A stretch of DNA of 57,453 bases, from contig JAPKXU010000184.1 in assembly GCA_026394655.1 (NCBI GenBank), forward strand, positions 1 through 57,453, given 5' to 3'. Position 1 is the stretch's first letter. The number at the start of each line of letters is the position of its first letter. Under the pieces are notes generated by a model that searched no databases, was not told the DNA's origin, and was given only the letters and a program-made list of their open reading frames with translations. Positions 1-57,453 of the stretch are shown here, one piece after another. The position numbers and the translations under genes were made by a program. The stretch comes from Methanoregula sp. GTDB lineage: Archaea > Halobacteriota > Methanomicrobia > Methanomicrobiales > Methanospirillaceae.

Positions 1-1213
1 CACGTCAATCAGTGTAACCGGCGAATACGACCACGAGTTTAGAACCCGGCTCATCGAGATAGTCCGTGGACACTCCAAAGATCACCGTGACGATCTCAAA
101 CAATTCGTCATCTCACTGGTAACCAATCAGGACGGGATTCCTGTATTCATGGAACCGTTATCCGGAAACGCATCTGATAAAAAGATCCTGCTCAAATCGA
201 TCCAGGCAGTAAGAAACAACCTGGCTACCCAACAAACGATTTATCACATGGCAGATTCTGCATTTTACACCAGCGGGAATATCCAATCTCTCGGCCAGCA
301 TTGCTTCTGGATCAGTCATGTTCCCATGACGATAAATGAAGCAAAAGAACTTGTTGCATCAGAAGTCTCATGGACTGCCTGCGAGGATATCCGGTACAAA
401 TATGCGGTCTACGAGCGTGAATATGGCGGGATACAGCAGAGATGGGTCATGTTTCACTCCGCTGAACAACAAAAACGGGTTGATGCAAAGTTAATGAGCC
501 GGCTTGAGAAGCAGATGAAAAAAGATAAAACTGCGTTGAAAAAACTATGCTCGAAAGGATTTGCCTGTGAACCGGATGCACGCGCCGTTGTTGAACGTTG
601 GAATGCCAAGAATCCCCGGTACCGTATCGCAGATGTGGGAATAACTTCAGGACAACGGCGTAAATCCGGTAAACGCGGTCGCCCGACAAAAGATGAAACG
701 TGTGAAGTTGTCTACAGAGTTTCATGCAAGGTCGCTCTCGATGAGAATTGGGTACTCAAGACGCAGGAACATGCCGGGCGGTTCATCCTTGCCAGTAATG
801 ACGTCAGTATCGATCCGGAAACTATGCTCGAATACTACAAGGAACAGAATTCGGTTGAACGGGGATTCCGATTTCTCAAAGATAAGCGATTCCATGTTTC
901 AGAAGTCTATCTCAAAAATGAGAACCGTATTGCTGCGCTGTCTATGCTCATGGTGCTCTGTCTCCTGCTATACTCGGTGGCAGAATGGCTGTTCAGGAAG
1001 ATCCTCAAAGAGCGGAATGCCACTGTCATGAATCCGAGAAATAAACCTACTGCAAAACCTACGATGAAAAGGGTGTTCTTTTTGTTTCGGAGGGTTCGTC
1101 AAGTGTTGGAACTTGTAGGTTCTACGGTCCACTGTCGTTTGTTGAATGTCAATGAAGAAATAATTCGTATTACCGGCATGTTTGGAGCGGGCTTTGAAAA
1201 ATACTATTCCTGA
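1..1213 (+). mobile_element. IS1634-family DDE transposase, 5' end outside the window
   Basis: Frame is open from position 2: TSISVTGEY..GHSKDHRDDLKQFV..DGIPVFMEPLSGNASDK, then ADSAFY, GRFILASN and YKEQNSVERGFRFLK (IS1634 DDE motifs). Confidence 0.92.
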
Positions 1214-1221
1214 AAAAATAA

Positions 1222-1235
1222 CTGCCGAATGTCGG
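1222..1235. repeat. Probable right terminal inverted repeat of the IS1634 element (CTGCCGAATGTCGG)
   Basis: Begins 9 bp after the transposase stop and resembles IS1634-type ends as I recall them. Cas1 homology on the minus strand stops here. Confidence 0.65.
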
Positions 1236-1756
1236 TTCAACCCACCTTTGGAGAATCCCCTCTTCTTCCATTCTGAATAAGGGATTGAGAGAATCTTCTT
1301 TCTAATCTCGTCGGAATCGTGTCGATCAATCTGATATTCTGGTGATACCAAATCGAGAGATTTCTTCTTACTGATGAGATAATGAGCAAGTTCCCGCGCT
1401 TTGAGGAATATCATGTAATTCCAAGAAGTCTCTTTCTCCTGATAACGAACGGTCTTATTGAGCCAGGTATTGAGTTCAGCCGTGACCTTTTGCGCTCCCG
1501 AAGATCGCAATTTCAAGGTAAAATTATCCGTCCTCAGGAAATCTTTCTTATCGATAATCCCCTTTTCAACGATACTGAGGACTGCGAGATCCACGAGAAA
1601 TCGGAACAACTCCTGCATATCGTAAGCGAGACTGTATTTACCGATCTGCATCTCGTGTAAGAAACCTACGTGAGCATCGAGGCCACTGGCATTAATGGCG
1701 CGTAAACATTCCGCTTCCAACAGGCCATATCCGTAATTCAGCATACAGTTAACTGG
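1236..1756 (-). pseudogene. cas1: Cas1-solo / casposase (family 2-like) C-terminal fragment; N-terminus missing, C-terminus cut by IS1634
   Basis: PVNCMLNYGYGLLE..GLDAHVGFLHE..SLAYDMQELFRFLVD Cas1 motifs, plus a casposase-like C-terminal extension (DSDEIRKKILSIPYSEWKKRGFSKG). In-frame stop at 1763-1765; no cas2 or array. Confidence 0.85.
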
Positions 1757-1877
1757 AAAGGCTCAGCATATGGTGTCCCTTTTCAATTACCATTATCATT
1801 TTAATTGCCAGTATAATCATCAAGATACCAGCAATCATAAGACTAATACCAGTCACATAGAGCGTCTTGTAACTCAT
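1749..1877 (-). CDS. Small 42-aa hydrophobic ORF (MSYKTLYVTGISLMIAGILMIILAIKMIMVIEKGHHMLSLSS), possibly a truncated membrane protein
   Basis: Manual translation: ATG at 1877, one TM-like segment, divergent from padR. Confidence 0.35.
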   Translation of the reverse strand: MSYKTLYVTGISLMIAGILMIILAIKMIMVIEKGHHMLSLSS

Positions 1878-1910
1878 ATACCCACCAACTATCAAAACCA
1901 ACCTTCCAAA

Positions 1911-1979
1911 CACTTATATCAGAACGGCTTCAATCTGAACTATAGTTCGAAATAGAACTATATCGGAATCGAACTATAG
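1911..1979 (+). promoter_or_regulatory. padR promoter (TTATAT at 1914-1919) with a repeated/palindromic operator
   Basis: GAACTATA at 1937, 1955 and 1971; perfect 11-bp inverted repeat CTATAGTTCGA (1940-1950) / TCGAACTATAG (1969-1979). Confidence 0.65.
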
Positions 1980-1981
1980 AT

Positions 1982-2464
1982 ATGACTAATCTATTCAAAT
2001 TTTCACCACATCGCGGAAAAGCGAGGAGTTTACTAGCTATGTACATACTCCATACGCTCCAGCACCAGCAAAAATCCGGTTACGACATCCTCCGAGAGAT
2101 CAAAGAGGTGACAGGAGGGACGTGGGTTCCAAGCAAAGGCACCCTTTATCCCTTGCTCCACCAGCTCGAAGCGGAGGGGCTCATTATTGTAGCTTCAACA
2201 GAGTCACGGGAACGAACCGCTTTTGCGCTGACCCCACAGGGGCTTGAGACCCTTAAAAAGATCATCGCGAGGGGCGGGGAGCACTACAAAAAACTCGCGC
2301 ATTTCCGGCACCTCATCCTTGCGATCTTAGGCAGCGGAACATGCCAGGTCACGGGACTTCTTTTTGAGATAAAGATGCTCGTTGAAGATATGCCGCCAGG
2401 AAAGGAAAAAGTGGTCGGGGAGATTCTCGAAGACTGCCGCGATAAACTCAAAAAAGTGATCTGA
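1982..2464 (+). CDS. PadR family transcriptional regulator
   Basis: SGYDILREI..WVPSKGTLYPLLHQLEAEGLI..FALTPQG winged-HTH signature. Confidence 0.92.
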   Translation: MTNLFKFSPHRGKARSLLAMYILHTLQHQQKSGYDILREIKEVTGGTWVPSKGTLYPLLHQLEAEGLIIVASTESRERTAFALTPQGLETLKKIIARGGEHYKKLAHFRHLILAILGSGTCQVTGLLFEIKMLVEDMPPGKEKVVGEILEDCRDKLKKVI

Positions 2465-2465
2465 T

Positions 2466-3452
2466 ATGACTGTAGCACTACATATCGAAAACCTGACCCG
2501 GCGTTTTAACGATCTGGTCGCCGTGAATAATATATCATTTGACATCGAACACGGGGAAATTTTTGGCCTGCTTGGCCCCAATGGTGCCGGGAAGACCACG
2601 ACCCTCTCCATGCTCTCCACCATGCTCAAACCCACATCTGGGAGAGCGACGGTCAATGGCATCGATATAGAACACGATGAAGACGGTGTCAGGAAATCCA
2701 TTGGCATTGTCTTCCAAGACCAGAGTCTTGACGAAGAACTGACGGCTTGGGAAAACATGGACTTTCACGGGCGGCTCTACCGTATCCCCGCAGACATACG
2801 AAAGCAACGGATCACTGAACTTCTCAAACTCGTTGAGCTTGAAGACCGGAAAAATGACATTGTCAAAACATTTTCAGGTGGGATGAGGAGACGCCTTGAG
2901 ATCGCCCGTGGTCTTCTCCACCATCCTTCGGTCCTCTTCTTAGACGAACCAACGCTTGGTCTTGACCCCCAGACCCGCAACCATCTCTGGCAGTATATTG
3001 CCACCCTGGCACGGGAGAAGGGGATCACTATCATCCTCACCACGCATTACATGGAGGAGGCCGACCGGTTGTGCAACCGGGTCGCTATTATCGATCACGG
3101 GAAGATCATCGCCCTTGACACTCCAAAAAACCTAAAAGACGGGATTGGCGGGGACGTCGTGACCATCCGGTCTCCGGACCCGGCAGCTATTGTTGCAGCG
3201 CTGACTGAACCCTGGATCACCCGCGTGGAACAGCATAACGATGAGGTGATTGTCAGCCTGCAGAACGCCGAACAGCATATCAGCACCATCGTAACGCTGC
3301 TCACCGCAAAACAGGTCCCCATCAAGTCCATCGCGATACACAAACCGACCCTTGAGGATGTGTTCCTCTCCTTTACCGGAAAAACCATCCGAGAGGAGGA
3401 TGCGGACCATAAAACCAATATGCGGATGTACCAGAGGATGGTGAGGCATTAA
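2466..3452 (+). CDS. ABC-2/DrrA-type exporter ATP-binding protein
   Basis: Walker A GPNGAGKTT, signature FSGGMRRRL, LFLDEPTLGLDP, TTHYMEEA, C-terminal PTLEDVF. Confidence 0.95.
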   Translation: MTVALHIENLTRRFNDLVAVNNISFDIEHGEIFGLLGPNGAGKTTTLSMLSTMLKPTSGRATVNGIDIEHDEDGVRKSIGIVFQDQSLDEELTAWENMDFHGRLYRIPADIRKQRITELLKLVELEDRKNDIVKTFSGGMRRRLEIARGLLHHPSVLFLDEPTLGLDPQTRNHLWQYIATLAREKGITIILTTHYMEEADRLCNRVAIIDHGKIIALDTPKNLKDGIGGDVVTIRSPDPAAIVAALTEPWITRVEQHNDEVIVSLQNAEQHISTIVTLLTAKQVPIKSIAIHKPTLEDVFLSFTGKTIREEDADHKTNMRMYQRMVRH

Positions 3453-3454
3453 TC

Positions 3455-4204
3455 ATGGACATCATCTACACCATCTGGCTCCGGAATATGAAACGCTATA
3501 TCCGGTCCAAAAGCCGGATCATCGGCAGTATCAGCATGCCGCTCTTCTTTTTACTCTTCTTAGGTTTCGGCCTGAATTCCGTTGTGCAGTTGCCCGGGGT
3601 GGGAGGGAACTATATCGTATTCCTGATCCCGGGCATGGTCGCCATGAGCGTATTGTTCACGTCGGTTTTTTCCGGGATTCAGATCATCTGGGACAAACAG
3701 TTCGGCTTTTTGAAAGAGACACTTGTAGCACCGGTCTCGCGGCTTGAGATTATGTTAGGTCAGACTGCCGGTGGGGCAACAACTGCAGTCCTCCAGGGAT
3801 TTATGATCCTTGTCCTCTCGGTGTTCATCGGGCTCCATATCTCAAATCCGGCTGGTTTTCTGATTGCATTCGGATTCATGATCCTGATTGGTATATCATT
3901 CACCGCGTTTGGCATTGCGATTGCATCGCGGATGGAAGATATGACCGGTTTCCAGCTCATCATGAATTTTGTCGTCTTTCCCATATTCGGCCTGTCCGGG
4001 GCGCTCTTTCCTATCAGCTCATTGCCGGCATGGATGGGACCGGTTACCCTGCTCGATCCGCTGACGTATGGTGTGGAAGGGATCCGGTACGGTCTCACCG
4101 GCGTTTCACAGGTTAACCCGTTGGTCTGTGGTGCGGTTATTGGAGGTTTCACCGTAGTGATGACCATACTCGGAGCATTCCTGTTCAGGAAAATCAGGAT
4201 CTGA
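3455..4204 (+). CDS. ABC-2 type exporter permease (DrrB-like)
   Basis: About 6 TM segments; WDKQFGFLKETLVAPVSR, LSGALFPI, DPLTYGVEGIR. Confidence 0.93.
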   Translation: MDIIYTIWLRNMKRYIRSKSRIIGSISMPLFFLLFLGFGLNSVVQLPGVGGNYIVFLIPGMVAMSVLFTSVFSGIQIIWDKQFGFLKETLVAPVSRLEIMLGQTAGGATTAVLQGFMILVLSVFIGLHISNPAGFLIAFGFMILIGISFTAFGIAIASRMEDMTGFQLIMNFVVFPIFGLSGALFPISSLPAWMGPVTLLDPLTYGVEGIRYGLTGVSQVNPLVCGAVIGGFTVVMTILGAFLFRKIRI

Positions 4205-4345
4205 ATGAAAAAAAGAGTAAGAAATTTCTGGAGTAGTTAAATGACTGACCCAAACAACGATGTTGGCCCTGAATGCATCGCAATTGGGCTCTGTAGAACG
4301 GAAAAAAAAGAAGAATAAATGAAAATTGAGAGGAGAGTTAAAAAA

Positions 4346-5560
4346 ATGAAACGAATAATGGTTTTATTCAGTTTTATCGCGCTGACATGCCTTATCTCAG
4401 TTGCGGGGGCGGCCACCAGTACCGTCTCGGTAATGAATCCCCAAGATGCCGCAGCGCTTGTCTATGTATCCGGGTATGATCTGACCCCCGGTGTTTTTTA
4501 CCCGGGTGAGACCGGCACCCTGACGGTTCATGTCACCAATGCGGCAAATGCTTCCGTGGCAGTATCCCAGCCGGATCTTATGGATCCCCACGTCGACATC
4601 GTGAACAACGGTGCATTTGCCACCTCCACGTCAATTGGACCGGGGGGAACGGTCGATTATACGTTCGTGATACGTGCCGATGGTACCGATGGAACATATC
4701 TCCCGCTCTTCTCCGTTTCAACAAATGCGTGGGGTACCTCCGCGATCCATTCCCAGATCAAGCTCAAAGTGGATTCAACCGAGGTAAGGGCAAGTGTCTC
4801 GAACAAACCCAATACATTCTCCCTTGAAAAGACGGATACGGTGAATGTAAGTATCGTGAACCCGCGGCTCGGAGATATATCCGATGTCCTGATCGTTGCA
4901 TCTTCCCCGGGAAGTGATATATCCCCCTCAGAAGAGTACGTTGAGTCCATCCCGGCAGGCACTTCTGTAAAAGTTCCGTTCGCCATCACCCCGCACCAGC
5001 AGTCCAATGTAACCTTCAAAGTCAGCTTCCGCAACGGGGATAACGTTCACTCGATGACTGTTGTTCTGCCCCTGAACCTCGGAGTGGATAAATCTGCGGC
5101 AATCCCGGTAATAAATAATGTAGCGCTGGCCAGCAATGCCGGATCCTACACGATGACCGGCGAGGTCGGAAATGCCGGCATCACCAATGCCCAAGGCATG
5201 ATCATCTCAGTCGGTGCACCGGTAAAGCCGGTGGGTCCGTACCCGAACTATGCTATCGGCTCGCTGGCATCGAATGATTTTACGAGGTTTACGCTGACAT
5301 TTACCTCCACGGATCTCTCCGTTGTACCGGTTCAGGTCCAGTGGAAGGATTCACAGGGTACCACCCAGTCATCGACAATTACCCTTGATCTTCATACGCT
5401 TGCGGAAGGATCCCCGGGTGGGATACGCAGCTCCGCAACCGGCAGCACTACCGGTCTCAATTCATTCTATCTCGTCATAGCGGGTGTCATCATCGTAATT
5501 GCAGGCATTGTCCTGTACATGAAGCGAAAATGGATCACATCGAAAATGAAGAAGCAATAA
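4346..5560 (+). CDS. COG1361-like S-layer/Ig-like domain surface protein with signal peptide and C-terminal TM anchor
   Basis: N-terminal signal peptide; repeated beta-rich units (FYPGETGTLTVHVTN, VSIVNPR, GEVGNAG..IGSLASNDF); C-terminal TM plus basic tail. Confidence 0.75.
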   Translation: MKRIMVLFSFIALTCLISVAGAATSTVSVMNPQDAAALVYVSGYDLTPGVFYPGETGTLTVHVTNAANASVAVSQPDLMDPHVDIVNNGAFATSTSIGPGGTVDYTFVIRADGTDGTYLPLFSVSTNAWGTSAIHSQIKLKVDSTEVRASVSNKPNTFSLEKTDTVNVSIVNPRLGDISDVLIVASSPGSDISPSEEYVESIPAGTSVKVPFAITPHQQSNVTFKVSFRNGDNVHSMTVVLPLNLGVDKSAAIPVINNVALASNAGSYTMTGEVGNAGITNAQGMIISVGAPVKPVGPYPNYAIGSLASNDFTRFTLTFTSTDLSVVPVQVQWKDSQGTTQSSTITLDLHTLAEGSPGGIRSSATGSTTGLNSFYLVIAGVIIVIAGIVLYMKRKWITSKMKKQ

Positions 5561-5575
5561 AACCGGGTCTTACGA

Positions 5576-6343
5576 ATGACACGACTCGATGATGAACCCG
5601 GGCGGCTGCGATTTGAGGATGAAGATATGACAGACACGGATGAACAAATATATTGGATTTCTGACACAACAAGTGAAGTTTCGCCGGTAAAAACGGAGGC
5701 GAAGGTAGCTAGCCTCATACAAAAGATACGCGGCAATCCCTTATTACTCGGGGGACTGGTCGTCCTCATCATCCTTGCTGCCATCGGGGGGCTTCTTTAC
5801 TGGAATGACCTTCAGAGTAAGGTGTACATCGAAAATTCCCAGATTGCCGCTCCGGTGATCTCGATCAATCCCACAAGCCCGGGCATTATCACTGATGTGT
5901 ATGTTTCCGTAGGGGATCTGGTCAGGAAGGACCAGATACTCGCAAAGGTCGGAGATCAGGTTCTTGTTGCAAAGACCAGCGGTGTGATCACGGGTGTTGA
6001 AAATACCCCGGGCCAGTTGGTAAACCCACCCTTGGATCCCAAACCTGTGATCTCCATGATCGACACCAGGGAGCTCCGTGTTGTCGGAAGGGTACAGGAA
6101 GATAAGGGCCTCAAGGATATCGCACCCGGCCAGCACGTGATGTTTACCGTCGATGCCTACCCCTCCAACCAGTACCAGGGCGTGGTCGATAAAGTCGCAC
6201 CGTCTTCCCGTACGGGGGACATCGTCTTTTCCATCTCCGACAAGCGGCAGGAGCAGGAATTTGAGGTCAAGGTCTCCTATGATGTAACAGTTTATCCTGA
6301 GCTGAAGAACGGCATGTCTGCGAAGATGTGGATCTCAAAATAA
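5576..6343 (+). CDS. HlyD/EmrA-like membrane fusion (adaptor) protein lacking the alpha-hairpin
   Basis: Single TM; lipoyl halves GIITDVYVSVGDLVRKDQILAKV / LVAKTSGVIT; beta-barrel GQHVMFTVDAYP..GVVDKVAP..LKNGMSA. Confidence 0.85.
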   Translation: MTRLDDEPGRLRFEDEDMTDTDEQIYWISDTTSEVSPVKTEAKVASLIQKIRGNPLLLGGLVVLIILAAIGGLLYWNDLQSKVYIENSQIAAPVISINPTSPGIITDVYVSVGDLVRKDQILAKVGDQVLVAKTSGVITGVENTPGQLVNPPLDPKPVISMIDTRELRVVGRVQEDKGLKDIAPGQHVMFTVDAYPSNQYQGVVDKVAPSSRTGDIVFSISDKRQEQEFEVKVSYDVTVYPELKNGMSAKMWISK

Positions 6344-6353
6344 TTTCCTTCAC

Positions 6354-7844
6354 ATGGCAGTAAATATCCGGAACCGGTGGCTGATTCTTCTCACGGTCAT
6401 GATAGGCACCTTTCTGGGCGCCATGGACCAGACCGTCGTATCCCTTGCCGTACCGAAGATCATGCTGGATTTCAATATCCTTACTGCCGATGCAGCTTGG
6501 ATAGCAACCGCATACATCCTGGCGAACGCGGTCTTTGTACCGGTATGGGGCAAACTCGGGGACACGATCGGTCGGAAGAAAGTCTACATCTGGGGTTTTT
6601 CCATCTTTATCGTAGGCTCGATCCTCGCCGGTTTCGCTTGGGATCTTAGCTCGATGATCCTCTTCCGCATCATCCAAGCGGTCGCGAGCTCTGCCGACTA
6701 CCCGACCGCCATGGCGATCATCGCGGTAAATTTCAGCAACGGGAAGGAACGGGCACAGGCCCTCGGAATCTGGTCCTCATCCTTTGCACTCGCCATCGTC
6801 TTCGGCCCTCTCGTTGGTGGCCCGCTCATCGATATCTTCGGATGGCGTTCGGTCTTCCTGATCAATCTGCCCATCGGCCTGATCGGGATCGCGATGGCCC
6901 TCACCTTTGTCCCGGAGTCGGTGAGCGAAAAGAAGAGCGTCTCCTTCGACTGGTACGGTGCGTTAACGCTGGGTACCTCCCTTGCCCTCCTCGTATTTGG
7001 CCTGGACCGGGGATACGACTGGGGCTGGACATCACTCCCTATCATACTCTGTTTCGCAGGGTCGGGGCTGTTTATGTACATATTCTACCTGATCGATTCC
7101 CGGCATCCGGAACCGATCATTGATTTCAGTTTTTTCAGGATCCCCGCCTTCGTCTTTACCCTGGTCAATAATTTCCTGATCTTCATGTGCCTGATGGGAG
7201 GGATGTTTCTGATCCCTATCTTCGACCAGACTTTTCTCGGCCTGACGGCTACCGAGACGGGGCTCCAGTTCATCCCCATGGCATTCGCTATCATGCTCGC
7301 CGCGCCTATCGGGGCTGGCTTGGTCGGGAGGCTCCAACCACGCTATGTGATCGCTCTGAGCACCCTTGTGGCGGGAATCGGATTGTTCCTGTTCGTCGGT
7401 CTGGACGTCCGTTCCAGCTCAATGGATATTATTATTCCGCTCGTTGTCATGATGTTCGGCATGGGCTTTGGCATGTCGCAGCGCACAGGCGTTATCGCGG
7501 CAGTCGTTCCCAACGAGGAGATCGGCAGCGCCTCGGCGGTTCTTGCCTTGGTTCGTAATATTTCCGGTGCGTTTGGGATCGCCATCTTCGCCACCCTGCT
7601 CAACATGTCCGTTGAAGATAATATGCTGGCCATCTCGGCTCACTCCGTGGTGAACGTGCACACGCCCGCGGTGATGCAGACCGCTACCATGCTTATGTAC
7701 CTCGATGCACAGATCCTTGCCTACCACACTATCTTTGTCGTCGGCTCTCTCATCATGATCGTAGCGGCTGTGCTCGCGCTTCTTATCGACGTGAAAAAAA
7801 CGGAGATGGGAATGGGGGGAAAGGAGGTTGTTCTGGAAATATGA
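6354..7844 (+). CDS. DHA2 (EmrB/QacA) family MFS efflux transporter
   Basis: LGAMDQTVVSLAVP, WGKLGDTIGRKK, GWRSVFLINLPIG; about 14 TM segments. Confidence 0.93.
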   Translation: MAVNIRNRWLILLTVMIGTFLGAMDQTVVSLAVPKIMLDFNILTADAAWIATAYILANAVFVPVWGKLGDTIGRKKVYIWGFSIFIVGSILAGFAWDLSSMILFRIIQAVASSADYPTAMAIIAVNFSNGKERAQALGIWSSSFALAIVFGPLVGGPLIDIFGWRSVFLINLPIGLIGIAMALTFVPESVSEKKSVSFDWYGALTLGTSLALLVFGLDRGYDWGWTSLPIILCFAGSGLFMYIFYLIDSRHPEPIIDFSFFRIPAFVFTLVNNFLIFMCLMGGMFLIPIFDQTFLGLTATETGLQFIPMAFAIMLAAPIGAGLVGRLQPRYVIALSTLVAGIGLFLFVGLDVRSSSMDIIIPLVVMMFGMGFGMSQRTGVIAAVVPNEEIGSASAVLALVRNISGAFGIAIFATLLNMSVEDNMLAISAHSVVNVHTPAVMQTATMLMYLDAQILAYHTIFVVGSLIMIVAAVLALLIDVKKTEMGMGGKEVVLEI

Positions 7845-8206
7845 ATCATCATTATCCCTCGAATAGTAAGGACCGGTTCAAGCTATGCGTTCTAAAGAGG
7901 GGGATATCTTTCGGACAAGAACGGTTTTGGGTTATCTCACCCACACTTGATCTATTTTAAGACCTTTTTTTTCGGGCTTACTGCCAAATGTGCCGTTTTT
8001 TTAAAAACTTGCGAAATGACAGGCTCGGGTTACCAGAGGATCGATGAGGGAAAACCGAGCGCTTTTTAACCCGGCACCCTCCCTCTCCGGTCATTCATAC
8101 CGCAACAGGCAGTATATGTTTCCGCATCCCTTGCAGCACCTGTAATGAGTCATTACTTTTTGGACGCTTCATCCCACAATGGAATAGCGCGCTATTTTCG
8201 GGACTA

Positions 8207-8257
8207 TTGAGGGTCTAATCTCGTAGGAGTTCTTGGGTTCGAATCCCATCCCTCGCA
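8207..8257 (+). pseudogene. 3' half of tRNA-Leu(GAG), att-like fragment
   Basis: TT-GAG-GG anticodon loop, variable arm CTC-GTAG-GAG, T-arm TGGG-TTCGAAT-CCCA, acceptor strand CCCTCGC-A. No GCGAGGG 5' half or D-arm upstream. Confidence 0.82.
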
Positions 8258-8363
8258 TTATTCCCTTTTCTACATACTTTAATTCATCATATATGCGAAA
8301 CGCCGTAAAAAGGGGTTTGGCATGGCTCGTTGTTGGTATACCACTTGTGCACGTTGCTGTATG

Positions 8364-8522
8364 TCACTCCCCTCCGTGCTTCCCGACCCGGCAAATCATG
8401 ATACATGAACCGTTATTCCAGCGTTCACATTCCGATCCTTTACAGGGAATAAGCCCGACAGTTGGATCCTTCGCTCTTGCCTTTTCAACCGCTTCTTGTT
8501 CACAACATCACAGGGTTACCAT
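8364..8522 (-). pseudogene. Small Cys-rich ORF with an in-frame TGA at codon 5
   Basis: MVTL*CCEQEAVEKARAKDPTVGLIPCKGSECERWNNGSCIMICRVGKHGGE (manual translation). Confidence 0.45.
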
Positions 8523-8589
8523 GGAACTGACTGGTATCCGGTAGACAGATCTGATAAGCCTTTTTATCTATCCCCCGCAACCTTTCTTT

Positions 8590-9471
8590 GTGGACGCACT
8601 CTCTCACGCCCTGATAACCTATATCCTGTTCACTGCACCCGGGTTATCCCCTCTCATCCCGTTTGCTATTCTCGGCGCGGTGATCCCGGACGCAGATATT
8701 ATCTTTCCGGCAATTTCTGACAAGACTCCTTCGCTGTACCTGTTCACGCATGGTGGAATTGCACACAGTATTTTTGGAGTGTTTGTTTTATCCCTGCTGT
8801 CATATGGCGCAGCCGGTCTGCTCGCGGCTGCCGGCATCATCCCGACCGGCGTTTTTACTGCAGCCGGTGTGTACGGGGTTGCTGCAATCTTTGCTGGCGC
8901 TCTACTACACGTGGCGATCGATGTGACTGCCTGCCCAGGTATCCCAATCATTGCCCCGTTCTCCGACCGGAAATACACACTCGGAATCCTCCCTGGTCCC
9001 AGTGTGCTTCTCGCCGGCGTAGCGCTCGGGGTCGTTGTTGTGACGCTGCTTTCGCTCCTGCCGTTCTCTTTTGCAATCATGCTCTACGGGGGCACGGTCA
9101 TTATCTATATTGCAGTAAGGCTTGGCGTGTTTCTGATTGCGGATGTAAAACTTTCCGGAAGGAAAATACCCTCCATCAACCCGCTTCGTTGGCTGGTAGT
9201 ACAGGAGGATGAGAGTTCGTACAAAATCCGGTACTACACACCCTTCCGTGGGTACTCGGACGAGGTAATATTTGAGAAGTTCAGGGATACTGACGCACGT
9301 GAACTCGCGGGTGTTCTAAAATCCCCGGAAGTTCGCCGTTTTCTCTTCCATTCGTATATCGTGACTGCTGAACGGAGCGGATCGGTCCTTACCCTTGTAG
9401 ATCCGCTTCGGGAGAAAGGGTACCTGTACTACCCTTTAAAATTCAAGCGGGTCGTCGTGAAACTGGATTGA
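8590..9471 (+). CDS. Membrane-bound metal-dependent hydrolase (YdjM/DUF457-like)
   Basis: MDALSH..GAVIPDAD..THGGIAHS..LLHVAIDV motifs and TM segments. Confidence 0.85.
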   Translation: MDALSHALITYILFTAPGLSPLIPFAILGAVIPDADIIFPAISDKTPSLYLFTHGGIAHSIFGVFVLSLLSYGAAGLLAAAGIIPTGVFTAAGVYGVAAIFAGALLHVAIDVTACPGIPIIAPFSDRKYTLGILPGPSVLLAGVALGVVVVTLLSLLPFSFAIMLYGGTVIIYIAVRLGVFLIADVKLSGRKIPSINPLRWLVVQEDESSYKIRYYTPFRGYSDEVIFEKFRDTDARELAGVLKSPEVRRFLFHSYIVTAERSGSVLTLVDPLREKGYLYYPLKFKRVVVKLD

Positions 9472-9925
9472 ACGGTCTGGTGCCGGAGAAAAATCATTTC
9501 CTCTGATGTAACCCCTTTCCTCAGGAGGATAATCAGGGTGCGGTTACTTGAACAATTTCGTTTATTTTCCCGAAGACGACGCAGAGGAACTACAGGATTC
9601 CATAATCTTCTTCTGTGCCAGGTCCCGCTGCTTATACCCCCGTAAGAAAGTGATCCGGTTACGATTGCACCGTGCGCTGGGAACAAAACGACACTATCCG
9701 GGTCTGTCCCTCGGGAGTTCCAGCAAAATTTCGCAGCATCGCACCGCCCGTGGTAATGTCTGCAACGTGAAACCGGACTAAAAAGGGCACCTGCCTTCGC
9801 AGTCACAGGTTCGTTAACCAGTTTTTCCAATTTGGCTTTCCTGAAATCCTCCTGATATAACGATGACACATCGGGAATCTTTTTTTACTTTGATCCGCAT
9901 TGAATTAAACAAAGGAGATTGTGAC

Positions 9926-10618
9926 ATGAGATACAAATATTTCCTGCCGGCATGCCTTGCCGTGATTCTTGTTCTTGCCTGCCTGCCACCTGCCAGTGCC
10001 GCCGCACCGATTGGCGGTAACCAGGGCTGGTATGCAGTGCACTGCAATGTTGATGGCGCCCAAGTCTACTTCGATGGAACGTATATGGGGGACATCGTCG
10101 GAGGCGTCCTCACGATTCCGGTGTATTCTACCGGTACCCCGTATAAGAATTATGCCGTCAGTAAATCCGGGTACACAACGTACTCCGCCCCGGTCGTCGG
10201 GGTGCCCGGCATTGGCGAGACGATCAATCTCTATGCCACGTTAAACCCGGTCGTACCGACAACACCCGCATCCATCGGTGGCAACCAGGGCTGGTATGTC
10301 GTCCACTGTAACGTGCCCGGCGCGACAGTCATGTTCGACAACACAGTCGAAGGTGTCATTACCCAGCAGGGGACGCTCACGGTGCCAGTCTATACAACCG
10401 GCACCCCGTTCCAGACTTACACAGTCTCGATGAACGGTTATGTCCCGTACACGAGCCCGATCACCAGTTTCCCCGGGAACGGGCAGTCGGTTGACCTCTA
10501 TGCCACGTTAAACCCGGCGCCTACCCCGGTACCGACAAAATCCCCAGTACCGGTAAGCCTTGTCATCATCGGTATTGGCATAGCAGGGCTCGCCTGTATG
10601 AGGAAAGGGCGGTTCTGA
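9926..10618 (+). CDS. Secreted/surface protein with two PEGA-like repeats and a C-terminal anchor
   Basis: GGAG RBS; signal peptide; two ~80-aa repeats IGGNQGWY.VHCNV.GA.V.FD...LYATLNP; tail PTKSPVP-TM-RKGRF. Confidence 0.8.
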   Translation: MRYKYFLPACLAVILVLACLPPASAAAPIGGNQGWYAVHCNVDGAQVYFDGTYMGDIVGGVLTIPVYSTGTPYKNYAVSKSGYTTYSAPVVGVPGIGETINLYATLNPVVPTTPASIGGNQGWYVVHCNVPGATVMFDNTVEGVITQQGTLTVPVYTTGTPFQTYTVSMNGYVPYTSPITSFPGNGQSVDLYATLNPAPTPVPTKSPVPVSLVIIGIGIAGLACMRKGRF

Positions 10619-10823
10619 TCCGGATTAACCCTATTTTTCTCGTTTTATATACGGCAGTTTCTTTCCTGCCGATTTCCAGAACCTGACGACAATACGGGAG
10701 CTGTCAAGTCACGTGCATGACGGAACCTGTAACGATAACATGCTCTGTTGCACAGGAACTCCGGTAGAAACACACCGTGCTGCCAGAGCATTTTTTATCA
10801 TGCCCGATACCAAACAGTCAGTC

Positions 10824-11570
10824 ATGAAGGAAGATACGCGGTGGAAGGTAATCGCAGGGATCGTGCTTATCGTGCTCTCCATTTTGATCTATGTAGCTGA
10901 TTTCCTGATTTTTCGGGACGCCCAGCACCTGTTTCTCTTCTTTATCGGGGACCTCGCATTCATACCGATCGAGATCCTTATTGTGTCCTTGATTATCGAC
11001 CATCTCCTCGGGTCGCGGGAGAAGCAGCAGCGGATGGAGAAACTGAACATGGTGATCGGGATGTTCTTCTCTACAATCGGCACACCACTCCTTGCCATGC
11101 TATCCCGTGCCGATCCGAATATTGCCTCGGTTCAGCCGCATCTGGTCGTTGGTGAAGGATGGCAGGCAAGCCAGTACCATGATGTTCAGGTATGCCTTGA
11201 AGCCCACCGGTGCAATATCGAGTCCTCCCGTATTGATAAAGAAGTCCTGCGGAATGTTCTTGTGCAGCACGAGGACTTCCTGTTCCGGCTTGTCGAGAAC
11301 CCGCTGGTCTTTGAGCACGAATCTTTCACCGATCTCCTCCTTGCAGTGAACCATCTGACCGAGGAACTGAAGGCGCGAGGGGACCTCTCGGTGCTCCCGG
11401 CAGCGGATCAGGCACACCTCACGGTTGACATGCAGCGTGTGTATGTCCGGCTGGTGCACCAGTGGCTTCGCTACATGGAATACCTGCGAGACCATTACCC
11501 GTACCTCTTCAGCCTTGCGATGCGGAAGAATCCCTTTGACCCGTCGGCGTCGGTCGTAATCGGCGGATGA
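10824..11570 (+). CDS. Hypothetical membrane protein (two N-terminal TMs, soluble C-terminal domain)
   Basis: Long ORF with natural composition; function not recognised; start uncertain (10800 is an alternative). Confidence 0.7.
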   Translation: MKEDTRWKVIAGIVLIVLSILIYVADFLIFRDAQHLFLFFIGDLAFIPIEILIVSLIIDHLLGSREKQQRMEKLNMVIGMFFSTIGTPLLAMLSRADPNIASVQPHLVVGEGWQASQYHDVQVCLEAHRCNIESSRIDKEVLRNVLVQHEDFLFRLVENPLVFEHESFTDLLLAVNHLTEELKARGDLSVLPAADQAHLTVDMQRVYVRLVHQWLRYMEYLRDHYPYLFSLAMRKNPFDPSASVVIGG

Positions 11571-11784
11571 TCACAGCTTGGAGTGTGCCACGATTCGGGT
11601 GTCCGATGGTACCGGGTCATATTTTTTATAAAGAGACCAGGATGCGCTCGACACTGCACGAGAAAAGATAACAGATTATTGAACAACCACGGGTTCTGAA
11701 TATCGACACCGATCTGATCTATGGGGATATCTGTCAGATACGATTGACAATAAACGCTAAAATCGTAGATTATAACTGACGATT

Positions 11785-12531
11785 TTACATTTTACGACGG
11801 ATAAACGGGATGCTGTTATATACAACTCCTTGACTACCTGTTCCGACGGGGGCGGGGCATTGTGGGTTGGCAGATGGGCAATCCCCCAAATCCCGGTTAT
11901 TTTCCCCGCCGCGTATAACCCCGACCCGTCCCTTCTCCACTGCAAGCTCAAAGCCAAGGTCTTCAAGGTACTTCCGGCTCGTGCCTTCACCGTGGATCAA
12001 CAGTTCTACGAGATCTTCTTTTTCATCAATGTCCGTGTGGAGCCGGAACGAATCGATTACCTCGCAGGAGAGCCCGGCATCCTCTGCAATCTTCATGTGC
12101 TTGTTAAAACTCGTCCCATAGTAATCGACGTGGAACCGGGCGGGCTCCGCGAGGAAGATCACGTTCGTCCCCCCGCCGCGCCCGGGCACCATCGCCATAT
12201 CCTTTTTAGTTGCACAGACCCGTTCGATCGCGCTGCTCGTTGCCAGCGGGAGGTCAGCCATGATGATCAGCATCTGCCCGCCGATGGACTGGGGGATGAT
12301 CGAGTTTAAGGTCTGGTTCAGGTCAGCGTCCTTCACCGTCACCTGCACATCGTCACTGTCAAACAGTTCTGTGCCGACGACCACTGGGCTGCACCCGGCG
12401 CCTTTTACTGCGGTGATCACGTCGGTGAGCATTGCACGGGCAAAGGTCTCCCGCTCCTCCTGGTTGAGGATGCAGGAGAGCCGGGTCTTGGGGTTGACCG
12501 GTTTATAGGGGATAAATGCGTGAGGGAACAT
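11785..12531 (-). CDS. cofC: 2-phospho-L-lactate guanylyltransferase (F420 biosynthesis)
   Basis: IPYKPVNPKTRLS, IIMADLPL, PGRGGGTN, DIDEKEDL. Confidence 0.92.
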   Translation of the reverse strand: MFPHAFIPYKPVNPKTRLSCILNQEERETFARAMLTDVITAVKGAGCSPVVVGTELFDSDDVQVTVKDADLNQTLNSIIPQSIGGQMLIIMADLPLATSSAIERVCATKKDMAMVPGRGGGTNVIFLAEPARFHVDYYGTSFNKHMKIAEDAGLSCEVIDSFRLHTDIDEKEDLVELLIHGEGTSRKYLEDLGFELAVEKGRVGVIRGGENNRDLGDCPSANPQCPAPVGTGSQGVVYNSIPFIRRKM

Positions 12532-12795
12532 CTCTTACGCAGCTATGCAGGGCATCCACAAAAAGATGCTGATAGTGAACAGGAACTCCGGAGAAACCTC
12601 TCCAACCAATCTTCCAAAACGCCGGACAACATCAATCCCGTATCGTTCAGGATAGAAAAATCATCACGCGAACCTGCCATCGCAACAAATTTTCTCCGGT
12701 GAACGATTGGGCATTCACGTCCCGCAAAACAGGGCTTGAACCAGTACATCAGTCTGCGAAAAACTAAAAAAGGGGATGATTCGTTCGCTGTCGCG

Positions 12796-13344
12796 TTACG
12801 CACACCGGAAGGAGTAACCCAGAATGATAGAGAGGATCCCCCAGAACACGAAGTATGCCCCGATAAAGATGAGTGCCAGCACTGCGCCGAAAATGGGCAG
12901 GATGATGATTAAAAAACCGCAGACGAGTGAGATGATCCCCTGGAGCGCGAAAATACCGCGATGGGTCATGTATTTTTCAGTTGATGCAAGGATCAGGCAG
13001 ATCAGTCCTGCCACAAACAGGGCAATTCCCACGAGCGTGAAGATGACTCCCCCCATCACCACGGGTGACAGTATGGTTACTATACCGAAGAAGAACCCGA
13101 TGATCCCGAGGATGGCAAGGAGTGCCGCGTTTTTCCAGCCACCGGGGGATACAGCTGCTATCATGAGTGCTCCAAACGAGAGCACTATGATGAAGATCCC
13201 AATAAGTTCTACAAGGACAGTTGCCGAGATACCGGGGAACAATACTATCAGCAGTCCGAAGACCACTGCCAGTAAACCAATAAGGACGAGCGCTCCCCAT
13301 TTTACATGGGTGACCTGAACAGCCACCACCGTGTCATCTGTCAT
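12796..13344 (-). CDS. HdeD/DUF308 family membrane protein
   Basis: Three repeated TM hairpins (GLLAVVFGLLIVLFP / GIIGFFFGIVTILSP / GIISLVCGFLIIILP). Confidence 0.82.
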   Translation of the reverse strand: MTDDTVVAVQVTHVKWGALVLIGLLAVVFGLLIVLFPGISATVLVELIGIFIIVLSFGALMIAAVSPGGWKNAALLAILGIIGFFFGIVTILSPVVMGGVIFTLVGIALFVAGLICLILASTEKYMTHRGIFALQGIISLVCGFLIIILPIFGAVLALIFIGAYFVFWGILSIILGYSFRCA

Positions 13345-13501
13345 AATGTTACCGTATAATCCATCTCGGATTGCGGTATTTAATGATTGTGACACCGTTC
13401 CTGGTTGCCGATCACTGGCATCCCCGCTCCTTACCTGTCGGGATGCCGGATTAGATCCGGTATATGCAGGCGGATTTCCGCGCCGTTATTGCCTGCTTCC
13501 G

Positions 13502-14128
13502 TCAGGAATATTTGTACGTGATATACAGGACAAAATCCCCGCTGCCACCCACTGAGGTCACGAGAATGTGATAATCCCCGACAGAGGGATAGGGAATGTC
13601 GATCTGTTCGCTGGGACTGAACCCCGCGGATTTGTAATCGTAATTATGGCTGGTGGGGTCAAGCCCTTTCTGCACATACAGGTCAAAATCTGTATTTTGC
13701 GGACCGACCAGCCGGATCGAGTACAAGGAGGTTGTGGGATCCCGGATCGTGGTGGTAATCCGGTACGAACCCCCGTTATCGACATGCCCGTAGAGGGTTT
13801 CAGATGGCGTGTGGGAATAACCGGTAGTGGTGGTGGGGGTTAGCGTCGTCTTTGTTGTAATGGCAGGTGTCGGTGCTGCCATAATCCCTACAGCTGCAAA
13901 AAAAATGATGACTAAAAATAAGATCCCGAATATCACGAGGACCCAGCCCAAAGTTGACATGCCTTTCTTTGCCTGCGGAGGTGCCTGTGGGGGCTGAGGC
14001 TGGGGAAATGCAGGAGCCGGTGCCTGTACGGGTGCAACAGGCAGAGGTGCTCCGCACTGTTCACAGAATTTGCCTTCCGGTGTGTTCTTTTGGCAATTTG
14101 GGCAGATTACGATGGTTAACGCCCCCAA
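13502..14128 (-). CDS. Zinc-ribbon + TM + PPC (pre-peptidase C-terminal) domain protein
   Basis: CPNC..FCEQCG, Pro/Gln linker, TM, Thr-rich stalk, TDFDLYV..SEQIDI..GDYHILV. Confidence 0.78.
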   Translation of the reverse strand: MGALTIVICPNCQKNTPEGKFCEQCGAPLPVAPVQAPAPAFPQPQPPQAPPQAKKGMSTLGWVLVIFGILFLVIIFFAAVGIMAAPTPAITTKTTLTPTTTTGYSHTPSETLYGHVDNGGSYRITTTIRDPTTSLYSIRLVGPQNTDFDLYVQKGLDPTSHNYDYKSAGFSPSEQIDIPYPSVGDYHILVTSVGGSGDFVLYITYKYS

Positions 14129-14287
14129 GGTTCAGGTTAAATTATCTACCGGAAATTAATTAATCTTTTGATTCGCCTGAACGGTTCAGGTGCCAAAAGG
14201 ATATCCTGATTGGTGTCAGGGGGTCACCAGACACGCGGAGGCAGCACTTGACCGTGTTGCATGTTTGAGGGCATCGGGAAGCGATCC

Positions 14288-15517
14288 TCAGGCACCCTCC
14301 ATCCGCATGATCCACGCCATCAGCCGCCCTGCCCGGCTCCGCTTCAACCGGATCGCGGAGTCCGTGCACATCTCGTGGCAGCAGTAACAGCGGATGCACT
14401 TCGCCCGGTTGATCTGCGGGACATTTCCCGTCATCGTTATTGCGCCCACCGGGCAGCCCCGTTCGCACTTCCGGCATGCTTTGCACTGCGTTGCATCGAT
14501 CTCCGGTCTGGGTACATACAGCCTCCCGGCTGCCTGCATGAGCGAGAGGAGAACGGAGTGCTTCATCCCCCGGTTGCCCCCCTGGTACGATGCGGGTTTC
14601 CGGTAATCCGGGACAATGCACTGCTTGATATCATCCCCGACAAGCCGGATACCGGAACCGTCGGCGGCATACAATCCACGCTCTACAGCAGCGGCGATCG
14701 TGCAGACTTCCATCGGGTCGATGCCGATGAGCCGTGCCGCCGTCGCATCGAGCGCGCTGTAATCCGCGCTCGCGAGGATGACCCCGATCTTTCTTGGCGA
14801 TCCGGCAGTCGGACCATTCCCCTCCATACCGAAGACCGCGTCCATCACCTGCAACCGGGGTTTCACGACCATGTTGATATCGACAAGCATCTTCCCGAAG
14901 GCTTGTTCGGTGGGAAACCGGGCGTGAAGCGAGAGTTTCTCAAGACCAGGAATGAGCCCGAACAGGTTCTTTGTCCCGCCGCTCATGCAGGTCCACATAT
15001 GCGTCTTCAGCTTGGAAACGACAACAATGGCATCCGCCGACAGCGCCGGGTTGATGATGGGCAGTTGTCTCACCACCGCCCCATCCGTTGTTGGGACGAT
15101 GGTGAAACCGGTATCGGTGTTCAGCTCCGCCCCGAGTTCCTCTGCAACCCGGTCATACCCGGCACCAGCGTATGCCCGTTTCAGGTTCGCTTCGGTATAC
15201 GGGATTGCGGCAGCGGGACTGTCCGCGATTACGACCCGGCACCCGTGCTCCCGGAGGAGTTGGATCACTGCCCGGAGGACTTCCGGATGGGTTGTCACGC
15301 ACCGGTCAGGTGCAAGCCCCTGGAGCAGGTTCGGCTTGACAAGGACAGTATTCCCCGGCGCGGCAAACGCACCGATGCCCCCGCAGAGATCGACCGCCCG
15401 TTTCACGGCAGCAAACACAGTGTCGCGCCCGTAGTCTTCGCACCGGACAACAGCGACGGTCTTAACGGGTGTTCTTTCAGGAGTAATGGGCAGGGTCTCG
15501 ATCATGGTATCGGGCAT
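14288..15517 (-). CDS. DUF362 domain protein with C-terminal 2x[4Fe-4S] ferredoxin
   Basis: VLVKPNLL, TTHPEV, KLKTH..KNLFG, GMEGNGP; CKACRKCERGCP and CIRCYCCHEMC. Confidence 0.9.
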   Translation of the reverse strand: MPDTMIETLPITPERTPVKTVAVVRCEDYGRDTVFAAVKRAVDLCGGIGAFAAPGNTVLVKPNLLQGLAPDRCVTTHPEVLRAVIQLLREHGCRVVIADSPAAAIPYTEANLKRAYAGAGYDRVAEELGAELNTDTGFTIVPTTDGAVVRQLPIINPALSADAIVVVSKLKTHMWTCMSGGTKNLFGLIPGLEKLSLHARFPTEQAFGKMLVDINMVVKPRLQVMDAVFGMEGNGPTAGSPRKIGVILASADYSALDATAARLIGIDPMEVCTIAAAVERGLYAADGSGIRLVGDDIKQCIVPDYRKPASYQGGNRGMKHSVLLSLMQAAGRLYVPRPEIDATQCKACRKCERGCPVGAITMTGNVPQINRAKCIRCYCCHEMCTDSAIRLKRSRAGRLMAWIMRMEGA

Positions 15518-15540
15518 GGTCGTTATGTCCCACGGCGTGA

Positions 15541-16590
15541 TCAGACCGGAGTGATCTCTTTCTCGCGCCGGAACCTGTCGGGAGGGATATGCATCTCAAA
15601 CCGTGTGCCCTTTCCGGGCTCACCGGTCTCAGTGATGGTAATTTTGGTCATTGCGAGGATCTCGCGGACAAGGAACAGACCCCACCCGGTATTTTTCCCA
15701 ACCCCGCGTTCAAAACATTTCTCCTTATAGGTTGCGGGTATGCCTTCCCCATTGTCTGCGAATACGAGCACAACCCCGCGAGAATCCTCCACTAAAGAGA
15801 TGTGGATCTCTGTCACGTTCCCACCAAAACGTATTGCATTGTCAAACAGGTAGAAGATCGCCCTCTCGAATATGGGGTCGGCACAGACGGCGGCATTCCC
15901 GCAGTTCCCGACAACCCGGATGGTCTTTAAGTCGAAAAGTTCTCCTGCGCGGCGGACAGCGGAACGGATCATCTGCCAACGGGGAGGTTCGATGCCAAGA
16001 TACTGGTATTCCTTGGCATACTGGAACTGGGTGCGGATCTTATTGAGGGCATTCTGTTCTTTTTCCAGGTACGACTTCATTGTCGGGTCTTCGATCAGCA
16101 TGCTCAGGAGCTCGGTATACCCGTTGACGGCAGTCAACTGGTTCAGAACATCGTGGCGGGTGATGCTGCCGACCAGCTCGAGCTTTTTGTTCAGGGCGAT
16201 GATCTGCTGTCTCTGGCGCTCCAGATCCACCGCTGTATCAATCAAAATAAGCAGAGCGGGGATGGCTGAGGCAACGGGTTCCGGCAGCACGAAGTAGTGT
16301 GCCCGGTGCAGCAGGGTTTCCTGCGCGACATGGGGGGAGTAACTGGCGGATACAAGGATCACCGGGAGTTCTGGACACTGGCTTTGCAGCACACCGATGA
16401 GGGTAAGAGGTGCCTGTCCCGGATCATCGTGCAGTACAATGACCACGTCTACAGTTCCCGTCCTGTACAGTTCTCCCACGGCTTCGGGTGAGGGCGTGGC
16501 AATAACCCGGCATTTTCCTGTTTCGTTCAGGCGGCGCAGAAGCTCCTCGTGCCGACCGGTCTTCTCCTCAATAAGAGCAACCGAAATCAT
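15541..16590 (-). CDS. Histidine kinase with a degenerate N-terminal receiver-like domain
   Basis: ITRHDVLNQL H-box, LFDNAIRFG N-box, DNGEGIP, TGWGLFL, GKGTRF. Confidence 0.88.
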   Translation of the reverse strand: MISVALIEEKTGRHEELLRRLNETGKCRVIATPSPEAVGELYRTGTVDVVIVLHDDPGQAPLTLIGVLQSQCPELPVILVSASYSPHVAQETLLHRAHYFVLPEPVASAIPALLILIDTAVDLERQRQQIIALNKKLELVGSITRHDVLNQLTAVNGYTELLSMLIEDPTMKSYLEKEQNALNKIRTQFQYAKEYQYLGIEPPRWQMIRSAVRRAGELFDLKTIRVVGNCGNAAVCADPIFERAIFYLFDNAIRFGGNVTEIHISLVEDSRGVVLVFADNGEGIPATYKEKCFERGVGKNTGWGLFLVREILAMTKITITETGEPGKGTRFEMHIPPDRFRREKEITPV

Positions 16591-16725
16591 ACCTCGTTAC
16601 GCTGATATTGAACGGCTGTATCATTATGTTTATCCCCCCGGATTTTTTCATCCCCGTTTTTTGAGGGGCGAATGTCGTCCCGGCAGTACCACCAGCTTTT
16701 TTTAATGGGGCGTGAACCTGTACCC

Positions 16726-17709
16726 ATGCAGCGTCGCGTGATCACGTTCTCCAGAAACGTCTTTCTTCCTCTCACCACGGTCTGCCGGAACCGGTGCGGG
16801 TACTGCTCGTTCCGTACACCGGTGCAGGCAGGCTGCGTCATGGCACCCTCAGACGTGGAGCAGGTCCTTATACGCGGCGCACAGGCAGGCTGCACGGAAG
16901 CGCTCTTCACCTTTGGCGAGCACCCGGAGGAGGAGCCGGGGTTCGATGCCTGCATCCGTGCAACCGGGTATGCGACCATTCTCGATTACTGCATGGCGAT
17001 GAGCAGGGCAGGTATCGGGTACGGCATCCTGCCGCACACGAACGCCGGGATCCTCACGTACGAGGAGATGGAGCGGCTGCGGCAGGTGAACGCGAGCATG
17101 GGGCTGATGCTCGAAACTACGGCGGATCTCCCGGCGCACAAAGGATCGAAAGGGAAATCTCCTGAAGTCCGGCTTGCCATGCTGGAAGATGCAGGCAGAC
17201 TCAAAATCCCATTCACCACGGGTCTTCTCTTAGGCATCGGTGAAACCGTGGCAGATAGAGAGGAGTCGCTAGTCGCGATCCGGGACGTTCACCGGCGCTA
17301 CGGGCACATACAGGAAGTGATCCTCCAGAACTTCTGCCCCAAGCCCGGAACAGTAATGGCGGCATTCCATGTGCCCTCAACCGAAGAGATCTGTGCGACG
17401 GTCCGGCTGGCACGAGAGATCCTGCCAAAAGAGATCGCGGTCCAGATCCCGCCCAACCTGATCGATGCCGCGCTGCTCATCGGGTGTGGGGTGGACGATC
17501 TCGGCGGTGTATCCCCTCTCACGATCGATTACGTGAACCCGGAGCACCCGTGGCCCGCGATTGCCGAACTCAACACCATCGTTGGCGATGCTCTGCTGCG
17601 GGAGCGCCTCTGCATTTATCCGAGGTACATTGAAAAAGGCTGGTATCACCCTGACTTGCAACCCCTAATAAAGCGGCTCGAACAAACCATTAAGCAAGGG
17701 AGCAGGTGA
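16726..17709 (+). CDS. cofG: FO synthase subunit CofG (radical SAM)
   Basis: ITFSRNVFLPLTTVCRNRCGYCSF, CTEALFTFGE, LPHTNAG, SMGLMLET, QIPPNL, DYVNPEHPWP. Confidence 0.95.
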   Translation: MQRRVITFSRNVFLPLTTVCRNRCGYCSFRTPVQAGCVMAPSDVEQVLIRGAQAGCTEALFTFGEHPEEEPGFDACIRATGYATILDYCMAMSRAGIGYGILPHTNAGILTYEEMERLRQVNASMGLMLETTADLPAHKGSKGKSPEVRLAMLEDAGRLKIPFTTGLLLGIGETVADREESLVAIRDVHRRYGHIQEVILQNFCPKPGTVMAAFHVPSTEEICATVRLAREILPKEIAVQIPPNLIDAALLIGCGVDDLGGVSPLTIDYVNPEHPWPAIAELNTIVGDALLRERLCIYPRYIEKGWYHPDLQPLIKRLEQTIKQGSR

Positions 17710-18443
17710 CCGTGAAACAAAAAGACCTCCTGTACACAGGCAAGGCAAAATCGGTGTACCGTACTGATGCGAAGGGAAAACTCATCGTAGAGTTCCGGGA
17801 CGACATCACTGCCTTTGATGGCGGCAAAAAGGATGTTCTGGCGAAGAAGGGGAGTTACAACGCGGAGGTCTCCCGGTTCATCTTTGAGTATCTCGAAGAG
17901 CACGGGGTCAAAACTCATTTTCTTTCCATGATCGACGAACGGCGGATGGTCGTACGCGAACTCGCGATGGTCCCGCTCGAAGTGATCGTGCGAAATGTTG
18001 CCGCAGGCTCTATCGTGCGCAACTATCCATTCAAAGAGGGCACACCCTTAAACCCGCCCGTTATCGTGATCGATTACAAGGACGATTCCCGCCATGATCC
18101 GATGTTGAACGATGATCTGATCATCGCGCTCGGGCTCACCACAGCGCAGGAACTGGCAAAGATAAAGACGGTCGCCCTTGAGATCAACCGGCTCCTGTCA
18201 GCACTCCTGTTGAAGCAGGGGATCACCCTTGTCGATTTCAAGATAGAGTTTGGCAGGCAGGGCAGGACGATCTATCTCGGTGACGAGATCAGCATGGACT
18301 CGATGCGCCTCTGGGACAAAAAGACCGGCGCCTCACTTGATAAGGATGTGTACCGGTTCAACAAAGGCGACGTAATGGCGACTTATAACAATGTTGCAGG
18401 ACGGATCACGGGTAAAAAGTCCCCGGCGCAGAACAAACGGTGA
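17706..18443 (+). CDS. purC: SAICAR synthetase
   Basis: LYTGKAKSVY, FRDDITAFDG, PLEVIVRNVAAGS, LVDFKIEFG, DEISMDSMRLWD. Confidence 0.96.
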   Translation: MTVKQKDLLYTGKAKSVYRTDAKGKLIVEFRDDITAFDGGKKDVLAKKGSYNAEVSRFIFEYLEEHGVKTHFLSMIDERRMVVRELAMVPLEVIVRNVAAGSIVRNYPFKEGTPLNPPVIVIDYKDDSRHDPMLNDDLIIALGLTTAQELAKIKTVALEINRLLSALLLKQGITLVDFKIEFGRQGRTIYLGDEISMDSMRLWDKKTGASLDKDVYRFNKGDVMATYNNVAGRITGKKSPAQNKR

Positions 18444-18453
18444 GGACAAGCAG

Positions 18454-18567
18454 ATGACAACATTTGTTCTGACAATTACGGTCGGGCTTAAGGAAGCGGG
18501 GCTTGGATCGGTTGACGAGAAGAAGATCTTCGATTCGATGATCTGCGCAATAGAACGCAAAGCATAA
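18454..18567 (+). pseudogene. purS N-terminus fused to purQ C-terminus (deletion scar, 37 aa)
   Basis: MTTFVLTITVGLKE (PurS-like start) + AGLGSVDEKKIFDSMICAIERKA (PurQ-like end), immediately after purC. Confidence 0.7.
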
Positions 18568-18622
18568 CGTGTCCGGTGGAATACAATCATAAAACCGGTA
18601 TGTAACAAACGGCTGGAAGACC

Positions 18623-18904
18623 ATGGCTGACGAGAATACTGCTGAAGCAGATATGCTGAAATGGGCAAAAGGACTTGCACAGAAGCACGGCTGGATGCTC
18701 AACCCTGACGAGAAACAGATGCATACGGTCATCCGGGGGCTCGTCCGGAACAAGGAGAAGTTCGGGAGACCCTACTGTCCCTGCCGGCTCCGGAGTGGCG
18801 ATGAGGAGAAGGACCGGTCGATCGAATGCCCGTGCGTCTACCACCGGGATGAGATCGAGCATGACGGTCAGTGCCACTGTCATCTTTATTTCAAGAAAGT
18901 TTGA
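18623..18904 (+). CDS. Ferredoxin-thioredoxin reductase catalytic subunit-like protein
   Basis: YCPCR, IECPCVY and CHCHLY motifs. Confidence 0.92.
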   Translation: MADENTAEADMLKWAKGLAQKHGWMLNPDEKQMHTVIRGLVRNKEKFGRPYCPCRLRSGDEEKDRSIECPCVYHRDEIEHDGQCHCHLYFKKV

Positions 18905-18940
18905 TCCGGAAAATCCCGATTTTTTTTCAAACGCCCGGCG

Positions 18941-19492
18941 ATGCATCCCCCACGCTCATCCCTAGTCCCGGAACGCTGTAACGGGCTCGACCCGGTCATG
19001 GGTGATTCCCCGGAAGTCCTCATTCTCGGCAGTTTCCCGAGCCGGCAGTCGCTTCTGCGATCCGAGTACTACGGGAATCCCCGGAACCACTTCTGGCAGA
19101 TCATCGAGGTGCTCTTCGCGATCGATCGCCACCTCCTCTACACAAGCCGGGTGGAACAGCTCTGCCTGCACCATGTCGCGCTCTGGGATGTTATCCACTC
19201 CTGCTGCCGTGAAGGGAGCGCAGACGACCGCATACGGGAGCCGGTCGTAAATGATATCAACGGGCTTCTCGCCCTGCATCCCTCCGTGCGCCTGATCGCG
19301 CTGAACGGGACGGCGGCGGAACGATGCTATACCCGCCACCACCTCCGAAATCCGGTATCTCTCCCGGTGCCTGCCCTGCTGCTGCCATCCACGAGCCCGG
19401 CAAACGCGCGGTACTCGTTTGAGGCGAAGTGCCGGTGCTGGGAAGTGATCCGGACATGGAACGACCTAGCATTCTCGGCTACTATAGAATAA
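18941..19492 (+). CDS. DNA-deoxyinosine glycosylase (UDG family 6-like)
   Basis: LILGSFPS..YYGNPRNHFW, ALWDV, GSADDRI, LPSTSPANAR. Confidence 0.88.
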   Translation: MHPPRSSLVPERCNGLDPVMGDSPEVLILGSFPSRQSLLRSEYYGNPRNHFWQIIEVLFAIDRHLLYTSRVEQLCLHHVALWDVIHSCCREGSADDRIREPVVNDINGLLALHPSVRLIALNGTAAERCYTRHHLRNPVSLPVPALLLPSTSPANARYSFEAKCRCWEVIRTWNDLAFSATIE

Positions 19493-19500
19493 CTACAAAA

Positions 19501-19518
19501 ACTACTACTACTACTACT
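19501..19518. repeat. (ACT)6 microsatellite between convergent genes
   Basis: actactactactactact read directly. Confidence 0.85.
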
Positions 19519-19539
19519 GCGATTTCACAAAATCGTTAA

Positions 19540-20796
19540 TCATCCAATATTCGACCGCATAACAACACTATCTTCGATTGTTACATCCCCGCTGCATTTG
19601 CCATCAGCATTGCAGAAATTCATGAGATTGGATCTCTGCACAACAGAATCCTTGATAGTGATATTGAAAATTTTCTGGACGTTTTCTCTCTTTGATACTT
19701 CTTTGGTGATGTGACGGTTTATCTCGGCGAGGAGACCGGTCAGGTCTTTTGGATCGTAACTGAATGCAGTGATTTCAACCATATCCATATCTTTCACGAT
19801 ACCGAGTTTGATCACCATATCCTTCTGCGTAACTTTGGTCTTTCCATAATACCAAGACTCAAAATTTTTGGCACGTCTGAGCGTACTGATATGCCGGATA
19901 TCATGGGTCTGGATTACTCCTTGGAAGATTTTTAATTGAGTCGGTGCATCAAGAGTTCTTGGGACTGAAAATATTTTTGTGTCTCGTGACGGAAGGGATT
20001 CGATGAGTTGTTTGAGTGATCCGATATTCACCGGTTCTTTTGTTTCGAAAATTGGACAAACAACCTGAATACGGAGAGGTTCCATGTCAAGCGATCCCGG
20101 CTTTCCTTTTGCGTTCTTATACCGGATGTGGCAATTTACATCAGTTCCCTCTCTTGCGCATATGATTGGTTCAAGGTAGAGACTCACCGTTCTGTCATTG
20201 TGGGGATTAATATTTCCAAGAATAATTCTCTCATTTTCTGAAAGATATTCTTCCGGTTCATGCCGTTCCAAGTAAAGAATTGCACGATCAACATCGGGTT
20301 CTAAAATGACATCGTGAATGGTGAATGGAGTTGGATTTTTTACGGAGATTTTTACACGTATGTACCCGGCGTAGAATTCATACGCACGGATTACCTGAGG
20401 TGGCTGAATTAATCTGGAATTTGATGGAAGTGATATCGGATTAGATTGAGTATCCCTTATTTTACTATTTTGGACGTGTTCGATAGGTTTTGAGGATAAT
20501 ATATTCACTAAAAGAGTGGGGTAATCTTGCGATATTCCGTACTTACCCGAATCTGAAGATTTTGCCTCATTAAATTGAGTCCACAATCCATCAGGCCAAT
20601 TTACAGGAGTCGTATACTCCAGAATGAATTTGAGTACTGCATAATTAATACCTGAAGGAGTGATACCTGTCTTACTTCTGTATTTGAAGGCTTCTTTATT
20701 TTGTAATGCGACGGCTCTGATTTCCCCAATTTTGACTGATGTGCAGGGTTTCTTAGCCTGCATCCACAATGCATAGAGAATATCCTTATTTGACAC
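19540..20796 (-). CDS. AT-rich hypothetical protein (possible Ig-like + platform appendage fold with C-terminal DSVV.RSN repeat)
   Basis: 418-aa ORF, visibly AT-richer than its flanks; the fold is an inference. Confidence 0.75.
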   Translation of the reverse strand: MSNKDILYALWMQAKKPCTSVKIGEIRAVALQNKEAFKYRSKTGITPSGINYAVLKFILEYTTPVNWPDGLWTQFNEAKSSDSGKYGISQDYPTLLVNILSSKPIEHVQNSKIRDTQSNPISLPSNSRLIQPPQVIRAYEFYAGYIRVKISVKNPTPFTIHDVILEPDVDRAILYLERHEPEEYLSENERIILGNINPHNDRTVSLYLEPIICAREGTDVNCHIRYKNAKGKPGSLDMEPLRIQVVCPIFETKEPVNIGSLKQLIESLPSRDTKIFSVPRTLDAPTQLKIFQGVIQTHDIRHISTLRRAKNFESWYYGKTKVTQKDMVIKLGIVKDMDMVEITAFSYDPKDLTGLLAEINRHITKEVSKRENVQKIFNITIKDSVVQRSNLMNFCNADGKCSGDVTIEDSVVMRSNIG

Positions 20797-20869
20797 GATA
20801 TCCGTATTTTAATTTCGATGGATATTATATCCTTTGTATCATTTTCAGGCACGTAGATGTTCAGAATTT

Positions 20870-20976
20870 CTATTTTTTTAGTCCAAGCGCAAATTCCCGA
20901 TTTTCAGCAACTCGGTATCATTTGGGTTAATCCCAATCGTCTTATCAAACGAGGCGACCGCTTCTGCATGCCATCT
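20870..20976 (-). pseudogene. TPR gene C-terminal remnant
   Basis: HAEAVASFDKTIGINPND then, after a frameshift, ENREFALGLKK*; no start codon context. Confidence 0.4.
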
Positions 20977-21042
20977 AAACTATTTTCGCATTACTCATCA
21001 GTCGTCTGTGTAATTTCATATAAAAAAAGGGAATATCCGGTT

Positions 21043-22701
21043 TTAGCGCTCAAGTCGGAACTTGAGGAAGATCACATGGTAGATTGCATAGAACCCGCAG
21101 AGCAGGGCGGCAGTATACCCAAGCACCGCCACCCACATGATCTGGGGCGGCAGGGTCAGGGGAGACGTAAGGAGGACGAGCGATGACCCGACAACAAGCG
21201 CCGCCACCACAAGCCCGATCATGATCTTGTCGCTCGCCCGGTCCAACGCCATCTGGAGTTTCTGGAGATCGGTATCAACTACTTCGAGCCGGATCGTGCC
21301 GGTGGAGAGGCGCTTTAACATCAGGTTGAAGTTTCGGGGGAGATCGAACAGACCATCGACAGCCTCCATCATGGAGTTGGATGCCCGCTTGACGTACGCA
21401 GCGGAGAGGGTGTTCGTGTCGGCAAGCTTCCGCAGGTAAGGGGTGATCTCATCGCCGAAGTTGAACTTCGGGTCGAGCCGGACACCGATATCGAGCACCA
21501 TCATGAAGACTTTTAAGAGGAGCATCAGGCTCATCGGCACTTTGAGGTTGTAGCGCCGCATCGCTTCCGTGAGTTCACTCACTACGAGATGGAAGCTGAA
21601 CTGCGAGACACTGTCACCTCCGCCGAAATCGTGCATCATGATGTAGAGGTCGTCCCGGAGCGCCTCCCGGCTAACCTCGTCAATGACGATCCCGAACCCT
21701 TCAAGGGACTTCAACATCATCTCGATATCGTCAGTCGTCAGGGCAAAGAGCAGGTTGATGAAGAGCTGCCGTTTCTCGGGGCGCAATATCCCGACAATCC
21801 CGAAGTCTAAAAAGACCACAGTTCCTTCCTTTGTGACGAACAGGTTACCCGGGTGCGGGTCTCCGTGGAAGAAGCCGTCCTCAAAGATCATCTTCAGGTA
21901 CGCATTAAAACCGCAGACACCAATCGCGTGCGGGTCAACTCCCATCGCCGTGATCGACTCCACATCGTCTATGCGGACACCTTCGATAAATTCCATCACG
22001 AGAAGGTGAGAGGAGGTAAAGTCCCAGTAGATCTTCGGGAAATGGACGCCGGGCACATCGCGGAAGTTGCGTGCCATGCGGTCAGCATTCCGACCGTCAC
22101 GGGTGAAGTCGAGTTCCTTTCGGATCTGGTGGGCAAAGTCCTCTACCATGCCGGTCGGGTTATAGATGCGGGTCTCAGGGAAGACTGCTTCGATCCGTTC
22201 CGCCATGGACTTCAGGATGTTGAGATCGTTTTCTATGATCTCCTCGATGCCCGGGCGCTGTACTTTCAAGGCAACATAGGTGCCATCCTTCAAGATTGCG
22301 CGATGTACCTGCCCAATGGAGGCAGACGCGACCGGGGTTTCTTCAATCTCGGTAAACCAGTCGTCGATATTGGGGCAGGTCTGGTGGATCACCGAGAGCA
22401 CGTCAGAGAACGGCAGCGGCTTGGCATGGTCCTGCAGTTTCTTTAACTCCTCAATCATCTCGGGCGGCAGGAGCTCGGTCCTCGTGCTCATGATCTGCCC
22501 GAATTTCACGAAAGTCGGACCGAGTTCCTCCAGAGCCAGCCGTACCCGCTCGTAGGTGGTGGATGTCTCCGATGCTGCACCTGATGCGGTTGGCAGGCGG
22601 AAACGCAGCCTGCTGGGGAATATCTTCTCAAGGACGATGCCAAAACCGTACTTCCCAAGAATATCAATTATCTGCGCATACCGCCTTATACGCGTGACCA
22701 T
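21043..22701 (-). CDS. AarF/UbiB (ABC1) family atypical kinase
   Basis: LEELGPTFVKFGQ, ASASIGQVH, VALKVQRP, FFHGDPHPGN, FLDFG. Confidence 0.95.
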   Translation of the reverse strand: MVTRIRRYAQIIDILGKYGFGIVLEKIFPSRLRFRLPTASGAASETSTTYERVRLALEELGPTFVKFGQIMSTRTELLPPEMIEELKKLQDHAKPLPFSDVLSVIHQTCPNIDDWFTEIEETPVASASIGQVHRAILKDGTYVALKVQRPGIEEIIENDLNILKSMAERIEAVFPETRIYNPTGMVEDFAHQIRKELDFTRDGRNADRMARNFRDVPGVHFPKIYWDFTSSHLLVMEFIEGVRIDDVESITAMGVDPHAIGVCGFNAYLKMIFEDGFFHGDPHPGNLFVTKEGTVVFLDFGIVGILRPEKRQLFINLLFALTTDDIEMMLKSLEGFGIVIDEVSREALRDDLYIMMHDFGGGDSVSQFSFHLVVSELTEAMRRYNLKVPMSLMLLLKVFMMVLDIGVRLDPKFNFGDEITPYLRKLADTNTLSAAYVKRASNSMMEAVDGLFDLPRNFNLMLKRLSTGTIRLEVVDTDLQKLQMALDRASDKIMIGLVVAALVVGSSLVLLTSPLTLPPQIMWVAVLGYTAALLCGFYAIYHVIFLKFRLER

Positions 22702-22962
22702 GGATACTGATTGGATTCCGTTATACTTAACACTGGCTTTAATATGAGAACGGATTCAGCCGTTTTCAAGCACGGAGTTTTTCGGGCAGTGGGGGGTTCA
22801 CCGTGAGGATAGTTGAGAACGTCTCTCGCCGTTATTCTACCCGCGTGTCTGAACTGGTGTTGGTTCACCGGGGTGGTTTAATAAATACAGGTCCGGGTTG
22901 TTTTCATGCTGCTGTATGTTGTATTACGGAGGGGATCGCGAACAGTTGGGGTTCCTGTGGAA

Positions 22963-24273
22963 TTACCGGGATGCTGGCATGCCATCTTTAGAGAATACCA
23001 CGATACGGTTCGTGTTCGTCCCCGCGGTCATGTTGTCAACCCCCCAGATGTTTGAGGTTTTGGTGAACTTCTGCTGGTTGAGGAGGATCGCGGTGCAGGA
23101 GAACCCGGCAGCGCACCCGAAGGGGACGACCTGTTCTTCCAGCCGGACAGTCCTGTTGCGCACTTCCCCAACTTCGAATGCAACTGATCCCCCCGGTGCC
23201 GTGATCCGGTAGAGCTCAGAAAAGACCGCGCCCATCACGGATTCCCATTCCCTGAGGCTGTGTGCCACCGTGATCTGTCTCCCGATAGCCTCCTCGTCCA
23301 GACCGTTAAACCAGCACCGGAGCCAGTTGTCCTGCCGGTACTGGACAATGTCAAGAAACGGGGGCGAGGTGACGGTGAGCCGGACGATTCCATCCGGAAT
23401 GTGGGGGGTTGCCCGTGCGTCACCGGTGAAGAACTGTGCAGTTTGCCCCGCATGGTTCAGGTTCTCCCACTCTTGTGGCGTGAGCCGGGAGAGGAGGGTT
23501 CCGGTCTTCTTTATGATGATACGGTGGGTGTCCCGGTATGCCGGGCTTTGGTTGCGTTTTGCGTTGATCCGCCGTTGGCTTTCCTGTGAAACTGCCTGGT
23601 TCGGGGGAAGCGTATAGACCGAGAAGAACCCGGTAGAGTGCCCGGTGAGCCGGTTGGTCGCCACCATCGCGATCCAGCGGTCGATCGAGTCTAGTTTACC
23701 CGTCTCTCTCCGCTCCAGCAGGTAATCCCTCAGTGCGACGATCTCCTTCTCGGTTTGGGGATCGTAGAACATGGAGAGATCGATCTCTGCTTTCTCTCCC
23801 TCCGTGGGGATGGTCTTTAAGCGCTCTGCAACCTCACCCGTTGATGGGGGAAAAAAACGGGGGCAGGTCAGGATCTTTGAGAGCGGGTTTGCATCATTTG
23901 CGATCACGCGCCGGGCGGAGAGTCCGGCTTGGATCACAGTCGTTCCCCGCCCGGAGAACGGGTCATAGACCACGTCGCCCGGTGCTGTCAGGCGCTCGAT
24001 GAAGAATCCCGGAAGCTGTGGTTTGAAGCAGGCACGGTACGAGACCTCGTGGATCGAGGCAGCCTGTCGTTGCTGCGCCGTCCAGTAATCGTTTGTGTAC
24101 CGAGGGACAACAAGCGTGCCAAAGACCGCCGTATCGACGTGCGTAGGCTGACCGGCGGGACCGGTGAAGAAGACAAGGCATTCAGAAAGCGGTGGGGATC
24201 CCGGTGCCGTCGGGATGCTCCCGAACTCGTCTATCGACATTTGCAGTGTATCCGGTGTTCCCCTCTGCCGCAT
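22963..24273 (-). CDS. Orphan amino (N4C/N6A) DNA methyltransferase
   Basis: Motif I VYDPFSGRGTT and motif IV VTSPPF; start uncertain. Confidence 0.87.
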   Translation of the reverse strand: MRQRGTPDTLQMSIDEFGSIPTAPGSPPLSECLVFFTGPAGQPTHVDTAVFGTLVVPRYTNDYWTAQQRQAASIHEVSYRACFKPQLPGFFIERLTAPGDVVYDPFSGRGTTVIQAGLSARRVIANDANPLSKILTCPRFFPPSTGEVAERLKTIPTEGEKAEIDLSMFYDPQTEKEIVALRDYLLERRETGKLDSIDRWIAMVATNRLTGHSTGFFSVYTLPPNQAVSQESQRRINAKRNQSPAYRDTHRIIIKKTGTLLSRLTPQEWENLNHAGQTAQFFTGDARATPHIPDGIVRLTVTSPPFLDIVQYRQDNWLRCWFNGLDEEAIGRQITVAHSLREWESVMGAVFSELYRITAPGGSVAFEVGEVRNRTVRLEEQVVPFGCAAGFSCTAILLNQQKFTKTSNIWGVDNMTAGTNTNRIVVFSKDGMPASR

Positions 24274-24310
24274 TATCTCAACTGTCGTAGTCCGGCAATA
24301 ATAAACCGAG

Positions 24311-24838
24311 CTATTCCATAACCAGACTCAGCGCCGGGTGGTACCGCACCATGCCGTTTACCCCGTCAAGCGCACCAGGAACAAGGGGCAGCGCCATGAG
24401 CGCGTCATCCGGGCAGGAGAATGTCACATCGATGCCCCGGCGGCGGGCTGAAACAAACCCGAACTGCGGGTAATACTTCGGGTGACCAACGACGATGATG
24501 ATCCGGTGCCCGAACCGTCGGCAGGCTTCAAGTCCCTCCTCGATAAGTGCCGAACCGATTCCTAGGCACTGGAACATGGGATCGACAGCGAGAACCGCAA
24601 GCGCGAGTGCGGGAACAGTCCCGTTCCGGGACTCGATGGTGATCGGCGGGAAGAGGATATGCCCGATGATCCGGTCCCCGTGCACAGCGACGAGCGAGAG
24701 CGCCATGTTGAAGTTCCTCTCTGCCCGCAGGGTATCGACGAGCCGTCCCTCTTCATCCTCCCCGAATGCCTGGATATGAACATCAAAGATGTGCTGTCGG
24801 TCAGCCGGGATTTCGGGGCGGATAAAATAAGAGTCCAT
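24311..24838 (-). CDS. GNAT N-acetyltransferase (YhbS-like)
   Basis: IIGHILF, LAVDPMFQCLGIGSALI, VVGHPKYYPQFGF. Confidence 0.92.
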   Translation of the reverse strand: MDSYFIRPEIPADRQHIFDVHIQAFGEDEEGRLVDTLRAERNFNMALSLVAVHGDRIIGHILFPPITIESRNGTVPALALAVLAVDPMFQCLGIGSALIEEGLEACRRFGHRIIIVVGHPKYYPQFGFVSARRRGIDVTFSCPDDALMALPLVPGALDGVNGMVRYHPALSLVME

Positions 24839-25192
24839 CCTCCACTCTTGGGCAGGGCAGGGTAAATAGGGACGGGTTCAGGCAGGCACTGGTGGTAGTT
24901 GCCACGCAGCTTCTTTATGGAGATCTATTTGGGTTATAGGAGCCTTCCTCGAAAGATTGTGGTAGTTCTCGGGATGCGTTAAATCTGATACAACCGGGTT
25001 TTTGACCGGTATTGCTGTACTGGAGACGAGATGCGTCCAATTGAGTAAGAGATCAGAACGACACGGTTTGCATGATGCACCTGCAACCAATATCGGGGGC
25101 ATCGTTTGGGATCCCCTGTAGTTGGTGTCGCCTTCATACGCAGTCAGTTCGTCGCGTGAGTGACGGTGTTGTTTATATGGTTAATTACTCCT

Positions 25193-25843
25193 TTAAGGTA
25201 AGTTCCTCTCTTTAGGTACTTCGATGGAGAGTGTGACATTCACGTAATTGCCGGAGGCGCGGATCGTGTAATTTCCCCGCGTCATCACATCAATGTTCTT
25301 TGGCGACTGGAGCCCGTACGACAGCCCGTACCCGTCGTCAACCACCACCATGCCAGTGTCATCATTGGTTACCGTGATTTTGAATACTGCCTCCTCATAG
25401 GGGTGAGTGAGATTGATAATATCATGGTAATCGGTGGATATTAGTTTATAATCATGAGGTATCTCATCAGTGATATTCATTGCCACAACATCGAAATCGA
25501 TGATGAGCGGAGGATTGACCAGATTCAGAAATATCGGGGGCATCGATGTGTCTAAACGCGCGTTCTGCATGTAAAAAATATTTGCATTACCTTTTCGTGC
25601 AGGAACCGGTGTCGGTGCAGGAGTGGGGGTTTTGGTTATTACCGGAGTGGCAATGGTGCTTGTTGTTGATACAGCAGATACATTCGTTTTGTTCATATCC
25701 AGATTCGATCCTGCTGTTGTGACGAGAGAGTTTAAAGAGCCGGTGTGATCTCTGTCTGAAACCAGAGAGAACATTACCGTGGTGTTAATAATGAGGATAA
25801 GAATTATCATTCCATTAAGAATATCCTGATATTGTTCATCCAT
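25193..25843 (-). CDS. Hypothetical membrane-anchored extracellular protein
   Basis: N-terminal TM, Thr/Pro stalk, beta-rich C-terminal domain. Confidence 0.7.
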   Translation of the reverse strand: MDEQYQDILNGMIILILIINTTVMFSLVSDRDHTGSLNSLVTTAGSNLDMNKTNVSAVSTTSTIATPVITKTPTPAPTPVPARKGNANIFYMQNARLDTSMPPIFLNLVNPPLIIDFDVVAMNITDEIPHDYKLISTDYHDIINLTHPYEEAVFKITVTNDDTGMVVVDDGYGLSYGLQSPKNIDVMTRGNYTIRASGNYVNVTLSIEVPKERNLP

Positions 25844-26112
25844 GCGTAAAGGATCATGAATTTTATTGTTACTTAAGTGTTATGAGGTGAAAGGATACGA
25901 ATGTCATGTTTAAATTTCAGACTCTTTGAGAGATCCTGTCCACAGAAAGATCAATATGGTTCACTGGAACCTGATGATAGTGATTCAATCAAAAGTATTG
26001 AATACGTCTATTGGGGATATATCAATCGAAATTCCCCGGTAATGAGTGCTTTGACGTGAAACCCCTCCACCAACCAGAGTATGTATTACTGTTCACAGGC
26101 AAGCTTTCCGGG

Positions 26113-27009
26113 ATGAATGCGACCATCCGGGCTTATATCGATCTTCTTCGTCTCCAGTTCTTCTTCGCGTGGATTGTCCTCTTCTCTTCCGGTTACCTTC
26201 TGGCGACTATGGTCTATCCCGGTTTTTCAACTTGGGGACTCATCAGGGTGGCACTGATCGCGTTCTTCGGTTTTGAAGCCGGACTCGTATTAAACGATTA
26301 CGTGGACCGGGACTATGATAAAACAGATGTCGAACCCGGGAAACTGACGAGATACTGGCGGGCATTCGGGACACGCCCTCTTCCCCTTGGGCTAATCGCA
26401 CCCCGGTCAGCACTCGCCCTCTTCGTTGCGCTTGCGGGGATCACGACGCTCCTCATCCTGACACTCCCGTACCCGAACTCCCTGTACGTGCTTGTCCTCA
26501 TGGTCTGCTGTTATGCGCTCGAAGTCTTTTACCAGGTAAAAAAACGGCACCAGACGTTCCCGGTCGCTCAACTTATCGGGCGTATGGACTTTGCCCTTTT
26601 CCCGGTCGCCGGGTACCTCTGCCTCGGCAGCCCGGATACAAATGCACTCCTGTACTTCCTCTTCTTCTATCCCTTTGCTCTCGCACATCTTGGGGTGAAT
26701 GACGCGATTGATATCGGGAATGACCGTGCGCGGGGAATGAATACACCGGCGACACTGTATGGACTGTCCGGGACTGTGGTCTGGATTGCTGCATTCACCG
26801 TCATCCATGTGGCAATGGCGATCGTCTTTGCGTTCCGGCTCGGTTGGATCGCCCGCGCCGGTTTCGTGATTGGGCTTGTGTTACTGGCGGGAGCGAATGT
26901 AGTGATCTTAAAGAACAAAACTCCGGATGCAGCGCTGAAGATGCTCCCGCTGTTCCATATTACGATGCTCATTTACGCGGGGTCGATCGCGCTGGATTCA
27001 GTGATTTAA
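26113..27009 (+). CDS. UbiA family prenyltransferase
   Basis: NDYVDRDYD and NDAIDIGND Asp-rich motifs, RPLPLG, multiple TMs. Confidence 0.9.
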   Translation: MNATIRAYIDLLRLQFFFAWIVLFSSGYLLATMVYPGFSTWGLIRVALIAFFGFEAGLVLNDYVDRDYDKTDVEPGKLTRYWRAFGTRPLPLGLIAPRSALALFVALAGITTLLILTLPYPNSLYVLVLMVCCYALEVFYQVKKRHQTFPVAQLIGRMDFALFPVAGYLCLGSPDTNALLYFLFFYPFALAHLGVNDAIDIGNDRARGMNTPATLYGLSGTVVWIAAFTVIHVAMAIVFAFRLGWIARAGFVIGLVLLAGANVVILKNKTPDAALKMLPLFHITMLIYAGSIALDSVI

Positions 27010-27083
27010 ACCGATACACGTGCGCAGCATGGTATCATCATTTCCCTAATAAGCGCCAAGCTCAGTGATTGTGAGGAATATCC

Positions 27084-27374
27084 ATGGGTGTCTTCCGGTA
27101 CGAGAACAAGTATGCAGCGCCGACAAAAGAGCAGCGGGAACGGTACATGAAAGGGGAAAGCGAGGAGCACCTCTTTGGACCGGACAACCAGATCATGCTG
27201 ATTCTGTACAACGAAGCAGCGTATCTCAAGGACGATATCGACAATGTACGCATCCTCTTCACCGGCATCCGGGACAAGCAGAAGGCAGTGGATGAGGTGC
27301 GGAGACTTATTGAGTATCACGAGACGAAGGAGAACCGCGAGAGCGGTTTTACCACCGGGAACGATGCCCGGTAG
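27084..27374 (+). CDS. Small hypothetical protein
   Basis: 96-aa ORF with natural composition. Confidence 0.65.
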   Translation: MGVFRYENKYAAPTKEQRERYMKGESEEHLFGPDNQIMLILYNEAAYLKDDIDNVRILFTGIRDKQKAVDEVRRLIEYHETKENRESGFTTGNDAR

Positions 27375-27449
27375 GGGTGGGGGTCAATAGAGAGAACGGG
27401 GCAGTATGGGTGTCACTCCACGCTCCTATTAGTTCCTCTTTAAACCGTC

Positions 27450-29306
27450 TCACTCGTCGCCTTGGATCGCTGCGATGAACGCCGGTCCGTACTTTCTCAG
27501 TTTAAACGCACCCACCCCGGCAATCGCACGGAAACTCTCCTCATCAGACGGGCGTTTGCGTGCCATCTCCCGCAGGCTGTTGGTAGAAAAGACGTAATAC
27601 GACGGCACGCCCTCCCGCTCTGCAATCTTCGTGCAGAGCGCCTTTAATCGCTCGTAGAGATCAGGATCGTCAGCATCCGGGACTTTGACCGCGGGGGTCA
27701 CGGGAACTTTCGTTACTTCTGCCTTCCGCATCCTTGGCGTTTGGGCCGCTGCTTTTGGCACCTTCGCCCGTGGAGCACTCACTTCAGGAACGGGCAGCAT
27801 CACCGGTGTTTTACCAGCGAGTACGCTTTCACACTTCGCTGTCAGGCTGATGACCGGGTATTCGTCGCCCGTCCTCGCCAGGTATCCCTGCCGGACAAGG
27901 TCTTTGATCCATGCCACGTAGTGCTGCTTTGTGTACTTCGTCCCGGATTTATAGTACGAGAACTCGTCAAGGTGATATTCCTTGATCTTCGTGCTTTTCC
28001 CCCCGGTCAACACATCGGCGACAAGGCCCATGCCAAAATGTGTTGGCAGCTGTCCGATGCAGGAAATGATCCGGATGGCTTCGGTTGTATACTCGCCCAC
28101 TTTCTTCGGGTTGACACAGTTGTCGCAGAGCGCACAGTTGGTATCCGGGTATGCTTCCCCGAAGTACGCGAGCAGGTATCCCCTCCGGCAGCGGGTGGTC
28201 TCACAATATTCCGCCATTGCCTGCAATTTACGGATTGCCAGGTGGGTATGCCGCTCGCTGGCTCCATCGTTTTCGAGCATCGAGCGGGTCTTGCCTAAGT
28301 CTCCCCGGCTGTAAAAGAGGAGGCATTCGCTTGGTTTCCCGTCCCGCCCGGCGCGCCCGGTCTCCTGGTAATAGGACTCGATCGATTTGGGCAGGTCGTA
28401 GTGGATGACAAACCGGACGTCCGGCTTGTCGATGCCCATACCGAAGGCGACGGTGGCGCAGACAATCTTCACGGTGTCATGGATGAATGCGTCCTGGACT
28501 TCATCACGGATCTGCGTTGAGAGCCCGGCGTGATAGGGGTATGACTTAAACCCGTGCCTCCGGAGTTCACCCGAGAGTTCTTCGGTCTCTTTTTTGGAGA
28601 AGCAGTAGATGATCCCGGAGGCATCACGGTGTTTTTTGAGAAAATCAAGCAAGATGCCCAGTTGATCCGCTCTCTTTGGGACCACCCGGTAATGGAGATT
28701 TGCGCGGTTGAAACTGCCGACATATTCGTTTTCAGACAAAAAGCCAAGTTGCTGGCAGACATCCTTTCTGACATCAGGAGTGGCTGTGGCGGTCAGGGCA
28801 ATGAGGGGAATTGTGGGGAAGTGTTTTTTTAGTGCCGCCAGTTCGCGGTATTCGGGTCTGAAGTTGTGCCCCCATTCGGAGATGCAGTGCGCTTCGTCGA
28901 TGGCGATGAGCCGGACGGGCGCATCTTTTAAGAATGCGAGGAAGTTTGCCTGCATGCATTTTTCAGGAGAGATAAAGAGGAGACGGAGGTTGCCGTTCTT
29001 TACATCGGTCTCGATCTGGCACCGGTCGCGGTAGTCTTGTGCACTGTTGTAGGCGGCGGCAGGGATTCCGCGTGCGTTGAGGTCGTCGACCTGATCTTTC
29101 ATGAGCGAGATTAAGGGAGAGATGACGAGGGTCAGCCCGCCAAGGCGGAGAGCGGGCAACTGGTAGCAGAGCGACTTTCCCCCGCCGGTTGCCATGATCG
29201 CGAGGGTGTCCTTGTTCTGGAGAACGGATGTGATGATCTCTTTCTGGTGGGGTAAGAATGAGGTATAGTTCCAGTATTTTTCTAATAGTTCCCCGGCTTT
29301 GTCCAT
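27450..29306 (-). CDS. recQ: DNA helicase RecQ (helicase, RQC and HRDC domains)
   Basis: ATGGGKSLCYQLP, IDEAHCISEWGHNFRPEY, ATVAFGMGIDKPDVRFV, YYQETGRAGRDG, CRR..CALCDNC, HRDC tail. Confidence 0.97.
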   Translation of the reverse strand: MDKAGELLEKYWNYTSFLPHQKEIITSVLQNKDTLAIMATGGGKSLCYQLPALRLGGLTLVISPLISLMKDQVDDLNARGIPAAAYNSAQDYRDRCQIETDVKNGNLRLLFISPEKCMQANFLAFLKDAPVRLIAIDEAHCISEWGHNFRPEYRELAALKKHFPTIPLIALTATATPDVRKDVCQQLGFLSENEYVGSFNRANLHYRVVPKRADQLGILLDFLKKHRDASGIIYCFSKKETEELSGELRRHGFKSYPYHAGLSTQIRDEVQDAFIHDTVKIVCATVAFGMGIDKPDVRFVIHYDLPKSIESYYQETGRAGRDGKPSECLLFYSRGDLGKTRSMLENDGASERHTHLAIRKLQAMAEYCETTRCRRGYLLAYFGEAYPDTNCALCDNCVNPKKVGEYTTEAIRIISCIGQLPTHFGMGLVADVLTGGKSTKIKEYHLDEFSYYKSGTKYTKQHYVAWIKDLVRQGYLARTGDEYPVISLTAKCESVLAGKTPVMLPVPEVSAPRAKVPKAAAQTPRMRKAEVTKVPVTPAVKVPDADDPDLYERLKALCTKIAEREGVPSYYVFSTNSLREMARKRPSDEESFRAIAGVGAFKLRKYGPAFIAAIQGDE

Positions 29307-29550
29307 CGCGTCCCCGTCATCCTCTGGTGAGTGGTATTAATTCGGTGGATTTCCAGATGAAGATTTTCTAAAGGGATGGGGAGATGGGGTGCGAATAACA
29401 GAAATTGTTCAGGAAGCAAAAATGATCCGTTGTGAATTCTGATCCAAGAGAATTACGACAACAGGTTCCAGCGTGATGCAACACCTGATGACGTATTACG
29501 AGTACATTTATGTGAGTAATTATTGACAAATGAGATCCAGAGTGATACAG

Positions 29551-30063
29551 ATGCCTGACCACGTGCATGAAGAAATCAGGGAGATAAAATACAAGTTGGA
29601 CATTACAGAGCGGACGGAAGAGGAGGTGCAACGAGCGTTTCTGGAAGGCGAGGAGTTTTTAGTCCTCGAAATCCAGATCGTCGGAAAGGTGGAGGAGGAT
29701 AAGGGCAAAGATACGCTGAATGTCGATTATCTCGCAGTGTGTAATACAAAAGTGCTTATGAATCCCTGGATGCAGGACAAGATCAGAAAACTCACGATAA
29801 TTTGCAAAAAGACTGTCATGAATTTAAAACCTCGTAGAATCGCCGGGCTTATCCCTTTGATCAAGGGGTGCGATAAACAGGAGGTGTGCCTGTACCGGCT
29901 GTCTGCATGGGTGTTTATGGACGAGGACGGTACGAAAAAGTGGAACATCAAGGACAAGATCGATCCGGTACTTGTAGAAGTGGACGCAGTGGCGCCCAAA
30001 AAGGCGGAATCAGCAAAAGAATGGGCGAAGGAAGTGTTGATGGAGCCTATGGAGCAATCCTGA
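29551..30063 (+). CDS. Hypothetical protein
   Basis: About 170-aa charged ORF; family not recognised. Confidence 0.6.
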   Translation: MPDHVHEEIREIKYKLDITERTEEEVQRAFLEGEEFLVLEIQIVGKVEEDKGKDTLNVDYLAVCNTKVLMNPWMQDKIRKLTIICKKTVMNLKPRRIAGLIPLIKGCDKQEVCLYRLSAWVFMDEDGTKKWNIKDKIDPVLVEVDAVAPKKAESAKEWAKEVLMEPMEQS

Positions 30064-30156
30064 AAGCCAGCAAAATCTCTTTTTCTTCTGCCCTCCCGGA
30101 CTGGAGCATAAAAAAAGCGTGTCTGACCTGTTCGTCAGCGAAATAGAGGGCAGCAT

Positions 30157-30429
30157 TCATTGGATCTTCAGGTTATTGTTACTGATATATCGATTTACAA
30201 GTTCCGGGTTATAGATCCAACAGATTTTTTTGTCGGCATCCGTTGCGATCTTTCCGGAATCCTGAAGATAGCTGATGATAGTGGAGAATGTTTGGTACAT
30301 CATCTTCTTGGGCAGGTTCTCCCACAATGCCCTTTTTTTGTATTCCCCGCTATGTTCCCGGATGAATGCCTCGACCATCAGTACGGTATCGAGCTGGGGG
30401 GAGTGAACCGCTTTGGTCTCGGATATCAT
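30157..30429 (-). CDS. Small winged-helix-like hypothetical protein
   Basis: HSPQLDTVLMVE..KKRALWENLPKKMMYQTF..ISYLQDSGKI pattern. Confidence 0.7.
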   Translation of the reverse strand: MISETKAVHSPQLDTVLMVEAFIREHSGEYKKRALWENLPKKMMYQTFSTIISYLQDSGKIATDADKKICWIYNPELVNRYISNNNLKIQ

Positions 30430-30440
30430 AGAACGAATTT

Positions 30441-30462
30441 TGTTATATAACTATATATAACA
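30441..30462. promoter_or_regulatory. 9-bp inverted repeat overlapping the TATA region of the small wHTH gene
   Basis: TGTTATATA-ACTA-TATATAACA, 12-33 bp upstream of the start at 30429. Confidence 0.55.
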
Positions 30463-30555
30463 TTTTAACCGGAGAGATCCGGCTGAAGGGAAGATAAACA
30501 CGGGATTCCTCTCCCGATGACCGGCTAAAAAAAGGAAAAAACTTTTTTCAACTCT

Positions 30556-32250
30556 TCACTTGTGCGTGAAGTAAGCCCGTACTCCATCCTCAGAAACCGC
30601 ATCGATCCGAACAAACCCGACGCGTTCGAACTGCACTACCTTGTCCAGCTCAGACCGGACCGCAGGTTCGCACGCGCCGGTCATTTCACCCTCCGGTGTG
30701 AGGAGCGTGCAGGGCACTGCCTCCTGTGCTGGAAGCCACTGGATGATGTGGGCTTTTGCTGCACGGGCGTCAGCAAGCGAATCTCCGGCGTATGCAAACG
30801 AAGGGGTGGCTCCGTCCCATGCAAGGTTTACGTTGAAGAGGTCTTTCAACCGGACCATCGTCACCTCCGGTCTGAGTTCAGCGGCGGGCAGCAGGACGGA
30901 GCCTTCAAAGGCAAGTGTCCGCACGCCACGGGCAGCATCGCCGGGGTGCAGCTGGGCATGTGCCACATGGTGCGGGGCGCCGGCGATCGTCGCGGTGACC
31001 GGATCCGGCACAAAGAAATACCGGTTCGCCACCGGATCGACGATTTTCTTGTTCTCCGCGAAAAGGTTGTCCCACGAGAACGAGATGTCGGTGTCCCCGA
31101 TCCCGATCGCAAGCATCGCGTTCTTCACCGCTTCAGGGCTGATCCCCCGGCGGGCGAGCGCCCGGAGCGTACCGAGCCGGATATCGTCCCAGCCGGTATA
31201 TACCCCGTCATCGATGCCCTTACGCATCTGGGATGTCGACAGTACTACGCCTTCGATCCCCATCCTGCCATAGTGCCGGTACACCGGCACCTCCCAGCCA
31301 AAATGGTCGTAGATGTAGCGCTGCCGGCGGGTGTTCGCGATATGGTCCTTGCCTCGGATCACGTGCGTCACGCCGAGCAGGTGGTCATCGGCAACGACCG
31401 AGAAGTTCATGAGTGGGTACACGAAGGCATCCGGCTTTTTCGGGTGCGCCGGTGCATCGAGGATACGGAAGACAGGGAAGTCACGCATCGCCGGATCCGG
31501 GTTGAAGAGATCCGTCCTCACCCGCACGGTTGCTTCGCCCTCAGAAAAACCATGGGCGAGCATCTTCTCCCAGAGTGCGAGCCCGGTCTCAACCGGCTGG
31601 TCACGGCACGGACAGGCAACCTTTGCCTGCTTCAACTCCTTGAAATGCTCATTGTCGCAGGTGCAGACATATGCCCCGCCGCGCCCGATCAACTCACGGC
31701 AGAGCTCATAGTAGAACGGGAGCCGGTCGCTCTGGGTGACGGTCTCGGTAATCTCGAGCCCGAGCCACCTGATATCTTCCTTCACCATCTCGTACGCGTC
31801 GGGATCGACACGTTTCGGATCGGTGTCTTCGATGCGCAGGATATACCTGCCCCCGTACTGCTTCACGTAGGCATCGTTCAACGCCGCAGCACGGGCATGC
31901 CCGATGTGGAGCGGTCCGGAAGGGTTCGGCGCAAACCGCATCACGACGCCGTGCTCTGCCCCTTCGAGATCGGGCAAGCCCTTCCTGTGCTCGTGTTTGG
32001 CAAAGAGCGCCGTATACTGCTCCGGTGCATCTGCCTGCAACCTCGCGACACGCTCATCAACCGAGAGTGCCGCAACCTCGGCAATCGCCTCTTTTGCCAG
32101 CGCCGAGACTTCCTTTGCCCGGGAACGCAGCTCCGGGTGGGTGCCCATCACCATGCCGATCACCGCCCCCGCCTGCGGCACACCGCCGTGCTTCACCGCG
32201 TTCTGGAGCGCACACAAAAAGAGAGCGCTCTTTGGGTCGTCCCCTGCCAT
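30556..32250 (-). CDS. gltX: Glutamyl-tRNA synthetase (archaeal)
   Basis: MRFAPNPSGPLHIGH, LRIEDTDP, THVIRGKDH, LSTS, QFERVGF. Confidence 0.97.
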   Translation of the reverse strand: MAGDDPKSALFLCALQNAVKHGGVPQAGAVIGMVMGTHPELRSRAKEVSALAKEAIAEVAALSVDERVARLQADAPEQYTALFAKHEHRKGLPDLEGAEHGVVMRFAPNPSGPLHIGHARAAALNDAYVKQYGGRYILRIEDTDPKRVDPDAYEMVKEDIRWLGLEITETVTQSDRLPFYYELCRELIGRGGAYVCTCDNEHFKELKQAKVACPCRDQPVETGLALWEKMLAHGFSEGEATVRVRTDLFNPDPAMRDFPVFRILDAPAHPKKPDAFVYPLMNFSVVADDHLLGVTHVIRGKDHIANTRRQRYIYDHFGWEVPVYRHYGRMGIEGVVLSTSQMRKGIDDGVYTGWDDIRLGTLRALARRGISPEAVKNAMLAIGIGDTDISFSWDNLFAENKKIVDPVANRYFFVPDPVTATIAGAPHHVAHAQLHPGDAARGVRTLAFEGSVLLPAAELRPEVTMVRLKDLFNVNLAWDGATPSFAYAGDSLADARAAKAHIIQWLPAQEAVPCTLLTPEGEMTGACEPAVRSELDKVVQFERVGFVRIDAVSEDGVRAYFTHK

Positions 32251-32251
32251 C

Positions 32252-33217
32252 CTAATAACTCCGGGTCACAAAGAATTCGCCGATCTCCATAAGGAGCGCC
32301 CGCTCTTTTGACGGGCGGAGGATGGCAAGGTGCTTGTTGCTGTCCGCCACAAGCTCTGCGGCAATCTTTTTGACTTCATCGATCACGCCGGCGTCGGTGA
32401 GTTCTTTTACTGCCATGTCGATCTCCGCATCGGAAAGCTCGCGCCGGTATTTCGTGAGATCAAGCCCTTTCTCCCGTGCTTTGATCATGATCAGAGTCTG
32501 CTTTCCCTCGCGGAGATCCGATGCACGGTCCTTCCCGCTCTTCGAGGCAGGTGTCAAAAGGTCAATCAAGTCATCCTGTATCTGGAACGCGATACCCGTA
32601 TTCAACCCAAAGTTGTAGAGCGTCTTTACCTGCTGGGCATTGCCCCCGGCAAGGATGCCGCCGATCCCAGCAGCTGCTGCGTAGAGGACACCAGTCTTCT
32701 TTTTTACCATCTCAAGATATTCATACTCGTCGACATCGTTCCGGCGCTCAAAGGACATGTCCATGTGCTGCCCGGCGCAGATATCGGCGCAGGCACGGGC
32801 GAGCATAGTCACTGCACGGGTCTTTGCCTCTTCCTTTACCTTCGTCATGCAGATATACTCGAAGGCACGGGCATACAGGACGTCACCGGCAAGGATGCCT
32901 GTCGGCATATCCCATTTCGTGTGCACCGTTTGGACACCCCGGCGCAGTTCGTCGTCGTCCATGATATCATCGTGGATGAGCGTGAAGGTGTGCGTCAATT
33001 CGAGGGCAAGGGCTGCCTGCAGGATCTCATCTGATATCCCCGGCTTCACCGCATCAGCGGAGAGCATCACCACTGCCGGGCGGAGCCGTTTGCCTCCCGC
33101 CGCAAGCAGGTGGGCAGCTGCCTTGTTCAGTTCACCTGTGGTATTGACAAAATACCGGTCGATCATCTGGTCGATGGTCTTTGCGACAGCATCGAGGTAC
33201 GGTGCAAGTTCTGACAT
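32252..33217 (-). CDS. idsA: Geranylgeranyl diphosphate / polyprenyl synthase
   Basis: GGKRLRP, LIHDDIMDDDELRRG, FQIQDDLID. Confidence 0.92.
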   Translation of the reverse strand: MSELAPYLDAVAKTIDQMIDRYFVNTTGELNKAAAHLLAAGGKRLRPAVVMLSADAVKPGISDEILQAALALELTHTFTLIHDDIMDDDELRRGVQTVHTKWDMPTGILAGDVLYARAFEYICMTKVKEEAKTRAVTMLARACADICAGQHMDMSFERRNDVDEYEYLEMVKKKTGVLYAAAAGIGGILAGGNAQQVKTLYNFGLNTGIAFQIQDDLIDLLTPASKSGKDRASDLREGKQTLIMIKAREKGLDLTKYRRELSDAEIDMAVKELTDAGVIDEVKKIAAELVADSNKHLAILRPSKERALLMEIGEFFVTRSY

Positions 33218-33230
33218 CTTATTCCCCGTG

Positions 33231-34568
33231 TTAGTTCAGTTTGAGCCTCTGACCGTTCCTTAGAATGTGGACGGTTGAGTGCAGCGTATAGCCAAGATCT
33301 CCGGCGAACTCCGCGTACGCGGCGGTCATCTTTATGTGCCCGTGAGCCGGGATGATGTGCTGCGGGTTCAACAGGTTGATGAACTCGTAATGGTCCTCCC
33401 GGTAGGCATGCCCGCTGACGTGGAGATCCTCAAAGATACGGGCGCCCGTCATTTTCAAGTGTGCCTCGACCATGTAGCGCTGCCCGAAGTTCATCGGGTT
33501 CGGGATCACGTTTGCCGAGAAGAGGATTTTATCGCCCTTCGACAACAGGTACGGTGTATCCCCGAGTGCCATACGGGTGAGGATGGAGCCCGGCTCTCCT
33601 TGGTGCCCGGTAACGATCGGCAGGAACTTGTCCTTGCCCGCCTTCATCATCCGGCGCAGCGTCCGGTCAACCGTCCGCCGGTTGCCAAAGACGCTCGTCG
33701 TCTCCGGGAACGAGACGAGTTTCATCTGCTCTGCTGTCACGGAATATTTCTCCATCGAGCGACCAAGAAGCACCGGCTTCCTGCCGATCTCGTGGGCACA
33801 TTCCGCGAGTGTCTTCACTCGTGCGATATGCGATGCGAACGTGGACACGATAATCGCGCTCTTGTCATCCTCGTAACTCGTGATAGTGTCCCGCACCAGG
33901 TCGCGTGCGATCCGTTCGCTGGGGCACCGCCCCGGGCGTTCAATGTAGGTGCTCTCGACAATGAGAGCGAGCACCCCCTCCTTTCCGATCTGCCTGAGCC
34001 GAGCGAAGTCCGGCGGTTCACCAATTACCGGCGTACGGTCAAGCTTGAAGTCGCAGGCGTAGACGATCGCGCCGTGCGGTGTGTGAAGCACTGGCGTTAC
34101 GGTGTCGATGATCGAGTGCTGCGTGTGGACGAACTCGAGAATGAGGGTCGGGGAGATCGTGTAACGCTGCCCTGCTTTTAAGGCGAAGAGCTTGTTGTTC
34201 ACTCCGAACTTCTGTTCGCCGGAGATCTGCTGCCGGATCAGCTCTGTCGCGTACGGTGCGGCAATGATCGGTGCGTTGTACCGGTGTGCCAGTTTCGGGA
34301 TCGCCCCGATATGGTCGAGGTGCCCGTGCGAGCAGACGATTGCTTTAACGGTCCCTTCGACCGCATTCATCAGGGTATCATCGGGTATCGCCTTGATCTT
34401 GATCAGATCAAGGGAGTGCATATTCTCCAGCTCTGCGTCCTCGTGGATCATTACCTGGTCGAGGCGCAGTCCCATGTCAAAGATGACAATCTCTTTTCCG
34501 ACGCGGACTGCGGTCATATTTCGCCCGACCTCATCATATCCGCCTACGGCAATAATTTCTATATCCAT
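33231..34568 (-). CDS. rnj: RNase J (beta-CASP ribonuclease)
   Basis: GGYDEVGRNM, SHGHLDHIG, TGHQGEP, HVSGHA, PAHGH. Confidence 0.95.
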   Translation of the reverse strand: MDIEIIAVGGYDEVGRNMTAVRVGKEIVIFDMGLRLDQVMIHEDAELENMHSLDLIKIKAIPDDTLMNAVEGTVKAIVCSHGHLDHIGAIPKLAHRYNAPIIAAPYATELIRQQISGEQKFGVNNKLFALKAGQRYTISPTLILEFVHTQHSIIDTVTPVLHTPHGAIVYACDFKLDRTPVIGEPPDFARLRQIGKEGVLALIVESTYIERPGRCPSERIARDLVRDTITSYEDDKSAIIVSTFASHIARVKTLAECAHEIGRKPVLLGRSMEKYSVTAEQMKLVSFPETTSVFGNRRTVDRTLRRMMKAGKDKFLPIVTGHQGEPGSILTRMALGDTPYLLSKGDKILFSANVIPNPMNFGQRYMVEAHLKMTGARIFEDLHVSGHAYREDHYEFINLLNPQHIIPAHGHIKMTAAYAEFAGDLGYTLHSTVHILRNGQRLKLN

Positions 34569-34761
34569 AATTCTCTTTCCTGTCTGTTTTTGTGTATGAT
34601 TTTCTTATGAAAATGCCTCGCGGCATTTTCATCACGTCTGCTTGTGACGTTATCGGTTCATCGGTGGTTATTATGAAAGCCGGCAAGCCGTCTCTCATTA
34701 TGACGTGCCTGAACTGGCAGGGGTCATCATAAATTTTTAAAATTTCTCGAATAGTATCGTG

Positions 34762-35865
34762 TTACCGGTTGATCCGCACGGGATTGTCCTTTCCGATCTG
34801 TTGGCGGGTGCGTCCCGTGATATACAGCCGTGCTTTTCGTAAATCTGCGATTTTACCTGATCCGGAGAGGAACATTGCCACTGCCAGCTCATGGTGGATC
34901 ACTTCGATCTGCCGTGCCAACGCGTCATCGCTCTCAAGAGCCGGTCGCAGGAGCGGGAGCGCCATCCCGCAGAGGTCTGCGCCGATGGCAAGACATTTTG
35001 CGATATCCATACCGCTCCGTATCCCGCCGGACGCAATCACCGGTCCGCCAGTAGTAAGCACTTCGGCAAGACTCACGACAGTTGGGATCCCCCAGCCAGA
35101 GAATACTTCACCAAGCGATTTCAAGTGCTTGTCTGCGGCATTCCTGCTCTTGTCAGCCCGGACGCTCTCGACTGCCGCCCAGGACGTCCCGCCCCAGCCA
35201 CCAATATCGATTGCCCCGGCACCGATTCCCCAGCACTGCCGTGCAGTTCTCTCTGAAATGCCACAGCCGGTCTCCTTGACGATAACCGGCACCTTCGACT
35301 CTGCACAGAGCGACTCGATCGCGGCGAGGCACCCGGTTGCATTGTGGTCGCCTTCCGGCTGGATCGCTTCCTGCAGGAAGTTCAAGTGGATCGCGATCGC
35401 ATTCGCACCGATCTGCTCCACTGCCTGTTCTGCCCATTCGTTCCCATGGTCCCGAAGCTGGACTGCCCCGAGATTGGCAACAAGGAACGCGTGAGGCGCT
35501 TCGTCCCGTACTACCGAGAAGGTATCCACAAGCGCGGGGTTCTCGAGCGCTGCACGCTGTGAGCCGACGCCCATGCCGATGCCGAAGCGTTCAGCCATGC
35601 GGGCGAGCCGGGCGTTCACTTCTTTTGTGCCGGGATGACCCCCGGTCATCCCAGAGATGAAGAGTGGGGAGGCAACGCGGTGGTTCAAAAACCGGGTAGA
35701 CAGATCAATCGTACCCATATCGCATTCCGGCAGTGCATCATGGACAAACCTGACATCCCCAAACCCGGCGTCGCCAGACTCCACCGCTTCCTCTGCACAG
35801 ATTCGCAGGTGATCGAGCTTGCGCGACGACGTGAACCGTTTCTTGTCTCCCATCACTTCACCCAA
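34762..35865 (-). CDS. fni: Type 2 isopentenyl-diphosphate delta-isomerase
   Basis: RKLDHL, SGMTGG, VGSQRAA, HLNFLQEAIQPEG, VKETGCG, GGTSW. Confidence 0.96.
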   Translation of the reverse strand: MGEVMGDKKRFTSSRKLDHLRICAEEAVESGDAGFGDVRFVHDALPECDMGTIDLSTRFLNHRVASPLFISGMTGGHPGTKEVNARLARMAERFGIGMGVGSQRAALENPALVDTFSVVRDEAPHAFLVANLGAVQLRDHGNEWAEQAVEQIGANAIAIHLNFLQEAIQPEGDHNATGCLAAIESLCAESKVPVIVKETGCGISERTARQCWGIGAGAIDIGGWGGTSWAAVESVRADKSRNAADKHLKSLGEVFSGWGIPTVVSLAEVLTTGGPVIASGGIRSGMDIAKCLAIGADLCGMALPLLRPALESDDALARQIEVIHHELAVAMFLSGSGKIADLRKARLYITGRTRQQIGKDNPVRINR

Positions 35866-36613
35866 CTCTTACTCTCGTCCCGCCATGGTCGGAGCCTGCA
35901 AGGAACGCCCCGAGCCGCGAGACATGAAATATATCTGACCCGATACCCGCGTCTGCGAGTTCGAGCAGTTCATCGATCTTCCCTCTCATTCCACCGGTGA
36001 CATCGGTATGTAATGAGTTGCCGATCTGGAGAGCAGGCGCCGTCTTTTTTGTAATTTCAAAAACAACGTGCCCTCCATCCAGCACTCCCGGTACGTCGGT
36101 GGCGAGCCCTACGCGGTCGCATTTTAAGTGCACAGCGAGGTACCGCACGAGCTGGTCGCCAGATACGATGCAGGCTCCTCGCGAGAGGTCCATCACCACG
36201 TCGCCGTGGATCACAGGGACCATCCCGAGATCGAGCATCTTTTTTATGTGGCGGCACTCGAATGCAACGAGCCGTCCATTGTCAGCTACCCCAACGTGGA
36301 ACGGGTGAACTCCAATCGCCGGCACTCCGCATTCCCGGAGTGCCAGGACGACTGCTTCATTCAACCCGCTGACCGCCCGGTGGGTGACAGCGATACCTTC
36401 GGTCTGCCCGGCAATGGCACCCACGTCAAGGTGGTACCGTTTTGCCTCGGGATGCCCGCACGAGCCAGCGCCATGAATGATGAGGATCTTTCCGGTGTGT
36501 GCGTCGGCAATTGCATGGGCGATCGCAGCCAGCTGTTCGCGCTTAGTGGTGCAGTCTGCACTCTTGTCAGTAATGACGCTTCCGCCGAGTTTCACAAAGG
36601 TGAGGTCAGACAT
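35858..36613 (-). CDS. Isopentenyl phosphate kinase
   Basis: VKLGGSVITDK, IHGAGSCGH, PVIHGDV, SGDQL, DVTGGMRGK. Confidence 0.93.
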   Translation of the reverse strand: MSDLTFVKLGGSVITDKSADCTTKREQLAAIAHAIADAHTGKILIIHGAGSCGHPEAKRYHLDVGAIAGQTEGIAVTHRAVSGLNEAVVLALRECGVPAIGVHPFHVGVADNGRLVAFECRHIKKMLDLGMVPVIHGDVVMDLSRGACIVSGDQLVRYLAVHLKCDRVGLATDVPGVLDGGHVVFEITKKTAPALQIGNSLHTDVTGGMRGKIDELLELADAGIGSDIFHVSRLGAFLAGSDHGGTRVRVG

Positions 36614-37475
36614 TTCGCTCCTTTTTGACCCCTTCTGTATCAATACTCGTCATGATCGCCCGTGCATCACAGGCTTCGATTGCACCGGCTACACGTTGTT
36701 TGTGCTGGCGGGGACAGAGCGCGACCATGCAACCCCCGCCACCGGCTCCCGTGAGCTTCGCCCCGAAAGCCCCGGCTGAACGGGCGGCAATGACGAGTCG
36801 GGAGAGCTGCGGGTGCCCGACCCCGAGTGCATCGAGGAGCGCGTGGTTCATGTTCATGTAATGCCCGAGTTCTTTGGGGTCATGGAGATGGTGGATCGCT
36901 GCCAAGCTCACGCCCTCGATTGCGGCGAGCACGGGATCAACAATCTCCGGGTGCAGTCGCTTAAACTCGCTCACCTGTTCCACCATCTTTGACGTGGTGT
37001 GCGAGACAAGAGTGTCACCGATGACGAGGTGCATGTTCTGGGGCGGGAGCCGTCTCCGGGAGTTACCGGTGATAAGGACAATCCCTCCATATGCGGAGAC
37101 TGTCGTATCCGTAGGGCTCGCCCGCCCTTTCTGCACCTGTTTCTCGATCTCAAATGCCATGTTGGCGATCTCCTCGCGTGTCTTGTTCTTTCCAAATTCG
37201 TCGTTGATTGCTGATAAGGTTGCGACCGTTACGGCAGCAGATGACCCAAGCCCCGATGAGCTGGGGATCTGGGAGTTGATGTACACGCTTCCGGTCACGC
37301 CCATCACATCAAAGCACCCGTCAATATAGGGGGATCTCGCCCGTTGCGGGCGGGTTGTATTCCGCACCGTCACAAAGACGCGGGGCTTGATCGCCATCGC
37401 GATACCGGGCTTGCCGTATACTACTGCATGCTCGCCGAACAGAAACACCTTGCCCGGCGCACTCCACGTAGCCAA
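36606..37475 (-). CDS. mvk: Mevalonate kinase
   Basis: APGKVFLFGEHAVVYG, PSSSGLGSSAA, KLTGAGGGG; TTG start. Confidence 0.96.
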   Translation of the reverse strand: MATWSAPGKVFLFGEHAVVYGKPGIAMAIKPRVFVTVRNTTRPQRARSPYIDGCFDVMGVTGSVYINSQIPSSSGLGSSAAVTVATLSAINDEFGKNKTREEIANMAFEIEKQVQKGRASPTDTTVSAYGGIVLITGNSRRRLPPQNMHLVIGDTLVSHTTSKMVEQVSEFKRLHPEIVDPVLAAIEGVSLAAIHHLHDPKELGHYMNMNHALLDALGVGHPQLSRLVIAARSAGAFGAKLTGAGGGGCMVALCPRQHKQRVAGAIEACDARAIMTSIDTEGVKKERNV

Positions 37476-37476
37476 C

Positions 37477-38265
37477 CTACATCACCGCAATGGCTGCGTA
37501 CCCCACGACCTCGCGCCGGTCGCCGGTCACATCACCGCTGGTTGCATACCGGATCAGTTCTGCTGCCTTTGCCCCAAGCATCCCGCAGGCAGTGACCATG
37601 ACCGCGATCGGACCATACCCGCAAGCGGAAACACTCCGTTCTTCGATCCGCCTGTAGAACTCCTTTGTGTCCATGGTGTGCAGCGCCTCGATCGCGTACA
37701 AATCATTGGTCTTTGCCATTGTTTCTGGCACATAATGCGAGAAATCGCTTGAGGCAACGATCCGGATCTCCCGTTGTGTCCTCCGGGCAGCCTCCACAAT
37801 CTTTTCTGCAAGTGCAGGAACGCTGGCAAAGTCCTGAATGCCCATCATGACGGGCGCGATCCGTGCATGGGGGAACCGGTACTTGACAAACGGCACTTGA
37901 ACCTCAATTGAGTGTTCATCCCGATGGGAGAACTCGTCGATCTCGATATCCAGAGCCTTCACGAGTTCCGTATCCGTATCAACGACTCCGAGGGGCGTCT
38001 CCCACGGGATCATCGAACCACAGGTAATATACCCCCGGTGGGACGGTCCGATGAGAACAAAGGTACCGGAAAAATCGGGAGGGATCGCGGCAAATGCGCA
38101 GGCTGCTACCTGCCCGGAGTAGATATAGCCGGCATGGGGTGATACGACACCGAGGGCATTTCCCACCGAACGGGTTCCGGAGAAGAATTTCTCTAGGAGC
38201 TGCTCAAGGTGGGAAGGATCCCGTGGGTAAAACATACCCGCCACAGCGCAAGAACGCATCTTCAT
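37477..38265 (-). CDS. MEMO1 family (AmmeMemoRadiSam protein B)
   Basis: VAGMFYP, PHAGYIYSG, GPSH, EHSIEVQ, ASSDFSHY, ACGYGP. Confidence 0.93.
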   Translation of the reverse strand: MKMRSCAVAGMFYPRDPSHLEQLLEKFFSGTRSVGNALGVVSPHAGYIYSGQVAACAFAAIPPDFSGTFVLIGPSHRGYITCGSMIPWETPLGVVDTDTELVKALDIEIDEFSHRDEHSIEVQVPFVKYRFPHARIAPVMMGIQDFASVPALAEKIVEAARRTQREIRIVASSDFSHYVPETMAKTNDLYAIEALHTMDTKEFYRRIEERSVSACGYGPIAVMVTACGMLGAKAAELIRYATSGDVTGDRREVVGYAAIAVM

Positions 38266-38334
38266 CGGATCAACCCTCTGGTCGTCCTGTTATATCTAAC
38301 GATCGGTCTCCTTAAAAAAAAGAGACAGATGGCA

Positions 38335-38946
38335 TCAGATATCAGTCTCGAAGTCCTCTTGGGTAAGAGCCGTAGAGATCCCACGGAGCCGGAGCATCTC
38401 GCGGGTTAAGAGGAAGTAAATCATGGAGAGCGCTTTTCTCCCCTTGTTATTGGTCGGGATGACGAGGTCGACGAATTTAGTCATGTTGTTCGTGTCGCAG
38501 AGTGCCACAACAGGGATGCCGCACTGGACGGCTTCGTTGATTACCTGTGCATCACCAATCGGGTCCGTGACAACGATGACATTCGGCTCAATGTAGTTCG
38601 CGAGGACCGGGTTTGTCAGGAGCCCCGGGATAAACCGTCCGGTCGCTGACATGGCACCGATGGTATCGGCAAACTTCTTTGCCGGGTACTGCCCGTACTG
38701 CCGGGAAGTCACGACAAGAATGTTGGGGGTCTCGTACTGGTTTAAGAATTTCGCGACGGTCTTGATCCGTGCGTCAGTCTCCCGGATATCCAGGATATAC
38801 AGTCCATCACCGCGGACGCGGTAGATGAACTTCTTCATGTCCTCGCTCTTCTGCTGCGTGCCGATGTGAACACCAGCCGCCAGGTATTCTTCTACGGGGA
38901 TGAGTGGTTCCTTTAATTCGATTTCCATCTCGTTTACAGTGGTCAT
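38335..38946 (-). CDS. rps2: 30S ribosomal protein uS2
   Basis: [31 protein letters not shown]. Confidence 0.97.
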
Positions 38947-40130
38947 AGCTGTTCCTCTATGCGTATCAGTTCGTTCAATTTAGCGATGCGTTCTCCCCCC
39001 ACCACTCCGCATTTTAAGAAAACGCAGGAGAATGCAGTGGCAAGGTGCGCAATTGTCGTATCGGTAGTCTCACCGGACCGGTGGCTCATCACCGTGTCCA
39101 GACCATTGGCATGGGCGAGTCGGACTGCATCAAAGGTGTCCGTCAGCGTCCCAACCTGGTTGGGTTTTATGAGCACGCAGTTTGCCGAGTCTTTTTTGAT
39201 ACCCTGCTGGATACGGTCAACCTGTGTGACAAAGATATCGTCCCCGCACACGAGGCAATGGTCGCCAATCTGGGCATTGAGTTCTGCAAACGCGTCAAAA
39301 TCTTCTTCATGGAGGGGATCTTCAACGTAGACGAGGTCATAGCGGTCAACAAGTTCCGCGATGTATGCAATCTGCTCTTCTGTAGAGCGGACCCGGTCGC
39401 GGTACTTGTAGCCTTCCCCGTTCCACATCTGGCTTGATGCAACGTCGATCCCCATATCAACAGAGACATTCATCTCATCGGCGACAAGTCCGGTCGCCTC
39501 GGCAATGAGCTCAAATGCGAGGGCATCATCAATCTGCGGTGCCCACGCACCCTCATCACCCTTGCCGGCAGCAATCCCGCGTTTCACGAGGAGCGCCTTG
39601 ACGTTCCGGTGGACGGCGGCATTTGCAAATACCGCGTCAAGAACATTCGTTGCGCCACCGGGAACGACTAAAAACTCCTGGATCTCGGTTGCGTTTGCGG
39701 CATGCGCACCGCCACCGATCACGTTTCCTAAGGGAAGCGGCATCTCGTTTGTAAACGCCCCGCCGAGATAGCGGAAGAGCGGCATCCCGATTGCGGATGC
39801 GGCGGCTTTTGCATTTGCGAGCGAGAGAGCGACGGCGACATTGGCACCGATCCCGGAGAAGTCACTCGTGCTGTCAATGTCCCAGAGTTGCCCGTCAAAT
39901 CCTTCCTGATCGTATGCGTCCATCCCGATCAGTGCAGGGATCAGGTTCTGGAAGGCATTGTCGATTGCATCCTGTGTGGGTCTGACCTTTGCCTCCCGCG
40001 ATCCGGTACTGGCACCGCTCGGTGCTGCTGACCTGCCGGAGCCACTTTGCGTGTACACTTCCGCTTCTACCGTGGAATTGCCCCGGCTGTCAAGGATCGC
40101 CCGCAACTCGATTGCTTCAATCGTCGTCAT
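38943..40130 (-). CDS. eno: Enolase
   Basis: [41 protein letters not shown]. Confidence 0.96.
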
Positions 40131-40145
40131 ACGGCTTCTCTCCTC

Positions 40146-40319
40146 TTACTTCCTCTTTACAGTAATGGGGATAACGTTCGCGTTGTACTCCTCGATGGCG
40201 ATCTCCAATGGATCGATGCGGGGAGTTGTAACAAGTAGCGGAGCACCCATTGATATCTGCAGAGCCCTTGCTCCAATAATTCGCGCCCGTTCGTACCGGG
40301 TGTATGCCTGCGTCTGCAT
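40146..40319 (-). CDS. rpoK: RNA polymerase subunit K (Rpo6)
   Basis: [21 protein letters not shown]. Confidence 0.95.
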
Positions 40320-40364
40320 TTTCGTCCTCAAAATGATTTTAGTCAAAATTTAGTAGTTGATAAA

Positions 40365-40439
40365 TGGGGTCGCTGAGATTTGAACTCAGGTCACTGCGTC
40401 CCGAACGCAATAGGATAGACCAGGCTACCCTACGACCCC
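40365..40439 (-). tRNA. tRNA-Pro(CGG)
   Basis: GGGGTCGTAGGGTAGCCTGGTCTATCC-TATTGCG-TTCGGGA-CGCAG..CTGAG-TTCAAAT-CTCAG-CGACCCC-A folds as a cloverleaf. Confidence 0.95.
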
Positions 40440-40454
40440 GCGTTCTTTAGTCGT

Positions 40455-40643
40455 TTACTGGTACGGATTGAGCTCATCAATGATCTCTTTGTGTGTGAGA
40501 AGCATGCGCCTGCAGCAGTACCGGGTGATACCGAGATCGTCGAGGATCTGTTTAGGATCCTCGCCTTTCTCCCGCCGCGCTTTATACTCTTCCCACGCTG
40601 TGGAGATAGGTTTTCCACAAGTGAAACATCGTACGGGTATCAA
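40455..40643 (-). CDS. rpoN: RNA polymerase subunit N (Rpo10)
   Basis: [24 protein letters not shown]. Confidence 0.97.
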
Positions 40644-40673
40644 GATTTTCGACCTCTCAACATATCTGTTATT

Positions 40674-41075
40674 TTAACGATAAGACTTTTGGAACTTCTT
40701 TCGTGCCCCGCGACCGTGCGGCTTTTTCGTTTCTTTTTGCCGGGAGTCGTTCACGAGGAGCGTTCTGTCGTAATTGAGAAAGATATCCTTGATTTGGGGA
40801 TCGTTTGTCCACTCAAGGATACCGCGGGCAAGCGCGGTACGGACCGCTTCCGCCTGCCCCATGACACCGCCGCCTAAGACGTCAATGGTCACATCGATGT
40901 CGTTCGCCGCATTGGGTACGAGGAGGAGCGGTTCAGCGATCTTCATCCGGGTCGTCTCGTTGCCGTACTGTTCAAGTGGCACGGAGTTGATCCGGATCAC
41001 GCCTTTACCTGCTTTTAACGTCGCCCTTGCGATTGCCGTCTTGCGTTTTCCGCTTGTGTTTATGATCTTTACCAT
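40674..41075 (-). CDS. rps9: 30S ribosomal protein uS9
   Basis: [31 protein letters not shown]. Confidence 0.97.
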
Positions 41076-41085
41076 CCTGACCACC

Positions 41086-41514
41086 TTAGAATTTCGCTCC
41101 GAGCGAGGTGCTGACCATTGCGAGCGTGACAAACTGCGGGTTGTTCAGCCGGTCCATGTGCGCTGCTTCGAGGACTTCCATTTCCTTCCCGACAAGTTCG
41201 ACAGGGATGCCGACATAGCACTTGATCCGCTTCATCGCATCGACACCACGGGGGCGCTTGTACGGGAGCATGCCACGGATAGTCCGCTTCATGAGGTGAT
41301 CCGGTCGGCGCGGGACGAATGGGCCCCAGCGGTCACCGGAGGCGCCACGTTCCCTCTTGTGCTTGTAGTTCGCGAGCACGCGTGCCCGGCTGCCGGATAT
41401 GATTGCCTTTTCGGCGTTTACGATTGCAATCTCTTCACCTGCAAGAGCACGCTGTGCGATGAGACTTGCCAGCCTGCCGAGAATGAGCCCGTCGCCGTTG
41501 ATTACAGTTACCAT
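41086..41514 (-). CDS. rpl13: 50S ribosomal protein uL13
   Basis: [27 protein letters not shown]. Confidence 0.97.
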
Positions 41515-41521
41515 TTTCCTC

Positions 41522-41887
41522 TCACCTCAGGATCCGGACACCGCTGCCTTTCGGGTTGTCCTGCAGGAGCTGCTCGATCGTCATGCATTGTCCCTTTGCG
41601 TCCCTGATCTTGCATGTCGCAGACTCTGAAAAGTTCAGCGCTGCAACTTTCACGGACTGCTCCAGCACGCCGCTGCCCAGTACTTTTCCGGGGACGATGA
41701 TCGTCTCCCCGTCTTGGGCATAGCGGTTGATCTTGGACAGGTTGACCTCAGCGTAATTCCTGTTCGAGGTTTCCAGCCTGCTTGCGATCTCGCGCCAGAT
41801 CTTTGCCTCATTCTCCCGTGACTTGTTCTTCAAGAGCAAAATGAGGTTGGTAAGACGGGGGTTCGTCTTCTCTACCAGTCTTGTCAT
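41522..41887 (-). CDS. rpl18e: 50S ribosomal protein eL18
   Basis: [24 protein letters not shown]. Confidence 0.97.
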
Positions 41888-42714
41888 TTCTTCTCCTCCC
41901 CTGAAATTTCGCTTGTCTGGTTCTCCAGCTCGTTCGCCTGATCCCTGATATAGCTCAGCGCTCGCTCCATGATCTCCTTTACGGGCAGTGACCCGTCACT
42001 TTCGACCACGAAAATAAACCGGTCTGGTTCTGCGGAGATCCGTATGGCGGGTTCCTCCCCGATACCGCTTGCCATGCACGCCCGTTCACAGAGTCGGCAC
42101 ATGGAACAGTCAGGGAGTTTGCTATCTACAACCTGTACCTTCTTGCCCTTGATTGCGAGGATCTCACGTGGGCATTCGTCCACGCACATGCCGCACGCAT
42201 CACAGGTATCGCTGATAGTGACAACCGGGTAGTTTTTGTACCCGCATACGAGCGTCGGCTGCCATTTCGCGTGTTCTCGTCCGGTATTAAGGACGGCGCG
42301 TGCCTCGATGACAAGTTTCTGCCCTTTTACGAGTTTCACTATGGGGATATTCTCATGCACCGGCGTCGTCTCCGGGTCCTGTGGGATCAAGTCACTCGAC
42401 AAGACCGTCTTCGGACCTTCGACGCTCAACGTGAAGGTTGCAATGCAGCCCGGGCATCCCGCCCCGCCGCATGCGCATTTGTCCTGAGTCGTGTAGGTAG
42501 TAAGGTCGGTCTTTATTGGGATGAGCCCGAGGCGGTGTGCCAGCATCTCGTCAAAGAGTGCGCTCGTATTATCGTAGATGCGCACGTCTTCGATGGCAAG
42601 AGTCGGCACTTCACCGATCATTGCCCTGCGGAATGCGTTGGCGAACCCCGGACTCGCCCCGGAAAGGGTGAATCGTGCGAGGGTGTCGTCCAGACTCGCG
42701 AATTCGATCTCCAT
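41884..42714 (-). CDS. rpoD: RNA polymerase subunit D (Rpo3) with ferredoxin-like Fe-S domain
   Basis: ANAFRRAMIGEVP, LAHRLGLIP, EHAKWQP, CDACGMCVDECP / CSMCRLCERAC. Confidence 0.96.
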   Translation of the reverse strand: MEIEFASLDDTLARFTLSGASPGFANAFRRAMIGEVPTLAIEDVRIYDNTSALFDEMLAHRLGLIPIKTDLTTYTTQDKCACGGAGCPGCIATFTLSVEGPKTVLSSDLIPQDPETTPVHENIPIVKLVKGQKLVIEARAVLNTGREHAKWQPTLVCGYKNYPVVTISDTCDACGMCVDECPREILAIKGKKVQVVDSKLPDCSMCRLCERACMASGIGEEPAIRISAEPDRFIFVVESDGSLPVKEIMERALSYIRDQANELENQTSEISGEEKK

Positions 42715-43112
42715 CACACTCTCCTTCCCCGTCTGCCACCCTTCGGGCGACACGAGTCGTGGGGGATGGGTGTAACATCTTCAATGCGACCGATCCGCAT
42801 GCCGGCGCGGGCGAGTGCCCGGATGGCGGCCTGGGCACCGGGTCCCGGGCTGCGCTGTTTGCCCTGCCCGGGTGCCCTTACCTTCACATGAACGCCGACA
42901 ATGCCCTTTTCACGGGCGATTGCAGCGACGTTGCCCGCCATCTGCATCGCGGCGTAAGGGGAACTCTCGTTCCGGTCCTGCTTGACTACCATGCCGCCGC
43001 TTGATTTTGTGACGGTCTCTGCACCGGATAGGTCGGTCACGGTTATGATCGTGTTGTTGAACGAGGCGAAGATATGCGCAACACCCCATTTTTCCTTCTC
43101 ATTTGCTGCCAT
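42714..43112 (-). CDS. rps11: 30S ribosomal protein uS11
   Basis: [35 protein letters not shown]. Confidence 0.98.
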
Positions 43113-43113
43113 C

Positions 43114-43665
43114 TTATCTCACTCCTGCGGGTTTGGTGATGCGTGTGCGCTCCGCGTGAGAATCTGCAACGAACGGTGATTTGCCGTAGTAGGAGATCTG
43201 GGGCTCTTCGATCCGGGTCACGCGGTAGCCGGGTATATTGACGCGCCTTCCGTCGATTGCAATGTGCCCGTGAGTGATGAGCTGCCGTGCCTGTTTTGGC
43301 GATCGTGCGAGTCCTTTCCTGTGGACAATGGTCTGGAGACGGCGTTCGAGCTGAGCCTGCACCTTGAGCGAAAGGACGTTATCGATATCTGCATCGGGAC
43401 CGAGCAGCCCGGCGCGCTGCATGTGGCTGATAAGCTCTGCTTTCTTTGCTTCAACGAGTGTCCTGTCCGTGGTGCTTGACATTAACGCGAGCAGGCTGCG
43501 GGCAGCCTTACGGTACTTGCGCAGGATGCTCTGTGCCTTCCAGACTTCACGCTTGTTGCGCAGCCCGTATTCGATGACGAGGCGGGTTTCATCCTCTATC
43601 CTCGTCTTCTCGAATGGGCGCTTTGGGGTCTGGTACGCCTTGTGGTTCTTTCCCGGGTATCCCAT
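43114..43665 (-). CDS. rps4: 30S ribosomal protein uS4
   Basis: [30 protein letters not shown]. Confidence 0.97.
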
Positions 43666-43668
43666 GGA

Positions 43669-44130
43669 TTACGCACTTCCCTCTCTCTTCTTCTTCACAC
43701 CGACGGTCATACCGGTACGTCCGGTCGACTTGGTGCGCTGCCCACGGACTTTCTGACCGGTCTCGTGCCGGATACCCCGGTAACAACGAATCTTCCTCAT
43801 CATGTTGACGTCTTCGTCTTGTATGAGGGTGAGATCGGATCCAAGGAGGTGCTTTGACTCTCCTGTGTACACGTCCCTTGGTCTATTCGCCATCCATGAC
43901 GGGATCTTCGTTGTATATTGCTCAACAGCGGTGCGGAGTCGTTTGACTGACTCTTCATCGATGCGACCGAGCAATGCATACTCGTCCACGTTCGCCATAC
44001 GGGAAATAACCGTGGAGGTATGCCTGCCGACGCCTTTGATGCCGGTCAAGGCAACCCGCACGGATTTCGTCCCGTCCAGATCGGTTGTGCCGATCCGTAC
44101 AAAGTATTTTATTTCGTCTTCCTGAGCCAT
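43669..44130 (-). CDS. rps13: 30S ribosomal protein uS13
   Basis: [31 protein letters not shown]. Confidence 0.97.
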
Positions 44131-44163
44131 CCAATCCCCTCGATAGTGAGATTTTCTCTTTAG

Positions 44164-44248
44164 CGCTGAGGGAGGGATTTGAACCCTCGAGTCCCAAAGG
44201 GACACAGGTTTAGCAAACCTGCGCCATACCAGGCTTGGCTACCTCAAC
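44164..44248 (-). tRNA. tRNA-Ser(GCT)
   Basis: GTTGAGG..CAGGT-TTGCTAA-ACCTG, long variable arm GTCCC-TTT-GGGAC, GAGGG-TTCAAAT-CCCTC, CCTCAGC-G. Confidence 0.95.
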
Positions 44249-44278
44249 AGAGGAATCTCGCATCTTTATCAGACACTC

Positions 44279-44320
44279 GCAGTGGATATCCACTGCTCCA
44301 TGAATGGTGCTTTATAATAT
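44279..44320 (-). promoter_or_regulatory. Probable promoter of the tRNA-Ser/S13 superoperon with an 18-bp palindrome near the start site
   Basis: ATTATATAAA on the minus strand (44311-44320); perfect palindrome GCAGTGGATATCCACTGC (44279-44296). Confidence 0.55.
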
Positions 44321-44439
44321 AGTTGGGTGGGTGTAATAAGTGTTTGGCTTGAGGGAGTATCCTGTTGCACGGGGGATCCCCGGTTGGTGTAGATGCTCTC
44401 CTGCCAGATCCGTTGCGTTTCCTACCGCAGGTACCCTCC

Positions 44440-45210
44440 TTATTGCCCGCCCGCCTTCTGGCAATGAGTTTCATACGCGTTCTTTGCTGCCTCGATCTCT
44501 GCGTCTCTCTTGCATCCTGCACGTCCCTCCCCCCATGTCTCTTTATTGACGCTGACCTGGACCGAGACATAGGTACTTCCATTCTCCGGTACCGGCTCAT
44601 GGTACTGTAATATAGTCCGGACATCCGGTGGCAGGAACTTTTTCTGTACGCATTCCTGAAGCTTGTTCTTCCATGATGTGATGGGTTCGGCATGCTCGAT
44701 CCGCTCCCGGAACAAACGGTGGATAAGCTGCTGTGCCCCGGTGATCCCTTTGTGGTAGTAAACCGCCGCGATAAACGCTTCGAGTGCACCCGCTCGGATC
44801 GAGTCGTTGAGTTCCTGTCCGGTTCCCCGGCGGATGCATGCATCAAAGATCCGGGTTGCGACAACAATCTCCGCGAGCTTCTTGTCGTTTGTGGTGTCGT
44901 GGAGCATATCGGTGAGGAGAGATTCATCGGTCTTGTCGGGAAACCGTTCGTAGAGTGTCCGGGCACGGTGCTGGAACGATGAATAGAGCTCCTCGGCAAT
45001 GATGAAATCAAGGATGCAGTCGCCTAAAAACTCAAGCTGCTCATAGTCCTCGCACATTACACCTATCTGTTTCTGCTCGCTCGTCCAGGAACTGTGAGTG
45101 AGTGCCTGATCGTACCGGTGGAGTGCTTCGTCACCCACGTCATCGAAGTCCAACAGGGGAGTTTTTAAAAGATCCCGTAGTTCTTTTGCCCGGAACGTAT
45201 CCATTCCCAT
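44440..45210 (-). CDS. rnc: Ribonuclease III (bacterial type, with C-terminal dsRBD)
   Basis: QALTHSS, YEQLEFLGDCIL signature, LEAFIAAVY, dsRBD WKNKLQECVQK..GEGRAGCKRDAEIEAAKNA. Confidence 0.9.
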   Translation of the reverse strand: MGMDTFRAKELRDLLKTPLLDFDDVGDEALHRYDQALTHSSWTSEQKQIGVMCEDYEQLEFLGDCILDFIIAEELYSSFQHRARTLYERFPDKTDESLLTDMLHDTTNDKKLAEIVVATRIFDACIRRGTGQELNDSIRAGALEAFIAAVYYHKGITGAQQLIHRLFRERIEHAEPITSWKNKLQECVQKKFLPPDVRTILQYHEPVPENGSTYVSVQVSVNKETWGEGRAGCKRDAEIEAAKNAYETHCQKAGGQ

Positions 45211-45445
45211 AAAGTGGGTTGCCTGATACAAAGAAGATTCCGGAACAAGGGAGTTATCTGAGGAATTCGGGACATCATCTCCGCTCCCGCCTGCTACCTC
45301 TCTGCATGTCCCAGGATCATCCGATCATCCCCAACGGGCACCGTAATCCCAAAGGATGTTTCTTTACCCGGTTTTTTGGATCCTGGCAATAGTGTTGCCG
45401 GTGACTGCAAAGATATCGCATGAGACCAAGTACGAGAGTGTGAAG

Positions 45446-45858
45446 TCCTTCCACAACACCCTTATTTTGAGGAAGTGTTGTTTCGGGTGTTTGCGAAGCC
45501 GGTTTGCCGTTTTGCGGCATTTGCATAGTTTCCGTTTTTTGCCATTCTGCACACTTCTCAGTACTTAAAAGTGTATTTCCAGCATGTTGTGATTGTAGTT
45601 CTTCAATCCGGGGCTGTGGCTCGGTTTTCGAAAATTGGACTTCTGCAATTCCGGGAACAGAGACACATGAAGGTGTTGACGCAATGGCAGTGCCAGCATC
45701 TCTCGCGAGATTGGATTTATAGAAGTATTGAGTAATACTTAGATCTAAGTGTGTGTGTATACAGGGTATTTCACCATCCGGGCTCGCTGCTTCATTCATT
45801 CAATACTTCTGCACGTGCGGAAGTATTGCAGAAGTGTTGTGGAAGGATAGAAGTATTG
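45446..45858. repeat. Cluster of RGAAGTRTTG decamers and palindromes
   Basis: Plus-strand copies at 45471, 45721, 45819, 45830 and 45849; minus-strand copy at 45801-45810; near-perfect 28-bp palindrome at 45801-45828; 14-bp inverted repeat at 45446-45459 / 45834-45847. Confidence 0.75.
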
Positions 45859-46353
45859 TCCGTTTTCTTGGTTCCGGTTATCATCACTCCGGACTGCACC
45901 CCCAGTAAACCAAAACCGATATAGATCCCGATCGAAGGTTCAGGTATTTGTCCTCCGCTGTGTTGAAACGTTAGGGATCTCGTCGTAGGTGACAACCGTA
46001 CGATACGTGTCCACGATCGCCGGGCACTTTTTCAAGAAGTCCGAAACAGGACACTTCCTGACATATGTATCCATACCTGTTTTGTGGATGCCCCGGTAAA
46101 TTTACGATTCGTCAGAATCGTAAACTCTGTCACGGGACTCGCTCGCAAGTGATGAATGGATCAGACGCCGTTCGATTCGTCTCGCACCCTTGATGCCCTC
46201 TGTATGTTAATCAACCGATCGTCAGATCGGTGTCCAATGACCAGGTAACACCACGAAGTGAACCGGGAAACATTATTCCATTTCCTATCGCCAATATAAT
46301 CTTACCCCCAACAGGGGCGGGAGGCAAAAATGATCAGGCAAATGGGAGAACCG

Positions 46354-47226
46354 ATGAAATCAAAAAAGGAGTTATACCCGGTATCCGATACGGCAGCGCT
46401 TGTCATGCTCTGGGCGAGCGAGTACTATCGCACAAAACCCCTTACAAACGCCTACCTAAGCGGGCTTGACCTGTCTTCCGGCGAGAAACTCCTGCGCTGC
46501 TATGACCGCATCTGCCCGTGGTACCCTGAGGTCATCGTCAACCGGAAGTACTTCATCAGTCACACGGTAAAGGCGCTCACTCTTGCGGATGATGCACCGG
46601 TGACAATCGTCAACCTCGGCGCCGGCTTCTCCCCTCTTGCCCTTGAGATGGCGCCGCTCCTTTCGGATACGCGACATTTTATTGAGATCGATTTGCGCGG
46701 GATGAGCCGTAAGCACCAGTTGTACTCTGAACTGGTCCCGGAGCAGTGTGGCTTTATTTCCTGTATCGAAGCAGATATCACCGAACCGGGATCGTTACTG
46801 GATGCTCTTGAGCCAAGACGGAGCAGTGAGGCACTCGCGCGCCTCATTGTTGTCATGGAAGGTCTCACCTACTACATCGGCAGAGCAGAAATGGAACAGA
46901 TGCTGGATACCATCTCTACACTCACCCAGTCGCAGATCATCATTTTCGAGCACCTCAAACCCTGCCGGTTGATCAGCAACGAGCGTCGTTTTATCCCGTA
47001 CGAGATCTTCTCACACGTCCGGGACCATATCGCGTATGACCGGATGACCACCTACTCCCGCGATGAGATCCCATCGATGCTTTCCCCTGCATTCTCCTGT
47101 CGGTATTACGATATGTCTGACATGGAACGGCTGAGGATTGGAGGCACACGGTACTTCCCGACCGCTGAATCGGGCTGGCTTTCATGCGCTGTTGCTGAAC
47201 GCGGGGCGCTGTCGAAACCTCTGTGA
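46354..47226 (+). CDS. Class I SAM-dependent methyltransferase (leucine carboxyl MTase-like)
   Basis: VSDTA, IVNLGAGFSP, IEIDL, IEADIT, VVMEGLTYYI. Confidence 0.85.
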   Translation: MKSKKELYPVSDTAALVMLWASEYYRTKPLTNAYLSGLDLSSGEKLLRCYDRICPWYPEVIVNRKYFISHTVKALTLADDAPVTIVNLGAGFSPLALEMAPLLSDTRHFIEIDLRGMSRKHQLYSELVPEQCGFISCIEADITEPGSLLDALEPRRSSEALARLIVVMEGLTYYIGRAEMEQMLDTISTLTQSQIIIFEHLKPCRLISNERRFIPYEIFSHVRDHIAYDRMTTYSRDEIPSMLSPAFSCRYYDMSDMERLRIGGTRYFPTAESGWLSCAVAERGALSKPL

Positions 47227-47342
47227 ATGTTCAGTGGTTGAAAAACAGCATCGGTTAAACTTGGGCGGAAGGAAGTCCAGTTAAAATCCGTCTTATAAAA
47301 AAATCGTGTCAAAAAACCGGTAAAAAAGGATGAACGGATAAT

Positions 47343-47972
47343 TTATAGCGCCATCACGAGTGACCGACGAGTGACAAGCCCGACCAGTTTGCCCTTCTCG
47401 GTGACCGGCATGGTGCTGATATTCTTCTTCAACATCATATCGATCACGTCAGATACGTGCGTGTTCCGGTCGACTGAAATGAGCGGCGTGCTCATAATAT
47501 CCTTCACGAGCAGGTTCCGCAGGTGGACAACGCGTTCATCAGCATCGATCGTAACGGCTTTCTCCATAGCACTTTCAATGCCGTCATCCGGTATATATTT
47601 CTTCAACAGGTCTCCGGCACTCACCTGACCGATCAACTTGTGGTCAGTGTCATAGACAACTACAAGCTTGTAGCGCTGGAGCAGCGGGACGAGCACATTG
47701 ACACTCTCGTCAGGATAAACACTCGTGAAGTCTTCTGCCACCACACTTGCGACGTGGATGGCGGCAGGGGCGATGGCGGAGTTCTGCTTCGCTCCCAGCT
47801 TCTCCGCGATTGCCTGACGGGACACGGTCCCGACAACGGTGGTGCTATTCAGCGCAATGAGCGGGTCGATCCCCTCTGTGAGCATCTTGTCAAGCGCTTC
47901 GGTGATCTTAGCCGATTTGGATATGGTCGTTGGTTTTACCATGATATTTTTAACAAAGAGTTCCTTCTTCAT
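47343..47972 (-). CDS. CBS domain protein, apparently with an in-frame internal deletion
   Basis: CBS motifs present; the third CBS unit stops at ERVVHLR and jumps to NLLVKDIMSTP. Confidence 0.8.
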   Translation of the reverse strand: MKKELFVKNIMVKPTTISKSAKITEALDKMLTEGIDPLIALNSTTVVGTVSRQAIAEKLGAKQNSAIAPAAIHVASVVAEDFTSVYPDESVNVLVPLLQRYKLVVVYDTDHKLIGQVSAGDLLKKYIPDDGIESAMEKAVTIDADERVVHLRNLLVKDIMSTPLISVDRNTHVSDVIDMMLKKNISTMPVTEKGKLVGLVTRRSLVMAL

Positions 47973-48808
47973 TTCGCCACTTCCCTTATGATATCATCCC
48001 GTTTGATAATCCCTGAAATTGTGTTGTTCTCCATGACAACCAGGCTGTTTTTCTGCTCTCTCGCCATCAATGCAATCGCATCGGCGATCTTCTGGTCAGG
48101 TGATATGGTTACGACAGGGCTTGTCATCACATCCCCGGCGGTCACCCGGTTGACCACGAGAGAGATCTGCCCGCCGGTCCCATCAGTTCTCGTCTGGCTC
48201 TGTCTTGCTACATCTCTACCCGCCCCTTTGGTCACTTTTGTGGCATCCTCAAAGAACGCAAGGTTTGTCTCCGTGATGATGCCTGCAATCGAACCATCAT
48301 CGTTCGTCACGACCACCTTGTCGTTTCGTGCGCTCATGACATTGATCACGTGGTCAAGCGAATGGTGCCTGCTTACAGTGGCGACATCCTCCATCACAGC
48401 ACCGACCGTGCCCTCCAGCGATGCCACCAGCGCTGAATGCATCAGGTCAGACTTGGTCACGATCCCGATGACGGTTCCTGCCTCCACTATGGGAACACAA
48501 CTGATGTTCCTCTCCACAAAGAGCCACGCGATTCCCCGTATGCCGGTGCCGGGTGTTACTACTACCGGGTTCTCCACCGCAAGCGAGGAGACCGCGATCT
48601 GGTCGAGCGACCTCCGTCGCCATGCCGCTCCCTGCTGCTTCAGCCGGTAAGCGATGTCCTTTTTTGTCAGGATACCGGTAAGTTTCCCGTTGTCCATCAC
48701 GAGCACACGGGATATTTTGTGCTTCACCATCAGGTTGCGGGCATATGCCACGGTGTCACTCGGTGAAACCACAAAGACCGGTGCGCTCATCACATCACGT
48801 GCGAACAT
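47969..48808 (-). CDS. CBS domain protein (4 CBS units)
   Basis: ARDVMSAP..GKLTGILTKKD, GIVTKSDL, GIITETNL, GIIKRDDI. Confidence 0.92.
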   Translation of the reverse strand: MFARDVMSAPVFVVSPSDTVAYARNLMVKHKISRVLVMDNGKLTGILTKKDIAYRLKQQGAAWRRRSLDQIAVSSLAVENPVVVTPGTGIRGIAWLFVERNISCVPIVEAGTVIGIVTKSDLMHSALVASLEGTVGAVMEDVATVSRHHSLDHVINVMSARNDKVVVTNDDGSIAGIITETNLAFFEDATKVTKGAGRDVARQSQTRTDGTGGQISLVVNRVTAGDVMTSPVVTISPDQKIADAIALMAREQKNSLVVMENNTISGIIKRDDIIREVAK

Positions 48809-48813
48809 GACTT

Positions 48814-49755
48814 TTACTCCAGTGCGAGCGCCCGGACAAGGTCGAACTCAGTCACGAGCCCGATCAACCGACCGCTCTCGATCACGGGTAATGCCCCGAT
48901 ATTCCTCTCCAGCATCGTCCGTGCCGCTTCATTGACGCTCTTCTCCGGGGTCGTTGTGAAAAGTTCCCCGGCGACGAGCGTGCGAACGGGCAGTTCTGTC
49001 ACCTCCGCGACGTTTCCTGCCGTGAGGCGGGAAAATACCTCACGGCTCCCGAGATACCGCATGATATCCGTTGCCGTGATGATCCCGAACAGCACGTCGT
49101 CTGATACGACGGGAAGCCGGCGGAACCGGAACTTCGTCATATCCTGCGTGACCGTACGTATCGGGCAATCCGGCGTGGTCACCCTGAGCGCAGTACTCAT
49201 TACGTCTTCGATGGCAAGCGTACTCCGTTCAGCGGCAAGCACACGGAGCACGTCGCGCTCGGTGAGGATACCGGAGAGCACCCCCTTTCCGTCCACGATC
49301 GGGATACCGCCGATCTTCTGGCTGACGATAATCGCGAGTGCGTCCCGGATGTGTGCGTCAGTTGAGAGGGTGGTGAGTTTCTGGGTCATGACCGTACGCA
49401 CGCTCTCGTTTATAGCCGCGAGCAGGTTGCCGTCATGCCGTACCTTGACGAGCCGGTACTTGTCCCCGCCACCCATGAAGTTTATCACGTCACCTGAAGT
49501 GATAATTCCCCGCAGTTTCTTTGTACCTGCATCGGTCACGGGCAGGCGGCGGAACCCGCACTTCGTCATCGTCTCCACCGCACTGAGGATACTCTCAGTT
49601 GGCGGCACTGAGATGACATCATGGGTTGCGATCGCCATGATCTCGCCTTCCTGCTCTGCAATATGGGACTTGAACTCGACGGGTCCCCGGTCGAATTTCC
49701 CCTGCATCTTTAAGAGCCGGTCACCTTGTTTTGTGCCCCGGTCATTCTGGTGCAA
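48814..49755 (-). CDS. CBS domain protein (4 CBS units)
   Basis: FRRLPV..GIITSGD, GILTERD, GIITATD, GLVTEFD. Confidence 0.93.
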   Translation of the reverse strand: MHQNDRGTKQGDRLLKMQGKFDRGPVEFKSHIAEQEGEIMAIATHDVISVPPTESILSAVETMTKCGFRRLPVTDAGTKKLRGIITSGDVINFMGGGDKYRLVKVRHDGNLLAAINESVRTVMTQKLTTLSTDAHIRDALAIIVSQKIGGIPIVDGKGVLSGILTERDVLRVLAAERSTLAIEDVMSTALRVTTPDCPIRTVTQDMTKFRFRRLPVVSDDVLFGIITATDIMRYLGSREVFSRLTAGNVAEVTELPVRTLVAGELFTTTPEKSVNEAARTMLERNIGALPVIESGRLIGLVTEFDLVRALALE

Positions 49756-49863
49756 AATGATACCTCCATTAAGGTCTGTTGCCCGTCCCGCGTGGCACGT
49801 TAAAACGATGTCATGCGTCCGGGTATATGGTGTTCCTGTTATCCGGTCATGTAGCCTTTCTGG

Positions 49864-50552
49864 TTATGGAAGTCCTTTAAGGACATCGTGCCGGTCGATG
49901 ATACCCACAAGGGTGTCTCCTTCAAGCACCGGGAGCCTGCTCACGTCATACTGGACGAGCAGTTTCGCCGCCACGCTGATCGGTTCGTCCGGTGCGATCG
50001 TGATCACAGGTTGTTTCATCAGGTCATCGACCGTCTTTTGCGCGTGCCCGGTAAGCGTCGATCGCACTGCCCTTGAGCTGATCAGGTCCCGTCGGGAGAT
50101 GATCCCGACGAGGTGCTTCTTTTTGACGACAGGGAATGCGGTGAACCCGCTCTCCATGATCAGCGTGTATATCTTCTGGATGTTATCTGTCGGGCTTGCA
50201 GCGACAACGTTGCCGGACATGTGGGTAGCGACCTTTCCGGGCATCTCGTTACGGGAGATGATCACCGGAAAGATATCCGACAGGAGTACTCCTCCGAGAA
50301 TATGGCGTTCGTGATCGATGATCGCTACGCTGTCCGTACGGCGGTCCCGCATCTTTTTCGCTACAAACTCAACGGAGTCCTCCCTCGTTCCTGTGGGTGC
50401 GTCCTTGACGTATCCTTCAAGCGTGACGTTCGATTTCGTCGCGGTCACACGCAGCGCGTCTGTGATGTCAATATACCCGGCGAGGTTTTTTTTATCCCTT
50501 CTGAAACTTTTAGCATAGGGATCTCAAGTAAGAAATCCTGTGCTGTTTTCAT
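49864..50552 (-). pseudogene. CBS domain protein, frameshifted near its 5' end
   Basis: ATG at 50552 overlaps the upstream stop and reads MKTAQDFLLEIPMLKVSE; the body frame (DKKNLAGYIDITDALRVTATKSN...) is out of frame (50552-50448 = 104 nt). Confidence 0.75.
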
Positions 50553-51115
50553 ACGATGTTATCCTCTTCACGGCACCGGGTGCAGAGCATGAGGGTGTCT
50601 GCCCGCTTAAGATCATCAGACATCTGACCGCAGCGGTTGCACACTCCCGGTTCAACATCCTCCTCGCGGTTGATCTCAATGAGATCGGTCAGGAGTTCGT
50701 TGAGTTCGTTTGACACGGTAAGGAGGTCCCGCACGGCAAGAATGCCGAGAACCTTGTTATTGTCGTCTACGACCGGGAGTCTCCTTACATGGTGCTTCAC
50801 CATCATGTGTGCAGCTTCCCCTACCGTCTGATCCGCACTCACCGTAATGAGTGGCGTACTCATGATGTCATTTACCTGTACACTGCTGGGCTTCTTGTCC
50901 TTTGATACCACTTTACAGTTGATGTCCTGTTCAGTTACGATGCCGACAGGTATGTTCTTTTTCAGGACGATGCAGCTCCCTACTTCGTCATGGCACATCA
51001 AAGCTGCTGCCTTGTGAACCGTGGCGCCCCATGCGATGGTCGTGGGGTTTGGGTGCATGATCTCTTTTAGCGGTACATTGGTCTCGAAGCGAATTGCGTT
51101 GGAAGTCTTTTTCAT
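50549..51115 (-). CDS. CBS pair + C-terminal Zn-ribbon protein
   Basis: GIVTEQDI, VRRLPV, CNRCG..LCTRC. Confidence 0.92.
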   Translation of the reverse strand: MKKTSNAIRFETNVPLKEIMHPNPTTIAWGATVHKAAALMCHDEVGSCIVLKKNIPVGIVTEQDINCKVVSKDKKPSSVQVNDIMSTPLITVSADQTVGEAAHMMVKHHVRRLPVVDDNNKVLGILAVRDLLTVSNELNELLTDLIEINREEDVEPGVCNRCGQMSDDLKRADTLMLCTRCREEDNIV

Positions 51116-51364
51116 GAGTCACCTCCTAGAAGTGCTTGGCTGATGATTACAATTACCATACTCCCCACCACTTGTATAAATACAATTTGGCAGCTGCCCG
51201 GTCAAATGCACCACAGTAATATCCGGAATCTTCGCGCGTGCGAGTGCTGCGGACTGACGTTACACTGTACGAGAAACCTAATAAAGACCGCATTCCAAAC
51301 ATTAGTATCTGTTATTGGTGAAATCATTGTTCCAGCACATCATTTCCGATGAGAGAGGTGTTTT

Positions 51365-52018
51365 ATGAAGACCATCTCCCAGAGTTTTGGCAGGGCAAAG
51401 AAACGATTCTCCCTCTTTCTCGCCCGGTTTTTCAAAAAGAAACGGACCCGGATCGGTATCTACGGACCTCCCAACGCCGGCAAGACAACGCTCGCAAACC
51501 GGATCGCCCGCGACTGGACCGGCGACGCAGTCGGTCCCGTAAGCGAGATCCCGCACGAGACCCGGCGTGCACGAAAGAAAGAGAATGTCGTGATCTCGGG
51601 TGCTAACGGGAGTACGATTACCATCGATATCGTTGATACCCCGGGTGTCACCACCAAGATCGATTACCACGAGTTTTTGGAGTACGGGATGGAGAAGAAC
51701 GAGGCGATCATCCGTGCCCGTGAAGCTACCGAAGGTGTCGCTGAGGCGATGCACTGGCTGCGCGAGGATATCGACGGGGTTGTCTACATGCTGGACTCGA
51801 CGCTCGATCCGTTCATGCAGGTGAATATTATGATGATCGGTATTATCGAGAGCCGCAAGCTCCCGGTAATTATTGTTGCAAACAAGATCGATCTCGTGGA
51901 TGCGGCCCCCGCCCGGATACGGAGCGCTTTCCCCCAGCACCCGGTGGTCGCGATCTCCGGGCTGGAAGGCAGGAACACCGAAGAGCTGTACGAGAAGATG
52001 ATCGAGAACTTCGCATAA
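51365..52018 (+). CDS. Era-like small GTPase (OapA/ArvA family)
   Basis: RIGIYGPPNAGKTTLANRI, SEIPHETRRAR, DTPG, ANKIDL, AISGL. Confidence 0.9.
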   Translation: MKTISQSFGRAKKRFSLFLARFFKKKRTRIGIYGPPNAGKTTLANRIARDWTGDAVGPVSEIPHETRRARKKENVVISGANGSTITIDIVDTPGVTTKIDYHEFLEYGMEKNEAIIRAREATEGVAEAMHWLREDIDGVVYMLDSTLDPFMQVNIMMIGIIESRKLPVIIVANKIDLVDAAPARIRSAFPQHPVVAISGLEGRNTEELYEKMIENFA

Positions 52019-52030
52019 GAGAGGGGCACG

Positions 52031-52426
52031 ATGCCACACAAGTGTACGAAATGCGGCAGGGAGTATCCCGACGGTTCAACCGAGATCCTGAAGGGTTGCG
52101 GGAGTTGCGGCGGGAAGAAGTTCCTCTACATCAAGGATGCGGAGATCCACAAAGACGTGCTTGAGGAGAAATCGATCGAAGAGATCGCGCTTGAGTCAAA
52201 GGAAGAAGTGCTTGAGGTCACGAGTAAGTCACCCAAAAAAGAGGTGGAGATGTATGACCGGGTGGAAACGATCCGGATCGTGGCACCCGGTTCCTACGAG
52301 CTCAATATCGAGAAGATGGCAAAGAGCGATGAGCGGATAGTTTCCGTGGGCACTGAAGGCAACTACATCATCGATCTCATGTCCATGGCAACAGATCCAA
52401 AGAAGAAGCGGGCAAAGAAGTCATAA
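52031..52426 (+). CDS. Zn-ribbon protein (DUF2072 / OapC-like)
   Basis: MPHKCTKCG..ILKGCGSCGGKKFLY, ETIRIVAPGSYELNI. Confidence 0.88.
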   Translation: MPHKCTKCGREYPDGSTEILKGCGSCGGKKFLYIKDAEIHKDVLEEKSIEEIALESKEEVLEVTSKSPKKEVEMYDRVETIRIVAPGSYELNIEKMAKSDERIVSVGTEGNYIIDLMSMATDPKKKRAKKS

Positions 52427-52495
52427 GTGCAGATCTCCTGCATGCACCCCCTCTTTTATCGATACCCTTATTATTCCCGCACGGCAAATGGTAAG

Positions 52496-52635
52496 ACAGC
52501 ACTTTTTAATGTGCTGACAGATGTAAGTCCGACGTGCTTCACCGCACTGCCCGAACGTGGCTTTGGGATTACAGGGGGTCAGTAAGCTTACTGCACTTTC
52601 TGGACTTACAGGACGTCTTTGAAGGAGGTATAACT
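52496..52635 (+). ncRNA. Structured 5' leader of rps15 (probable S15 r-leader)
   Basis: Closing stem TGTAAGTCC (52522-52530) / GGACTTACA (52602-52610) encloses GTGC..GCAC, CCCGAA..TTTGGG and CAGTAAGCTTACTG hairpins, ahead of a GGAGG RBS. Confidence 0.65.
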
Positions 52636-53094
52636 ATGGCACGAATGCACGCCCGAAGAAGAGGCAAATCCTGCTCAGTCCGCCCTTACCGGAAACAGGC
52701 GCCCGCATGGTCCAACACGGACACAAAGGCAATTGAGAAGATCATCATCGATCTCCGGAAGGAAGGCACATCGAGCGCAAAGATCGGTCTCATCCTGCGG
52801 GATCGTTACGGCGTCCCTGATGTCAAGATGGCAACAGGTAAACGCATCGGGGATATCTTAAGGGAGAACAAGATCGAGTCCGAGATCCCCGAAGATCTTC
52901 GGAATCTCATGATAAAGGCGCTCGGGTTGCGCAAGCACCTGGGTGAGAACAAGAAAGACCTGCACAACAAACGGCAGCTCCACCTCGTTGAAGCCAAGAT
53001 CCGCAGGCTGGTAAGGTACTACACGGGAACAAAGAAACTGCCCGCTGGATTTACCTACAAACCCGAGACTGCAGAAATCCTGCTGTCACGGTAA
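52636..53094 (+). CDS. rps15: 30S ribosomal protein uS15
   Basis: MARMHARRRGKS, IGLILRDRYG, IPEDL, EAKIRRLVRYY. Confidence 0.97.
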   Translation: MARMHARRRGKSCSVRPYRKQAPAWSNTDTKAIEKIIIDLRKEGTSSAKIGLILRDRYGVPDVKMATGKRIGDILRENKIESEIPEDLRNLMIKALGLRKHLGENKKDLHNKRQLHLVEAKIRRLVRYYTGTKKLPAGFTYKPETAEILLSR

Positions 53095-53119
53095 GACAAG
53101 AACCCTCGTGTTGATCCCC

Positions 53120-54337
53120 ATGTCGCTTGACGCCGCAGCAGAGACCGTTGCAGAACAGATCCGCCGCCAGCCATTCGTCGAGGTGTATGCACACCACGAT
53201 GCGGATGGCATCGCAGCGGGTGCTATCCTCTGCCATGCGATGCTCCGTGCGGGCATCCGGTTCCGGTTGAGGATAAAGTCAGAGGTCAGCGTCGCAGAAC
53301 TGGGTGGAGAGGGTGCAAAACTCCTCTGTGATCTCGGTTCCGGGATAGAGAACCTTCCCGGGGACACGATTGTCGTTGACCACCACATCCCACGATTTGA
53401 GGGTGAGTTCCATGCAAATCCCCGTCTTTACGGCATCGACGGCGATCGCGAACTTTCAGCAGCCGGCATGGCATACATCGTCGCACAGAAGATCGGGGAT
53501 AACCGCGATCTTGCCGGGCTTGTCATCCCCGGGATTATCGGAGATGACCAAGAGATCAAGGGCAAAAACCTTGAGATCTTCAACGATGGTATCGGCAACG
53601 GAATCGTCCTCCCGGCTCGCGGGCTTACGCTTCCCGGGCGGGACATGACCGAGCGTTGGTACATTGCCACAAACCCGTATCTCTCCGGGATCAGTGGGGA
53701 AGAGACCGTCATCGCAGATCTCATCGATGAGGCAAAAGGGGAGAACGGCACACGGCTCGACACCCTCATCTCGCTTGCAGTGCTCCGTGCAGCACCCCAG
53801 ACAGCGGTTGAAAGCCTGTACGCGATCTACGGCGACACATACCATCTCGAACGCGAAGTGATCGACGATGCCCATGCCCTCACCGCTGTCATTGATGCCT
53901 GCGGTAAATCCGGGCACGGTGACCTTGGTGCAGCACTCTGCCTGCGGTCGTCCCACGCACTTGTTAAGGCATGGGAGATCGCACGCCAGCACCGCATGAA
54001 CGTGATTACGGCGTTACACTCCGTGCAGCCCATAGCGGGCAGTGCAGGGGTGTACGAGGTGCAGGAAGCACTGCTGACAAGTGACATCGCAGATGTGCTG
54101 GCACGGGACCAGGTGCAGACCATGCCGGTAATCGTGTATGCACGAAACGGCGAGGTGTGCCGGATCTCGGCTCGCTGCCCGCGTGGTGTCACCGCAGATA
54201 TCGGACTTGTAGTCCGGGAAGTTGCAGCAGCATGCGGTGGGAACGGTGGCGGACACAACCATCGTGCAGGAGCAACGATCCCGTGCAACCAGATCCCGGC
54301 ATTTGTCAATGGCTGGCAGGGGGCGCTTGCTGCATGA
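53120..54337 (+). CDS. DHH family phosphoesterase (RecJ/GAN-like)
   Basis: HHDADG, CDLGSG, VDHH, DHHA1 GGGHNHRAGA; conserved position after S15. Confidence 0.9.
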   Translation: MSLDAAAETVAEQIRRQPFVEVYAHHDADGIAAGAILCHAMLRAGIRFRLRIKSEVSVAELGGEGAKLLCDLGSGIENLPGDTIVVDHHIPRFEGEFHANPRLYGIDGDRELSAAGMAYIVAQKIGDNRDLAGLVIPGIIGDDQEIKGKNLEIFNDGIGNGIVLPARGLTLPGRDMTERWYIATNPYLSGISGEETVIADLIDEAKGENGTRLDTLISLAVLRAAPQTAVESLYAIYGDTYHLEREVIDDAHALTAVIDACGKSGHGDLGAALCLRSSHALVKAWEIARQHRMNVITALHSVQPIAGSAGVYEVQEALLTSDIADVLARDQVQTMPVIVYARNGEVCRISARCPRGVTADIGLVVREVAAACGGNGGGHNHRAGATIPCNQIPAFVNGWQGALAA

Positions 54338-54558
54338 TGCAGATCACCGGGGAGATCAAAACAGAGCACCGGAACGCCCGGTGTGTGGCGGCGGCACTCG
54401 CACCGGATAACCTGAAGAGTATGGTAACGACGGCAAGCGGGGACAAGGTCACGACAACAATTGCAGGAACGCAGGTCAGGTCAGTCATTGCGTCAGTCGA
54501 TGACTACCTGATGATGCTGGCAATTGCAGAGGACACATGTTCATACGTTTCGCAATGA
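54334..54558 (+). CDS. pcc1: KEOPS complex subunit Pcc1
   Basis: VAAALAPDN..VRSVIASVDDYL; lies between the DHH gene and S3Ae. Confidence 0.85.
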   Translation: MMQITGEIKTEHRNARCVAAALAPDNLKSMVTTASGDKVTTTIAGTQVRSVIASVDDYLMMLAIAEDTCSYVSQ

Positions 54559-54692
54559 CTACGGCAAAAACCACAATGTGCCATGAGATCAACGGCACTT
54601 ATGGGAAAATCGCAAACATGGTTATTATGCCCAGCGTCGTGCGGAACGGGATGGTAAACCAAACAGGGGGAGAACTCCTTTAAGGTGATATT

Positions 54693-55298
54693 ATGGCAAA
54701 GAAGAAACAGGTAGGAAGAAGAGTCGAAGGCTGGAAAGCCAAGAGCTGGTTCAAGGTCTACGTCCCCGACAACCTCGGGAAGGCGTATATCGGTGACACC
54801 ATTGCAAATGACGCCGAGAACGTGAAAGGCAGGATCATGCAGTCAACGCTCGGCGAGATCATGAACGATTATGGAAAACAGCACGTCAAGATGAGCTTCA
54901 AGATTGCCACCGTGACGGGTGATGCAGCATACACGGAGTTTGTCGGGCACGAAGTGACCCGGGATTATCTCCGGTCACTGGTCAAGCGCAGGAGCTCCCG
55001 CGTGGACTGCCATATGCTGGTCGTGACAAAGGACGCCAAGAAGGTCCGGTTGACCATCAGCTGTTACACGTTTGCACGGGCGAATATTGCACAGGAACAC
55101 GCGATCCGAAACGTGATCCTTGCAAGCGTGGCTGCACAGTCACAGGCATGGGACCTGACGACGCTCGTAAACGGCATCGTTTCCGGCGAAATCTCCCGTG
55201 ACCTCTTCAAGGCAGTCAAGACCATCTACCCTACACGCAGGGTAGAGATCATCAAGTCAAAGGTTGAGCCGGTCGCAGCTCTCATCTCAACCAAGTAA
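54693..55298 (+). CDS. rps3ae: 30S ribosomal protein eS1 (S3Ae)
   Basis: WKAKSWF, GHEVTRDYLRSLVKRRSSRVD, IYPTRRVEIIKS. Confidence 0.96.
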   Translation: MAKKKQVGRRVEGWKAKSWFKVYVPDNLGKAYIGDTIANDAENVKGRIMQSTLGEIMNDYGKQHVKMSFKIATVTGDAAYTEFVGHEVTRDYLRSLVKRRSSRVDCHMLVVTKDAKKVRLTISCYTFARANIAQEHAIRNVILASVAAQSQAWDLTTLVNGIVSGEISRDLFKAVKTIYPTRRVEIIKSKVEPVAALISTK

Positions 55299-55315
55299 AA
55301 CGGTAACATTCATCA

Positions 55316-55325
55316 TCTTTTTTTT
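55316..55325 (+). terminator. Oligo-T archaeal terminator after rps3ae
   Basis: T-tract about 20 bp after the stop codon. Confidence 0.5.
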
Positions 55326-55414
55326 ACAGGTGCTGTCGGATTCACCGTTGTGATGCCGGACCTGTGTACTACCAAGAAGCATAATTAATCCCTGCGTCTA
55401 ACCATTCAACACGA

Positions 55415-56650
55415 ATGACCGCTCATAAGATCCTGTTCGTTATCATTGACGGTTTGTCTGACAGACCCTGCCCTGAACTTGGTGGTCTCACCCCCCTCGA
55501 AGCAGCAAAAAAACCGGTCCTCGACCGGCTGGCGACCGAGGGTATCTGCGGGATTATGGACACGATCGCGCCGGGGATCCGTCCCGGATCCGATACGGCA
55601 CATCTTGCCCTGCTCGGCTACGATCCGCACACGTATTACACGGGGAGGGGACCGCTCGAATGCGAGGGGAGCGGTATCCACATGGATGCGGGGATGATCG
55701 GGTTCCGGTGCAACTACGCCACGGTTTCCCCGGCAGGGTTGATCGTAGACCGGCGTGCAGGCAGGATCCACGACACTGCGGCACTCTCAAAAGTGATACA
55801 GGAGGGTGTTGACCTCTCGCGGTTCGGCGTGGAATTCACCTTCCGTTCCGGCGCCGGACACCGTGCGGCACTTGCGCTTAAGGGTGAAGGGCTTGGGCAC
55901 TGTGTCTCCTCAAACGACCCAAAGAAGGACGGAGTGCCACCGCTCACGGTGAATGCAGTGCGGCAAACTGAAGAGGACAAGAAGACTGCGGCTGTCTGCA
56001 ACGAGTTTGTCCGGCAGTCGACTGCAATCCTTGCCAACCACCCGGCGAACCAAAAACGGTCCGCTGATGGACTCGTCCCGGCGAACATCGTCCTTATGCG
56101 GGGTGCAGGCGAGATGGGGCAGTATGAACCGTTCTCACAAAAGTACGGGATCAATGGGAGCGTTATTGCCGCCGCGAGCCTGATCACCGGCATCGGCAGG
56201 GCTGTCGGGCTCACGCCGGTTCCGGTACCGGGGATCACCGGCTCGCAAGACAGCAATATCGACGGAAAGATCAGAGCGGTAATCGACGAGCTAAAAACAA
56301 AGGATTTTGTGCTGGTCAATATCAAAGGTGCCGACGAGGCGGGGCATGACGGGCATGTGGCGGAGAAAAAGGCGTTTATCGAACGTGTTGACACCGCACT
56401 CGTGCCACTCATCCCCCTTAAGGACTGCCTCCTTGTAGTCTGTGCCGACCACTCTACACCCTGCTCCATCAAGGACCACAGCGCAGATCCGGTCCCGGTG
56501 GTCATATGGGGCGAAGGTGTCCGGGTAGACAATGTCACGCACTTTGACGAACGTGCCTGTGCCATGGGGGGGCTCAACCGGATCACCGGTGCGGCACTGA
56601 TGCCGATGGCGCTCGACTTGATCAACAAGGCTCACAAGTACGGCGCCTGA
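55415..56650 (+). CDS. apgM: 2,3-BPG-independent phosphoglycerate mutase (archaeal)
   Basis: IIDGLSD, PGSDTAHL, YTGRGPLE, KGADEAGHDG, ADHSTP..HSADPVP. Confidence 0.95.
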   Translation: MTAHKILFVIIDGLSDRPCPELGGLTPLEAAKKPVLDRLATEGICGIMDTIAPGIRPGSDTAHLALLGYDPHTYYTGRGPLECEGSGIHMDAGMIGFRCNYATVSPAGLIVDRRAGRIHDTAALSKVIQEGVDLSRFGVEFTFRSGAGHRAALALKGEGLGHCVSSNDPKKDGVPPLTVNAVRQTEEDKKTAAVCNEFVRQSTAILANHPANQKRSADGLVPANIVLMRGAGEMGQYEPFSQKYGINGSVIAAASLITGIGRAVGLTPVPVPGITGSQDSNIDGKIRAVIDELKTKDFVLVNIKGADEAGHDGHVAEKKAFIERVDTALVPLIPLKDCLLVVCADHSTPCSIKDHSADPVPVVIWGEGVRVDNVTHFDERACAMGGLNRITGAALMPMALDLINKAHKYGA

Positions 56651-56670
56651 AATAGCATCCGGGGGGCTTA

Positions 56671-57453
56671 ATGAGAGACGGATCCGTGAAAAACTGGCAT
56701 AAACACTGCCTGCTTCCTGATGGCACTGAACTACAGGAGCACAGCCTCAAGACCGATCGCAATATCGTGATCGGGGAGTTCTGCCAGATCGATTACGGGC
56801 TCCGGGGCGCTGATGTATACGTGGGCGAGTCTTCGAAGATAAGGGAGTACGTCTGGGCAAATGGCGACGCACGGATTGGGAACCTCTGCGAGATTGGGAG
56901 CGATGTGATCGCACAGGGGGACGCCTATATCGGAGAAGGCGTGAAAATCAACGGAAAACTGGTGGTGAACGGGACGCTCGATATCGGAGAGAAAGTCGAG
57001 ATCAAGGAGGGTTTTTTCGCAAAAGGTGCAATAGAAGTGAGAAACCCGATGCCGGTCTTCATGTTCATCCTCATCTACTTATTGACCCTCATGAGAATTC
57101 AGAACGAGAGAGAACTCGACCGGATCCTGGATGACATCTTCTCCGAAGACGAAGCGAAGATGGAGATCCCGCTCATGATCCCTGCACGTTCGAGACTGGA
57201 CATGAAGCTCTTCTCGGTTCCCTCAACGATGAAGATCGGCAAGCGGTGCCGGCTCCACGGGAATATCCGGGCTGGCTCGATCGATGTCCAGCAAGACACC
57301 ATAATCTTTGGGAGCCTGCGGGCAAAGCACCGTATCAGTGTTGCAGGAGGTGCCACCATTCACGGGAATGTCGAAGGCGGCGGAACAGTCTTTGTGAAAA
57401 AGGGCGCCCATATTTTAGGGGATGTCATTGCAAAGTCCCTCACACTCCACGAG
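56671..57453 (+). CDS. Polymer-forming cytoskeletal (bactofilin-like beta-helix) protein, runs off the window end
   Basis: Manual translation MRDGSVKNWHKHCLLPDGTELQEH..GDAYIGEGVKINGKLVVNGTLDIG..RNPMPV..RLHGNIRA..IHGNV..ILGDV; no stop before the window end. Confidence 0.82.
   Translation, partial: MRDGSVKNWHKHCLLPDGTELQEHSLKTDRNIVIGEFCQIDYGLRGADVYVGESSKIREYVWANGDARIGNLCEIGSDVIAQGDAYIGEGVKINGKLVVNGTLDIGEKVEIKEGFFAKGAIEVRNPMPVFMFILIYLLTLMRIQNERELDRILDDIFSEDEAKMEIPLMIPARSRLDMKLFSVPSTMKIGKRCRLHGNIRAGSIDVQQDTIIFGSLRAKHRISVAGGATIHGNVEGGGTVFVKKGAHILGDVIAKSLTLHE

What the first reader, a model, noticed from the sequence alone, without database searches (positions are those of the whole stretch)
1236..1756. 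Casposase (Cas1-solo) fossil, cut at both ends
Seen: Cas1 motifs (PVNCMLNYGY, GFLH, YDMQE) followed by a C-terminal extension ending ..WKKRGFSKG, with no cas2 or array nearby. Homology starts abruptly at ~1756, two codons downstream of an in-frame stop (1763-1765), and ends at the IS end. Established: family 2 casposons of methanogens encode Cas1 with a C-terminal HTH. Inference: a decayed casposon (or a piece of one) lies at the left edge of the window and beyond.
Basis: partly seen in the sequence, partly recalled or inferred. Interest (0 to 1): 0.7.

Follow-up and report, generated by a model that had tools for sequence, protein, structure and literature searches.

The report
Casposon stump cut by two transposons
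This is a broken piece of the Cas1-like integrase gene of a casposon (a known transposon of methanogens), split by one insertion sequence and cut off at the end of another, so the element is likely dead; it is an ordinary remnant, and similar stumps turn up in many related genomes.

Summary
Confirmed. Window 1753-1236 (minus) encodes residues ~201-373 of a family 2 casposase: E 7e-71 to the M. mazei casposase structure against 3e-17 or worse for other Cas1s, and nested in a 100%-supported casposase clade. The 3' cut is an IS1634 with a perfect 6-bp duplication. The missing C-terminus is on contig C92, followed by one cargo gene, a 50-bp terminal repeat, a CGCA-led 14-bp target site and tRNA-Leu(CAA). 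The N-terminal half, PolB, HNH, HTH genes and second end were not found in the 82%-complete genome. About 1.7 kb of casposon DNA survives. Known kind. Side result: target-site-plus-end scars occur in 47 of 108 genomes of the genus against 2 intact elements, mostly on the target-proximal side, and two genomes hold core-less elements with both ends.

The parts
1..1235 (+). IS1634 element, right part (transposase 2-1213, right terminal repeat 1221-1235); a matching left end is on C92:1-311
   Evidence: NCBIfam NF033559 264 bits, cut-off 100; ends alike at 13 of 15 bases; N-terminal transposase frame on C92
1236..1241 (.). 6-bp target duplication of the IS1634; second copy at C92:312-317
1236..1753 (-). 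Family 2 casposase fragment, residues ~201-373 of ~405: second half of the Cas1 catalytic domain (His 1657-1655, Glu 1612-1610) and most of the C-terminal HTH extension. Last 30 codons and stop are on C92:313-405
1754..1785 (+). Lone 32-bp end of an IS481-like element, outer edge at 1754; marks the 5' cut of the casposase
   Evidence: Same motif ends multicopy elements in G000 and G001; C280 transposase best hit NF033577 IS481, E 3e-11, below cut-off as a partial protein; outer hexamer has TA at positions 3-4 like 11 of 12 other copies
1786..1960 (.). Unassigned AT-rich DNA with the start of a short hydrophobic ORF (minus, 1913-1749) that runs into the IS end; not shown to be casposon DNA
   Evidence: no tblastx match in G000 or in the loci held at that time
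1982..2464 (+). Host PadR regulator, first gene of a PadR-ABC transporter unit; right boundary, not part of the element
   Evidence: Pfam PF03551; match in 32 of 108 genus genomes

Best explanation
This is the surviving stump of a family 2 casposon beside tRNA-Leu(CAA), whose casposase gene is split by an IS1634 and cut at an IS481-like end, and whose core and far end were likely deleted, so it is predicted to be immobile. Shown: order tRNA-Leu > 14-bp CGCA-led target site > 50-bp terminal repeat > cargo ORF > casposase tail > IS1634 left end (C92), and IS1634 right end > casposase middle > IS481-like end > host PadR-ABC (window). Inferred: (a) C92 and C170 join through the same IS1634 copy; (b) the casposase originally read the tRNA T-loop motif and CGCA and integrated the element with a 14-bp duplication, as shown in vitro for the M. 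mazei and A. boonei enzymes; (c) an IS481-like element landed in the gene, and a later deletion from 32 bp inside that IS removed the rest of it, the N-terminal half, HTH-HEAT, HTH, HNH, PolB and the far end; (d) the order of the two IS events is unknown, but inactivation is fairly recent. No product can be active: the N-terminal domain and the E162-equivalent are gone.
For: PDB 6OPM E 7e-71 over residues 4-174 including the tail; next Cas1 3.5e-17. Tree clade 100% with casposases whose elements I mapped. Of 77 metagenome loci, 55 carry another casposon core gene; of the 37 at least 8 kb long, 33 carry PolB; the Cas2 probe hit none of them. C92 tail 85% identical to residues 372-398 of P0002, in frame across a perfect 6-bp duplication. 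Terminal repeat 49 of 50 identical to the end of the intact element in G118. tRNA-Leu target with CGCA and 14-bp duplication is the published family 2 pattern (PMC4779613, PMC6977970 passages). Core genes of two intact elements give no tblastn hit at E<=0.01 in G000, and neither a second end nor a second target copy was found. Differences from an intact relative are 31/8/88 at codon positions 1/2/3 with no stop in 172 codons.
Against: No contig spans the IS1634; G000 has three left ends of it (C48, C68, C92) and C68's flank also fits a 5-bp duplication, so the join rests on frame continuity. The assembly is 82% complete, so missing genes may be unassembled. Logan contigs break at the 32-bp motif and do not bridge it. 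The tree holds no family 1, 3 or 4 casposase and not 6OPM itself. No relative with the pre-deletion locus was found, so the deletion's size and cause are not shown.
Confidence: 0.85

Rival explanations
1. Same casposon, but the rest still exists: an IS481-mediated inversion or translocation, or a contig mis-join at the 32-bp repeat, put the N-terminal half and the core in the unassembled part of the genome. The casposase is still broken by the IS1634.
For: 82% completeness, 322 contigs; the 32-bp motif is high-copy in the source communities and contigs break there; M. mazei casposons are often split between contigs (PMC4779613 passage).
Against: Depth is about equal on both sides in three studies (8.8/10.2, 40.7/40.2, 8.9/8.1); that exact 32-mer variant occurs once in G000 and lone ends of the same kind occur at C296, G069 and G091; none of four core genes is found even in part.
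Confidence: 0.1
2. The stump arose at integration: only one end was joined at the target and the partial element was resolved by recombination, so no complete element ever stood here.
For: Single-ended products form in vitro (PMC6977970 passages); exact terminal-repeat hits in the genus are 21 target-proximal, 4 distal, 2 unclassified of 27 (one search matched by hand).
Against: Here the inner boundary is exactly an IS481-like end at a typical target hexamer, which points to IS insertion and deletion; tRNA genes and reuse of the target can also explain why the proximal end is kept.
Confidence: 0.04
3. It is a fragment of a CRISPR-associated Cas1 or of the inactive group 1 solo Cas1 of Methanomicrobiales.
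For: Generic Cas1 models match (TIGR00287 above cut-off); the genome has both other kinds (C79, C226).
Against: All 8 subtype-level models listed are far below cut-off; 31-33% identity to the C79 and C226 proteins against 73-88% to casposases; separate clades; HTH tail, terminal repeat and target site present.
Confidence: 0.01

Closest known systems
Family 2 casposons of methanogens, e.g. MetFor-C1 of Methanoregula formicica (PMC4046053, passages and supplement hits)
   Same: Casposase 73% identical to the protein NCBI names M. formicica Cas1 (P0014); C-terminal HTH tail; tRNA-Leu target; 14-bp target site; terminal repeat starting with a closely similar 16-mer.
   Different: Only 1.7 kb survives against 14.9 kb; one end only; no PolB, HNH or HTH genes; casposase in two pieces; different cargo gene.
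M. mazei casposase, PDB 6OPM (PMC6977970, passages)
   Same: E 7e-71 over residues 217-387; His232 and Glu247 equivalents kept; CGCA target and upstream motif at -17 to -10.
   Different: Lacks residues 1-200 including Glu162; cannot fold as the full enzyme (inferred).
Solo-TIRs and inactivated casposons of M. mazei and Methanococcoides burtonii (PMC4779613, passages)
   Same: One end left beside a CGCA target after degradation of a full element.
   Different: This stump keeps a cargo gene and half the casposase, and both cutting agents (IS1634, IS481-like) can be read from the sequence.

Membership tests
Family 2 casposase (protein) | Clusters with casposases apart from CRISPR Cas1 and group 1 solo Cas1 | tested here: met
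   IQ-TREE, 61 sequences, 130 columns, UFBoot 100; families 1, 3, 4 not included
Family 2 casposase (protein) | C-terminal 60-70 residue HTH extension | tested here: met
   Aligns to the 6OPM tail to residue 387; remainder on C92; HTH fold itself taken from the literature, not modelled
Family 2 casposase (protein) | Intact catalytic triad E162/H232/E247 | tested here: not met
   His and second Glu present; first Glu lies in the lost half
Family 2 casposon (intact element) | Two terminal inverted repeats | tested here: not met
   One found (C92:1542-1493); no second in G000; assembly 82% complete
Family 2 casposon (intact element) | 14-bp target duplication starting CGCA, often at tRNA-Leu | tested here: inconclusive
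   One copy at the tRNA-Leu(CAA) 3' end; second copy not found with up to 1 mismatch
Family 2 casposon (intact element) | Core genes PolB, HNH, HTH, HTH-HEAT | tested here: not met
   No tblastn hit at E<=0.01 in G000; present in intact relatives G061, G118, G050
Family 1 casposon | Protein-primed PolB, no HTH tail | tested here: not met
   HTH tail present; definition from PMC4046053 passages
CRISPR-associated Cas1 | cas2 or array adjacent; subtype clade | tested here: not met
IS481 family (the 32-bp end) | End of an element that encodes an IS481 transposase | tested here: inconclusive
   Related end precedes a partial transposase on C280 whose best model is IS481, E 3e-11 but below cut-off; no transposase remains at the window copy

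The most novel reading that the evidence does not exclude
The stump is one case of a genus-wide, one-sided casposon life cycle: elements land at T-loop-plus-CGCA targets, lose their core, and leave the target-proximal end with cargo genes in nearly half of the species. Where both ends survive (G063, 1.76 kb; G078, 5.07 kb) the result is a natural casposase-less mini-casposon that a visiting casposase could move in trans, making casposons a gene-delivery route in these methanogens. The window's own one-ended stump could not move.
Probability: 0.2. Interest if true: 0.6.

Novelty: new member of a known kind. Interest (0 to 1): 0.3.

Why it matters
The fragment itself is an ordinary dead mobile element. 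Its value is as a clear example of how a casposon is destroyed, and as a pointer: searches by casposase find these elements in few genomes of the genus (2 full-length in 108), while their ends are in 47. Casposon traffic here is thus much larger than protein searches suggest. The natural non-tRNA sites also carry the upstream motif that in vitro work found essential.

Tried and rejected
CRISPR Cas1 and group 1 solo Cas1: rejected. A nonsense mutation at 1763-1765: rejected, the stop lies in the IS end. A second terminal repeat or target copy in 1786-1980 or elsewhere in G000: none. PadR-ABC as the normal neighbour of this tRNA: in 6 of 6 fetched PadR loci (10-15 kb each) there was no tRNA or C92 match, so the pre-insertion gene order could not be rebuilt. 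Cargo protein: no Pfam or NCBIfam family, four relatives, all unnamed or hypothetical. Expression: no RNA holder listed, uninformative. An IS-free allele in Logan contigs: no such joint listed, but contigs cannot show absence. Sigma-70 scan found nothing and does not suit an archaeon. The 'cas2/nocas2' labels in the tree come from one probe and undercount Cas2. An alignment of casposase tails for a genus count failed and was not repeated. The first hexamer count used a faulty pattern; one search replaces it. Earlier findings of the scan: two look-ups, nothing.

Full report
Setting. The window is the start of contig C170 of a 2.26-Mb, 322-contig, 82%-complete genome. The host is a Methanomicrobia archaeon (Rfam S15-Methanomicrobia leader), probably Methanoregula: the named loci with the best DNA match are Methanoregula. 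The genus name is inferred.

Observation. All motifs are there in a stop-free frame of 172 codons, 1753-1238 on the minus strand. Pfam Cas1 scores 101.8 bits. The best solved structure is PDB 6OPM at E 7e-71 over the whole fragment including the tail; the next of 15 matches is 3.5e-17 and stops at residue 133. That 6OPM is the M. mazei casposase is recalled; its numbering fits PMC6977970. Full-length relatives are about 405 aa and 55-88% identical, so the fragment is residues ~201-373.

Identity. An IQ-TREE tree (61 sequences, the 130 columns of the fragment's Cas1 part) nests it in a clade with 100% support that holds P0014 (named M. formicica Cas1 by NCBI), P0011 and L214. Cas2-linked Cas1s, including the genome's own on C79, and group 1 solo Cas1s (C226) fall outside. 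I chose 22 of the 120 listed homologues; families 1, 3 and 4 are not in the tree. Context agrees: of 77 metagenome loci (3 further, 38%-identical Cas2-linked loci left out), 55 carry another casposon core gene, and 33 of the 37 longer than 8 kb carry PolB. Three intact elements in relatives show the core HTH-HEAT, HTH, HNH, PolB on the casposase's 5' side; the G061 (14.9 kb) and G118 (9.0 kb) elements have both ends and perfect 14-bp duplications at tRNA-Leu.

The 3' cut. Bases 1-1235 are an IS1634. Full-length casposases find the missing tail on C92:313-393 at 85%. C92:1-311 is the left end of the IS, and the same 6 bases flank both ends, with the casposase frame continuing to a normal stop at C92:405. 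Three left ends exist in the genome and C68 also fits 5 bases, but only C92 continues the gene. No contig spans the IS.

Beyond the left edge. C92 then has a 311-aa, low-GC ORF with no family, a terminal repeat at 1542-1493 that is 49 of 50 identical to the G118 element's end, a 14-bp site starting CGCA at 1556-1543, tRNA-Leu(CAA) at 1637-1553 and a 1,300-aa host ORF that I recognise as the PolD large subunit (recalled, not tested). This is the published family 2 arrangement: the last 4 bp of tRNA-Leu overlap a 14-bp duplication led by CGCA (PMC4779613 and PMC6977970, passages).

The 5' cut. Similarity to intact relatives stops at 1753. Bases 1754-1785 match the outer 32 bp of a multicopy element whose copies sit at contig ends in G000 and G001 with different outer flanks and identical inner sequence. 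A related end precedes a partial transposase on C280 whose best model is IS481, below cut-off. The outer hexamer has TA at positions 3-4 in 11 of 12 other copies and in the window (TA frequency 3.75%). So 1753/1754 is a true insertion junction (inferred), and everything inside the IS after 32 bp is gone. Logan contigs of three studies hold 1209-1782 unchanged and the DNA from 1756 on at similar depth, but break at the repeat; the fourth run laid did not cover the fragment. One of these runs may be the genome's source.

What is missing. The four core proteins of two intact elements give no hit at E<=0.01 in G000; casposase residues 1-157 give none outside C79; no second end or target copy was found. 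About 1.74 kb of casposon DNA survives. Against relative L093 the fragment differs at 31/8/88 first/second/third positions: it evolved as a working gene and shows no decay, so inactivation is fairly recent (inferred). It keeps the His232 and Glu247 equivalents but not Glu162, so it cannot be active.

Mechanism. Shown: the anatomy on each contig. Inferred: integration at tRNA-Leu by the casposase; IS1634 and IS481-like insertions into the gene in unknown order; a deletion from inside the latter that removed the core and far end. Confidence 0.85; the main rival (0.10) is that the rest lies in unassembled DNA.

Genus-wide side result. Casposase matches at E<=1e-40 occur in 5 of 108 genomes, 2 full-length. 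Casposon PolB matches occur in 17 of 108, 2 full-length and the other 15 only within residues 736-886 (some may be similar HTH tails). The target-plus-end pattern occurs in 47 of 108 genomes (65 sites by my count; reversed control 2). The opposite-end pattern gives 22 sites in 21 genomes, several being the same sites or doubtful (control 3). Of 27 exact end hits, 21 are target-proximal, 4 distal, 2 unclassified (matched by hand). G063 (1.76 kb) and G078 (5.07 kb) have both ends, duplications alike at 13 of 14 bases, and no core beyond a casposase tail tip in G078. Of the 30 sites fetched (of 65), 11 were set aside as tRNA-adjacent by a relaxed scan (one of them, L082, wrongly) and 2 more as tRNA-like; 11 of the remaining 17 have the T-loop-like 8-mer at -17 to -10 within one mismatch (background 0.1%). 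The motif was read from these same data, but matches the in vitro determinants (PMC6614799 abstract and Discussion; PMC6977970 passages). Patterns were built from four genomes' ends, kin are not independent, and many genomes are incomplete.

Comparison with print. Solo ends from degraded casposons are described for M. mazei, and inactive elements for M. burtonii. A synthetic mini-casposon moves in vivo using chromosomal proteins (PMC10359463, passages). Family 2 PolB is RNA-primed (PMC4046053, passages; supplement hits for MetFor-C1). Four searches (casposon with Methanoregula; with tRNA-Leu or target site duplication; with non-autonomous; with solo-TIR; listings only, plus passages of PMC6563490 and PMC13343696) showed no report of natural two-ended core-less casposons or of a census in this genus. 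The supplements of PMC4779613 were not read and may list such cases.

Verdict. Real, correctly read by the first stage, and of a known kind: interest 0.3, mostly for the genus-wide lead.

Noticed in passing
G000:C238:5790-5875: A second, tiny casposase tail remnant with an internal deletion and frameshift at a contig end.
   Followed up: partly
L172:1831-3589 (G063:C74): 1.76-kb element at tRNA-Leu(TAG) with both casposon ends, 13/14 duplication, no core gene, and a second pair of ends nested inside (2456-3517) around a 165-aa ORF.
   Followed up: partly
L173:1686-6750 (G078:C9): 5.07-kb element at tRNA-Leu(CAG) with both ends, 13/14 duplication, five or six cargo ORFs and only the last ~64 codons of the casposase.
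   Followed up: partly
108 genomes of the genus: Casposon end scars in 47 genomes, strongly biased to the target-proximal end; many keep cargo plus the 3' tip of the casposase or PolB.
   Followed up: partly
L062-L091: Non-tRNA insertion sites carry a tRNA T-loop-like 8-mer at -17 to -10 from CGCA in 11 of 17 cases.
   Followed up: yes
L026:16850-16865 (G118:C6): An intact 9.0-kb casposon shares its distal duplication with the proximal end of an older, core-less element: tandem reuse of the target.
   Followed up: partly
G000:C296:3331-3362, L221, L224: Other lone IS481-like ends cut at or shortly after 32 bp, where the motif ends in a near-inverted copy of its own start; a cryptic inner end may cause these deletions.
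   Followed up: partly
G000:C79, C226, C186: A CRISPR cas1-cas2 locus (C79; cas4 and cas6 neighbours recalled from sequence), a group 1 solo cas1 (C226) and a short array at the start of C186.
   Followed up: no
L015: A full-length casposase, 57% identical, on a contig titled Nanoarchaeota archaeon; host range or binning not checked.
   Followed up: no
window 52498-52572, 40365-40439, 44163-44248: S15-Methanomicrobia leader, tRNA-Pro and tRNA-Ser.
   Followed up: no
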